From NCBI GenBank assembly GCA_030324005.1, contig JARDVH010000146.1, positions 27,243,952 to 27,307,951 of the forward strand: DNA of 64,000 bases. Reading direction: 5' to 3'. Shown one piece after another: positions 1 to 64,000 of this stretch. Origin of the DNA: Negaprion brevirostris. Its lineage: Eukaryota. The position numbers were made by a program, and so were the translations under genes. The notes under the pieces were generated by a model. That model searched no databases. It worked only from the letters and a program-made list of their open reading frames with translations, and was not told the origin of the DNA. The number at the start of each line of letters is the position of its first letter. Position 1 is the first letter of the stretch.

Positions 1-1031
1 TTGTTCTGTAACTCTCTCCAGTGCCCTACCATTAACTGAGTAAGTCCTACCCTGGTTCAATCTACCAAAATGCATCACCTCGCATTTATCTAAATTAAAC
101 TCCACCTGCCATTCGTCAGCCCACTGGCCCAATTAGTCAAGATCCCGTTGCAATTGGAGATAACTTCCTTCACTGTCCTTTATGCCACCAATCTTGGTCA
201 TCTGCAAACTTACTAACCATGCCCCCTATATTCTCAAACAAATCATTAATATAAATTACAAATAATAGTGGGGCCAGCACTGATCCCTGAGGCAAGCCGC
301 TGGTCACAGGCCTCCAGTTTGAAAAATAACTCTCTACAACCAGGGTGAGGTATCTAAATGGATACAAAATTGGCTTTTCTATCAAGATTTAACTTTATGT
401 AACAACCTACCATGTGATACCTTGTCAAAGGCTTTGCTAAAGTCCATGCAGACAACATCAACTGCACTGCCTCCATTGACCTTCTTGGTTACTCCTTCAA
501 AAAACTCAATCAAATTTGTGAGACATGATTTTCCTCTCACAAAGCCATGCTGACTGTCCCTCATCAGTCCTTGCATTTCTAAATGCCTGTAGATCCTGTC
601 TCTTAAAATACCTTCCAACAATTTACCCACCACAGACATGAGGGTGAGTGGCCTGTAGCTCCCAGGCTTTTCCCTGCAGCCTTTTTTAAATAAAGGCACA
701 ACATTTGCCACTCTTCAATCTTCAGGCACTTCACCTGTGACTATTGACGATTCAAATATCTTGGCTAGGGGACCTGCAATTTCCTCCCTAACGTCCTGGC
801 GTATACCTCATCAGGCCCCAGAGATTTATCTACCTAGATGCGCTTAAGACTTCCAGCACCACCTCCTCTGTAATATGTACAGTCCTCAAGGCATCACTAT
901 TAATTTCCCCAAGTTCCCTAACATCCCTACTTTTCTCAACAGTAAATATTGATGAGAAATATTCATTTAGGATCTCACCCATCTCTTGTGTATCTGCACA
1001 TAGATGACCCTGTTGATCCTTAAGAGGCCCT
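1..1031 (-). mobile_element. CR1-clade LINE, decayed reverse-transcriptase region
   Basis: Minus-strand ORFs 382-711 (ANVVPLFKKG..PGSYRPLTLMSVVGKLLE..SQHGFVRGKSCLTNLIEFFE..DFSKAFDKV) and 170-385 (VTSGLPQGSVLAPLLFVIYINDL..SKFADD) are typical CR1 RT motifs; frameshifted; runs into an N gap. Confidence 0.93.
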
Positions 1032-2203
1032 NNNNNNNNNNNNNNNNNNNNNNNNNNNNNNNNNNNNNNNNNNNNNNNNNNNNNNNNNNNNNNNNNNNNN
1101 NNNNNNNNNNNNNNNNNNNNNNNNNNNNNNNNNNNNNNNNNNNNNNNNNNNNNNNNNNNNNNNNNNNNNNNNNNNNNNNNNNNNNNNNNNNNNNNNNNNN
1201 NNNNNNNNNNNNNNNNNNNNNNNNNNNNNNNNNNNNNNNNNNNNNNNNNNNNNNNNNNNNNNNNNNNNNNNNNNNNNNNNNNNNNNNNNNNNNNNNNNNN
1301 NNNNNNNNNNNNNNNNNNNNNNNNNNNNNNNNNNNNNNNNNNNNNNNNNNNNNNNNNNNNNNNNNNNNNNNNNNNNNNNNNNNNNNNNNNNNNNNNNNNN
1401 NNNNNNNNNNNNNNNNNNNNNNNNNNNNNNNNNNNNNNNNNNNNNNNNNNNNNNNNNNNNNNNNNNNNNNNNNNNNNNNNNNNNNNNNNNNNNNNNNNNN
1501 NNNNNNNNNNNNNNNNNNNNNNNNNNNNNNNNNNNNNNNNNNNNNNNNNNNNNNNNNNNNNNNNNNNNNNNNNNNNNNNNNNNNNNNNNNNNNNNNNNNN
1601 NNNNNNNNNNNNNNNNNNNNNNNNNNNNNNNNNNNNNNNNNNNNNNNNNNNNNNNNNNNNNNNNNNNNNNNNNNNNNNNNNNNNNNNNNNNNNNNNNNNN
1701 NNNNNNNNNNNNNNNNNNNNNNNNNNNNCACCATCGCTCTCAAGACTGGCCTTCAGAAAGTTTCTTCAGGACAAAGGACAGAACCCTGCCAGATGGAGAC
1801 ACTAATGTAGGACTTTGACTCACTGGACACTTCACTCACATGAATTTACGGCAATAACTGATTTGATTTTGTGAGAGGAAGTAAAGAAGTTAACATTTGT
1901 TTTTGAAAGCAAACTCCGAACTATACTGAATGGCTGCGTATGCATCTTATTGATTGGAATATTTGTTCCTGCACTGGAACTGGCTTACTCTATCCTGCAC
2001 TGGCCTGTGCTGCAGTGTTGTCGTCAGCTGATTTTTCCATCATTTTGCTGCAAGCGCCATGTCTGTTCATCTCAAAACTCACATCGCAATATTGACCATC
2101 TTTACCGCCATTCTAGTTCAGCAATTATGCACAGACATGTTTTTACAAGTTAAAAACCACTAATGCAGTTAAGCAGTGATCAATTTGTGTATTTTTGTCC
2201 TTT

Positions 2204-2361
2204 GGGCCTTTCCGTGGCATAAGGATGGGTAGGATAGGGATGGGCATGACATCATTTATGGGAGGGGTGTGTCATCATGAGGGAGGGGTGTGACATCATG
2301 AGGGAGGGACTCCAGAAATGAAGGTTGAGCACAGGCCCCGACAAAGTGTAAGTCTGCCTCT
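2204..2361. repeat. Short tandem repeat (GGGAGGGGTGTG[A/T]CATCATGA-like) in a possible non-autonomous DNA transposon end
   Basis: Two near-identical ~21-nt units plus partial copies at 2246-2310; the end (CAGGCCCCGACAAAGTGTAAGTCTGCCTCT) resembles hAT-type termini (inference). Confidence 0.35.
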
Positions 2362-3219
2362 AAACACAATTTAAGCAAAAACTTGCTTCAAAAGGATTTG
2401 TTTCCTGAGGCAAGCTCCATAGAAAGTGATGCATGAGTAACAAGGCAAGAAGTATTTAAAATTTCCTACCAGAATTATTGTTTATTAGCTCTCCCATCTC
2501 AAATATCTCTGTATTTGCCCTCAGGGTGAGAAAGGGGCTTATTTGAATTTCCCCCTGCCCAGTAATACTGTGCCTGCTGTTCACGATGTGGTTTAATCAA
2601 TAGCAGGGAGGCCAAAGATGGATTAGAAGATTGATTTGCTGAAGATCTCTGTTCTGTCTATAGGAATGAAGATCCCACTGGCAGGAAGGATGGGAAGGGC
2701 CCACCCCCAGTTTCTCAATGAGACACCCGCACATTTATCTCCCCTTTCAGATCAGCATTAACTGACCAGTTGGTGAACCGTATCCAAGCACGCACACGAT
2801 TCATTAATAACTGCAAATGAGCAGAACTAAATCTATGGAAGAACCTGATTCCTAAGCAGGAGGCAGATACAAATTATAATTTCTTTAGTCTGTTTGCTGT
2901 ACAGTCCACACATTAACCTGCTGTCTCCATCCTACTCCAATCCCCTGACCCTTAGAAAGGGGGATCCCATACCAGGGTCACCTTTGCCCCTCCTTCAGGT
3001 CTCTCCAAACAAAGCTAACTTGTGATTTTGCTTCATTACTGATTGGATGACAGTATCAAATTTGGGTCCAATGCTCTAGCCCAACACTCAGCCCTCAGTG
3101 ATTATAGGCTGGAATATAGGACAAGATAAAGGAATGGTGGAAGTCAAGATTCCCCAAGGAAAAGAGTCAAACAGGGTCACAAGCTGAGAGAGTTCTTTTA
3201 CCTTCCAGCAAATTTGCTG

Positions 3220-3348
3220 CTTCAAAAAAGGCGAGTGAGGCTGTTCAGCCAATCACAGGCTCACTCCTCCCTAGCGAGCCTATCAGCAGCAAATGCAGGG
3301 TGGGATCAGTCTGTGATTGGCTGAATAGCTTCACTGGCTTTTTCGAAG
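3220..3348. repeat. Imperfect ~41-bp inverted repeat (hairpin) with a CCAAT box in each arm
   Basis: 3220-3261 CTTCAAAAAAGGCGAGTGAGGCTGTTCAGCCAATCACAGGCT vs reverse complement of 3308-3348 CTTCGAAAAAGCCAGTGAAGCTATTCAGCCAATCACAGACT. Confidence 0.85.
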
Positions 3349-3550
3349 AAATGGTCAGTCAGGCGTGAGTGCGTGTAGATAGCCTGGAATTTCGGTTTAA
3401 TTTGACACTCTGGCCTTGTGCTCTTTCGCCAATATCTCGTGGTTGGGTTCAGAAGGAGGAAATTCTGTTTGGTTCCAAGAATTAACAAGAGGTAAACTCA
3501 TTCAGTTTGGTGCTCCCCTGATAGTTGGGAGCCCCATGCCAGGACACAAT

Positions 3551-3675
3551 GGGTGTGATTTTACAGCCTCACTCTGCCCGAAAGTGTAAAATCCCACGCA
3601 AAGTCAACCCTTCCCATTGTCTGCCCCTCGTCTGCTCCAATTCCTGTGGCAGGCTGGCCAGTGAAATTCTGGCCC
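3551..3675. mobile_element. MITE, PIF/Harbinger-like
   Basis: Degenerate TIRs GGGTGTGATTTTAC...GTGAAATTCTGGCCC; ~125 bp; a related element lies at 49781-49918. Confidence 0.55.
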
Positions 3676-3783
3676 GTGTCTTTCATTGTAAGTCCATTCC
3701 TGAACTTTTCCAAAGGTGTGTGTTAGGCTGCAGTTCAGCTTAACCACTTTCTGTGGTCAGTTCCCATATAGAGCTCTGATTAT

Positions 3784-4090
3784 GTGTGGCACAGTGGTTA
3801 GTGCTGCTGCCTCACAGCACCAGGGACACTTGTCCGATTCCAGGCCTTGGTCACTGTCTTGTGCACAGTCTGCACATTCTCCCCATGTCTGATGGTTTTC
3901 CTCCAGGTGCTCTGATTTCCTCCCACAGTCTAAAAGATGTGCTGGTTAGCTGCATTAGCCATGCCAAATTCTCCCTCAGTATACCCGAACATGTGCTGGA
4001 GTGTGGCAACTAGGGGAATTTCATAGTAACTTCATTGCTGTGATAATGTAAGCCTATTTGTGATACTAATAAATGAACTGAACTAATAAA
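3784..4090 (+). mobile_element. tRNA-derived V-SINE (HE1-like head and core) with non-CR1 3' tail
   Basis: A-box head GTGGCACAGTGGTTAG, V-core (CACATTCTCCCCATGTCTG..TTTCCTCCCACAGTC), tail AACTTCATTGCTGTGATAATGTAAGCCTATTTGTGATACTAATAAA. Confidence 0.88.
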
Positions 4091-5475
4091 CTAAACATCA
4101 ATTCCCCAGCCAGTGACAGTGTACAGTATGTGGCTATGACGTGATTTTCTATTAAGGCAGTATCTTCTCGGGACTACAGAAGACATTAACCATTTTGTAA
4201 TGTTGCCACTAGAAAGTCTTAAGGTAATTGGATGCCCTTTTATTTTATCAGACTGCCACTGCTGTGTAATTGGTCTGACAAAAAATGATGCATGCAAATG
4301 AGAAAGTGAGTGGGCCCTTATTTCATAGGAAAAGTGGCAGTAAATGTAACAAACAGGTAGGATAACAGAAAACAGAACTTTTTAGTTGACTGGAATAATG
4401 CAATCCACATATTTCAATCACAATGCAGTGACTTAATCCTTCTCATTGTAAAATAAATATCGGTGATGTTGTGGTAAAGTGACTTGGAACATCAGTGCCT
4501 TGCGACAGGGAACAGTTGATATATGGTCCCTTGTGTGCTACAGGCAATCTTAGACTCAGCAAGACAGACAAACGGTTGATTGCTCTGTTCCTGATGCATG
4601 TCCTTATAAATGTCACTAAAAAGTTTCACATGGTGATTTTCCTTGCGTCTCAGTAATGAATGACATACCTGAGGCATTGAGGAGTGACAGCGTGCTATCT
4701 ATAGTGCCTTAAATGTGTTTTTATTTTGATTTTCCCAACTGCAGCAGCTCTGTGAGTGATAGCATTCTCGGGGTTCCCTCAGAGCCAATTCCAAAGATAT
4801 TGCAAGATCTCATTGCTACTTTCACCTTCTGCATTCCTTAGGTTACAGAAAAATGTCTCTTTTTAAGTGACACATAGAGGAGTTAAGTCGCAATATCCGT
4901 TAAGTCGAACAAGGTATTTGGGCTCACTCAATCAGCTGAGCATTAAACTAAATTGGACGACTTATTCTCTTGTCTGTAAATATCTTAGTCAAGGTGCTGG
5001 TGAAAATATTCCACTCTGCTGTCTCAAAGCTGAGTGGCTTGGTGAGACTCACTATACAAGCTTAAATGTTCAGAATAGCCACTTGCAGCAGCCTTCATTC
5101 AGTAATGATCAGAATTTGGGCCCTGTCAAGAAAGGAAGCGGAGAAAAACCACAAAAAACGTCTGTTTGTGTGATAAGAAGGTGCATGTAATAAGATCTGA
5201 TTATATGCTACGTATATGTTTTTCCTCTAACTGCACCAGTCCTGTACCATGTCGATTTTCAATTTAATTCTGCAGATCTCTATTTTGCGCTCTCATTGCT
5301 CATTACACGTGTCTCCAATTATATCCCATCTTGTACACAATCAGATCGTCAGCTCAGTACTGATCTTAACTTTGACATTATCTCCACAGCAGCTAATAAT
5401 TCTTTGTGTTATTTTCACTTAGTAAAATACACCATTCNNNNNNNNNCAACTAAGAAGATAACAAAAGTGAATTGA

Positions 5476-5570
5476 TGCAGATGTTGGAAATCTGAAATGA
5501 AAACAGAAGATGCTGGAAATACTCGGAATTCAGGCACGACCTGTGGGCAAGAAAAAGAGTTAATGGCTGG
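5476..5570 (-). mobile_element. Penelope-like element terminal fragment
   Basis: GATGTTGGAAATCTGAAATGAAAACAGAAGATGCTGGAAATACTC; same family as 14717-14770, 27622-27745 and, inverted, 57622-57675. Family assignment is inference. Confidence 0.5.
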
Positions 5571-6559
5571 AACCTTATGGAGTTGACGGATTGGGGGTTA
5601 GGGTTAGGCAGGCCCAATGAGAGACTCACATTGCCTCTTTTGCCAAAGGCCTGTCGAACCACAAACCAATCAGTTGGTCAGGAGTGCAGTGGCAGGTCTT
5701 TCCCCAGAATCAGGACCCCGGATGCAGAATCCGGCCTACCTTGGGCAATGGCTCTTTTGCACAGCATCATAACCAGGGAAGAGGTGGCTGCTGCTGGAAT
5801 GACAGCCTCCCAATGCCCATAATCACCCAGAACACAGCTAGGTACTGGTGGATGGGGGGTGCGGTTTCATGGGTGGAGGTTTGGAGTAGTGAGGTGGGGG
5901 ATGGAGGTTCAGCAGCAAGGGCAGGGCAGTGGCTTTCAGTGGGCCACAGCTTCCCAATTCCGGCTCTCAGTAATGGAACATTTTCAAACTCTGTGCCAGC
6001 AGTGGGAACTTCATTCAGCAAAAATACATAAATGTCTGCCAAAAATGACAGATATTGATCAGAATTTAATGTCCCCATCCCTCCATGTGACAGCGAATTG
6101 GGAGGTGGGGTGCATTTAATCAGGCAGATGGGTGTGGGATGGGTGTCCCACCACCTTCTACTCTACATGCTAATTGAGGACCTTTAGTGAACAACTAATG
6201 CCTTCTTCAGGGTCTCATCTCACCACTGCTGGCTGCTGGCATCGATGGCAGGTGGGTTAATGTGTGATGCAGGAAGCTTGAAAAGCAAATTCTTTCCTTC
6301 CAGGCTCCCAGGGGAGTGGGATTTTTGTGCAAAAGTCAGTGCTTAATTGAGGGACCTGGACTCAGAAAGGAGGGCGGAGGGGCACTAGGAGCCTCCCTGC
6401 CCTTTCTCCTGATCAGATAAGTAAATCCTGCTTATAAATAAAGTCGCAGAAATGGAGCATTTACCATTATTGGTCCAAATTCCATAGAAAATCATCCCAT
6501 CCCTTCTTCATCTAGTCCAATGCTGCTATACCTGTTTTCATCGTGTTTCCGACTGCTTT

Positions 6560-8945
6560 GGGTGATGGTTTTTGATGAACTATTTTTCTGATTGTAGATT
6601 ATGTACATATGGCCATGACCTGTACACAGGAAGTGATGTGTCGGTAGCACGTGAGTTCTCACTAGAATGACTACAGACATGGTGTGTAAGAGCTACTTTG
6701 TCCTTTGTCATCATTCCTACACAACCCAGAAACTTCACATGGCATCGGGAGCTGGCCAAGATGGCACAAGGACTTTGGTGCATTAACCTGTCATCTTTGA
6801 TGACAGCACCACTGACAATTAGAAATTATTGAAAAAGAATGCCAGTCTCTCTGACAAATTGGTGAAGATACAAGCACACCACTGAACCTACTGGGCCTGG
6901 ACACTCAGAAAACTTTAATCATTTGTCTTTCAAAGGGCAGAAGATCAAGAAGACTCTGAGGTACTGTAAACAACAGTCAAACAGATATCTGAGGCAGTAA
7001 AAAATATCATCTTTGACAGACACATTTTTAACACTACTAACCAGAATTTTGATGAGTCAAAACAATCATAAGCCTCGACTTTGAAAGTCTGGTGAAAAAA
7101 TGTGCATTCAATGCTGTCACTGATGAACTTGTCAGAGACCCCACAGTATGTGGAATACACAGTGATGCTGCACACATGCAGTTACATCACAAAAAAAAAC
7201 TTTACGTTAGTTTCTACTATCAGTATCTGTGTGCTAAATGAGCAGTCCGAGAGAAGCACCAGGGAACTAAGGAGAGAAACAAAATTTTCCTGATACAGAG
7301 CATACTGCCTGAACTGCAGCAGTCAGCATCTACAAAAAAGAAGCGTGTACTTTGCATTTAATAAGCATTGAAATAATTGTAGTAATTGTAGCAAATCAAA
7401 TCACTTTGCTAAGTGTTGCAGCTCAAAGCCACAGCAACTTGCCGCTGCCATTTGCCACTTTGTAGTCGGCTACCCGTCCAAGATTCAGAACACGAACAGA
7501 CTAAATGAGTTGGAAACCAGAGCATCGAAAACCTTAGAACATTCTATTGCGAAAGCATTGATTTTATCACAGGAGCGATATATTCATAATGGTAAAACAT
7601 TGTTCACAGCAATGCCAAATTTAAAGTCAAATTCAACACTAGGGCAAAATACAATGTATTGTTGAAGCAGCTTCTATGAGAAATCGATCCCTGTGCCGCG
7701 GCAGATTCTACCAACGAAGTAAACCTTGTCACATATGCACAGTACATATATTCATCCTGCACTGCACACAGGACAAGTCCACACAGTTGACCAGCATACC
7801 AACCTGCTGTTGGGTCTACAGGATAACACTGCACTGGGACTAGTCCACCATGGGCTGGATGTATACCCCCTACAGCACCACACCCCAGAGATGCTGTAAT
7901 GCAAAGTCCTGTTTGGCTGTGATATTATTGGGAAGTTGCCTGTGAGGCTGGATAACTCAGTAACATTGCTGTCTGTGCTCCAGGAAGAGTATCCTTCAAG
8001 GTGAAACAGAAGATAGTAAATGAATTGGATTGAATGACAAGATTGGGAACAATAGCCCCCATAGATGAGGCCAAGTGTGGGTTTCTGTGACAGTAGTTGC
8101 AGTAAGGAAAGACAGCATGGTCAGAATCTGCATTGACCCAGTTCATCTAAATAAAACATTCCAAGACCACCCTATGTAGACAGTTGAACAAGTTATGGCT
8201 GACATGCCCAATGTTAAGGTTTTCAGCATTCTGGATGTAAAGTGGATTTTGGCATATTCTCCTGGATGAAGAATCTTTGAAGCTGTCTATACTTGTGTCT
8301 CTGGTGGGCATTAGCGCTCCCTCCGCATGCAGTATGGGATCTCCATTGGCAGTGAGGTTTCCAAGCGGTCCATGGGACAGCTCTTAGCAGAACAATCTAT
8401 TGAAATCATCATTGATGACATCTGGTCTGGAGTTCTACAATGCGAGAACATAATACATGTCTGCATTTGGTTCTCGACAGAATCAGGACTATGCATTTGG
8501 AGCTGAATCATGCTGAATGCAGGTTCAGAATCAGTCAAGTCCCCTACGTGGGCTATCTGCTCACAGCCAATGGTGTGGAGCCAGACCCGGAGTAGACAGT
8601 GATTACAGGGCAAATGTCTATCCCTGAGGACAAACATGCCCTGCAGTGTTTCCTCGGTGTGACAATTTATCTATCAATGTCATTCCCTGTTACAGTGAGG
8701 TGACTGAATCCTCTGTCAACTTCTCCACCAGAAGTTGTCAGCAGGAGCACCATGATGTTGGCATTCAACAATCTCAAAGATTTGATTTCAGCTAACTTTG
8801 TTACAATACTTCGATGTTCGAGCGCCTGTACTCTTATCAGCAGATAACTTTCAGCACAGACTCGGTGCAGTATGTAACCAGAATGGCAGACTTTTGCATC
8901 AAGGGCTCTCACTGACACGGAAACCCACTATACTCACATCATACA
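6560..8945 (+). mobile_element. Gypsy/Ty3 LTR retrotransposon internal relic (gag zinc knuckle, protease, RT, RNase H), heavily pseudogenised
   Basis: CSNCSKSNHFAKCC (CX2CX4HX4C) at 7378-7419; degenerate protease FKVKFNTRAKYNVL ~7620; RT WVSVTVVAVRKDSMVRICIDPVHLNK ~8080-8155, VFSILDVK, GFWHILLDEES, RMQYGISIGSEV, IEIIIDDI; RNase H LQYFDVRAPVLLSAD..LGAV..ASRALTDTET. Confidence 0.9.
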
Positions 8946-8965
8946 TCGAAACATACAGGTCCTCG

Positions 8966-9074
8966 CGAGTGGGCGAGGACCTGGCAGATGGAGTATAATG
9001 TTAGCAAGTGTGAGGTTATCCACTATGGCAGAAATAATAGTAGGAGGGATTATTATTTAAAAGGCGAAAAGCTG
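8966..9074 (+). mobile_element. CR1 LINE fragment
   Basis: EWARTWQMEYNVSKCEVIHYGRNN, typical CR1 RT C-terminal motif; truncated by an N gap. Confidence 0.85.
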
Positions 9075-9865
9075 NNNNNNNNNNNNNNNNNNNNNNNNNN
9101 NNNNNNNNNNNNNNNNNNNNNNNNNNNNNNNNNNNNNNNNNNNNNNNNNNNNNNNNNNNNNNNNNNNNNNNNNNNNNNNNNNNNNNNNNNNNNNNNNNNN
9201 NNNNNNNNNNNNNNNNNNNNNNNNNNNNNNNNNNNNNNNNNNNNNNNNNNNNNNNNNNNNNNNNNNNNNNNNNNNNNNNNNNNNNNNNNNNNNNNNNNNN
9301 NNNNNNNNNNNNNNNNNNNNNNNNNNNNNNNNNNNNNNNNNNNNNNNNNNNNNNNNNNNNNNNNNNNNNNNNNNNNNNNNNNNNNNNNNNNNNNNNNNNN
9401 NNNNNNNNNNNNNNNNNNNNNNNNNNNNNNNNNNNNNNNNNNNNNNNNNNNNNNNNNNNNNNNNNNNNNNNNNNNNNNNNNNNNNNNNNNNNNNNNNNNN
9501 NNNNNNNNNNNNNNNNNNNNNNNNNNNNNNNNNNNNNNNNNNNNNNNNNNNNNNNNNNNNNNNNNNNNNNNNNNNNNNNNNNNNNNNNNNNNNNNNNNNN
9601 NNNNNNNNNNNNNNNNNNNNNNNNNNNNNNNNNNNNNNNNNNNNNNNNNNNNNNNNNNNNNNNNNNNNNNNNNNNNNNNNNNNNNNNNNNNNNNNNNNNN
9701 NNNNNNNNNNNNNNNNNNNNNNNNNNNNNNNNNNNNNNNNNNNNNNNNNNNNNNNNNNNNNNNNNNNNNNNNNNNNNNNNNNNNNNNNNNNNNNNNNNNN
9801 NNNNNNNNNNNNNNNNNNNNNNNNNNNNNNNNNNNNNNNNNNNNNNNNNNNNNNNNNNNNNNNNN

Positions 9866-10070
9866 CTGTCAGACTCTTGAATGGACTTACCTTGCATTAA
9901 GTTGATCTTTCTCTACACCCGTAGCTGTGACTGTAACACTACATTCTGCGCTCTGTCATTTCCTTCTCTATGATCCGTATGTTTTGTCTGTATAGCGCGC
10001 AAGAAATAATACTTTTCACTGTATGTTAATACATGTGATAATAATAAATCAAATCAAATCAAATCAAATC
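9866..10070 (+). mobile_element. LINE 3' end (probably Rex1/Babar) with (AAATC)5 tail
   Basis: 3'UTR-like sequence ending TGTGATAATAATAAATC followed by AAATC repeats (10046-10070); clade assignment is inference. Confidence 0.6.
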
Positions 10071-10325
10071 CCTCAAGCAAGAACATTCTTTCTCAGATAA
10101 GGACACAGAACTGCACACAGTATTCCAAGGGTGGTCTCACCAATGCCCTATACAACTGCAATAAAATTCCAATACTCAAATCCTCTCATTATGAATGCCA
10201 ACATACCATTTGCCTTCTTTACTGTCTGTAGTACCTGCACGCTTAGTTTCAGTGACTGATGCACACGAACCCCAAAGTCTGAGTATCTACTGCTCTCAAT
10301 TTACACTCATTCAAATAATAATCTG
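10071..10325 (-). mobile_element. CR1 LINE fragment
   Basis: Antisense of the LYRALVRPxLEYCVQF region (CTGCACACAGTATTCCAAGGGTGGTCTCACCAATGCCCTATACAACTGCA). Confidence 0.8.
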
Positions 10326-10834
10326 TCCCTCCAATGTTATGATACAGCTGAGTACCTATACTCTTATTAGAAGATGCCTTGAGAAGGAACTCCTGACCTT
10401 AGTCTTTGTGGCATTGGGAGGTACGCTCAGGGGTGAGGGGGTTATGGATTTCCAATGTCCAGGGAAGGCTGGGGGGAGAAGGGGGCCCAAATCTGAGAGG
10501 AACCCACCTTTCCACCTGAGATGGGGTAAAGTGTTAAAGTCACTTTTCTACCTTATCCACAGCCGCTCCATCAGCTTAAAAATTGTGGCTGAGCAGGATA
10601 AGGCCCTTAAATGACCATTAAGTAGACACGTAAAGGCCTTAGTAGATGAATGGGTAGGTTTCCCACCCAAGGAGCAGGACCTGTCTGCCTCAGCATGAAA
10701 TTACATTTGGGTGGGAGGGAGTCCTGAGGAAATCTTATCCATTCAATCTTATACTCCATACCCAACTCGCCCCGTCCCCACTTCCTGCCTCACAACTCAT
10801 TTTGGGGGTAGCATAAAGTAAATTCTGCCCCATA

Positions 10835-11880
10835 TTATTTGAGTGGAGAGAGATTGCAGAACTCTGCAGTACAATGGGATCTGGGAATCCTGATACATGA
10901 ATTGCAAAAGTTAGTATGCAGGTACAGCAAGAGATTAGACAGGCAAATGGAATGCTGTAGTTTATTGCGAGGACAATGGAATTTAAAAGTAGGGAGGTAT
11001 CAGACAGAGTGTTGGTGAGACCACATCTGGAGTACTATGTGCAGCTTTGGTCTTCTTATTTAAGAAAGATATAATTACAGAAGGTTCATTCAGCTGACTG
11101 TTGGGATGACGGGATTGTCTTATGAGGAAAGGCTGGAACAGCTGGGCCTGTATATATTGGAGTTTAGAAAAAATGAGAGGTGACCTTATTGAAATAGACA
11201 GAGTCATAGAGGTTTACTGCATGAAAACAGGCCCTTCAGTCCAACTTGTCCATGCTGCCCAGTTTTTACCATTAAGTTAGTCCCAGAAGCCTACATTTGG
11301 CCTATATCCCTCTACACCAATCTTACCCATGTAACTCTCTGAATGCTTTTTAAAAGACAAAATTGTATCTGCCTCTACTACTACATCTGGCAGCTTATTC
11401 CAGACACTCACCATCCTCTGTGTGAAAAAATTGCTTCTCTGGTCCCTTTTGTATCTCTCCCCTCTCACCTTCAACTTATGCCCTCTATTTTTAAACTCCC
11501 CAATGTAAATACGTAAGATTCCAAGGGGACTTGACAGGATGAATGTTGAAAGGATGTTTTCCCTTGTGGGGAGGCTAGAACGAGGAGGCACGGTTTAAAA
11601 ATAAGGGTCTGCTTTTTAAGATGGAGACAGTGAGAATTCTTTTCTTTTTGAGACTTGCTAGTCTGTGGAATTCCCTTCCTTAGAGTGTGGTGGAGGCTGG
11701 CTGATTGAATATTTTTAAACCTGAGTTAGATAGAGTTTCGACAGAACAAAGAGTCAAAGGTTATTGGAGATGGGCAGAAAAGTAGAGGCCACAATCAGAT
11801 CAGCCATGATCTCATTGAATGGCGGAGCAGGCTTGAGAGGCAGAATGGCTTACTCCTGCTCTTAATTTGTATGTTTATAT
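10835..11880 (+). mobile_element. CR1 LINE 3' portion, split by a nested antisense CR1
   Basis: Degenerate RGDLIE..KI..GLDR and 3' tail GGCGGAGCAGGCTTGAGAGGCAGAATGGCTTACTCCTGCTC; host sequence stops ~11195 and resumes ~11506. Confidence 0.85.
11200..11500 (-). mobile_element. CR1 LINE 3' end nested in opposite orientation
   Basis: Minus ORF segment RGHKLKVRGERYKRDQRSNFFTQRMVSVWNKLP; tail GAGTCATAGAGGTTTAC on + strand. Confidence 0.85.
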
Positions 11881-11904
11881 GTAAGGGTAGAATTTGAAAG
11901 ATGT

Positions 11905-12295
11905 AGCATAGAAAAGGCTCTTCAATCCGTTGAGCTTCCACCGACAATAACTACAACTAATGTCGCACTAATCCCAGTTTCCAGCACTTGTCCCATTTCC
12001 TTGACTGGTGTTTCAAGTGCCCATCCAAATATTTTTTGAAGATTGTAATAATTCCAGCTTCAAATATCTTCCCAGGTAGTGCATTCCAGAGTCCCTCTGA
12101 GTGAAAAATGTTTTCTCAAATCCCCTCTAAATCGTCTGTCCCTTGCCCTAAAACTATGTCCCTTCATGATTGACCCTTCAACCAAGGGGAACAGCTGCTT
12201 CCTATTCACCCTGTCCACACCCCTTATAACCTTATACACCAGAATCGTGTCCCCCCTCAACCTACTCTGCACTAGAGAAACAATCCAAGCCTATC
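11905..12295 (-). mobile_element. CR1 LINE 3' end
   Basis: Minus ORF 12060-12272 RLRGDTILVYKVIRGVDRVNRKQLFPLVEGS..GHSFR. Confidence 0.8.
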
Positions 12296-15200
12296 GCCTT
12301 ATGGAAACTGATGCTAGGCTGTGAGAGCGAGAAAATGGTGTTTTAAAAGCACAATTTGGCTAGGTAGGTGGTGGGTTTGATTTGCCAAATTGTCTGCAGT
12401 TGTGGACAGACACTGTCATTCTGTAATCTCAGGCTCCGCTGGCCCCTTGTCTCGCACAGAAACTGTCTCATTGTATTTTGCATGCAATTTTTATAAGGCA
12501 GTTCCACTTGAGGCCTGGAGACTGATCTATTCTGACAGCTGTGGAAACCAATCTTTTGCCCGGCTCCATCAGGATTCCTCCTGGTATTTAAAAGGCTCTG
12601 GTTTTACAGGAACTGCAGCATCAGGTTTCTGTCTGTGAAAAGGTTCTTACCTTTCTATGATTTAAATTTATAAATGTTTAAACTTGCAAGTAGAACAACA
12701 TGGCAGAGAATCTGCTGTTTTTAACTGTTGTGTTGGGGGTTCAGTGCTGCACACCAGAAGAGTTACTGTATAGTTTAAGCTGTTTGTAATAATTGGAAAT
12801 GGGAAGATTGATCCAGCACTTGAATAACGATTGAATTCATGGTGAGGTAGCACAGAATTTATAGCACAGATAAGCAGTGGGACTTGGTTCATGTGCAACC
12901 ATGCAGAGATACTGAATGTACACTTCTAATCCCATTTCCCTACTCTCTCCCTGTAACCTATATACTCTTTTTTTTGAAGCACCTTTTAAAGCTATTGCCT
13001 TGAACTTCAGAGTTTGTATCTATTACCTTCTAATTAAAATTTACTTACAGATCTCTATATTTGAAATCCGCACATTTTTGCCAGAGGAGATCAACCAATG
13101 GATCTGTTCATTAAAGCATAGACTTATGTAGCAGAGCAACACAGGATAGTGCCTTAAGCACTTCACTCTCTCCTGAGCTCAATACGTTACTGCNNNNNNN
13201 NNNCTTCCCTATCCTGGATGCAGAGACATATTTTCCCTCAGAGCCTTGGGTTGGATTGCTCTTCCATTGGAGAAAAATGGAATGCATTCTGCTCCTTCTG
13301 AAATAGGCTGATTGTCTTCCGCTCATATCAAAGTCTACCTTTGTCCATTCAAGGTCTAATTTAGGCTCTGTAAACTCTGACAGTGAATTTGGCAACACGC
13401 ACTTTGCCAGCTCTCTGACGCATCCAGCTGGTCTTTTCCTCAACTGTTAGTATTATTCCTATTTCAAATAATGATCTTCTTATAATATATTTTGGATTTT
13501 GCTTCTAGTACTTTTTTCTGACAGTGTTTCATATCTTACAACCCCCCCCAAAACTTTCCTAATCTCTGTTTTATTTTTGTTTTGATGACTATCAGTTTTG
13601 ATGAGTAACTGTAGNNNNNNNNNNNNNNNNNNNNNNNNNNNNNNNNNNNNNNNNNNNNNNNNNNNNNNNNNNNNNNNNNNNNNNNNNNNNNNNNNNNNNN
13701 NNNNNNNNNNNNNNNNNNNNNNNNNNNNNNNNNNNNNNNNNNNNNNNNNNNNNNNNNNNNNNNNNNNNNNNNNNNNNNNNNNNNNNNNNNNNNNNNNNNN
13801 NNNNNNNNNNNNNNNNNNNNNNNNNNNNNNNNNNNNNNNNNNNNNNNNNNNNNNNNNNNNNNNNNNNNNNNNNNNNNNNNNNNNNNNNNNNNNNNNNNNN
13901 NNNNNNNNNNNNNNNNNNNNNNNNNNNNNNNNNNNNNNNNNNNNNNNNNNNNNNNNNNNNNNNNNNNNNNNNNNNNNNNNNNNNNNNNNNNNNNNNNNNN
14001 NNNNNNNNNNNNNNNNNNNNNNNNNNNNNNNNNNNNNNNNNNNNNNNNNNNNNNNNNNNNNNNNNNNNNNNNNNNNNNNNNNNNNNNNNNNNNNNNNNNN
14101 NNNNNNNNNNNNNNNNNNNNNNNNNNNNNNNNNNNNNNNNNNNNNNNNNNNNNNNNNNNNNNNNNNNNNNNNNNNNNNNNNNNNNNNNNNNNNNNNNNNN
14201 NNNNNNNNNNNNNNNNNNNNNNNNNNNNNNNNNNNNNNNNNNNNNNNNNNNNNNNNNNNNNNNNNNNNNNNNNNNNNNNNNNNNNNNNNNNNNNNNNNNN
14301 NNNNNNNNNNNNNNNNNNNNNNNNNNNNNNNNNNNNNNNNNNNNNNNNNNNNNNNNNNNNNNNNNNNAACTCTCACCTGTGGCTCCCCGTAGCTGTATCC
14401 ACATAGAGGTCTAAGGGAAGGGTCACACCTTAATGTTGCAGTTAAGGTGCGAGACCTGGCACATACCTCTGCTTCAACATTGAGGCTTTTATGTGTAAGC
14501 TGCTCAGGTGGGCATAAACAGAACATGTATGAACGAGGACTGTGATACACAGTCATAGTGATGAGAAATATTCCTCTCTGCACTATATATACCAGATCAA
14601 TATGAAATCACGCTGTCAGTGCAGTCAAAAAGAGTGAAGAACACTAAAGTAATGGCCTGGATTGGGGCTGAGTCATCCTGACTGAAACTAATTTGCTTTT
14701 TGAATAAAAGCGGAAAGCTAGAAACTGAAATAAAACCAGAAAATGCTTGATAAACTCAGCATGTCTGCTTCTCTGTTCTCTCCATCCTCTGATAGCTTGT
14801 TAATTAATGAATCTCTTCTGTACTGATTGGTTCCCAAAACTGGGGATAATTTTCACATAGCGCCTAATGATTTATGTCATCCTGGAATTATTTATTTGTT
14901 TTTGTACTTTTGGAATCTAGAGTCTCGTGTGCTGTTTTGCTTTAACAAATTATCCCTCCATTTTTAAAGACTTCTGTTTCTGAATTCCCAAAGTCCTATG
15001 CTTTTAAAGTTCTTTCCCATTTAGTGTGTATTTGCTCGCCACATCTTTCATNNNNNNNNNNCTGTATTAAATTCATTGTACTTAAATTCAGCTGCCACTT
15101 GTCTGCCCAGCTTGGCAAACTTTTTCTGAAATTGTTCACTACCTTCAGCACAGTAAACTGTTCCTTGATTTTGAGTCATCTTCAAATGTTGGCGTTGTGT

Positions 15201-15549
15201 TCCTACATCTGCATCCACATCTTCCAATAAATGTAAATTTGTTCTTTTCAGATTACCCTGTAAGGATTTATAGTATTATACGGAATTTTTAAAAATATTA
15301 TTCATTGCTGTGGATGGAAGGAAAATGGCACTTTGCATTTGTGGTGGATTAATGATATTTGAATTGCCCTTGAAATGAATCTCATAAAAATATATAATTT
15401 CCTTTTGAAAATGTACACAGGCTAGTGCTCAGGATGGCCCTCCTAGCTACGGCTGGCTTGATTTTCATTTTCATGAATAATTAGGCAAAGAGACCAAACT
15501 GAGCAAATGCCCTGTCATTGTTCACTTGTGCAACGTCTGGACCAGTAGG

Positions 15550-15737
15550 ATGTGGAGATGCTGGTGNNNNNNNNNNNNNNNNNNNNNNNNNNNNNNNNNN
15601 NNNNNNNNNNNNNNNNNNNNNNNNNNNNNNNNNNNNNNNNNNNNNNNNNNNNNNNNNNNNAGCGTTTCCAAAAGCTTGTGGGTTTACTATCAAATAAACT
15701 GGTTGGACTTTAACCTGGTGTTGTGAGACTTCTTACT
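15550..15737. mobile_element. Short Penelope-like element with inverted termini (centre hidden by gap)
   Basis: Starts ATGTGGAGATGCTGGTG, ends AAATAAACTGGTTGGACTTTAACCTGGTGTTGTGAGACTTCTTAC; same two termini as the mini insertion at 49501-49548. Confidence 0.6.
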
Positions 15738-16679
15738 AGGCCAATGGGTGCAGTTGTGGATTGGCGGTGGCCTGTTGACCATTACGACGCCAGTTGAGGG
15801 GATTATCTCTCCAGTTGACTGGTATAATCTGTTGCCTGTTTGATTTTAAGCCCAAAGCTGGAGGACCAACCCATTTTTGCACCTTTTCAGTGAAGTGCAG
15901 TATTAAAGGGAGCTGGAGAAAAGGCTGGCTGAGGAGTTAGGAGTTTCTGGGTGTGAGGTGAGCTGATGTTTTTGAGTACCAAGAGTGTTTTTTTTCTGTA
16001 TAGAGCTTAGAGGGCATTCCTGTCCTCTGGCACTGGAATTTGGGTCCTTCTGTTACCCTCTTAGCATGGGTCAGCCCCATTTGCAAACCTGTAGATGGGT
16101 TTATTCTATTCAGCGAGAAGCACCTCCTGTGAGGAAACAGACGGGGGCAAGGAGAGAGGAGGGCTGGTGGCTACAGGCATTATCTCTGAGCGGAGGTGCT
16201 GGCACAGGGTGCTCAGGGCCAGCAGGGAGGAAAAGGGGGATGCCCCCACCACAGACACCATTACATAGCTGCCAACATGTACAGGCAGTGATCAAACTAT
16301 CTTGACATGATCGAGGTCCAATGCTGTAGTAGGTAGGCTACAGCTTTCAAGGGGAGATGTCATGAGTCTCTGCCAGATGATTGGCCCAGAGATAGCCTCC
16401 AATTGTGTGGCTGCATATCTGCTGCTTGTGGCTCTGAAGGTCACTATGCTTCCAGGATGCTGTAGGTGATCCATATGGAATCTGTGACAAGATGGTGACT
16501 GACATTCTGCTCAGGCAGGGAGAATATTCCTTCATTTCAGGACAGACCAAGTCTGCAAGGTTGATAGAGGGCTAGAGGATTTGTCACTATTGCAAGTTTC
16601 CCTTATGTTAAAGGTGCCTTTTATTGCACTCTTGTGGCCATCTAGGCGCCAGCCAGCTAGCCGGGTGCCTTTGTGAATC

Positions 16680-17163
16680 TTTTTCAGGTGTGTCATATTA
16701 GTTCATGCCCACTGACGTCAGGTGACACCTCTGTCCAGGCTTTCTTTCTTAGGTGATGTGGCCTTCTCCTTCCATCCCTGGGCATTAGGATGTGACCAGC
16801 TGTCACAGCCTCCACCAGGGCTCGCAGACCGTCGTTGTCAGAGAAACAAGAGGCTTGCTGCCTGACAGGGCTTCTTTCCCTGATGTGGCTTCCTGTGGGC
16901 GACATTCTGCATCCTCCAGTCTCTTCAGCAGCTTCAGTGTGCTGCCTTTACCCCTCATGGTGGGCCGGCATTGAACATGGTGCCCACCATGTGCCCACAC
17001 TGCCAACCCTGTCACGCAATGTGGCAATGATTCACACTGACTGTCCTTTAAGTGGCCAGCAGTGTAATATCATGAGTCCTAACTGATCACGGGGGGACTG
17101 GGAAATACGATTGTTTCTGATTCCACCTGTCAAATGTGCACATTGCACATGGAAAATCTACCC
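16680..17163 (-). mobile_element. PIF/Harbinger transposon relic with Myb/SANT-like DNA-binding ORF
   Basis: ORF 16693-16905 QASCFSDNDGLRALVEAVTAGHILMPRDGRRRPHHLRKKAWTEV resembles the Harbinger Myb/SANT-like domain (F-S-D..L..LVEAV......P....R......AW.EV); TIR-like GGAAAATCTACCC at ~17151-17163. Confidence 0.7.
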
Positions 17164-17964
17164 TAGTAGTTTTTACAATTTTCAGCAAGATGTGAGGCCA
17201 CGTAAATTCTTTAATCCAGCTGTTATATCTGTGCACCTAATTTTATGTTATTTCTGTAAGTATCAGTCACAAAATAAATAAATGTTGAACATTTTTGCAA
17301 TTGTCCTCTGAATTTCGTTCACAGATTTATATAGTGCATCAATGGCAAGAAATGAGCATTAAATATGAACATGTGGGAAGCAGTAAAATAATCCTTATGT
17401 GAGTCCTCCCTTCTTACTGTTCAAATCTGCCTATTCACTTTGGAAAGTGTTGGCTAAAGTAGTGAAAATTGATAGTTCAGCGGAAAGACATCCTCAATAG
17501 TGAGATTCCATATTGTGGATTAGAAATTTCCTAGTGTATTGCCACTTTTAGCATAGACAGGTTCCATTTGCACTAAAAGCCTGATCCAACTCTATCCAGG
17601 TGACAAAGAGCGGAATTGACTGATGTAATGCCAAGATTGGAAAGCTGGATTTTCATGGAGTCTGGGATACTCTACAAGACCTGACTGCAGAGTTGCTGAT
17701 CCCATTCCCAGCACTCCCAATTTTCTGAAGTGTGTGTTACAGGTGCGGACTGGTGCAGGTTGCAAGCTTGTACCCTGCAGTCCCAACTTGGCCAGCTCCA
17801 TAGTGAGAATAGGCATGTGCTAGTCACATGCAATTTTCATAGAGTCTGAAACTTTTGAAACCTCTTTATCGTGTGTACAACTGACCAAATGGATCACAGG
17901 ACAAGAGATATCAATCAAGCAGTGTTTTCCCTGGGTGGTGACTTTTCCGTGAGACCAGAAGGCC

Positions 17965-19680
17965 GTAAGATATAGGAGCAGAATTAGGGCACTTGGCCCA
18001 TCGATTCTGCTCTGCCATTTAATCATGATTGATATTTTTCTCATCCCCATTCTCCCATCTTTTCCCCATAACCCCTGATACCCTTATTAATCAAGAACCT
18101 ATCTATCTCTATCTTAAACACACTCAATGACCTGGCCTCCACAACCTTCTGTGGCAAGGAGTTCCACAGATTCATCACACTTTGGCTGAAGAAATTCCTC
18201 CTGTTCTCTGCTTTAAAGGATGACCCTTCAGTCTGAAGTTGTGCCCTCTGGTTCGAGTTTTCCTTACTAGTGGAAACATCCTCTCCACTCTACCCAAGAC
18301 TTGCAGTGTCCTGTAAGTTTCAGTAAGATCCCCCCCTCAGCCTTCTAAACTTCAACGAGTATAGACCCAGAGTCCTCAACTGTTTCTCATACGACAAGCT
18401 CCTCATTCCAGGGATCACTCTTGCGAACCTCCTCTGGACTCTTTCCAAGCCAGCACACCCTTTCTTAGATATGGGGCCCAAAAGTGCTCACAATACTCCA
18501 AATGGGGTCTGACCAGAGCATTACACAGCCTCAGAAGTACAGCCCTGCTCTTGTATTCTAGTCCTCTCGACCTGAAATGCTAACATTGCATTTGCCTTTG
18601 GCTGCCGACTGAACCTGCATGTCAGCCTTAAGAGAATCTTGACCAGTGACTCCCAAGGCCCTTTCTGCTTTTCTAAGCACTTTCTCATTTAAAAACTACT
18701 CTATGCCTCCATTCCTCCATCCAAAGTGCATAACCTCACATTTTTTCACATTGTATTCCATCTGCCACTTCTTTACACACTCTCCTAGCTGTCCAAGTGC
18801 TTCTGCAACACCCCCTGCTTCCTCAGACCTATCTGTCCCTCTACATATTTTTGTATCATCTACAAACTTAGCAAAAGTGCCTTCAGTTCCTTCCTCCAAA
18901 TTGTTAATGTATGTTGTGAAAAGTTGTGGTCCCATCACTGATCCCAAGGCACACCACTAGTAGCTGGCTGCTATCCTAAGACCCCTTTATCCCCATCATC
19001 TTCTGCCAGTCAACCAATCCTCTATCCATGCCAGGATCTTACCCTTAACACCATGGACACGTAACTTACTTAACAGTCTCCTATACAGCACCTTGTCAAA
19101 GGCCTTCTGGAAATTTAAATAAATCACGTTCACTGGTTCTCCTTTATCTAACTTCCTTGTCGCCTCCTCAAAGAATTCTAACAGATTTGTCAGACATGAC
19201 CTACCCTTGACAAAGCTGTGCTGACGCAGTCTAATTTTATCATGCACTTCTAAGTACTCTGCAATCTCATCTTCAATAATGGACTCTCAAATCTTGCCAA
19301 TGACCAAATTCAGGCTAACCAGCCTGTAATTTCCTGTCTGCTGCCTCCCTCCCTTCTTAAACAGTGGTGTTACTTTCGTTACTTTCCGGTCCTTTGGGAC
19401 TCTCCCTGCCTCCAATGATTCCTGAAAGATCACCACCAGTGCCTCCACAATTTCATTAGCTATCTCATTTAAAACTCTGGGGTGTAGTTCATCTGGTCCA
19501 GGTGATTTATTCACCTTCAGACCTTTTAGTTTCTCCAGAACCTTCTCCTTAGTGATGGCACTGGGGATTTATCCACCTTCAATCATATCAATTTTTCCAG
19601 CACCATTTCTCTACTAATATTGATCTCCCTCAGTTCTTCCCTCTTACTAAATCTTCCATTCTTCAACATTCCTGGTCTGT
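17965..19680 (-). mobile_element. CR1 LINE, RT through 3' end, decayed
   Basis: Minus ORFs KSPGPDELHPRVL..PLFKKG..NYRLVSL, QHSFVKGRSCLTNLLEFFE, GSVMGPQLFTTYINNL..KFVDDTK..WQMEYNVKKCEV; CR1 tail at ~17965-18030. Confidence 0.94.
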
Positions 19681-19689
19681 TCAGTTTCT

Positions 19690-20160
19690 GGTCATTGGTA
19701 ACCTCCCCACCCAGGACGAGAGTAGACAATTCAGTGAAGGTAATGCCATTGAGTATCAAGGGGCGATAGCTCAAATATTACTTGCCACTTGCGAACCCAG
19801 ATCTAGATTATGCTCAAGTCTTGTTGCATTTGGGCATGGTCTATTTTAGTGTCTGAGAAGTCATGAATAGTGCTGAACATTGAGCAATCATGTGTGACAA
19901 TCAGCAGTGAACATCCCTTCTAACTAATGAAGGAAAGTCATTGATGCAGTAGCTGAAAATGGTAGACCTAGTATGCTAGCTTGAGGATGTCCTGGAGCTA
20001 AGACTGACCTCCAATAACCATAACCATCTTCCTGTGTGCTAGGAATGACCCCAACCTGGGAAGAGGTACACCCCGAAACGCACCCCGCTCCCCTGCATCA
20101 CTGAATCCTAATAACTCCAGTTTGATAATGCAATTGATCAAATGTGATTTTGATATCAAG
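19690..20160 (-). mobile_element. Non-CR1 LINE RT fragment (possibly RTE-X-like)
   Basis: Minus-strand ALDIKITFD and LGSFLAHRKMVMVIGGQS; probably the same family as 36440-37050 and the tail at 48237-48490 (inference). Confidence 0.55.
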
Positions 20161-20376
20161 GGCACTGGGGGAGAGAGAGGGAGTCTGGAGCTGGTGATTG
20201 GGGCTAGTCGGGGGTGGGGGGGAATCAAGAAAGCCAGCAATCAGTGGGGTGGGGGGGTGGAAAAGAAACCGGGAGGNNNNNNNNNNNNNNNNNNNNNNNN
20301 NNNNNNNNNNNNNNNNNNNNNNNNNNNNNNNNNNNNNNNNNNNNNNNNNNNNNNNNNNNNNNNNNNNNNNNNNNNN

Positions 20377-20705
20377 TCTTAGATATGGGGCCCAAAAGTG
20401 CTCACAATACTCCACATGGGGTCTGACCAGAGCCTTATACAGCCTCAGAAGTATATCCCTGCTCTTGTGTTCTAGCTCTCACGACATGAATGCTAACATT
20501 GCATTTATCTTCCTAACTGCTGACTGAACCAGCACATTAACCTGAAGAGAATCTTGAACAAAGACTCCTAAGTCCCTTTGTGCTTCTGATTTCTTAAGCA
20601 TTTCCCCATTTAGAAAATAGTCTATGCCTCCATTTCTATTTCCAAAGTGCATAACCTCACACTTTTCCACATTGTATTCCATCTGCCACTTCTTTGCCCA
20701 CTCTT
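20377..20705 (-). mobile_element. CR1 LINE fragment
   Basis: EEWAKKWQMEYNVEKCEVMHFG..QRDLGV; MEYCEHFWAPYLR. Confidence 0.9.
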
Positions 20706-21384
20706 CCCTTGACATTTCAACAGACTAATGGATATCTGGGCTCTCAACCAAGACTCATGAAGCATTCTTGGGCGAGTACTTTATTTAATGGAAAGTCATA
20801 CACTGTTTGCTGCCCGATTCCAAGTCTCTTCCAAGTATCAGAAGCACTGCTTAACCAAGTATAATGAAAACTTACTTAATAGCTTTTAGATTGTGAGCAG
20901 AGTTCAATGGGAGGTCTTTTTTTAAAAAAACTTTTACCCTGGAGTATTTCACCGCAATTTAAATAAAAACATGTTAAAAGGCTAGCTAAAAAATATTGCT
21001 GTTAAAAGACTAACTAAAGGATATTGCCTAGTCACATGAAAAATATGTCCACTGAATGGAATACATACATGAAGATTTAGTAATTTCCTGCAGCACTTAA
21101 TCTATTATCAGTCTTGTTGAACTTTAAACTTTGTTATTGAGAGGGTGATGAAATCTCACAGTCTCAATCAATACAGTGAGTTAGTGATAAGTACAAAACT
21201 GTTAGGAAAAGTGACCTGGCAGTAACAATTCCCCAATTTTTCCAGTTTGTTATGTTAGGTTTGGGTTCTCTGTCTTAGAAATATCCAATGGAAAACAAAC
21301 TGTGAAATAAATTCACAGAGAACACAACACTTGGTTTGCCATCAAAAGTGATTACAGAGTAATTGTCATTTGTGCTCGTTTAAA

Positions 21385-21654
21385 ATTTATTTCTTAGTGT
21401 CACAAGTAAGTTTACATTAGCACTGCAATGAAGTTAGTGTGAAAATCCCCTAGTCTTCGTACTCCAGTGCCTGTTCAGATACATTGAGGGAGGGTTTAGC
21501 ATGGCCAATGCACCTATGAGACTATGCAAGGAAACCCATGCAGATATGGGGAGAATGTGCAGACTCTGCATGGACAGAAACCCAAGCTGGGAATTGAACC
21601 TGGGCCCCTGGTGCAGTGAGGCAGCAATGCTAACCACTGTGCCACCATGCCGTT
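21385..21654 (-). mobile_element. V-SINE with non-CR1 tail (same type as 3784-4090)
   Basis: Reverse complement gives head GGTGGCACAGTGGTTAGC, B-box GGTTCAATTCC and tail AACTTCATTGCAGTGCTAATGTAAACTTACTTGTGACACTAAG. Confidence 0.88.
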
Positions 21655-21840
21655 CTGGAGCCATGCTAACAAAGACTGTTAATTTAAAACTCTTGTTTTG
21701 ATTATGTGAGCGTGTTGCAATAGAAAATAGCTAAGTTTCTAATCCATACAGAGGGTGGAGGCAAAATTGTGTGTAATAGTCCAAAGTAAAGATAGAAAGA
21801 AAGCTCCCAGCTGAGTGCTCAGGTTTTTCTACTTCCCTCA

Positions 21841-22188
21841 GAGAATCATAGAAACCCGACAGTGCAGAAAGAGGCCATCTGGCCCATTGAGTATGCACCA
21901 ACCACCATCCCACGCAGGCCCTACCCCCATATTCCTACACATTTACCTGCTAATCCCTCTAACCTATGCACCTCAGGACAGTAAGGGGCAATTTTTTTTA
22001 GCATGGCCAATCAACCTAACCCGCANNNNNNNNNNNNNNNNNNNNNNNNNNNNNNNNNNNNNNNAAACCCACGCAGACACAAGGAGAATGTGCAAACTCC
22101 ACACAGACAGTGACCCAAGCCAGGAATCAAACCCAGGTCCCGGGAGCTGTGAGGCAGCCGAGCTAACCACTGTGATACCGTGCTGCCC
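21841..22188 (-). mobile_element. HE1-type V-SINE with CR1-derived tail
   Basis: Head GGGCAGCACGGTATCACAGTGGTTAG, V-core, tail GGGCCAGATGGCCTCTTTCTGCACTG..TATGATTCT. Confidence 0.88.
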
Positions 22189-22769
22189 AGAAACTACAGA
22201 TCATTTATGTATCAATTTATTTTTAGCTGGTATGCGCTAAGTGCACCCCTGGAGATCTAGTGATTCTCTCTCGCGCATTGCTGAGTTTATGGTATTGTGA
22301 TCTCCATCAAATTCCTGGTGAAATGCTCCTAATAAAATGTATTTCCCTATCTTAAAGTTGCCAAATGGGTGTGACAGCAGGAGGAACATGCAAAGCAGTC
22401 TAAGATGGATTTTTTTGTAATTGCACAGAGTGTGGTAAATAAGATTGTGTTAGTTGCAAGCACAAGTCACCACATGGGATCACAATATATTGACAATAAC
22501 ACACTTCTGGCTTGATGAAGGGGAGGATTTGGAACTTAAAATTTCTCAGTACAATATACTCAATTAAAACAGTGAAGGAATAGAAGCGGGGGTTTGGTAG
22601 TAGTGACCAAAAAACTATCACAGCACAGTGAGAGCAAGATGTAACTGAGAGAACTACAACAGCATTAATTTGGTTAGAATTAAGGAATGATTACGGCACT
22701 GTGTACAGGCCATCACTGAATAGTGGGAAGGAAATAGACAAGAAAATTGCACAAAGGTGTAAGAAATAT

Positions 22770-23010
22770 AGGTCTAATCCTCTTCTTCTTAATTTAAGTT
22801 TGTGCCCCCTGATCTTGGACCTGTTAACCATGTGGAAATGGGCCATCCAATCCATTCTATCTAGATCCCTCATCATTTTATACATTTCAATTAGGTTTCC
22901 TGTTAGCCTCTTCCAAAGAAAACAATCCTAGCTTACCCAATCTTTCCTCAGAACTAATATTTTCCAATCCAGGCAACATCCTTGGAAATCTCCTCTGCAC
23001 CCTCTCTAGT
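22770..23010 (-). mobile_element. CR1 3' fragment
   Basis: LERVQRRFPRMLPGLENISSEERLGKLGLFSLE; RGHKLK. Confidence 0.8.
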
Positions 23011-23014
23011 GTGG

Positions 23015-24325
23015 GGGAAAGACAGGTGGAAATTGTGGCAGCAATCTTTGAATGTTCTTTATATGGGGTGATGGTGCCAGGGGACTGCAGGATTGAAAAT
23101 GTTAGAGTCCTGTATAACAAAAGGTGTTAAACCTAGAAACTACAGGGCATCAGCCTAGCATTGGTCGGAGGGAATGTTTTAGAAATAGTGGATTCAGTAG
23201 AAAATGAATTGGCATTTGGAAAAGTATGGGCTAATAAATGAAAGCCAGCTCCGATTTGACGAATGAGATCTAATTCTTTGATGAAGTAGCAGAGAGATGA
23301 AGGCAGTCTGACTGATTTTATGTTTGTGGACTTTCTAGAAGCATATGACAAAGTATCTTGAAATAGACTTGTTCTAAAAACCAAAGTTCATGGGGTCAAA
23401 TTAAAGGCAGATTAATGACTTGGAATGTATAAAGGCCAGGCTGTATTGTAGCCAAAATTGTTGAAGATAGGTAAGAAAGCAAGTTGCGACGAAGGTATAA
23501 AAAACACCTACAAAGGAATGTAGCTAGGTTAATTGAGTGGACAGAAATTGGCAAATAGAGTATAATGTGGAAAGCTAAGAGGCTGTCCACTTTGGTAGGA
23601 AGAATAGTATGGCAGAATGTTATTTAAACAGTGGGAAACTACAGAATGCGACAGTACAGAGGGATCTGAGTGACTCTGTACATCAANNNNNNNNNNGAAA
23701 ATAAGGAGGCAAACAGAATGTTGTTTATTGTAAGGGGGCAGAGTATAAAAATCGAAAAGTCTTGCTACAACTCTACAGGGTACTTTGAGACTACACCTGG
23801 AGCATTGTGTACAGTTTTGGCTATCTTACTTAAGGAGAGACATACTTGCATTGGAAGCAGAAAAGAGAACTGTGCTCTGGATGTGGGGTTTGTGTAATAA
23901 AGAAAGGTTGCAAAGTTTGGACTATACTCATAGGAGTGTAGAAGAATGAGAGGTAACATTTAAGATTTGGAGAGGGATGGACAGGATAGCTGCTGAGAGG
24001 ATGTTTTCTCTCATGGGGAAACCTAGCATTGGGGCATAGTTTCAAAATAAGGAGTCACACTTTAAAAACAGAGATGAGGAGAAATTTCTTCTCTCAGAGA
24101 GTCATTAGTATTTGGGATTCTCTTTCCCAGTGAGCAGTGGAGATTGGGTCATTTATTTTTCAAGACTGAGGTAGACAGATATTTGATTGAGAAGGCAATT
24201 GAGGATTATAGGGAGCAGACAGGAAAGTGGAGTTACGGCCACAGTTAAGCCAGCCTTGATGTTATTGAATGGTGGACCAGGGTCAAGGGGCTAAATGTCC
24301 AGCTGCTTCCATTTCTTATGTTCCT
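23015..24325 (+). mobile_element. Old CR1 LINE, RT through 3' end
   Basis: Degenerate DF.KAYDKV, WQIEYNV, HLEHCVQFW, and CR1 tail (AATGGTGGACCAGGGTCAAGGGGCTAAATG..TTCTTATGTTCC). Confidence 0.8.
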
Positions 24326-24574
24326 ATTTCTTATATAAAGCAGCAGTGTAAGCTTGGACACGAAACTGGCTGAGTGACAAAGCTGACAATTGCCTGGAAA
24401 AAAGTATACAGTCAAGTTCTCAGGGGTCAATATTAGGACCATTGTTTTATTTGATATATATTGAACATCTGGACTTGGTATATAGGGCATAATCTTCAAA
24501 TTTTCATATGAAACAAACCTTAAAATACTGCAAAGAAAGAGAGTCACCAGAAAATCTGTGACAATATAAACAGT

Positions 24575-25232
24575 TGGGCAGCTCAGTGGAACAGTGGTTA
24601 GTACTGACGCTAGACAGCGCCAGGGATGGGGTTCAATTCCNNNNNNNNNNNNNNNNNNNNNNNNNNNNNNNNNNNNNNNNNNNNNNNNNNNNNNNNNNNN
24701 NNNNNNNNNNNNNNNNNNNNNNNNNNNNNNNNNNNNNNNNNNNNNNNNNNNNNNNNNNNNNNNNNNNNNNNNNNNNNNNNNNNNNNNNNNNNNNNNNNNN
24801 NNNNNNNNNNNNNNNNNNNNNNNNNNNNNNNNNNNNNNNNNNNNNNNNNNNNNNNNNNNNNNNNNNNNNNNNNNNNNNNNNNNNNNNNNNNNNNNNNNNN
24901 NNNNNNNNNNNNNNNNNNNNNNNNNNNNNNNNNNNNNNNNNNNNNNNNNNNNNNNNNNNNNNNNNNNNNNNNNNNNNNNNNNNNNNNNNNNNNNNNNNNN
25001 NNNNNNNNNNNNNNNNNNNNNNNNNNNNNNNNNNNNNNNNNNNNNNNNNNNNNNNNNNNNNNNNNNNNNNNNNNNNNNNNNNCTGAGAAATGAACCTGGG
25101 TCCCTGGTGCTGTGAGGCAGCAATGCTAACCACTGTGCTGCCGTACCGCCTCCAAATTAATAAATATGAGGGGTTACGGGAATAGGCCTGGGTGGGATTA
25201 TGGTTGGTGCAGACTTGATGGGCAAAATGGCC
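24575..25232. mobile_element. Two HE1-type SINEs in opposite orientation spanning an N gap
   Basis: Plus-strand head 24575-24640; minus-strand head 25083-25150; plus-strand tail 25165-25232. Confidence 0.75.
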
Positions 25233-25969
25233 TAGCCAGGAGAATATAGACTCAAAGGGAGGCACGCATATTATGATCTAGTTAGGGATCAGTAACACTT
25301 CATTTAAAATAGACAAAATTTGAAATCCCAGTTACCCACTAGGAGAATGAAGTCATGAGAATCCATGGATTTAAACAAACAAAATAAACGTTACTGTACT
25401 AAGTCAGAAAAGTAAAACAACGTACAATATCTAACTTATACTCTGTCATTCAGAATTAACATGAGGCAACTACAAATTAACAGGAAATGGTCAAACACAG
25501 CATACTGCACAGTAAATGACTGATACAATCAAGGCAGATCCTATAGATTTCACAGCAAACCACACGGACCTCAAGGGCCACTCTGAGTCACAAAACCCCA
25601 TTAACACTCTGTCTCCCTCATAAGGCATTTCAACTCCTCGCTTTTGAAGAGCTAGCCTCTGAATTCTCTCAAATGTCGCTCCTATGTGGACTGGACCTCA
25701 ATGACTGCTCGCCTCTTGATCACTCCTCCTGACTGCACACAACAGGATTCACAAAGCTGCATTCCTGCCTTTACTGGCACACTTCTAGCTCTTTTGTTGA
25801 CCATTAGCTTTACTAAGCTCGCACTGCCCCAGCTGCATCAATCTATAATTGTCTCCCAGGATTTCCCTGATCTCTAACTATCCCCAGCATAGAACAATGA
25901 CCTTCTGCCAAATTCTCAGCTTCCAGGGCCTCTTTGAGCCATAACTTGGAGCCTCCTAATAGCTAAATA

Positions 25970-26365
25970 CCAAGCTGGCAATGCCCGGGGGGCACCCCCC
26001 CCGCCTTACTCCTGACCTACTCCGTGGCTCCCTTTTACTCCAGAGGGGTCAGGCTGCCAGCTCCTCGCCAAAGGGGAGCTGTTGTAAACCTTGCTGGAAT
26101 GAAACACTCCTGACGGGGGCGTAGATGACATAAATAAGCTCAGAGACTTCAGTTCTGGGGCCACTAATGAGCTGTTAATGCCCATTAGAATTATTTATTC
26201 AGATCCGCGCTGATTTCTGGCGTGGAGCTTACGAGACCAGAAATCCAGCAGCTGGAGATGCACAGAGGCCATGGCCCCCAGCTGGAAACCCAGTATCTGG
26301 CCTCTGCTGATGTCTTCGGGCCAGATGCGCTGCTCAGCAGCGTAGTAAGCTCAGAGAAATGCCCC
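25970..26365. mobile_element. Harbinger-like non-autonomous element fragment
   Basis: Shares GAGACTTCAG..GGGCC..CTA..ATTCAG.TCC block and terminal GAGAA[A/T]TGCCCC with 52480-53749. Confidence 0.55.
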
Positions 26366-27620
26366 CTTGCTTTCTTCGTCTGCCCTATGGGATCTCCACT
26401 GGCAGCGAGGTATTCCNNNNNNNNNNNNNNNNNNNNNNNNNNNNNNNNNNNNNNNNNNNNNNNNNNNNNNNNNNNNNNNNNNNNNNNNNNNNNNNNNNNN
26501 NNNNNNNNNNNNNNNNTCCAGTGGTGCATGGACCAACTCAGGCCAACCTCGCAAAATCATTGTTGGTGACATGCTGGTCTGGGCTCATACGAGAGGAGGT
26601 CATCTCATTCTTGACAGAATCAGGACCATACAGCAAACTTCAGATTCAGGGTCAATCAGGTTCCCTATGTGGGCCATTTACTCACAGTTAATGGTGTGAG
26701 ATCTGTTTCAGACAAGGCAAAATCCAAATGACACATAGCCATCTCCATGGACAAGAACATTTTACTGGTCTTCCTTGGAATGACAAATTACCTTTCTAAG
26801 TCATTCTGCCTTATAATGAGCTTTTTGTCAGCTTTTCCATGAAGATGTCAAATGGTGCTGGCAAGAGCACCACACAGTGGTCTTTAACAGACTCAGTTGG
26901 CATTTTGGCCCACCGGTTGTACAATACTTTGACATTTGAGAATCCATACTCATGTCAGTAGATGCCTCCTAGCACAGACTTGGAGCAGTCTTCATCCAGA
27001 ATAGATGCACTAAGGGCCCTCACTGATACTGAGATTTGTTATGCACAGATGGAAAAGGAACTCCTTGCTCTAGTCTTCATTTGTCAGAAATGTCTTGATT
27101 TCTGGTTGTCCTGCAACTGTTGAAAATAATAATCAGCCGCACATAAAAAATCCTCACCACACTGCATCTGGACAACAGCAATGCACAACGCTAAAGTTAC
27201 AATGCTACAATCTCAGCATCGTCTGCAAACATGGCAAGGAACTCTACTTGGTTGATGCCCTTTCCAGATGCTACCCACTGCAGACTAGACAGATTGTGAG
27301 GAAGGCATAGACATCATGATAATAGAGATGCTGTCCTCTCATAGAATCCAGGTACTCAAAGATGTCAACTGCACAACATTATCATGAGAGGCTGTCTTCA
27401 GTCCTCAAGGGAGATTCCCACGAGCTCCACACATTCTTCGCTATCAGAAAGGAACTTACAGTACAGGATGGATTGATACTGATCCCGATTTCTCGTCTGA
27501 GGTACTACATTCAGAAGTTCACCAGGGCACTCTGGATTAGAAACAATTAGATACAGGGCCAAGGAATCACTGGCTTTCCCATGTATGCAGACATGGAAGG
27601 GGAAATTTCCAGATGTGTAA
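26366..27620 (+). mobile_element. Gypsy/Ty3 pol relic (RT, RNase H, start of integrase)
   Basis: CFLRLPYGISTGSEVF; KIIVGDMLVW; FRVNQVPYVGHLLT; RALTDTEICYAQMEKELLALVFICQK; HGKELYLVDALSR; RKELTVQDGLIL. Confidence 0.9.
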
Positions 27621-27621
27621 A

Positions 27622-27745
27622 ATACTGTGGATGCTGAAATATGAAACAAAAACAGAAAATGCTAGACAATCTCAGCAAGACTGGCAACATCTGTGGAGAG
27701 AAACTAGACCCAATGTTTTGAATCTGGGTTATCCTTTGTCAGGCC
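27622..27745 (-). mobile_element. Penelope-like terminal repeat with decayed hammerhead core
   Basis: Reverse complement of 27710-27742 CTGACAAAGGATAACCCAGATTCAAAACATTGG matches CTGACGA-stemII-CGAAACGTT after three CpG>CpA changes. Confidence 0.6.
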
Positions 27746-29376
27746 TAATGAACTAATGTGACATTATTTAATGAAATACTGTTCCTTGAAAGCAAATACT
27801 GCAAATTGTGACATGACGCCAAAATGCATGTTTAGACCTGTACTCGGCATATAAATTTTTCTCCTAATTATCAGATAGTAAATGCATGTTTAGGGCCTTA
27901 CTCACTTTAGGAGTCAACCTCAATTTTTCATCTCAGAAATAGATGTTCAGGGTTACACTCACCTTACAGGTTGACTCAGGCGATACAGACCTTGTTGCCA
28001 AGAAACAGCAACATGGAAGTTTAAAGCCCCCATCCAAACAGTTATAAATGGCAACCAATGACATGAACAGTCACATACTCAAAAGTATTTTTGGAAGGAT
28101 CTTTTGAAGCTTCAAAGCCTGACTTTTACACCAGATAAGGTACATGAAATACTGATTACTGACAGATCTTTAATTTCTTGTTGAAACCACTTTCTTGAAT
28201 GATATAATCTTGGCCCCTGAGTTAACACCAAATTGAAGGCTTTATTTGCATGTTCCCCAGGGCAGAGATAGGACATCTGCTGTCTTATGCATTTCCTGAA
28301 TTTGACAGCCACAAGAAGCAATATACCATTCAAGAATCATTGTGCAAGTTTTTTGCAGATTGGCCTGAACAAACTTACTTACAAATTTCAATGCAACCTT
28401 AAAATCAAATGGGTCAGTAGCATGTCATTTTGGGTTGAAATTACTGTTTAAAAAGTATAATGCTACAGAATTTAACAGCATAGAAAGAAGCAATTACTAC
28501 CAGGTGCATAAGGACACTTTCTGAAAAAGCTTCATTTCCCTGTATAGTTTCTAAATGTTTCTATTTCTTTCAACTTCCCTTTTTAAAATCTAGTCTATAT
28601 GTTACTCATGACATATTTTTCTAGTTAAGCAATCCATGTCATCATCATGTTCGATGCAGTTGAGTAACTTCAGGTTACTGTGCTCATAATGTAGGCCATC
28701 ATCATGTTGCAAAAAGCAAAGACTTGGTGATGCCAAACTTGGGTTTTAAACACCTGAAGGTTGGGGGGAAAGGGGCTAAGACTGAGTGAGGGTTCCATAG
28801 TTTAGAAATTGTGAGAAAGGTGACTGCAGGAGAATATGAAGTGAATCCTCACATTCCCCCTCACAGTTGAGATGTTGGGAGTAGGAAGAGGATGTGGGGT
28901 GACATATTTTATACAGTTTACACTGCAGGAATTTCAAGAAGGATGGATCCCAGCAGTAACAATAAAAGAGATGAGAAGAGTTATGATGGAAGGGGAGAGT
29001 TAGAGATATTTAAGGCATTAAGTAATGATGGAATCAAGTTCCCTTGGCTCCTGTTATGTGGATGATTGGGGAGCCCAAAGGTACTTTTGATACTAGGTTC
29101 AGTTTTAAGAACATTGTACTTGAGCCTTCTTTATTCATTTTTTTCATAGTGATTTGGTCACTGAGTCCAAAAGACTAAGACTAAATTTTCAAGGTGTGGC
29201 AATTTCAGATTGATTTATATCTTCAGCAAAGTTACATATAAAGAAACATGCTTTTACCTGCCTTCCCTTGGAAGCAAAGTAAATGTTCAACAATACTACT
29301 TTCAAACATCTGTCCAAATAACATTCTGTGCTTTTGTATATATTAAACAATGCATTGAAATGTAGGTTGACGTCAG

Positions 29377-30590
29377 ATGCAAGACTGGGCAGGGAAGTGG
29401 CAGATGGACTTCAACACAGATAAATGTGTAGTGGTCCATTTTGGCAAGACCAACATAGAACATTACAGCGCAGAACAGGCCCTTCGGCCCACGATGTTGC
29501 GCCGACCAGTTAAAAAAAAACAAAGACCNNNNNNNNNNNNNNNNNNNNNNNNNNNNNNNNNNNNNNNNNNNNNNNNNNNNNNNNNNNNNNNNNNNNNNNN
29601 NNNNNNNNNNNNNNNNNNNNNNNNNNNNGAGGTCGGTCACCAGTGGAGTGCCCCAGGGATCTGTTCTAGGACCCTTGCTGTTTGTCATTTTCATAAATGA
29701 CCTGGTTGAGGAAGTGGAGGGATGGGTTAGTAAGTTCGCCGACAATACAAAGGTTGGTAGTGTTGTGGATAGTCTTGAGGGATGTCAGAAGTTGCAGCGT
29801 GACATAGGCTGCAAGACTGGGCGGAGAAGTGGCAGATGGACTTCAACGTGAATAAATGTGTAGTGGTCCATTTTGGCAGGACCAATGGGATGAAGGATTA
29901 CAATATCCAGGGTAGGACTCTTAGCTGTGTTGAAGAGCAGAAGGACTCTTAAATCAGCTTCGCAGGTGGAGGATGTGGTCAAGAAGGCATATGGTGTACT
30001 GCCCTTCATTAATCGAGGGATTGAGTTTAGGAGTTGGGAGGTAATGCTGCAACTTTATAAGACCTTTGTCAGACCCCACTTGGAGTACTGTGCGCAGTTC
30101 TGGTTGCCTCATTACAAGAAGGATGTGGAAGCTATTGAAAGGGTGCAGAGGAGATTTACAAGGATGTTGCCTGTATTGGGTGGCATGCCTTATGAGGGAT
30201 GCTTGTTTTTTTCTCCCTGGAGAGATGAAGGACGAGAGGTGACCTGATAGAGGTTTATAAGATGTTGAGAGGTATAGTTCTGGTGGATTCTCAGAGGCTA
30301 CTTCCCAGGGCTGAAATGGTCACTACGAGAAGACACAGGTGTAAGGTGCTGGGGAGTAGGTAGAGAGGAGATGTCAGGGGTAAGTTTTTCACTCAAAGGG
30401 TGGTGGGTGAGTGGAATCGGCTGTCATTGGTGGTGGAGACGAACTCGTTGGGGTCTTCTAAGAGACTTCGGGATGAGTACATGGGATTTAATAGGATTGA
30501 GGGTTGTAGATAGGCCTGGTAAGTAGGGATATGATCAGTGCAACTTGTGGGCCGAAGGGCCTGTTTGTGCTGTAGTGTTCTACGTTCTAT
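29377..30590 (+). mobile_element. CR1 LINE RT through 3' end, with an extra fragment and an antisense CR1 tail at 29453-29510
   Basis: [26 protein letters not shown]; LYKTFVRPHLEYCAQFWLPHYKKDVEAIERVQRRFTRMLP; tail GGGCCGAAGGGCCTGTTTGTGCTGTAG. Confidence 0.93.
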
Positions 30591-31156
30591 GACATTGCAA
30601 AGAGTGGAAATCTGTCTAGATGATGAAACTTGCAAAGTCCTGGACCTGATATGTCATTCTTCATACACCTACTGTATTGAAGAGCGACGGTTTATAAATG
30701 GGGAAGTGACACTGCAGCTACGTGAAGCAATAATATCAGGAAACTCAAGGCCAGATTGCGGCAAGTGGAAGTGGGGAGTTTTTCCAGCCTTGAGCTGCTG
30801 CAGATTACTATATGATACTTGCGACCCACAGTCTGTTTACAATGCCAGAAGCAGATCTATCATGTGCTGTGATTTATCTTCCATAACAAACTATCCTTTA
30901 CACCCAGGTTGATGTTAATATGAATGACATCCACATCAAGGTATAGGTCTCTCCCTTGTTAGTTTTCATGAATCTGCACATAAATTGCAAAAAGGATCCT
31001 TGACTCCAGATTTGAAATTCCAGATTTGTCTTTATACCAACTGCTGTTTCGAACGAGTCTATGATTTTAGTCATTAGCGTATATGGAAAAGTTTAATGAA
31101 ACTTGTCAGAGACATTTAAATTTTGATCCTAGATCTCAATATAATAAATGAGATAC

Positions 31157-31267
31157 AGAATAGATTATGGAAAATGATTGATAGCATCACAATCTCTGTA
31201 GCAACCAATCATTTTCCATAATCTATTCTATTTCCATAATCTAGCATCACAATCTCTATAGCAACCA
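31157..31267. repeat. Perfect 24-bp inverted repeat interlocked with 26-bp and 13-bp direct repeats
   Basis: 31157-31180 AGAATAGATTATGGAAAATGATTG is the exact reverse complement of 31206-31229; 31182-31207 is repeated at 31242-31267 (1 mismatch); 31213-31225 at 31231-31243. Confidence 0.92.
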
Positions 31268-33049
31268 GTAGGTACAGGAATCGGTCATTTTGCCTGTTGA
31301 TATTTTTCTACCACTCGATTTATTATGACCTGGTGAGAAGGAATGGTCTGGTTCTGCTTTTTATTCAACCCCATCCCCTCAGTTGCAACAAGGATTTGTT
31401 TGAAATTCTTTCTCTGTAGATATCTTTTCTGAGTCCAAATGTATTTACTTTTTAATAAGGAGCCAACCAAACCAGGCTTTTTTGATTCAAACAAAGAGTA
31501 AATCTATTGGTCACTAAAGATCCATGGAAAAGTCATAAAGGACACAACACACATTCACACAGATCAGAGAAGAAAATTAGCCATCCAAATAAAGGTTAAA
31601 AGGAATATACAAATTGTCACAAACCACACTGATGTTATCTGCGAGAGTGTCCTAACTTGAAACACTGGCTCTTGGTAGTGTATATTTTTGTTTTGGAATG
31701 ATTGAGGAGTCATATGAAACTCTGAGAAAAAATAACCAGCTCAGTCATCGTGTAACAATTTTTAAAGTCTATTTATCAAATTAAAAAAAAACACACAAAT
31801 GGGACTATAATAGTCTAAGTTAATTACTAAACACACACAGAGCTTATATAGAAATTACCCACTTGTTTCAAAATATATCTGGTACTCGTGGACTCCTTCA
31901 GACTTCCTCTTTTCGAAATCACACCCAAATTAAGTAAATCTATCAGTCAAATCCAGTTTATAGTAACCACAAAATACAAATTGGATGATCAAGTTTGAGA
32001 AACATCTTTTCCTGATCCTGTAAGGATACTTAAACTGCCATTACAAAGGTTTCTGCAATCCTTTGGCTCTATGACTTCTTAGATTTTAAAATGGCCTCTC
32101 GGCTGTAAGATGTTAAGCTGGTCTCTTGGTTTTTTTGATGCTATAGTGCCCGCCTGCCTCTGCAGGTGCCAATAACTATACCCTATGTAACCCCTATTGG
32201 GGTGGTAAGATTTTTAAACTAGTAGACATTAAGGCACTGACAGAATTAGAAGCATTCAGTTAGATGACATTTAAAATAAGTTTATGAGCCAACAAGAAGC
32301 AATTTATGCATGTGATGCATTAATTGATTCAAACAAGTGATTAAGATTGTAAAACACATATGCTGATATTTTGAATGTATTATTGATTTTAAGAAATATT
32401 GTTCACTTTCGTCAAAAAGCATTCTGGTGAAGCAAAAGGCATCATGGTGAAAGTCATTAAGGCAAAGCCATATTTTGGGAGAATATTTGGACCTTGGAAA
32501 TGTGCAAGCTTTATCAGTAAAGTTTCAGATGGAAATTTTTTTTAGAACACTTAATCTTATTTCATGAATAGGGTTTATTCACTGTTCTGGTGATATGGAC
32601 TGATGCCAGACATGGTGTCATGAGTTAGTCTGGTTAGACAGTGGCCTTGAAAAGAACACATGAGAATGTTTATTTGAAGTCTGGCTGAGCGTTTTAGTAA
32701 CAGGGGGACAGGAGAATGGGGTCAGCACTATTCATGGACTAATAAGACATCATTATGCTGAGGGGGTGGAATGTGATTGGCTAAAGTGTTTCACATGCAT
32801 TATTGTTGTTTTGTGTTTTCTAAAGATGATTGATTTAAAGTTACTGAAAGGTGGGAATGATTGATAAGAAAAAACTATAATTGATCTGTTTTTGATTGTA
32901 TATGTTAGCTTCATTGGAGAGATTTTGCTGCTCTGTCAGAGCTACATAACCCTTTAATGAACTCCTGGCAGCTGCTGGTTTAAATAAAGTTATGCCTTTA
33001 TACAGAGATACCTGACTCATGAGTCTTGTATTGTCTAAGCTGTAGGCAG

Positions 33050-33197
33050 TACCAGTCACCTTGAGTACTCCACCACCACCCTGGTTCCTGTTTGATTCTC
33101 CCCTGTGTGTATTTGGGCTCCATCTCTTTAACCTGTGCTTAACCCTCTCTCCACTCACATTGTCTGTACCTTTAAGACTTGATTCCCTGTAAAGACT
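33050..33197 (+). mobile_element. Penelope-like element fragment
   Basis: CCCTCTCTCCACTCACATTGTCTGTACCTTTAAGACTTGATT..CCTGTAAAGACT next to a gap; recalled resemblance to shark Penelope repeats, unverified. Confidence 0.4.
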
Positions 33198-33551
33198 NNN
33201 NNNNNNNNNNNNNNNNNNNNNNNNNNNNNNNNNNNNNNNNNNNNNNNNNNNNNNNNNNNNNNNNNNNNNNNNNNNNNNNNNNNNNNNNNNNNNNNNNNNN
33301 NNNNNNNNNNNNNNNNNNNNNNNNNNNNNNNNNNNNNNNNNNNNNNNNNNNNNNNNNNNNNNNNNNNNNNNNNNNNNNNNNNNNNNNNNNNNNNNNNNNN
33401 NNNNNNNNNNNNNNNNNNNTGTCTTAAGGAATCTAGGTAAGCTATTTCCTTATGATGTGGTTATCTACACTTGATCCTGTCCGGATGCTTTCTAATCTCA
33501 ATACTGGAAAATAATGCATCTCATCATCCCCTTTGAATGCTGGTTACTGCT

Positions 33552-33638
33552 GTCGCTAGCCAGCTTCTTAGGCGTTGCTAGACAGATCACATTCTAACAT
33601 TTTTTGTTAAATTCTTGCGCCTGCTGTTACTAGGCAGA
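33552..33638. promoter_or_regulatory. Cluster of three RFX/X-box-like motifs
   Basis: GTCGCTAGCCAG (33552), GTTGCTAGACAG (33574), GTTACTAGGCAG (33626), all in the same orientation in non-repeat-looking DNA. Confidence 0.4.
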
Positions 33639-33708
33639 TTCAGGACACAAATAAACCCTTGGCTTGTCTGTGAGACATTGATGGTGGTATCTTGCAGCCA
33701 TTAGCTAA

Positions 33709-33998
33709 GTGGTGGCACAGTGGTTAGCACTACTGCCTCACAGCACCAGGATCCATGTTTGATTCTGGCCTTGGGTTACTGTCTGGGTGGTGCTTGCTTG
33801 TTCTTCCCATGTCTGTGTGGGTTTCCTCCAGGTGCTCCGATCTCTTCCCACAGTCCAAAGGTGTATAGGTTAAGTGGAATAGCCACGGTAAATGCACAGG
33901 TTTGCAGGGATGGGTTGGGTCTGGGTAAGATGTTCTGTCAGAGATTTTGCATCTATGATGTACCAAATGGCCTCCTTCTGCACTATAGGGATTCTATG
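33709..33998 (+). mobile_element. HE1-type V-SINE
   Basis: GGTGGCACAGTGGTTAGCACTACTGCCTCACAGC head; tail AATGGCCTCCTTCTGCACTATAGGGATTCTATG. Confidence 0.88.
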
Positions 33999-34689
33999 GG
34001 TATGGATTTTAGTAGAACCCTGGAGCTGAATTTTGCAGTTTTGCAGTCTGTTGACTTGACCCCGGAGGGCGTAATGACTTGCTTGACTCTGCAGGACTAA
34101 CTGTCCTTTTAGTTCCTGTTCTTGGCTTGTCTCCAATAAGATAGTTGTCTCCAGTGAGAGACAAAGTGATCCTGTTGTTGTCCTTCTCCTCTGCTGCTGA
34201 TTGCACTGGTTTTCAGAATCAGTTTTGATTCATTTCTCTGTACATTCCCAAGAGTGGGATTGACATGTCTTGCATCCAAAGGCCATTTTGCTTTCATCTC
34301 AGAAATCATTTGATACCATTCTGAGATACAAATGAACAGGAGGTAATTTTTGGTTTGTGTAGTGGGGTTTAATTGGCTGGGGGAAAGTTTCCATGGTCTT
34401 TACAAACACAAGAGATTTTGCATTTACCATACCTTCCTTTCAAGTGTCTCTATCTTCAGGTGTGAAATTCCATATCCTCTCAAAGACAAGTCTGGCAGGA
34501 TAATTCAGATAGGAATGTTCCAATAAGTTATCACTTTATATTATNNNNNNNNNNATCAGCTACCTTTTAGTCAGTGCTTTTACCCGTATTTTTTTAACAA
34601 AAACTGGTCTTCTTTAACAGTTCAATAAGACTTGAATTAGTTGGTGAAGTTGTAAGTGACTTGTACTCCATTTTCCTGACGAATTAGAT

Positions 34690-35135
34690 CAATTCCATCT
34701 AGCTGCTTTTCTCCCCATCTCTTGATGTCTTTTGACCATCAAAAATCTGGCAATCTCAGAAATCTTAAAGATTTCTATTGACTCAGCATCTATAGCCTTT
34801 GGGGGAGAGAAATCTGGATTTCCACTAACCCTGTATGAAAAAGTGTTTCCTGATATCATTATAAAATTCCCATCTCTAACTCTGAGGCTCAACCTTGATC
34901 TGGATTCTCCCATCAGAAGAACTCATTTTTATTTACTTTTTTAAATGTTAATTAAACAACCTCTCATCCTTCTATATTCAAGGGAATACAAGCAAATTTT
35001 ATACAACCTGTGCACATAATTTAATCCTTTTAACTCTGGTATAAGTGGAGTGAATCTACACTGTACCCCTCCCAAGACCAATATAGTTCCCCTGAGTTGT
35101 GGTGTTCAAGACTGATTGCAATGTTCCACACACCA
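34690..35135 (-). mobile_element. Old CR1 3' fragment
   Basis: Antisense of the LEGVQCRFT and DAESIEIFK..EIARFL regions. Confidence 0.65.
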
Positions 35136-36439
35136 TGTGATTTGAGCTGTGTACAAAAAAGAGATTTAAGATAACTCTTACAGAAAATATGTAGGAAGAA
35201 TTTGAATGATACAAGACAAAGTCTGAGGCAATAGCAGGGGCCTTTCCAGAGATTCTGAGATATTATGGCAAGGAAATTAATAATATGTACAATGGTGCGG
35301 TTTGAAAACAACTATATTATCCACTGTTAATCCTGAAGATTTTAATTAAGTTGTAGACATGAAGGATTTGTTGGGGGATAGGATTGGTTTACATTTTTTT
35401 TGGACCACATTAAGGATTCAGTATTCCAAGAGTTACATAAAATGCAGGATGCTCCCTCTACACTTAACTCACAGTGAGTACCTTAACATTGAAACTCAAC
35501 TATGTTATTCCCTTCTGATTATCATTATGAATATGAGGCATTTTAAGGATATTCTTAAAATAAAACATGTATTGTAAAATTGTGCTTGATTTTTTCCCTG
35601 ACGTTTGTTCCTGAGAAATGAATCGATAGTTTGTAAAATAATTTAGATTTTTCTATGGATAATTTTTTTATCTCATCTGGATTTGTATTTCTGCTTGTGT
35701 GTGAAAAACACAGCTCTGACCCTCAATACTCAGTAATCCCATGAACAGCTTCTAGCGTTATAACAATGACCAGATATCAAAATGCTTCACTGGCCGTAAA
35801 ACAACATGCAATGTTGCAGCATCATGGATGGCACAACATAAATGCCAGTATTTCTTAATCTTAGCTTTATTTAACAGCCAAGAAAATCACATTCCATTTA
35901 GGTCTTTGGATAGCAAGTTAATGATTTTGTCACTTTGACTGGAATCTATTTTGGTGAGGCTACACCAAAGGAATTACTCCTAGAACATACAAAGATGCTT
36001 GTAGACTATTCCACACAATTTGGGAAGAATTTTGATAGATAGCATCAGGAATTGTGGCCAGCACATCAGGGAATTTTCATTGTTAGTGAAGGCAAATGCC
36101 GGATACATCCACCAATGTAAATCATGGTTGAACAGTAGCAAATCATCATCCAACTTATTTACCCACCATTAATGCCTTAGCAATGCACGGCAGCCATTGT
36201 GCTCTTGGTGCCCAGTGTTCCTATAGGGAGGCTGGAATGAGAGATTTAAAATCATTTTTAAAAAGTCAGTCAGCAAAGCCAACCACACGACTCTCGCAAA
36301 AAAACAAGTATTTCCCTGACTCCTAGCACTCCTGCCCACCTTGAACTCCTCCTCCTCATTTAGTTGCTCTGGAAATACTGCCAAGGGCCCTTTGTCAACA
36401 TTTAAATTATACTGATTTTAGAGATCCACTAAAAGTGTG

Positions 36440-37050
36440 AGAAGAATATACCATGGTATTCCTTTCATTGCACGCTTTCAGTAAGAACCCATCTGCAGGG
36501 TACATCTAGGCTTAAATGCTTGCTTGACTAAGTTGATAACATTTAGGTGGAAGACTTCAAAGCCCATCACCAGAGTTGCATGGTTACTCCACTATTGACT
36601 GAGCAGTCCAGGTCCTGAGAGTACAGCTGCCTGTGGGCCTGTGGCAGGCAGTATCAGAATTAACATAAAAGAAAAACATATCTGACCTCATACTCAATAG
36701 TCTACCTTTCATAGATGCATCTGTCCATGGTAGCATTGACAGTGGTGAACATTGCAGTTGGAGATAAACTCCCAACTTCATACTGAGGACAACTTGCATT
36801 GTGTTTTGTTGCATTACCATCATGCAAACTGTTCTAGATTCAGAATAAATCTAACAGATCAAAACTGGATATCTGTGAGGCACTATGAGCCATTAGCAGC
36901 AACAGAATTGTACATCTCCACGTATTACAACCTCTTGAGAAAGACAAGGCTGAACCATTTGCAACCATTTTCAGTCAGAATTGCTGAGTAGATGATTTAG
37001 CTCAGCCCCCTCATGAGGTACCCAGTATCACAGAAGCCAGTCTTTAGCCA
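36440..37050 (+). mobile_element. Decayed LINE endonuclease-region fragment
   Basis: Degenerate DF..HHQ.W.GYSTID and GLWQ.V......DLIL..LP motifs; many disruptions. Confidence 0.5.
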
Positions 37051-38039
37051 ATATGTTTCAGTCAATGTGATATTAAATGCACTGGGTACAACTAAAGTGG
37101 TGGGCTCCAACAGTGTCCCAGTCTGAGTTTGTTCCTTGGGAACATTATGGTTAAAATAAAGACCTGAATTTATCATTTGTTGGACACTTGCACTTCTACC
37201 TTCACTTGCCATTCTTGTTCTTGATTTCCATTTCTTCCTATACCTCTTTGAGAATGTAACTTTCCTCCAACGATGAGAAATGCATTCCCGGCCATAGTTG
37301 GCCCCAGAGCACAATTTCTTGCTGGTTGGCAATTCTAGCATGTAGCTCACTCTGTGAAAGACTAAGCAATGCAGAGAGGGCAGAAAGTGGGGAGGCACCT
37401 CGAATAGGGAGAGTGTGGAATGATGTTCACAATATGCTCCCTTGGGGGAACAGAGGCTGCAGAGCTGTCTCAGGGAGTAGCTAACCCATGAAACATAAAT
37501 ACTGATGTTAAAACTATACCACAAGTGTTTAGGCAGAGCAAGCTTGCACAGACCTCTGTCCCCATACCCATTTATTCATTTTATTTCAGCCTGACAGTTC
37601 AGTCCACCTTGGATCTGGGTTACAATTAAAACTGAAAGGTCGACTAGCCAATCAGTTGCCCACCAACTGTAAAAACAGTAATACTGTGCAAGTGCATGAC
37701 TAACCTGGTTTCCAGAGTGGGTGTGCTCAGTCACACAAGGTAAAATTTTGAACAAAATGAATTTAATGTCACTCTGGAAGGATTGCTGACCTAGCTTTTA
37801 GAGAAGGCACAGGAATGCTCATTAATGTCTGAGTGGCAAAAGAATGATACCAAATGGAACAGTTACAAATTTGGAAGGAACCTTGGAGGAAAGTTACATT
37901 CCCAAAGAGGTTTAGGAAGAAATGGAAATCAAGAACAAGAATGGCAAGTGAAGGTAGAAGTTCACACCAAAAAAGCAGGAGATCTTTCAGAAACACTTGA
38001 CAGAAGTGCAATTACAGAATGTGTGCTAGAACGGTAGCA

Positions 38040-38940
38040 CCTAGAAATCATACTCTGTCACGGATAAACCATCAATAGAGAGAAAACAACATGGATCAGC
38101 AAACAGATCCTGGCACTGACGTATATCATCTGTAACCAGCCATCTCTCTCCTGAGCTTGTGTCACCCTGGATTTTCTCCAGATGGCAGAGGATATCAAGA
38201 CTACCACTGTCATTAGCCAGCTGGAACAACACTGTCCTGAGTACTTAAATACTAAAGACTATTCAGACTCAGATTTCACCTGCACTCTCCTTCATTTCAT
38301 TGCAGATCAGGTTCGTACATTATCATTTCAGGCCCTGGAAAATCCCTGATGGTCAGACCAACCTACTGCCCATGCGATTACCATGACGCCTCCGGTGGAA
38401 GTGTTACCAGAGAACGATCAGATATTTGAGAAGCCGCTACCTCCAACTACAATGATAATACAGCTGGTCGACACGGAAGCTACTGCAACTTCCAGCCATA
38501 ATGCCACAACCACATGGGATGCTGCAATCAGATAGTAGTCTATCACCATCAACAAAGAAAGCAGAGCTGAATAGATCATTCAACCTTCTTCTCGCTGCAG
38601 GAATACTCTTCCTCAGCATCAGAGCTTCCTGTTGGCCCACATGGAAAAAGTTTAGAATGCAGAGCCCAGGAAATGGATGCCACCTTTGTTCATCTCACAA
38701 AAAACAATCGAGACCAACAGCAACCATGCATCAACACAACAGCCGGACTGACCAGGCATGGTTCAACATAAAGTTTTGGAAGAAAAGAATACTCAAATGA
38801 CAGGCCAACCTCCAAGCCAACACCAAGAATCATAACCAACAGAACCTACAGCTATCCACACAGAATGGTGAAAGCGATGTGGAAGGGTAATAAGGGCTTC
38901 CAGACCATGTGAACCTCTAACTTCAAGGACTTGAAGGGAA
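38040..38940 (+). mobile_element. Very decayed Ingi/Vingi-like LINE 3' region
   Basis: Fragments resembling L.VTLD, LAGTT and LN..RT motifs; weak. Confidence 0.4.
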
Positions 38941-39067
38941 GAGATGGAGTAGCAAGAATGTTGTTAACACTAATTATGTAATAGTAATTGAGTTGGAATG
39001 CCATTAAGATCTATAACAATGTGAGACTTGAAGCAAACTAAGGTATACTCATGGGATAAAGATGTGG

Positions 39068-39316
39068 GAACATAGAACATAGAACATAGAACATTACAGC
39101 GCAGAACAGGCCCTTCGGCCCACGATGTTGCGCCGACCAGCTTNNNNNNNNNNNNNNNNNNNNNNNNNNNNNNNNNNNNNNNNNNNNNNNNNNNNNNNNN
39201 NNNNNNNNNNNNNNNNNNNNNNNNNNNNNNNNNNNNNNNNNNNAAAATCCATATATATCACGTCAACTGCCTTACCCCTATCCACCTCTTTGGTCACTTT
39301 CTCAAAGAACTCAATA
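39068..39316 (-). mobile_element. CR1 tail with (AACATAG)n plus RT fragment
   Basis: Tail identical to 29453-29510; minus ORF TKEVDRGKAVDVIYMDF. Confidence 0.85.
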
Positions 39317-40658
39317 AGGAAGAGGTGTAGTAGAAGAGTCTGGTATTTACAGGATTAATGTAGGACTGAGTACATGCAGTGATATAAGAAGGCACTTGAT
39401 GAGAAGAGTATGAAGACTTCTTTAACAGACACGCTGTGCAACCAACACCCAGATAGTGTCTGAAGTGATATGTGATCATGTTGTTAATAACAAATATTAA
39501 ATCAAATTAATTTGTCTGAGCAACCAGTTTCATGTAAGGAACAGAAATAAGAATGATGGAGACACCAGTCGTTGCAGAAAGAAATTCCCCAAATGGAACC
39601 CACTCAGACATACTTCCGTTCTGAGAAATTTTGAAAGAGAGGGCAGGTTTGCAAAACTTGGGTTTTTTTATTGGTGGGTCTGTCTAACCACAATGTGAAG
39701 CCAGGAAATTGTGGTAATGAAGCAAAAAAAATATTGTTGTTTAAGTTTCACAAGCCTGGTGGGGAAAAAAACAGCATCAATTTATTCTTGTCAGGGATCT
39801 CTTCACTCAGATAATGGGAGTTATTTACATCCATTTTGCTGCTTCAATAGAAAATTGACAATGACAAGAGCAATAATTGCTTGTCAAGCAACAAAAAATA
39901 ACAAGATTGATCTTGGTGTGTTTATTTTGTTGGTTGAATATATGAAATTCATTGGTTTAAGTGACAGGATTTCCATTCTTAGGAACCTCACATCAGGATG
40001 AATTCTGGGTCCTGATGCCACTTGGCGTGTTCCTGACACGCCACCTCGCATTTTTACACTGTCAGCCAATAGCCAAGGAGTGAGCTCAGTGTAAAATTAA
40101 GGATGGTGGGTGGTCTGCCAAGGTTGGAGGGCCAGCGGGAGGCCACTCCAGCACTGACATATGGCTGGTAGGACTGTGCATTCAAAATGGAGAGAGGACA
40201 TCTCAGTATGGAGGTACCCTCTGAAGAAAAGGTCAGATTTTGAAAAACTTAAAATGGCCACAGCTGCCCCCACCTGTGCATCTGGTAAATGACAATGCAA
40301 AGCTGGGATCTAACATATCAAATTCCTTATCTCTAACTTACGGCTCTCAGACGGGTTCCCATCAATATTGTGGTAGGAGTACACTCAAAGAGATGTGGAT
40401 TTTCAGGGCATTCTTGACATTTGACATTTTTTTCTAGAATACCATAACTTTTATTCCTGTTTCCCTTTTACAACATTATTTTAAATTTGGAATACTTCAG
40501 CTGCATTGGCAGCGATGCACACAAAAAGAATTGTTCTCCTCAGACATGCTGACGGATATTAAGGCCCCAGAAAATATGCTGAGGAGAGTAACCAGGATGA
40601 TGGCTAAATTTATAGCCCTTAGTTATGGAGATAAGTTTAATGGCTTGGTTTCATTTAC

Positions 40659-40931
40659 TGTTGTAACATGCCTTTAAGGTAACGCACCATCTTGTAACTT
40701 TAAAGAAAGCATGTCATGTGATCCAATCTCAGTTTCACTTTGTCCAGGACCAGACCACACATGCACAGCTCTGCAGCTCTGATGTTCTCAAGCTCCCCAT
40801 GAATATATGTTCGCATGAGCTTCGAATTAATGAGAGAACCCACTAGGTGTTTGCACGATTCTTAATGAGTGACTGGTGGATTTGTAATCATTGGAAACAA
40901 TACACGATATTTAGTTCAGAGAAATGTAACA
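40659..40931. mobile_element. Probable solo LTR inserted in an old CR1 3' fragment (~40490-41240)
   Basis: TGTT...AACA termini, ~270 bp; CR1-like sequence on both sides; TSD only partial (TTTAC/TTCAA). Confidence 0.5.
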
Positions 40932-42004
40932 TTCAAGGAGACATGATTAAGGTTCTAAAGAGATGAGGAGTTTGGCCTTAAGCTAGTAGCTATGCTATTT
41001 GAGATATTTCAAGCACTTGAGGTCCTACCTTTAAAATCAGTCCAAAAATTACTAGGTTAGGCACCAAGAACCATTTCCTGCTGTAGAGTCACCATCATGT
41101 GCAACAGACTGATGACATGCATTGAGTGTGAATGCAGGACAGTCCTTTCAAAGGAAACTTGACAAGTTCCTTAGAGAAGACATTTCCAATTATAAGGGGT
41201 AAATTGTGGATTAGCTGTAATGATGATGCACAATAGCTTCCATCAGTCTCCTAGCGCTCACTAGATTACCTTAAGGAGTTAGAGAGAAATTTTCCAGCTT
41301 TCATTGAAATGGTTGCTGATTTTATTCTTTTTATAGAAGCTTGCGTGTTTTAGTTAGGATTTTCTGTTGGTCTTTGCAAATGCAAATATCATGTAATGAA
41401 CTTAATTATATTTATTTATGTGTAATTACTATGCAGGAGTGTCATTTCCTTTCAGGTTACAAACAATGTACAAATAATCTGCAATTTCTTTCATTCACCC
41501 CAGGTAGCTTTAGCTTGTCCAGACACTTGATATGATGTATTTAAGGTACAGGATTAGAATCTAGATCTGCCTTTATTACTCTATAACATGCATCCCACAA
41601 ACAACACTGATTTGAAATGTACACATAAGATTTTGAAGTCCATATTGTTCTTTGTCTCATTCTTCTAGCCTTTAACTCATACAATGTTGCACCTATAGTT
41701 CAGCAGCTTCCAACTTAAGATTATGAGTTATCTGTTGATATTTAGCCATTCAACCAATTGTCTGTAGAAAAGGCTCAAGAATTTTTCATATTTGTCTATG
41801 TGGAAGTTTCTGCTGCAGCTAACAGAAATACAAGTCCCTGACCTTGATATTCCATTACCCTTTCTCTTCTGATTTGCTGTATCAACAGCTTTCTGTGATA
41901 TAATTAAAGTGACGAGAAATGTGAAATGTTTGAATAAAAACAAGCCCGTAGGAGTGAATTTTCTTGTTCATGCTCTTGTATCATCTACTTGTTCTTCATA
42001 CGAT

Positions 42005-42160
42005 CTTCCAACCCAGCTGAAGGTGATAAAATTATATAAAACTGGCCACTAAATATGGCACCAGTGTTTAATTAATTGCAAAAAATCATCTGAACATTTC
42101 AGATTTTTCCATGTTTTTAAAAAGGGACATAGAATTATATCACATTGACTTACAAAGTTA
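42005..42160. repeat. Left arm of a local ~150-bp inverted duplication
   Basis: Reverse complement aligns across its whole length to 42892-43037. Confidence 0.92.
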
Positions 42161-42780
42161 CCCGAACTTGCTTCACTCAGTCAAAGACCAATTTAAGTCT
42201 TGGGCTGTAGTTTACACACCAGGCCAGTTTCTGGCAGTTGAGCAACAATGTGAGTTAGAAAATGAGGCTCAAGGTATTTTAACTAGAAACCTTGTTTTAC
42301 ACATTGACAGCACCTCTGTATCAGTAGAAGGGAATATTATGAGGTAATGCAAGGACTTACATTACAAACGAAGGGACAGAATAGATAGAAACAGATNNNN
42401 NNNNNNNNNNNNNNNNNNNNNNNNNNNNNNNNNNNNNNNNNNNNNNNNNNNNNNNNNNNNNNNNNNNNNNNNNNNNNNNNNNNNNNNNNNNNNNNNNNNN
42501 NNNNNNNNNNNNNNNNNNNTTAATAGCCAAAGCAGAGATTGTGGCAGCATTAAAGAATAGATTTGGTGGACGGCCTAAGGAAATGGGGACAAAGAGATGT
42601 CTGAACAAGTTAGGCATGTAGATTAGGAAAATTGCTCATGTGGCTAAATTACCTGCTTCTGTTCATAATTTCAATCTGTTCTTTTCCTTTGTGCTGCTGA
42701 AATGAAAACATATTGGGACAAGATTTAAAATAATGACATTTTAATAATAATACTATTTTACAAAGAATACAAGACTACAA

Positions 42781-43190
42781 AGAAGGCCTGTGATGCAGTG
42801 GGCAGTGTCTCTACCTCTGGGCCGGAAGCTGTATGTTCAAGTCCCATTTCAAGACTGGATGGCTATAGAAGGTGTGTTCATAACACTAGAATAACTTGGT
42901 AAGTCAATGTGGTGTAATTCTATGTCCCTTTTTGAAAACATGGAAAAATCTGAAATGTTCAGATGATTTTCTGCAATTAATCAAACAGCACTGGTGCCAG
43001 TTTTACATAGTTTTATCACCTTCAGCTGAGTTGGAAGCATGTAAATCCTCCCAATACACCTGATCTTTGGTGTTTAAAGCGGGAGAGTTTCCTGATCAGC
43101 CATACTGCAGAAGGCAACAGCAAACCACTGCAGTACTTTGCCAAGCATAATGATGGATCAGTCCAATGGAAGGACATTATTGTAAATGGT
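42781..43190 (+). mobile_element. tRNA-derived SINE with RTE-like tail, interrupted by the inverted duplicate
   Basis: A box TGATGCAGTGG, B box GTTCAAGTCC; 3' part GGCAACAGCAAACCACTGCAGTACTTTGCCAAG resembles RTE-type tails. Confidence 0.65.
42892..43037. repeat. Right arm of the local inverted duplication
   Basis: TAACTTGGTAAGTCAATGTGG...TCACCTTCAGCTGAGTTGGAAG is the inverted copy of 42005-42160. Confidence 0.92.
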
Positions 43191-43589
43191 GCCTGAGGAA
43201 GGAAGACAGGAATTCAGTACTTCCACCTGGTTAATAGTGTTTTACCTCACTAATTTACAAATGCTACTTACGCACATGCTGAAAATTGCAAATCTGACAA
43301 TACCTAATCACATATACATGAGAATATATGTATCCCACCTAAGTTGTTACCCTGTGATGTCCAGTTTTAAAGTAATTGAAACTGATTCATGAACTATTCA
43401 AAGATCGCTAGAATACATAAATGCACATTCACTTTCATCTCATTTTACTTCCTTTATTTATATCTCGCTTTTGTGTAAAACCTTTCACATAAAATCATCC
43501 AATTTAGTGCTATTTTCTTGCATTGTATTCACAAGAAATTAGGATGTGCTTCCTTTGTAAAATATTTAAGAAGCTGTCTTTCAGAGTTC

Positions 43590-44143
43590 ATCATAGATCC
43601 TTTGAATTCCTAGAGTAAAGATATAGGCCATTTGGCCCATCACGTCTGCACTGACTCTCCGAAAGAGCATTCTTACCCAGGCCTCTGCAACTTGCTCTAT
43701 CCCATAATCCTGTGCATCACCTGGGGAGGTGATGGCCTCGTGGTATTATCACTAGGCTATTAATCTAGGAATTCAGTTAATGTTCTGGGGACCTGGGCTT
43801 AAATCCTGCCATGGCAGATGATGGAATCTGAATTCAACAAACAAAATAGCTGCAATTAAGAACATACTGATGACCATGAAACCATTGTCAATTGCCAGAA
43901 AACCCCACTTGGTTTACAAATGTCCTGTAGGGAAGGAAATCAGCCTACTTGTGAGTCCAGATCCACAGCAATATTGTTGACTCTCAACTTATGCAATTAG
44001 AGATGCTGGCCAGCCAGTGACACCCATGTCCCATGAATGAATAATAAAAAAAACCCATAGCTAATCCACCTAACCTTTACATCTTTGGACACTCATGGGC
44101 AATTTAGCGTAGCTAATCAACCTAACTCACACACCTTTGGACT
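43590..44143 (-). mobile_element. HE1-type SINE split by a nested SINE
   Basis: Tail at 43590-43721; core resumes at 44054 (CCCATAGCTAATCCACCTAACC). Confidence 0.75.
43723..44053 (+). mobile_element. tRNA-derived SINE (second family) with LINE-shared tail
   Basis: Head GGGGAGGTGATGGCCTCGTGGT; tail GCTGGCCAGCCAGTGACACCCATGTCCCATGAATGAATAATAAAAAAA matches the LINE end at 48237-48310. Confidence 0.8.
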
Positions 44144-44690
44144 CTGCACATCATTTAGAACTAAAATTTTGGGTTGTATAATTGGATATCCTTTAGAATT
44201 GCTCATGGGAGGAAATGACGACAGTCAGATCTGAAGTGCACACTGAGACATTGAAGGTCACAGACTTTTCACATGCAAAACTCTAGAAGATGTCAACATA
44301 AGTAGTTCAGTGAAGGTGCAAAGGCTGAAGAAAAGTATACAAATGAAGCGCTTGTTGGAGAATAGGGTCTGAACTTTGGCCACTGAGATGGGTAGCTTGA
44401 GTCAGGAAACTCCCAATTCACTGGAGCTGCTTCAGTAAACAGTGCTCCAAATTGCAAAACCTTCTCTCTGGAGGGGAGGTACAGATTTGGGATGGAGTGC
44501 TGCCCACTGACCCTGGAAGTAGGTGCTAGGAGGATATGGAGTGAGTGAGAGCTGAAGCAGTCTTGCAGAACACCCACATTGACACTCTGCGGCTTAGTGC
44601 CGGTTGGTTTGGAGGATTTTGGCTCCTATACACCCCTGCCTATATGCCCCTCATGCACCCCATATCAACTCAATGCTAACTCATGCTCAC

Positions 44691-44998
44691 TGTTAGAATG
44701 TAACCAGTGACAACTTTGTATTGGATATAATGTGACCAATGGGAACAAAATGTAAGGGTCAGCTGACCTAGTAAACCATGGAACAAATTACAGAGTGATG
44801 TAATAGTCAGCTGACCAGCTGATTCACTATAAATAAGAAACCGTGTAGAATTGTGGACAGCTTGGAGTGGCCATGGCGAGTCTCCAAGTTTGGAGTAATG
44901 ATGTTTCTTTATTGAACCCCTTCTTTGATTTCGAAGTTGGAGTAAGTGTTGTTGTATTTTCATTAGCTGCATTTTGAAGAGTTCCTTCAGAAGAAACA
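44691..44998 (+). mobile_element. Solo LTR (308 bp) with perfect 5-bp TSD
   Basis: TGTT...AACA termini flanked by CTCAC (44686-44690 and 44999-45003); CCAAT at 44736; TATAAATA at 44828. Confidence 0.85.
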
Positions 44999-45528
44999 CT
45001 CACCAGTCCCCTGACCCCTCCCCCCCGCCCATGCTACAGATATGATGTGAGTGGAAGTAGTGGTGTCAATTCCTTTAATCGTATTGAAATGTATTTAAAT
45101 GAATGGAAATCAGGTTCATGTCCTTTCTGGGTGTGAACATAATCACGTCATCAATGTGGGTTGAAGAAGATCTCAGACTGAGATCACACTAGCGCAAATC
45201 CCATTTTTGGCCACTCACAAGATTTAATGGGATTTCCATCCAGAGCGAACTAGATTGTGCCCATGATCTAGTAACAGCAGCCCAGGGGTGAGATGGAGCT
45301 GGGGAGCGACATTTAGTGCCCAACCATCTCTGCTTCTGGTGCCAGCCGATGCTAAAAACAATTTCTAATGGAACTAAGTCAACGAATTGGCAGAAAACTG
45401 CATTGATGCAGCTTTCGATTGTACTGTGAACATCTGCCTCCTATACACAGCCGCATAATCCTCTTTTAATAATTATGTGAGGCTTTAACAGCACCTTACA
45501 AAAACCTAGTATGGTGATGATTACTTAC

Positions 45529-45618
45529 TGATTCTATTGGCAATAATAGTGTTACACTTAAATAGTGGTGAAAGTGACCTTTGCTCTGCAGCTCTTTTCG
45601 TATGTGGAAATTGATACT
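45529..45618 (-). other. Candidate 90-nt internal exon (unidentified)
   Basis: Acceptor TTTTCTTTCTTGCTGGCTTTGCCATTTTGCAG and donor CA|GTAAGT; two frames open; no recognisable homology. Confidence 0.25.
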
Positions 45619-46479
45619 CTGCAAAATGGCAAAGCCAGCAAGAAAGAAAATTATGCTCTTTGTGTGCAGTGAAATATTCATTATTGCAGTTATTATTAAA
45701 GTCTAATCAATGTTTCTTAAGTTGTTTAGTGTAATTTTCTTGTGGTTTCCTAGTACAATGGAATGGCACAAGTTTGTGTATGCTTCTCTAAAAAGTAGGG
45801 CATGCACTAAGGGATGCAGCCTAGATAATATCCTACTGTTCCACATGGACTCTTCATTGGCAGACAGAGACATATACCCTGGAGTGACGAACAATAGATC
45901 ACATTCAATTTCTTACAACTGAACTGTGTTTTCAAATCCCTCTGAGATTGTCATCTAATTTTATTTTTAACATGCAGGTCTGATCATTGCGTATGTGTAA
46001 TGACAGCTGTAGTAGCTGAGATGTAAGCCTTACTTGTGACTAATAAATAAATAAATACATACACAATAAGGAGGAATCTGGGTGGGTAGGTTTCTCAATG
46101 TATTTGTGTCCTTCAATGCAGAAATTCCAAGCTTGTAGTGGGGCTCTCCTCTCATTTCAGAGAGCAACTACTGCTTGGGTCATTCCAGTGCCTGAGCAAT
46201 GGTTTCACAGCATGAAGGGTATGTGACAAAACTGGGTATTTTTCTGCTTTTGCATTGCGATATTTTCACCAGAAAAAGTGTGAGAGCTTGTACATTTCAC
46301 TATGCTGTCATGAAAGTGAAATAGTCACTAATAAATGGGGAATTCAAACGAAATTTCCTTACCCAGAGATTGATTAGAATGTGGAACCACAAAGAGTCAT
46401 TCAGACAAATAACTTAGATACATTTAAGGGGAAACCAGATAAACATGAATGAAGGAGGAATAGAAAGAGATGTTAATTG

Positions 46480-47600
46480 TGCTCACTGAAGAAAAGTGGC
46501 AGGCATGCCAAATTTCCTTATTCTTCTGAGAAAGTAGAGGCATTGTTAGGATTTCCGAACGATAATGTCGGCATGGGGGGGATCCAGGAGAGGTTGTTGA
46601 TGATCTGGACACCTAAAATCCTGAAGCTCTCAATCATTTCTACTTCATCTCAATTGATGTAACGGGCACGTCCTCCACTACGATTGCTGAAGTTGATGAC
46701 TATCTCCTTTGTTTCGTTGACACTGAGGAAGAGATTATTGTCGTCTCACTAGTTCACCAGATTCTCTATCTCATTCCGATGTCTTGCCATTGTTTGAGCT
46801 CTGACCCACTACAGTGGTGTCATCAGCAAACTTGAAAATTGAGTTGGAGAGGAATTTGGCCACACAGTCACAGGTATATAAAGAGTAGAGTAAAGGACTG
46901 AGGACACAGCCTTGTCGGGCACTGGAGTTGAGGATGATTGTGGAGGAGGTGTTACTGCCTACCCTTACTGATTGCGGTCTGTGGGTTAGGAAGTTCAGGA
47001 TCCAGTTGCAGAGGGAGCTGAGCCCTAGGCCACAGAGCTTGGACATGAATTTTGTATGAATAATGGTGCTAACGGCTGAGCAGTAGTCAATAAATAGGGG
47101 TCTACCATAGGTGTCTTTGTTATCCAGGTGTTCCAGGGTTGAATTAGGGCCAGGGAAATGGTGTCAGCTATGGACCTGCACTGGATCCAGGTAATCTGGG
47201 AGGCAGGAATTGCTTTATGCCACGATGTTTCAAAGCACTTCATGATGATGGATGTCAGAGCGACCGGACGAAAGTCATTAAGGCATGCTGCCTGGCTTTT
47301 CTTTGGTACAAGGATGATGGTTATCTTCTTGAAGCAGATAGGGACTTCAGATAGGTGTAAAGAGACGTTAAATATACCCCCTCAAGCTGGTCTGTGCAGG
47401 ATCTGAGTACTCGTCTGGATACCCCATCTAGCCCAGTCACTTTCCTTGGGATGACTTTCAAGAGGGCTGATCTGGTGTCTGCAATGGTGACCGTGGATAT
47501 GGGTTCTGCCGAGGCTTCTGGGGTGGAAGGCATGCCCTTGCTAACCTCTTACACGAAACAGGCATAGAATGCATTGAATTCAACAGAGAGGGGTACATTG
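46480..47600 (-). mobile_element. Rex1/Babar LINE RT region, decayed
   Basis: [46 protein letters not shown]; MKCFE; [11 protein letters not shown]. Confidence 0.92.
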
Positions 47601-48236
47601 GTGAGCTCATCAGAGAGACAATGCAAATTAGCATGAGTTAGCCTTCAGACAAGAGAGTTTTGGATGAGCTTCAGTTTATGCATGATGGAAGATGTGAAAG
47701 GCTGGAAATTCATTGGAATAGCCAAGTTTAGAAGTTACAAAGCCTAGGGTAACATTTTCAGCAACAAGTGAATTGAGGCAAAGGTGGAAATGAGAGATTT
47801 TACAGAGCTGGAAAGGGCAGTTTTTTAATGGAACGTATATGTGGCAAGAAGCTTATCTCAGCACCAAAGTTGCTCAGCCTTGTTCAGCTCAGACAATTAC
47901 CAAAGTCCAATTTCAAGTGCAATCAGAAAACTGCAGAGTATTTCAAGTTTCAATCATGAAAACAAGTAGCAAAATGCTACCTATAGAATAAAAATCTTTT
48001 CTTGAAACTGATAACTGTTCTCTTGGTAATGTGCTTTATGGGACATTATTCCTTAAAAACGTAACAAGTTTATCTGACTCATGCAAAACAGAAAGTTCTA
48101 CCTTTGATCCTTGCTGAATTGTTGCACTCAGTCAGGTTACCAATATAGGCAATATGAATTGGATTCAATGCTTTCATTATGGAGAAGAAGCAAAAATTCT
48201 AATTTCTGATTGCTATCCAGCATCACCACATGGAAT

Positions 48237-48490
48237 ATTCATGTTTTCTTTCATTCTTGGGACATGGGCATCACTGGCTAGCCAGAATTTTTGCCCATCC
48301 CTAATTGCCCTTGAAAAGATGGCGGTGAACTGTCTTCTTGAATTGCTGCTGTCCATGCGTTGTGGGTTGACCCACAATGCTGTTTGTGAGGGAATTCCAG
48401 AATTTTGATCCAGCGACTGCAAAGAAATGGTGACATATTTCCAAGCCAGGGTGGTGAGTGGCTTAGAGGGGAACTTGATTTCCCCTGCAA
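48237..48490 (-). mobile_element. LINE 3' end (tail shared with SINE 43723-44053)
   Basis: Reverse complement ends CAAGGGCAATTAGGGATGGGCAAAAATTCTGGCTAGCCAGTGATGCCCATGTCCCAAGAATGAAAG. Confidence 0.7.
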
Positions 48491-48672
48491 CTAACCAGGC
48501 CTCCCTCAGCCCTCTCCCTCCGCCCACCCCCCACCACCCCCGCCACCAGAGATACATCTGACCCGCCACCTCNNNNNNNNNNNNNNNNNNNNNNNNNNNN
48601 NNNNNNNNNNNNNNNNNNNNNNNNNNNNNNNNNNNNNNNNNNNNNNNNNNNNNNNNNNNNNNNNNNNNNNNN

Positions 48673-49765
48673 TTGAGGATGATCATGGAGGAGGTGATTG
48701 TGGTCTGTGAGTTAGGAAGTTCAGGATCCAGTGCAGGGGGAGGTGCTGAGGCCCAGGCCACAGAGATTGGAGATGAGATTCATGGGAATAATGGTGTTGA
48801 AGACTGAGCTGTAGTCAATAAATAAGAGTCTGACATATGTGTCCTTGTTATCTGGATGTTCCAGGGTTGAGTGCAGGGCCAAGGAAATAGCGTCTGCTGT
48901 GGACCTGTTGCAGCGATAGGCAACTGGAGTGGATCCAGGTAGTCCGGGAGGCTCGAATTGATTTGTGCCATGACTAACCTTTCGAAGCACTTCATAATGA
49001 TGGATGTCAGAGTCACCGGCCAATAAGGCACGCTGCTTGGTTTTGCTTAGGTACCGGGATGATGGTCATCTTCTTGAAGCAGATAGGGACCCCAGATTGT
49101 TGTAAAGAGAGGTTGAAGGTGCCTGCGAATATACCTGCCAGCTCATCTGCACAGAATCTGAGTGCTTGTCCAGGTACCCAATACAGACCAGTTGCTTTCC
49201 GTGGGTTAACATTTGAGAAGGCTGCTCTTGCATCTGCATGGTGGCCTCAGATACAGGTTCATCCGAGGCTTCTGGGGTGAAGGCTGTGCTCTCACTAACC
49301 TCTTGCTCAAAACGGGCATAAAATGCATTGAGCTCATCAGGGTGGGGTGTGTTGGTGCCAGTGGCCTGTTATGACTTGCAGACCTTGCCATAGTTGGTGG
49401 GTATTCCGTATGGCGAGCCTGGGACTTGAGTTTGGTCCGGTACTGTCTTTTGACATCGTTGATGGATCTCCTTTGATCATACCTGGCTTTCTTGTACATG
49501 ATGTGGAGATGCCGGCGTTGGACTGAGTAACCCGGTTTTGTCAGACTTCTTTCTTGTACATGTCAAGGTTGCCTGACCTGACTTCAGCAAACAGTGGATA
49601 TCCCTGTTCGTCATGGTTTCCAGCTGGGAAACACGTGGGTTTGCTTCTTTGGCACACCGTCTTCTACACACGTACAAATGAAGTCAGTTACCAAAATGGC
49701 ATACTCATTCAGACTGTTTGTAGAGTTTTTAAATACTGACCAGCCTACTGACTCTAAGCAGTAAG
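48673..49765 (-). mobile_element. Rex1/Babar LINE fragment
   Basis: [22 protein letters not shown]; [40 protein letters not shown]; YKKARYD. Confidence 0.92.
49501..49548. mobile_element. 48-nt mini Penelope-like insertion with 14-bp TSD
   Basis: CTTTCTTGTACATG at 49487-49500 and 49549-49562 flanks ATGTGGAGATGCCGGCGTTGGACTGAGTAACCCGGTTTTGTCAGACTT. Confidence 0.8.
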
Positions 49766-49780
49766 GTAGTGGAAAGATAT

Positions 49781-49918
49781 GGGGTGGAATTTTCCAGTCC
49801 CATCCGTTGCTGGAATCGTAGTAGGCAGGACAGACAATTTGATGGAACATGTAAAGGTGCGTTGACCTCAGGTGGGAATTTCTGGTCTTGGGGCATGCGT
49901 GACTGGAAAATCTTAGCC
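49781..49918. mobile_element. MITE, PIF/Harbinger-like
   Basis: TIRs GGGGTGGAATTTTCCAGTC / GACTGGAAAATCTTAGCC. Confidence 0.7.
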
Positions 49919-50545
49919 ACAGATTCCATTATTGAACCGTGCCAGCAGTGGCCTAACTTTACTGTACTTATGGTATTTTGGCAACTGACTTCCTACAGCA
50001 CACCCATTTCTTGACCTGGGTGTTAATCATTCTTTTTTCTTATGTTTTTGCGGTGTCTTTTGTTTAGTGCTCGGGGATAAGATCCAAATACCTTTCTACT
50101 CCACACTCGCTCTCGCATTGCAAATACCAAGGGAAAGGATACTGGCATACTTTGGCCATTTAGATAGTCTTAAAATGTTCAAACCTACCATCTTAATTTA
50201 GCAGTTTTAGCCATTTCCTTTACCACTCTTCGACATCTTCCTTTTATGGAATTATCTCACGTTGCCTGTACATACTTGTGAGCTAGACTCAGTGTTGTAA
50301 CAATGCCATTTCCTTTTGCAAACTGGATAACATATTTCTCTAAAGATGAACTGAGTTCCCAGAATTTAAGGTGATGGTTGATACTGAGCCTTAATTTGCT
50401 TTATTTCGCACTAAATTGAGCATACAGAGCAACAGTTGTGATTAAATTTACTCTGTTAATTTGGTAAGAGTAATCTTTGTGTGTTGATGTAATGTCAATA
50501 ACTGATCACATTTTCTTATTGACTTAAATAAGGAAGCCTTCTTAC

Positions 50546-50610
50546 CATCTCTTAACATTTCTAATCTCTTTTCAATTGTGGAAACTCTAATACCTCTCCC
50601 TTTAGCAAAC
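50546..50610 (-). other. Candidate 65-nt internal exon (unidentified)
   Basis: Acceptor CATATTTTACCCATCAG, donor ATG|GTAAGA; single open frame FAKGRGIRVSTIEKRLEMLRD. Confidence 0.25.
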
Positions 50611-50977
50611 CTGATGGGTAAAATATGTGTCATACACTTGTACCCACAGGAAGCTAGCATACATCTTTCTGTCTGGAGATTAGCCAGAAGAGCTGATAGC
50701 AAAACCTTTTCCTTTCTCTTTTGAAGTGAGCATCAAGTCCCTCACCATAGGGAATTAATATTTGGCGGGAGCTAGTTTGAGACAAAAACTCCCTCACTGT
50801 TCCAAATCATCCTGGGTAATAGTTACCAATGTCTGGCTCAATAATATGTATTGTACAATACCTAGCGGCCATTCCTTTTAAATCTAACTTAAAATCCAAA
50901 TGATTTTCTACAGAAAAATTTTCAAATTCTCTGAAAAATATTTATTGAAATTTTAACTATTCTTCCTCTTTTCCAAG

Positions 50978-51065
50978 CCTAACAACTTCAGAAAGGGAAC
51001 TGAACACTGTTCGGATTTCTGTGCAACCTCTTGGCAATGTTACAATATCAAAAGTGGCATTTTGA
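50978..51065 (+). other. Candidate terminal coding exon (unidentified)
   Basis: Branch-like TTTTAAC plus TATTCTTCCTCTTTTCCAAG acceptor; LTTSERELNTVRISVQPLGNVTISKVAF*; AATAAA at ~51406. Confidence 0.2.
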
Positions 51066-51452
51066 TTTGGAGGGAGCAAGAGCTTGTTCATGGAATTTAC
51101 ACTTAATACTGAACATGAGAGAAACATTAATAGAGAATCCAGAGCAAATATTGGGTATTTTAGGCCACCAGCCGATTGCAACATAGTATGTACTGATTTA
51201 TTTAACAATCTCATGCTTCAATGCCTTTTAAACAAATTAGCTATTCATGTGTATCTAAAAAAAAGTGCCAGTGTTGGAAAGGGGGCAGTACTGTTAATAT
51301 TCCCATCAACTGGTTCCAACTGTGAATACTTGAGAGGCTAAGATTCTTCAAAACTTTTAAGCAGGTGATCCATTGTCTGATAATTCTTTTCTTCACTAAC
51401 ATGAATAATAAAAGCATGGATACATCTGCAATTTATCACCTAATGAACAGTA

Positions 51453-51718
51453 TTGCTAAAAAAGAGATATTTTATTGAAGCTTTTTATCTTGCACTCATC
51501 ATGATAACTCGCCAGATAATAAATAGTAAAGGGAAAGACAATTTGTACTGCGTGGGAAGAGAGTGCTGATTGGTTGGCAAGTAAACTGTATTTGGTAGAG
51601 GCATTACCATGGAGAATGCAGCAGAAAATGGTAACTGCTTTAGTTCAAATTCAAACCAGGCAGATCGACTTGGATTGGTCAAGACATTGTCATGGGGAAT
51701 GAACCAGTGAATGGCTGC
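51453..51718 (-). mobile_element. ~270-bp non-coding hammerhead-bearing element, copy 1 (degenerate core)
   Basis: Reverse complement aligns to 54206-54481; core 51471-51508 reads GTTATC-ATGATGA-GTGCAAGAT-AAAA-AGCTTC-AATAA. Confidence 0.75.
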
Positions 51719-52479
51719 ACTGCTCCCCCCACCCTCCGGGACCTCTTCAATGCACAGAGTGTGGAGATTCAGGTGAGAACCTGAACTGTCAGAATAGTCG
51801 GGATTTAGAACAGCTTCCCTGCCAATTCAGGAATTTTGGGAGAACTGCCCCATATCTGTGGCTTCCAGCATGTGTACATGAGTCATGCGGATATTAATCA
51901 TAAATTGGTTTTCAGTGTAGTTCTTGGCACAATCAGGATTGTTAGGCAAGTGTTGCACAATTGCAGCATAGCATCAAATGTGAGTTTTGTAAGCACAGGC
52001 TTGCCTGGTTAGGTGTGGTCAGTGCGTTATCTGCAAAGGGACTCATTGTTTGATGTGATCCACAAGTCATTGGGATATACGGGACACATACCTGGCATCA
52101 CACTGGCACTAAAATTCATATATCACATGACTCATTTGAGTGAAGGGCATCATCCCTATAGAGGCAAATACCATCCATACTGCTACTGCATTGTAACAGT
52201 GAAATGGCTAGCTTCACCTGTTGCTCAATTTAGTGAGACAGTTTACCTTGCAGGGTAATTTGAGGTACAATGGGTACTTTTCTGGGCCAAAAGATCCGTC
52301 CATGAGTTTGCACGATATACAGCCTGCAATGATCTGATCGGGGTATCTTTTTTTTATTCAATCATGCGATGTGGGCACCACTGATTGGAACAGAATTTAT
52401 TGCCCATCCCTGATGGCATTTAGGAATCAACCACATTGGGTCTGGAGTCACATGTAGGCCAGACCAGGTAAGGATGACG

Positions 52480-53749
52480 GGAGTGATTCTAAAGTGTCGG
52501 ATTCGTATAAAAACTGGAGTAAATCCCGCTGACTTTCCAGCAGGAGTTTCAAAATAAATCTCCCACACTGTTTCTCAGCATGAAATTCAGTGGGCGGGAC
52601 CAATTCCCGCTGGAGAGGCTGGCAGCATTGCGCTGAGCACTGTGGCACAAGGGGCAGCACGGTGGCACAATGGTTAATATTGCTGCCTTACAGCACCAGA
52701 GACTCAGGTTTGATTCCCAACTTGTGTCACTGTCTGTGTGGAGTTTGTACATTCTCCACATGTCTGTGTGGGTTTCCTTTGGGTGCTCTGGTTTCCTCCC
52801 ACAATCCAAAGATAAGCAGGTTAGGTGGATTGGCCATGCTAAATTGCCCCTTGGTGTCCCAAAATTGGTAGGTTAGGGGGATTAGTGGGGTAAATACTTG
52901 GGATTATGGGGAATAGGTCAGGGTGGGATTGTCCCTTCTTGTCATGGGGTTTACATGAGGTTACAAGGATAGAGCCTGGGTGGGATTGTTGTCAGTGCAG
53001 ACTCGATGGGCTGAATGGCTTCCTTCTGCAATGTAAGGATCCTATCCTAAGTGCCAATCTGTCAGAGTGGAGATTGGTGGATGCACTGTAGCACCTGGCC
53101 TCCTGATCACTGGCCAGCTCGATTGCTGGCCAGCTCCACAACTCCTGGAACGCTGTCCCTCTGAATCTCCCATGGTCTGATTGCTGACAGCTGTGAACAT
53201 GTCCTTGACCCTCTCCCTGCCCCCAGCCCGTCTCGTTCTCCTCCACTTCCTGACAAGCGGCAGCCCCGATCTCCCAATCTGTCCGATACCTGGTGGGCAG
53301 TGCCAAGATGCCCTCTGGGCTTTGGCACTTTGCCCCTTAGGCAGTGCCAGTAGGCCCAGGCTAGCAGTGCCAGTTGGCAACACCCTGGGGGCACACCCCC
53401 TCTCCAACCGGGTCCACATGGCCCCCTTCACTCAAGCAGGATTGGGCCATGGCTGCCTGCAAGTGGGGACCATGCTGGAGTGAACCACTCCTCGTGTGTA
53501 GGAAGACACTAGCTGGCTTGGAGACTTCAGTCCAGGGCCCGCTAGTCATATGTAGATTAAAATTAGTATTTCCATAAATTATTCAGGTCCATGCCAGAAA
53601 TCGGTGTGGAACCGATGGCACCAGAAATCCATTGCTTGGAGAATTTCAGAGACCATTGTGCCAGTGAGGACACTGCAAAATGGCCGCTGCTCAAACCTCC
53701 TGGTCCGCTATGCTACAAAAGCAGCGCAGCGGGCTGGGAGAATTGCCCC
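52480..53749. mobile_element. Harbinger-like non-autonomous DNA transposon
   Basis: TIRs GGAGTGATTCT / AGAATTGCCCC (both derivable from GGGGCGATTCT); GC-rich TGGCA/TGCCA-rich interior. Confidence 0.7.
52651..53047 (+). mobile_element. HE1-type V-SINE nested in the DNA transposon
   Basis: GGGGCAGCACGGTGGCACAATGGTT head; CR1-type tail GGGCTGAATGGCTTCCTTCTGCAATGTAAGGAT. Confidence 0.9.
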
Positions 53750-54205
53750 TGACAGATTTCCTTGCTTACAGGCCATTATTGAACCACATGGATTTGCACA
53801 ATATTCAACAATGGTTTCAATAGACTTTTTATTTCAGACTTTTATTGAGTTCAAATTTCACCAACTGTGGAATGATGAGATTCAAACCCAAGTCCCCAGA
53901 GCAGTATTCTGGGCCTCTGAATTACTAGTCCAATGACAATGTCACTACACCACTGCCTTCCCCTTATCCTGCAGGATGTCTTTGATGCTCCTTATTTTAA
54001 CATCAAACTTACACAGTGAGCAGATGCCACGGGCCCTATTTATGAGGTTGATGACAAGGCCAATCTTATCGCGTGTGGAACATTAGGATTCTCAACATGA
54101 ATATTGACTCGTGGAAGTAGGCTTGTGGTAGACAGGAATGGAGAACATGTTGGTAGATTTCTCAACTAGCACATAGAAGAAAGTGAACTAAACCAAAACT
54201 TGGGG

Positions 54206-54481
54206 ACAGCCATTCTCTGGTTCATTCCCCATGGCAATGCCTGGACCAGTCGGAGGCGAGCTGCCTGGTTTTAACTTGAACAAGAGTATGGGCAGTTAAC
54301 TGCTTTCTGTTGCATCCTCCATGGCAATGCCTCTACAAATAAGAATCTATGAGCCAACCAACCAACAANNNNNNNNNNNNNNNNNNNNNNNNNNNNNNNN
54401 NNNNNNNNNGATATATCGTGTGTAGCTGTCCTGATGAGTGCAAGATGAAAAGTTTTGATAGCATGTCTCATTTTTCAGCAA
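54206..54481 (+). mobile_element. ~270-bp non-coding hammerhead-bearing element, copy 2 (Penelope pLTR or retrozyme-like)
   Basis: Inverted homolog of 51453-51718; two CCATGGCAATGC motifs, CCAA[T/C] boxes and a hammerhead near its 3' end. Confidence 0.75.
54425..54462 (+). ncRNA. Minimal type-I hammerhead ribozyme motif
   Basis: Stem I GCUGUC (54425-30) / GAUAGC (54457-62); core CUGAUGA (54431-37); mini stem II GU-GCAAG-AU; GAAA (54447-50); vestigial stem III AG[U/C]U plus UH site. Activity not shown. Confidence 0.7.
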
Positions 54482-54759
54482 CTCTGAACACTGTATTACT
54501 AAGTGACTATTTATATGATAGATGCCACAACTTTACACATTCAGAAAATGTAATTTTGCACCAGTGAGAATGTTATTCATGCATGATAAAAAGATGGAAT
54601 GACATGGCGCTATGTTGACTAACATATTAACCTTTCAGCATTGTCATTATATAAGATCCCAGCATACATTTTTAGGTTGAATGTCTCCACTTCTGAACAA
54701 ATCAGTTTAAAATATTTACTACAGGAAATCCAAGTCAAAAATAATCAAAAATGTAGATA

Positions 54760-54910
54760 GAAATTTGATTGACAAGGTGTCAAAAGTTATTTGGGGGGCA
54801 AACAGGAAAGTGGAATTGGGGCCACAGGCACATCAGCCCTGATCTTATTGATTTGCAGAACATGCTTGAAGGACTGAGTGGCCTGTTCCTGTTCCTAATT
54901 TTATGATCTT
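54760..54910 (+). mobile_element. CR1 3' end
   Basis: Tail GCTTGAAGGACTGAGTGGCCTGTTCCTGTTCCTAATTTTATG. Confidence 0.65.
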
Positions 54911-55674
54911 CTGTTCTCATGTTACCAGTACGCCAGTATTTGTTTTCTCTCTTATCCACATCACAAATTTCATAATTAACCAATATTTTCTAAAATTTGT
55001 CCCATATTCAGAAACTCGATTGTTTCTCTCAAATATGAAGACATTTAGTTAACTAACTAATGAAATCTGTTAACAAATTCTCCTCTTCCTGATTTCATGT
55101 CACTTGTGTCAGAATTTGTAGTCATTATCCTGAAAATTTTGTAAACGATGTGTAATGATACAAATTCAGTCTTAATTTCAAAATAATATGATGCGACCTA
55201 CAAGATAGCGTAGCTGAAATCAATCAGTCTCAGTTTTCGGTCATTATTGAGATCCTGTAATCCAATTCCTTCTAAATGTGTTTCTCTTGGATTTCTCAGA
55301 TATCCATATGGATGTGACTAAAACTCCAAGTTGAGAAATGTTTGTACTTTTTGACCACTTGGATGCCTGATAATTCTCAAGATGAATGCTGCGGAACAGA
55401 TTATAAAGTACTGCGCTTTCTTCGATATTGTGGAACCGACACTAATTAGGTGATCATTCTACTGAACATTGCCATTCTGATTGCAAAAACAAATCTAAAC
55501 ATACTACCATGATCACTTCAGTGATCTGACTTGTTCCCACTCTGACATCTGCCTTTGCCCTTCAATATTTGTTCCAAAGAGGATCAACACTTGCTTGAGT
55601 ATCAACCTGTAATCATGCAATTATACACTTACTGCTTTCTGCTCTTATTGAAGACAATTACGAAAAGCAATTCA

Positions 55675-55957
55675 TAGAATCATAAAATCCTACAGTACAG
55701 AAGGCCATTCAACCCATCAAGTGTGCATTGACCACAATCCCACCCAGGCCCTCTTCCCGTAACCCCTCATAATTACCCTGCTAATCCCCTAACACTAGGG
55801 TCAAATTAGCATGGCCAATCAATCTAAACTGCACCCGGAGGAAACCCACACAGACATGGGGAGAATGTGCAGACTCCACACAGACAGTGACTCAAGACCG
55901 GAATTGAACCTGGGCCCTTGGCACTATGAAACAACAGTGCCAACCACCGTGCCACCT
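55675..55957 (-). mobile_element. HE1-type V-SINE
   Basis: Reverse complement head GGTGGCACGGTGGTTGGCACTG, B box GGTTCAATTCC; CR1-type tail. Confidence 0.88.
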
Positions 55958-56396
55958 GAAATCTTAAGTATTTGCCCATGATAAATATAATTGGATGTGA
56001 ATGTGTCTCTATTTTCCTACCATCAAATTGACTGACTCAATTTTAACAATCAAGCAGCAAGCTTTTGTGCATTTAAAACGAAGAAAATTATTTAACTTCT
56101 CACACAAAGGCATAACGACTCATCATTGGATTTGCCCGCTCTATCAAATACATGCAAAATTAAATACCGATGAAGATAAAACAGTGATAACAGAAATGAC
56201 ATTTGACACATTCTCTATTTCAGTGCAGGCTGATGCACTGAGTTGAGTTGAAATTTTGGCTGGAATAGAGGTCCTCTAAAATCAGAGATTTCTCAATAGC
56301 TGTGAAAGTTCTTGTAGTTGCTCTGCCCTGAGATGAACCTAACGGTGGGCAGGTTAGAGGTGAGAGCCGATCTTTCTCTTTCAGGGTATTGCAATT

Positions 56397-56750
56397 CATG
56401 GAATCCATAAAATGCATAAGGGGCCACTTGGCTCATCAAGTCTATGCCAATTTTCTGAAAGTATCTCACACAGACCCTCTCCCCCTACCCTATTCCTGTA
56501 ACTCCACATAATTCCTATGGCTAATCCATCCAATCTAAATGTCTTGGGACACTAAGGGGCAATTTAGCATGGTCAATCTACCTAACCTGCACAACTTTGG
56601 ACTGTGGGAGGAAAATGGAGTACCGGAGGGAACCCACGTAAACATTGGGAGAACGTGCAAACTTCACATGGTCATCCAAGGCTGGAATTTAACCCAGGTC
56701 CCAAGAGCTGTGAGGCAGCAGCGCTAACCACTGTGCCATTGTGCCACCCC
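56397..56750 (-). mobile_element. HE1-type V-SINE
   Basis: Head GGTGGCACAATGGCACAGTGGTTAGCG; V-core; CR1-type tail. Confidence 0.85.
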
Positions 56751-57875
56751 TACGTTTGCTACTTTGCTGATTGCAGTTGTCTCATTGTTTAACTTTCAGG
56801 ATTCTCTCTCGCAGATGGAATTCTCTTGAAAGCAGATTTGAGATCAGCTAATACCGTTCAGCAGGGAGCAAAGATGCTCCTCTTATCATGTGGTGTCTTA
56901 TGAAATGTCACATTACTCTCCAACCAGGCTCTATTGTAATTCAAGAAGCTATCTGAGTTGGCTTCTATCACCTATGGTTTCCGTCAGCCACAAGCTCTTT
57001 GGTTAAAATGGCAAATTAACATTGTTACAATGAAGGTGTCGAGGAGCCTCACCTATCTTTTGGCCTGACCCACAGTGAGTCACATCAGAAGAATGTTCTC
57101 TTTGTTCTCTTTAGAGTTAAACTAAAAGCAGATGACTGGTAACACTTGGGGCCTATCTTGATTTTCAGTTGTCATTTAAAATGTAACTTTTATAATACAG
57201 CTTTAAAGAATTATAATGCCATCATGCCAACACTTGGCATGACAAAATATTAATTGTAGCTTCTATTTACACTTGGGAGGAGAGATACCTGGGAAACTTC
57301 TGTTAGAACACTGGTTTGGCAGGACTGTCTGCACACTTGATCCCAAACTATTGACAGTATAAGTAACCTTTTTTAAAATTATTTATACCGTCACATAGCA
57401 CTGCAAACTTCCCATGGCAAATATAATTGACAATTAGTGCATAAATGAAGCAATTTCAGGACATTAACAGAGATTGAGAACAAGCTATTGTTTTCATGAG
57501 AAGGATGTTGCAACTATCTAGAAATGTATTTTGATTCATCCACAATTACCATGTTAGTAATTGCCAGCACCATTATGCTCACCATAATTTTGGCAGCACA
57601 GCTTGGCTGAATGATTCATCTATTCTCTCCACAGACCCTGACAGGTCTCCTGAATATATTTCAGCATCTTCTGTTGTTGAGTTTGAAGGTACTTCTCCTC
57701 TTAAAATGAAAAATGAGGACTAGCTGAACTGTATGGCCATTATGAACTGCATTTTGACAGGCCTAACAAACAGCCTCAGACATAAATAATTGATAACAGT
57801 GTTGATACAAAAATAAAACTTTTGGGGGATAATTTAATGCCAGAGATGGAGTCTTACTGGGACGATAAGCAATGG

Positions 57876-58500
57876 TTGGGATTTTCTATACTCTGCCATT
57901 AGCTGGTGGAGGGATCTTCTGGTCCTGCTGTTGTCATTGGGGTTTTCCATTGTATGGACCATCCCCTCCCCCCCAACTGCTGCTGCGAAGCCTACCATCG
58001 GTGAGACTGTAAGATCCCCCAGCAGGGACGGCTGGAAAATCCTGGTCTTTGTAAGAGCTCAGTGCAGTAGGCAGAGGAAAAGAACTCTTAAGGAAGACTC
58101 TGATCAAACACTTTGAGAATTCAAGAAGATTCAGAGTACCAAGAAGAGAAATGGAATAAGAACAAAGGAAGAGCTGTTTGTGCATGTCAGTCATGCGACT
58201 GACCTGGACTGATACTTGCTACTTGCCACAATCCCATTTTCTTACTACTTAACAAGTTTGTTATATTTCATCCTAAATTCTAATTGAATTAATGGTCAGG
58301 GTCAAACCCCCGGTAGTGGGTTTTCCTGCAGTGGACGCAGTTCACCATTGGCAACCATCAAGACCTTGCGGCCCCACCAAAGTCAATGGCCATTTTGTGT
58401 TGCTCACTGGCCTTACTGTCAGAAAACTTAACATGGTAGGGGTCATGCATGGTGGGACCAGAAGATCCCGCTGGCAGGAAGAGCCAGGTAATCCCAGCCA
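57876..58500. mobile_element. Two related Harbinger-like MITEs (~57876-58048 and ~58313-58500)
   Basis: TIR-like GGTTGGGATTTTC / GGAAAATCCTGG; GGGATCTTCTGGTCC in one and GGACCAGAAGATCCC in the other. Confidence 0.55.
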
Positions 58501-58671
58501 ACATCCTACTGTGTTGATTACACTTCATCCTCACTGAATAGCTAGATAACTCTCAGCCATCTTTCAAAGATTTAAAATTAGCACACTTGTCATTCATGAC
58601 ACTGCATTGTCATAAGTGAAATGTGTTTTACTTTAAGTTTTTGTTGTCTTATTATAAATGTATTTATTTAA

Positions 58672-58968
58672 GGGTGGCACAGTGGCACAGTTAGCACTAT
58701 GCCTCAGTGCCAGGGACCTGAGTTCAATTCTAACCTCGGGTGACTGTGTGGAGTTTACACAATTTCCTCGTGTCTGTGTGGGTTTCTACCGGGTGTCTGG
58801 TTTCCTTGTACAGTCCTAAATTGTGTAGGTTAGATGGGTTAGTCATGCTAAATGTGTGGGGTTACAGGGATAGGGTAGGGAAAAGGACCTGGATAAGATA
58901 CGCTATCAAAGAGTTGGTGCAGACTCAATGGGCAGAATGGCTTCCTTCCCCACTGTAGGGATTCTAGA
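58672..58968 (+). mobile_element. HE1-type V-SINE
   Basis: GGGTGGCACAGTGGCACAGTTAGC head; tail GGGCAGAATGGCTTCCTTCCCCACTGTAGGGATTCTAG. Confidence 0.85.
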
Positions 58969-58989
58969 ATTTCTGGTGAAGCCAAACAT

Positions 58990-61700
58990 TAGACTCTTCA
59001 TTTGCCGAGTTTAAGGTGATTAGTCCATCACTTCGTCTGTAGATGGGACACTCCTTGGCAATGTACAGCATTGTTTATGTCTCTCCACAAATGCATTGAG
59101 GTTTTGTACTGAGGCCCCAGCTTCACGTGGGCATGGGTTTGGAGGTGGATGTGTGTGTGTGTGGGAGGAATGGTGAGTGAAGACTTCTAGTTATGATGCA
59201 CGTTGCATTCAGCTGAGTACCAACGAAATGTGTGTTGTATGATGACCTTTGCCAGACAGTATTTTGCTACAGAGTGTGATAGAATAAGTGCTGAGGTCCA
59301 GAGTACATTGGCAGCAGCACGTCATGTAGGTCCAGTAAGTTTGATTAGTTGGCTGTTTCTGGTTTTGGCTTTCGCTGCTGTTCTCTTCAAATGTTCCTGG
59401 AAAGTCAGAATCCTATCACGAATCACTCCCAATGGTGTTGGGTTAGCATCATGCTTTTGTCTCTGAATCCATGAAGATATCCAATTCATTTTTGGTACTG
59501 CCATTGTGAAAGTGGAATATATTGGATATGGATTCAGAAGGTTTCAACGTTCTGCAGTAGTCCACCTCCATCAACATTGTAACATACTTGTTAAGGATCT
59601 AGTCCAGAATGCGGAAAGATGGAGCTTTGGTGGCACAACAGATGTCATCAACATAGATAAATATGTAGAATGTGTTTGCTAGCAGATCATTTGAATGTAC
59701 ATTAAACAGGATTCAGGCAAATATGGATTCCTGTGGTAATCCATTGGGCTGCACTTTTCCCTTGCCCAACATGGGCCCTGAATGATTTATTGCAAAGGAA
59801 TGTTTCAGCAACTGAGGGCAGGTCAGTGTGGCACACTGTATCCTTGGCTGCTGTGAGTTCCTATGGCACTATGCCTGTCTTCAGATTCTTCTGGAAGCCA
59901 TTTTTGATGTAGATGCTGATTGCCAGAACTTAAGTACATGTGCTGCAGCCCTGAAGTAAAACTGTAAGGATGGCCTCTACTTCCGAAGATAAACATTGCA
60001 GAATAAGATGCTCAGAAATCTTAAAACACACAAATCTTAAAATAGCTGGCTGTCGTTATGAGATCTTTTCCAGCTTTTGGAACAGCAATGAGTTATTCTT
60101 TACTCATACCTTCGGGAGTGAGATTGAGCTGACGATTTTTGTGCAGAACTAAGCCAGCCAGGCATGGGCACTGGGATCAAGTTGTTTCAGGAATTCTGGT
60201 GTGAGGTTGTTAAATTGGGCAGGTTTGCCACATTTCAGGCTCCCTGTGCTTTTGCCAGTTCTGTGATCTTGGTGTGATCAGTACTGCTATTTTCAACACA
60301 GTGCTTATGTTTTTTTCCTCATTCTTCAGAAGTGATATGTTTTAGTTTTATTTCCAGTGGTGTCCTAGCTACATGAAGCAGGTGACTGGCAACCTGGTTC
60401 AGGGTGACTGATGGGTGATTCAATGCGGGCGATTTTTGGGCTGCTCCATGCTGGTGAATCAGGCTCCAGCACTTCTGACTGGAATGAGTGAAATTGATCC
60501 CTGCAGTTGTTTCCTCTCAACTGGTATGACGTGAAACATTGAAGGACTTAATGAAGTGGTCCGAATATCAAGGTCACCAGATGATTTATCTTCCTTTCAG
60601 AGTGCTGAGTTCTCTGATATGGGATGCAGATGGGTCCACAGTTGTGGTCATGCAAGTAGCTTCGTGAATGGAACCACAAAAGCACTTATTGTATATGATT
60701 CTTCGACAGATAGATTGTGAATAAGTGCATTACAATGATGCGATCCAAGGTCCTGAGTTTTGGGCAATCTGCTCTATGTGAACATCCATCACATCTTCTT
60801 TGCACAGTTGTTGAGTGGAGGGCCAAAACCAATGTGAATGAGTGACTATGTGGGAAGTCATCAAAAATTAGGCACTGTCTGTGCAGGCTGAGGGTGACCA
60901 TCAAGGGGGCTGACACAGTACATATCAGGTGAGTAATTCAGCCCCCAAATGGCTGATCACAATGTTCCTTGTTGTTTGGAGTCATTTATCAGGATGAGAT
61001 TGCTAAATTCTTTATTACTGAGGAGCATCCTCAAGAACTCACTCCACGGACAGGTGTTAGGGAATACAGGTATTTATTGCAGTGTTACTCATTCCACACT
61101 CCAAACTACATCTGGGCTCTCCAGGTGGTCCCTGAGCAGATTACTCCATATCCAGACTCACCTGATCATTTCCTTGAAGGGGTTACATCCTAACACACAT
61201 TAATGTAGGTTTCTGGAGGCCCACATTAATCTAATTGCTGTTCACCATCACTGTCTGGTGCTGAGTGACTGTAGACTGGTAGCTGTTGACGTTTCCCAAG
61301 TTGGTAGCTGGCAGGGACAGTATTGGCAGGAATTACTGTTCGCAGCTGACATTTGGAGACTTCACAATGTGGAAATGCACCGACCCAAATTGTATCGCAC
61401 AAACTGAATCCAAATTGTATCACAGACAGTAACTGGTGACAGGGCGGCTGCATCAACAATGTCTGATTGGACAAATGTGGAATGGTCATGTCTAGCATGA
61501 GAGGAGTAGCATGATAAGTCAAAGCCTTTGATGTAATAGTGATCCATTTCTGCAGTTTCAGTACGATAGACAAATGATGTCAATGGAGTTTTGGGTGGCA
61601 AGAGACTGAATGAGGTTTCACCTGGTGGCTGATAGCCCCTTAACATTAAGTTGCGAGATTTGGAGAACACATCCCACTGGCATAAGAGCAGACGGCTGCT
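58990..61700 (-). mobile_element. Vingi (Ingi-related) LINE, endonuclease through post-RT region, decayed
   Basis: EN LQISQLNVKGLSA..IDIICL (~61570-61670), GFDLSCY, YSPDM, DFPHSH; RT NGLPQES (59731-45), IYVDDIC (~59640-58), LGVIRDRILTFQEHLKRTAAKAKTRNSQLIKLTGPT. Confidence 0.85.
61013..61195. mobile_element. Possible short solo-LTR-like insertion within the Vingi endonuclease
   Basis: Interrupts the Vingi WAS..NL.LI.D.KQ.GT segment; T[A]TT..TAACA ends; AATAAA on minus strand; no clear TSD. Confidence 0.4.
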
Positions 61701-62419
61701 CAGTGTTGAGTCTGGCAATTCTGGGGGAATTGGAATTCTGCAATGGGGCTTTTCCAGATTTTTTATTTTTGTCCTGGAATTCAGTTTGCTGATAGGATCA
61801 TTAGCTTCCCCAGAGGGCCTGGGTACTGATGGACAGATAGACAGGGTGGGGTGGATGTGGGGCAGAGGGCGGGGGTGATGTAATGCTGGTACATTATATC
61901 ATTAAGAATTATAGATAATCCAATATAATTATTATATAACAGTAAATAATGCTAATTATTAGAAGTAATGTATTGATTATAAATAATATTAAATTATCCA
62001 ATTTTGATATTCTGATTAATAATTAACTTTGTTGAGAAATATTATTCATCATCTTTAAATATTTTTTACATGTCAGCCCATTTAGTTTTGTGCAATATAC
62101 ATGGACACAAGCCTAATTACAGAATTAGGTTTCAATGCAATCAGCTGCAGTATTTCAGGGGGTGCTAATTCTGTCAGTTATTAATTACAGTGATTCTTCC
62201 ATTTAAAAGAATATTACTTCTTTTATTGCAAGAGCTACAAGGAACTGACAACCAACAAGTCAGATAAATTAACAGGGGTTTATTTGGGAGAAAATAACCA
62301 CATACAAAAGAGAAATAAGAATGCTTCCAATCTCCACAACTCTTGGACTCCAACTGCCAGGAAGGCCATGCTCCCCAGTCTTGATTTGCACATCACACCG
62401 CAATTAGTCTGATGCGATA

Positions 62420-62758
62420 CAGAATCCCTACATTGCAGAAGAGGCCATTCAACACATCAAGTCCGCACCGATCTATAACCCAGTCTCTTGACCAATTCCT
62501 CTTTCCTGCAACCCCACATATTTATCATGGCTAATCCATCTAACCTACACATCTTGGGTTAATAAGAGGCAATTTAGTGTGGCCAATCCCACCTAGTCTG
62601 CACATCTTTGGAATATGGGAGGAAACCAGAGCACCCAGAGCAATCCCATGCAGAAACTGGGAGAACGTGCAAACTCCACACAGATAGTGACCCAAGGCCA
62701 GATTCGAACCCGGGTCCCTGGCGCTGTAAGGCAGCAGTGCTAACCACTGTGCCACCGG
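62420..62758 (-). mobile_element. HE1-type V-SINE
   Basis: Head GGTGGCACAGTGGTTAGCACTGCTGCC, B box GGTTCGAATC; CR1-type tail. Confidence 0.9.
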
Positions 62759-62769
62759 TCATTGCACCA

Positions 62770-62970
62770 GCCCCAGAAATGGCTTCACGCACATTGGACA
62801 ACCAAAGGTTTGGCCAGTCCTGAATTGTTTGGGAAACAGTCCAGTTCTCCCTGCGCTCCAACCTAACAGCCTTGATCTCATCGTCCCACCTCCGCTCCCC
62901 TGGGCACCGTTAGATTGCCCTGCCCATCTGCTCATTCCAGCATTGGCTGCCTCACATCCTAGCCTAGATC
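62770..62970 (-). mobile_element. RTE-like LINE C-terminal fragment
   Basis: Minus-strand RWAG and (R)RRWDDEIK motifs, frameshifted. Confidence 0.45.
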
Positions 62971-63503
62971 CCAGAAAGTCTATGAGGAATGCCGTTGAAG
63001 GCACTTTTTTCAAGAAAGAGGGCTTGACAAAGTGCAAAATCTATACACAAGATTGGAAAAAGAGTCCTCGGAAAGATGTTGAAAATTGCGATAAATTTAA
63101 ATGAGGCTGAATTGGAGCCACATTCAACTGAGTCATTCTTTCAAAAAACTCTGTTATTCCCCCCATGAGAAATTCAACTCTTACATTTCAATCAGCAACT
63201 AGCCTGAGATTTCAGTAACCCAATACCTCATTGTTCTCCTCTACAGCAGCTAATAGTTTTAACAATCCATACCTTCACAGTGTAGCTATAAATCTGATGA
63301 GGGAACCTGTCAGAATGTGAACAGAAATAATATCCGGGGATGTGAAACTTGACGACACGAGGGCTGGTTGAAGTGAATAGCAGAGATGTGTTAAAGGGAA
63401 AGCGGGTTAACATGAGGGAGAAAGGAATTGAAGGATATGTTGCTGGGATGAGATGAGGAGGAGTTAAACCGATAAACTTCCAGGATATCTATCTATCTAC
63501 CTA

Positions 63504-63826
63504 GGGGCGGCCCGGTGGCACATTGGTGAGCACCGCTGCCTCACAGTGTCAGGGAACAGAGTTTGATTGCCGGCTTGGGCCACTGTCTGTGCGGAGTCTG
63601 CGTGTTCTCCCCGTGTCTTCACGGGTTTCCTCCGGGTGCTCCGGTTTCCTCCCACAGTCCAAAAGTTGTGAGGATTAGGTGGATTGGCCATGCTAAACTG
63701 CCTATCAGTGTCAGGGGGACCAGCTAGGGTAAATACATGGGGATAGGGCCTGGGTGGGATTGTGGTCAGTGCAGTACTGATGGGCTGAATGGCCTCCTTC
63801 TGCACTGTAGGATTCTACGGCTTCTA
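63504..63826 (+). mobile_element. HE1-type V-SINE (relatively young, CpGs retained)
   Basis: GGGGCGGCCCGGTGGCACATTGGTGAGC head; TTTCCTCCGGGTGCTCCGGTTTCCTCCCACAGTCC core; tail GGGCTGAATGGCCTCCTTCTGCACTGTAGGATTCTA. Confidence 0.92.
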
Positions 63827-64000
63827 TACCCAAAGATCCTACATTAGCAGGTTTCTGTTTATATGCTCATATATTCCTATCGCCAATTTCATGGATCTAA
63901 TTAATATATGGAATCTCTTCTTCAACCCTGCTCTGTGCGGGGTCAGTAGGAGTCTTTCTCTCTCTCCCTCCTCCCGTGTCTCTGTTACTCTTCCCCTTTT

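Follow-up and report, generated by a model that had tools for sequence, protein, structure and literature searches.

Organization of the locus

The window, i.e., the whole 64,000-nucleotide stretch of Negaprion brevirostris DNA analysed here, contains the remnants of a Penelope-like element (PLE) and two arms of a repeat of approximately 270 bases, which form an inverted pair with a hammerhead motif at the end of each arm (Table 1). The two arms, designated A and B, are 80% identical over 155 alignment columns; in the 71 columns that make up the hammerhead end, identity is 72%. Motif B sits 3' of the endonuclease remnant and in sense to the open reading frame (ORF) of the element, and motif A has the equivalent position within the inverted copy. 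Arm A is separated from the break in the reverse transcriptase (RT) remnant by 19 bases (54188-54206) and contains 41 consecutive N immediately upstream of motif A. Altogether, the window holds 19 N runs, several of exactly 10 or 100 bases as in short-read scaffolds; true gap sizes may differ. Three contigs align out to positions 54513-54514, indicating that arm A bears the 3' tail of the family.

When the stop-riddled frame was used as a query, phmmer returned 415 relatives at E-values up to 0.001. Among nine relatives scanned with Pfam, RVT_1 was detected in seven and GIY-YIG in three, one of them above its cut-off, and the match to the window remnant is C-terminal. The endonuclease remnant alone gave no relevant match in Pfam, and a word-indexed homolog search returned nothing relevant. 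The relatives keep a DKG motif and CCHH-type residues, and their alignment contains no CX2-5CxxC linker, which argues against the Neptune clade. Searching the window with eight long relatives (tblastn) gave two minus-strand pieces, 54187-53960 and 52345-51857 (to approximately 51860), the former with 36-42% identity and E-values of 1e-6 to 1e-10. In the alignment with relative P0018, the RT piece ends at amino acid 481 and the endonuclease piece resumes at amino acid 482. A search of the window with 30 long relatives revealed no further PLE or RT remnant; RVT_1 remnants are present elsewhere in the window, at 46774-47163 and 385-714.

The 1,614 bases that split the ORF contain copies of two repeat families, which we take to be SINE-like and LINE-end-like, respectively. 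Since both families recur many times in the window, this segment can be attributed to later insertions. The 140-base segment that separates arm B from the endonuclease remnant is likely a later insertion or replacement. The consecutive-residue junction, the nested repeats and the lack of any other PLE remnant in the window together point to one 5'-truncated element that reads leftward. Judged from its sequence, the locus thus appears to be a single dead 5'-truncated PLE with an inverted copy of its pseudo-LTR at most 19 bases from the truncation point, a layout that is hidden here beneath later insertions. The locus shows RT followed by GIY-YIG in one frame, as in C-terminal EN+ PLEs, together with a pseudo-LTR that has a one-sided tail. 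The initial annotation had assigned the motif to a Penelope-type element on the architecture of the ribozyme; the RT and GIY-YIG remnants bear this out.

Other repeats were observed in the window. Two tandem duplications with 76-91% identity are located at 47014-47603/48742-49357 (spacing of approximately 1.74 kb) and 18463-18783/20377-20704 (approximately 1.92 kb). MITE-like inverted repeats, 94-96% identical and 0.6-0.7 kb apart, lie at 42065-42160/42892-42987 and 37189-37270/37883-37964, and there is a near-perfect 87-base hairpin at 31149-31235.

Table 1. Positions of the element remnants, the hammerhead motifs and their parts in the window, and of hammerheads of an unrelated repeat family in other contigs.
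Feature	Position	Strand	Remarks
Arm B, 3' pseudo-LTR of the element	51453-51717	-	carries motif B
Sister hammerhead motif B	51471-51508	-	sole near copy of motif A in the window
Segment of 140 bases between endonuclease remnant and arm B	51718-51857		no other copy in the window
Linker and GIY-YIG endonuclease remnant	51857-52345	-	at least 5 in-frame stops
Nest of apparent later insertions, 1.6 kb	52346-53959		splits the ORF
PLE reverse transcriptase end and thumb remnant	53960-54187	-	2 in-frame stops; 5' truncation point
Arm A, apparent inverted 5'-truncated pseudo-LTR copy	54207-54481	+	carries motif A
Hammerhead motif A, 38 nt	54425-54462	+	minimal type I
Stem I 5' strand, motif A	54425-54430	+	
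CUGAUGA box, motif A	54431-54437	+	
Helix II region, motif A	54438-54446	+	9 nt
GAAA box, motif A	54447-54450	+	
Helix III hexamer, motif A	54450-54455	+	self-complementary only via two tandem G·U pairs
U16.1, motif A	54455	+	
H17 (U), motif A	54456	+	predicted cleavage 3' of 54456
Stem I 3' strand, motif A	54457-54462	+	
Family 3' tail, approximately 30 bases	54482-54514	+	on arm A, absent from arm B
Hammerheads of an unrelated family	L004:1745-1802	-	
	L011:2988-3045		
	L013:170-227		
	L014:510-567		
	L027:15-72		

A minimal type I hammerhead and its sister copy

The sequence and position that the initial annotation gave for a minimal type I hammerhead ribozyme match the letters of the plus strand exactly. 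Motif A has the type I topology, with a stem I longer than the 3 bp required: as originally described, its 6 pairs comprise five Watson-Crick pairs and one G·U, and the CUGAUGA and GAAA boxes are intact. The closing pair of stem I is preserved, as are all 11 core bases (CUGANGA plus GAAA), and the UH site (U16.1-H17) lies where it had been placed, with the same predicted cut. Helix II comprises at most 2 bp, a G·U at 10.1-11.1 followed by a U-A, closed by a 5-nt loop, and there is no extra nucleotide 3' of A9. The G10.1-C11.1 pair is absent from both copies in the window, motifs A and B having G·U instead; the G·U nature of this pair in motif A was missing from the earlier description. A kissing interaction of loop II through a 4-nt palindrome was considered and dropped, as no evidence supported it.

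Such a short motif could in principle be a chance match to a simple pattern. The bare core pattern occurs 11 times in the window, at the level expected by chance (7.3 +/- 2.6), Rfam scans returned no hammerhead match either in the whole window (E up to 5) or in 54300-54600 (E up to 10), and folding z-scores of -0.05 and -0.74 were not significant; ARAGORN found no tRNA. By contrast, a full descriptor combining the core, a helix II of at least 2 pairs, the UH site and stem I had a single match in the window and was matched in none of 300 dinucleotide-resampled copies when stem I was set to at least 6 pairs (3/300 at 5 or more, 8/300 at 4 or more). Moreover, motif A is placed 3' of a GIY-YIG remnant, where eight out of ten relatives have their own hammerhead. 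This context refutes a chance match, whose probability we consider close to nil. Motif A is real and explained by its context: it is an ordinary PLE hammerhead of a described class, the only unusual feature being the very short helix II.

Motif B was described in the initial annotation as differing in stem I (GUUAUC/AAUAA) and keeping AAGCUU followed by C. This description is correct, motif B retaining C17 and a perfect palindromic helix III hexamer, but changes in the core had been omitted: C3 and G12 are both replaced by A, and the closing pair of stem I is broken. G12 is the general base of the hammerhead (PMC6155905), so that motif B is very likely catalytically dead, judging from its sequence. 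In stem I, two of the six pairs are broken in B relative to A; across these two copies only, one position has changed on both sides (C-G vs. U-A) and another pairs as G·U in one copy and A-U in the other. The palindromic stretch 15.2-16.2 is perfect in B, whereas in A it is self-complementary only with the tandem G·U pairs. It should be borne in mind that the 'consensus' AAGCUU has one sister copy as its basis.

Predicted folding and activity of motif A

When the 38-mer is folded by itself, the predicted probability of stem I is 0.94-0.98 and that of the 10.1-11.1 pair 0.12; in a 111-nt context the probability of stem I falls to 0.00. A helix III formed within the monomer of motif A would require a 2-nt loop. 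Self-pairing of the helix III hexamer was predicted at +3.4 kcal/mol for A and -4.3 kcal/mol for B, in agreement with the earlier suggestion that stem III is weakened in A, and a hammerhead dimer of motif A reaches a predicted -1.4 kcal/mol vs. -14.7 kcal/mol for the dimer minimum. These nearest-neighbour energies leave tertiary contacts out of account and were obtained for the window copies, with no intact copy of the family as a control.

Motifs A and B lie on opposite strands, a point missing from the initial annotation, and therefore no tandem dimer is possible in cis; with its broken core, B offers A no cis partner either. Together with the G·U at 10.1-11.1 and the wobbling helix III, this leads to the prediction that motif A is weak or silent. 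The initial annotation had likewise suspected a slow or inactive copy, and this is likely. Arguing against such a reading, the closing pair of stem I and all 11 core bases are intact, and stem I is predicted to form in the bare 38-mer. The U found at position 17 of motif A is common in natural PLE hammerheads (PMC4209133).

Age of the arms and survival of the core

The divergence between arms A and B (K2P) is 0.235, i.e., approximately 10% change per arm. The differences comprise 17 transitions and 14 transversions (14 out of 31), compared with ratios of 22/5 and 30/9 in two pairs of SINE-like copies, and the arms diverge just upstream of stem I. Given the many transversions and the upstream divergence, the arms may derive from two subfamilies, in which case the age calculated from their divergence would be an upper bound.

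Conservation of the core could suggest that selection maintains motif A as a functional ribozyme of the host or as a signal for RNA processing. The core, the UH site and the 6 bp of stem I are intact in A while the core of the sister has been lost, and the insertion is common to organisms A, B and C plus one unlabelled run, where X1 may be the source sample itself. Nevertheless, an 11-base core would survive approximately 10% change per arm with a probability of about 0.31, that is, in around three out of ten copies this old, and an identical 15-base run between the arms arises in 68% of simulations. The weakened helices II and III and the lack of a cis partner also speak against a working ribozyme. 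The organisms compared are too close to test constraint, and a scan of 43 of the 81 ORFs, a weak test, revealed no host exon and only two RVT_1 matches. Selection on motif A is thus very improbable: nothing at the locus calls for it, and chance survival most likely accounts for the intact core.

Copies of the family and related loci

Contigs from four public runs were placed on 54410-54560. Between 1,802 and 2,365 contigs per run fell on the motif in all four runs, nearly all at that end of the repeat which bears the motif. Over the core, contig depths added up to 4,000-7,000x those of the flank, a figure that is not a copy number and is read only as 'high-copy'. The family of motif A is high-copy. 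Among the variants, G>A at 54447 was found in 7-12%, C at 54456 in 21-22%, and G>A at 54457 in 15-17%; this pattern would be consistent with ancestral C residues at 11.1 and 17 and subsequent CpG decay. At a listing threshold of 8%, and in a pile-up that favours query-like copies and omits differences near contig ends, no T>C was listed at 54446, 54453 or 54459. The letters at these three positions, apparently decayed, may therefore be subfamily states.

The right junction of the insertion was bridged by one contig in each of the four runs, with 0, 3, 2 and 3 differences, respectively, in approximately 125 bases, showing that the insertion is common to close relatives. Two classes of contig can be distinguished by their start, at 54426 or 54427, and the 15 bases upstream in arm A are present in only a few contigs. 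Two contigs (X1 record 1 and X2 record 11) each contain two opposite-strand copies of the motif, head to head and 137 bases apart. They represent another inverted pair of the family, common to two runs, although the zero-difference count of one piece may be an artefact.

Ten loci with related ORFs were taken from genome contigs, eight of them from one assembly. In eight of the ten, a minimal hammerhead whose helix III is palindromic lies downstream of the ORF and on its strand; an inverted copy at the 5' end was found in three, with arms 91-99% identical. One of these loci (L036) has two identical motifs facing outward, and another (L039) has an inverted arm of 292 bases much like that of the window. 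Helix II comprises 4-7 bp in the related loci, longer than that of motif A. The contigs of these loci (L032-L041), with their Penelope-like ORFs and hammerheads, are titled as bacterial MAGs and probably consist of animal DNA. Five of them (L032, L037, L038, L039 and L040) exhibit a core covariation in which U3-A8 replaces C3-G8, as reported for Schistosoma elements.

Comparison with known PLE ribozymes

The family shares several traits with the minimal hammerheads of metazoan PLEs (Cervera and de la Pena, 2014, PMC4209133): type I topology, CUGANGA and GAAA boxes (intact in motif A) without a stable helix III, a 15.1-16.1 stretch that in motif A is self-complementary only through G·U pairs, a pseudo-LTR site 3' of the endonuclease, and thousands of dispersed single copies. 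The layout also resembles that in Fig. S4A of the same work, where a further motif, encoded on the opposite strand, sits at the 5' end of a truncated element. Helix II of motif A spans no more than 2 bp within 9 nt, whereas the text of Fig. S3 gives 3 bp or more for its 56 representatives. Motif A also differs from them in lacking the extra base after A9, in having a G·U in place of G10.1-C11.1, and in its 6-nt hexamer and 6-bp stem I. Given the departure of this copy from the described pattern at G10.1-C11.1, the extra base and the length of helix II, the family is assigned to this class by context, and copy A is regarded as degenerate. There is no chondrichthyan among the species of Fig. S3.

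A similar combination of likeness and difference was found with the other systems. Like the small PLE hammerhead variants of Lunse, Weinberg and Breaker (RNA Biol 14:1499; PMC5785218), as summarised in two reviews (PMC6765202, PMC6466107), the family has a short palindromic stem III of the kind associated with dimer cleavage and a need for tandem copies; unlike them, the motifs in the window are inverted rather than in tandem. The C-terminal EN+ PLEs (Penelope/Poseidon, Neptune and Nematis; PMC8557442) share with the locus RT followed by GIY-YIG in one frame, a pseudo-LTR with a hammerhead, 5' truncation, an adjacent inverted 5'-truncated copy (their Fig. 2) and a one-sided tail of 30-40 bp, whereas the element in the window is dead and split by later insertions. 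In the literature consulted, no description was found of this family or of a PLE hammerhead with a 2-bp helix II; the survey by Lunse et al. or the supplements of the 2026 preprint cited below may include the family.

The non-LTR retrozymes of animals, non-autonomous tandem repeats with a hammerhead per unit that spread via circular RNA, offer another reading of the locus. They have type I hammerheads and units on the 300-base scale, are derived from PLE pseudo-LTRs and occur in one sampled chondrichthyan with a mean of 363 bp (bioRxiv 10.64898/2026.07.22.740005); the repeat unit in the window is likewise about 300 bases. However, the locus contains no tandem array and no head-to-tail repeat; its copies form an inverted pair joined to remnants of RT and endonuclease. 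A retrozyme unit is contradicted at the locus and highly improbable.

Proposed role of the hammerhead and origin of the inverted arm

We propose, with a probability of about 0.85, that motif A is a decayed PLE hammerhead that would once have been a dimer-type cleaver at the family level and is now probably weak or silent. In PLE minimal hammerheads, helix III is too short in the monomer and two motifs pair through their palindromes, and a role in cutting element RNA out of tandem precursors has been proposed (PMC4209133, PMC6765202, PMC6466107). By analogy, when the family was active the ribozyme likely helped to cut the element RNA as a dimer. In a tandem transcript, the helix III hexamers of two motifs would pair with each other and the stem I strands would be exchanged, giving two cores. 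These would cleave 3' of H17 with G12 acting as general base (PMC6155905), and the unit-length RNA so released would then be reverse transcribed. Even in dimeric form, published PLE minimal hammerheads show poor cleavage (PMC4209133), and thus the family-level role is only proposed.

At the locus itself, the inverted arm A would have been made by reverse transcription and integration. Motifs A and B point outward, so that no transcript would carry both in sense; in a read-through RNA, the arms would fold into a long duplex, with predicted pairing energies of -68.6 (over the hammerhead ends) and -192.5 kcal/mol.

Alternatively, arm A could stem from a second insertion event, or from a second template of another subfamily, at the site where the first element is broken at its 5' end. 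The both-sided change and the G·U/A-U difference in stem I are what this would predict, since with an arm A from another subfamily the differences between A and B in stem I would be real subfamily covariation. The high proportion of transversions between the arms compared with the SINE-like pairs, the existence of two contig classes and the rarity of the 15 bases upstream in arm A point in the same direction, and PLEs are said to insert beside existing copies (PMC6765202). Against it, the junction lies at most 19 bases from the RT break with no further RT remnant in the window, the arms are 91-99% identical in all three related loci with this layout, and two of the six stem I pairs are plainly broken in B. 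We therefore hold a separate origin of arm A to be unlikely, albeit with some weight, and retain as the preferred reading a single element with an inverted copy of its own pseudo-LTR.

A more far-reaching possibility is that the hammerhead of the family, among the smallest in nature (38 nt, with a 2-bp helix II), acts as an obligate trans-dimer. The 6-nt palindrome would tether a pair of element RNAs in the manner of a retroviral dimer-initiation site, and in a single integration two templates would then be copied in opposite directions. Inverted arms resembling two subfamilies joined at one break would then be the footprint of the process. We regard this as improbable. Setting it aside, the decayed hammerhead proposed above adds one high-copy vertebrate family to the described PLE class, and the leads it offers are the 2-bp helix II and arms that may be of mixed origin. 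The 2-bp helix II of the family could serve to test how small natural hammerheads can be, and its many inverted pairs could show whether arms come from one RNA or two, a question that bears on what PLE hammerheads do. Copy A itself would be a poor reagent for either purpose. Hammerhead repeats, for their part, have been found in one chondrichthyan (bioRxiv 10.64898/2026.07.22.740005).

Searches beyond the family

The exact family pattern had no match in metagenome contigs or in viral contigs, and protein scans of the viral contigs revealed no relative. A looser pattern was found at 31 loci; the hexamer is built into this pattern, and these loci therefore give it no independent support. Five of the 31, all from one assembly, have stems I and II of 4 bp, the other 26 being chance-like. 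The five (L004, L011, L013, L014 and L027; Table 1) belong to an unrelated dispersed repeat family with a minimal hammerhead, in which helix II covaries (G-C vs. U-A), and no RT match was found at any of them. In L004 and L011, the hammerhead lies approximately 1.3 kb downstream of a frame of 530-550 amino acids with two C2H2-like motifs.
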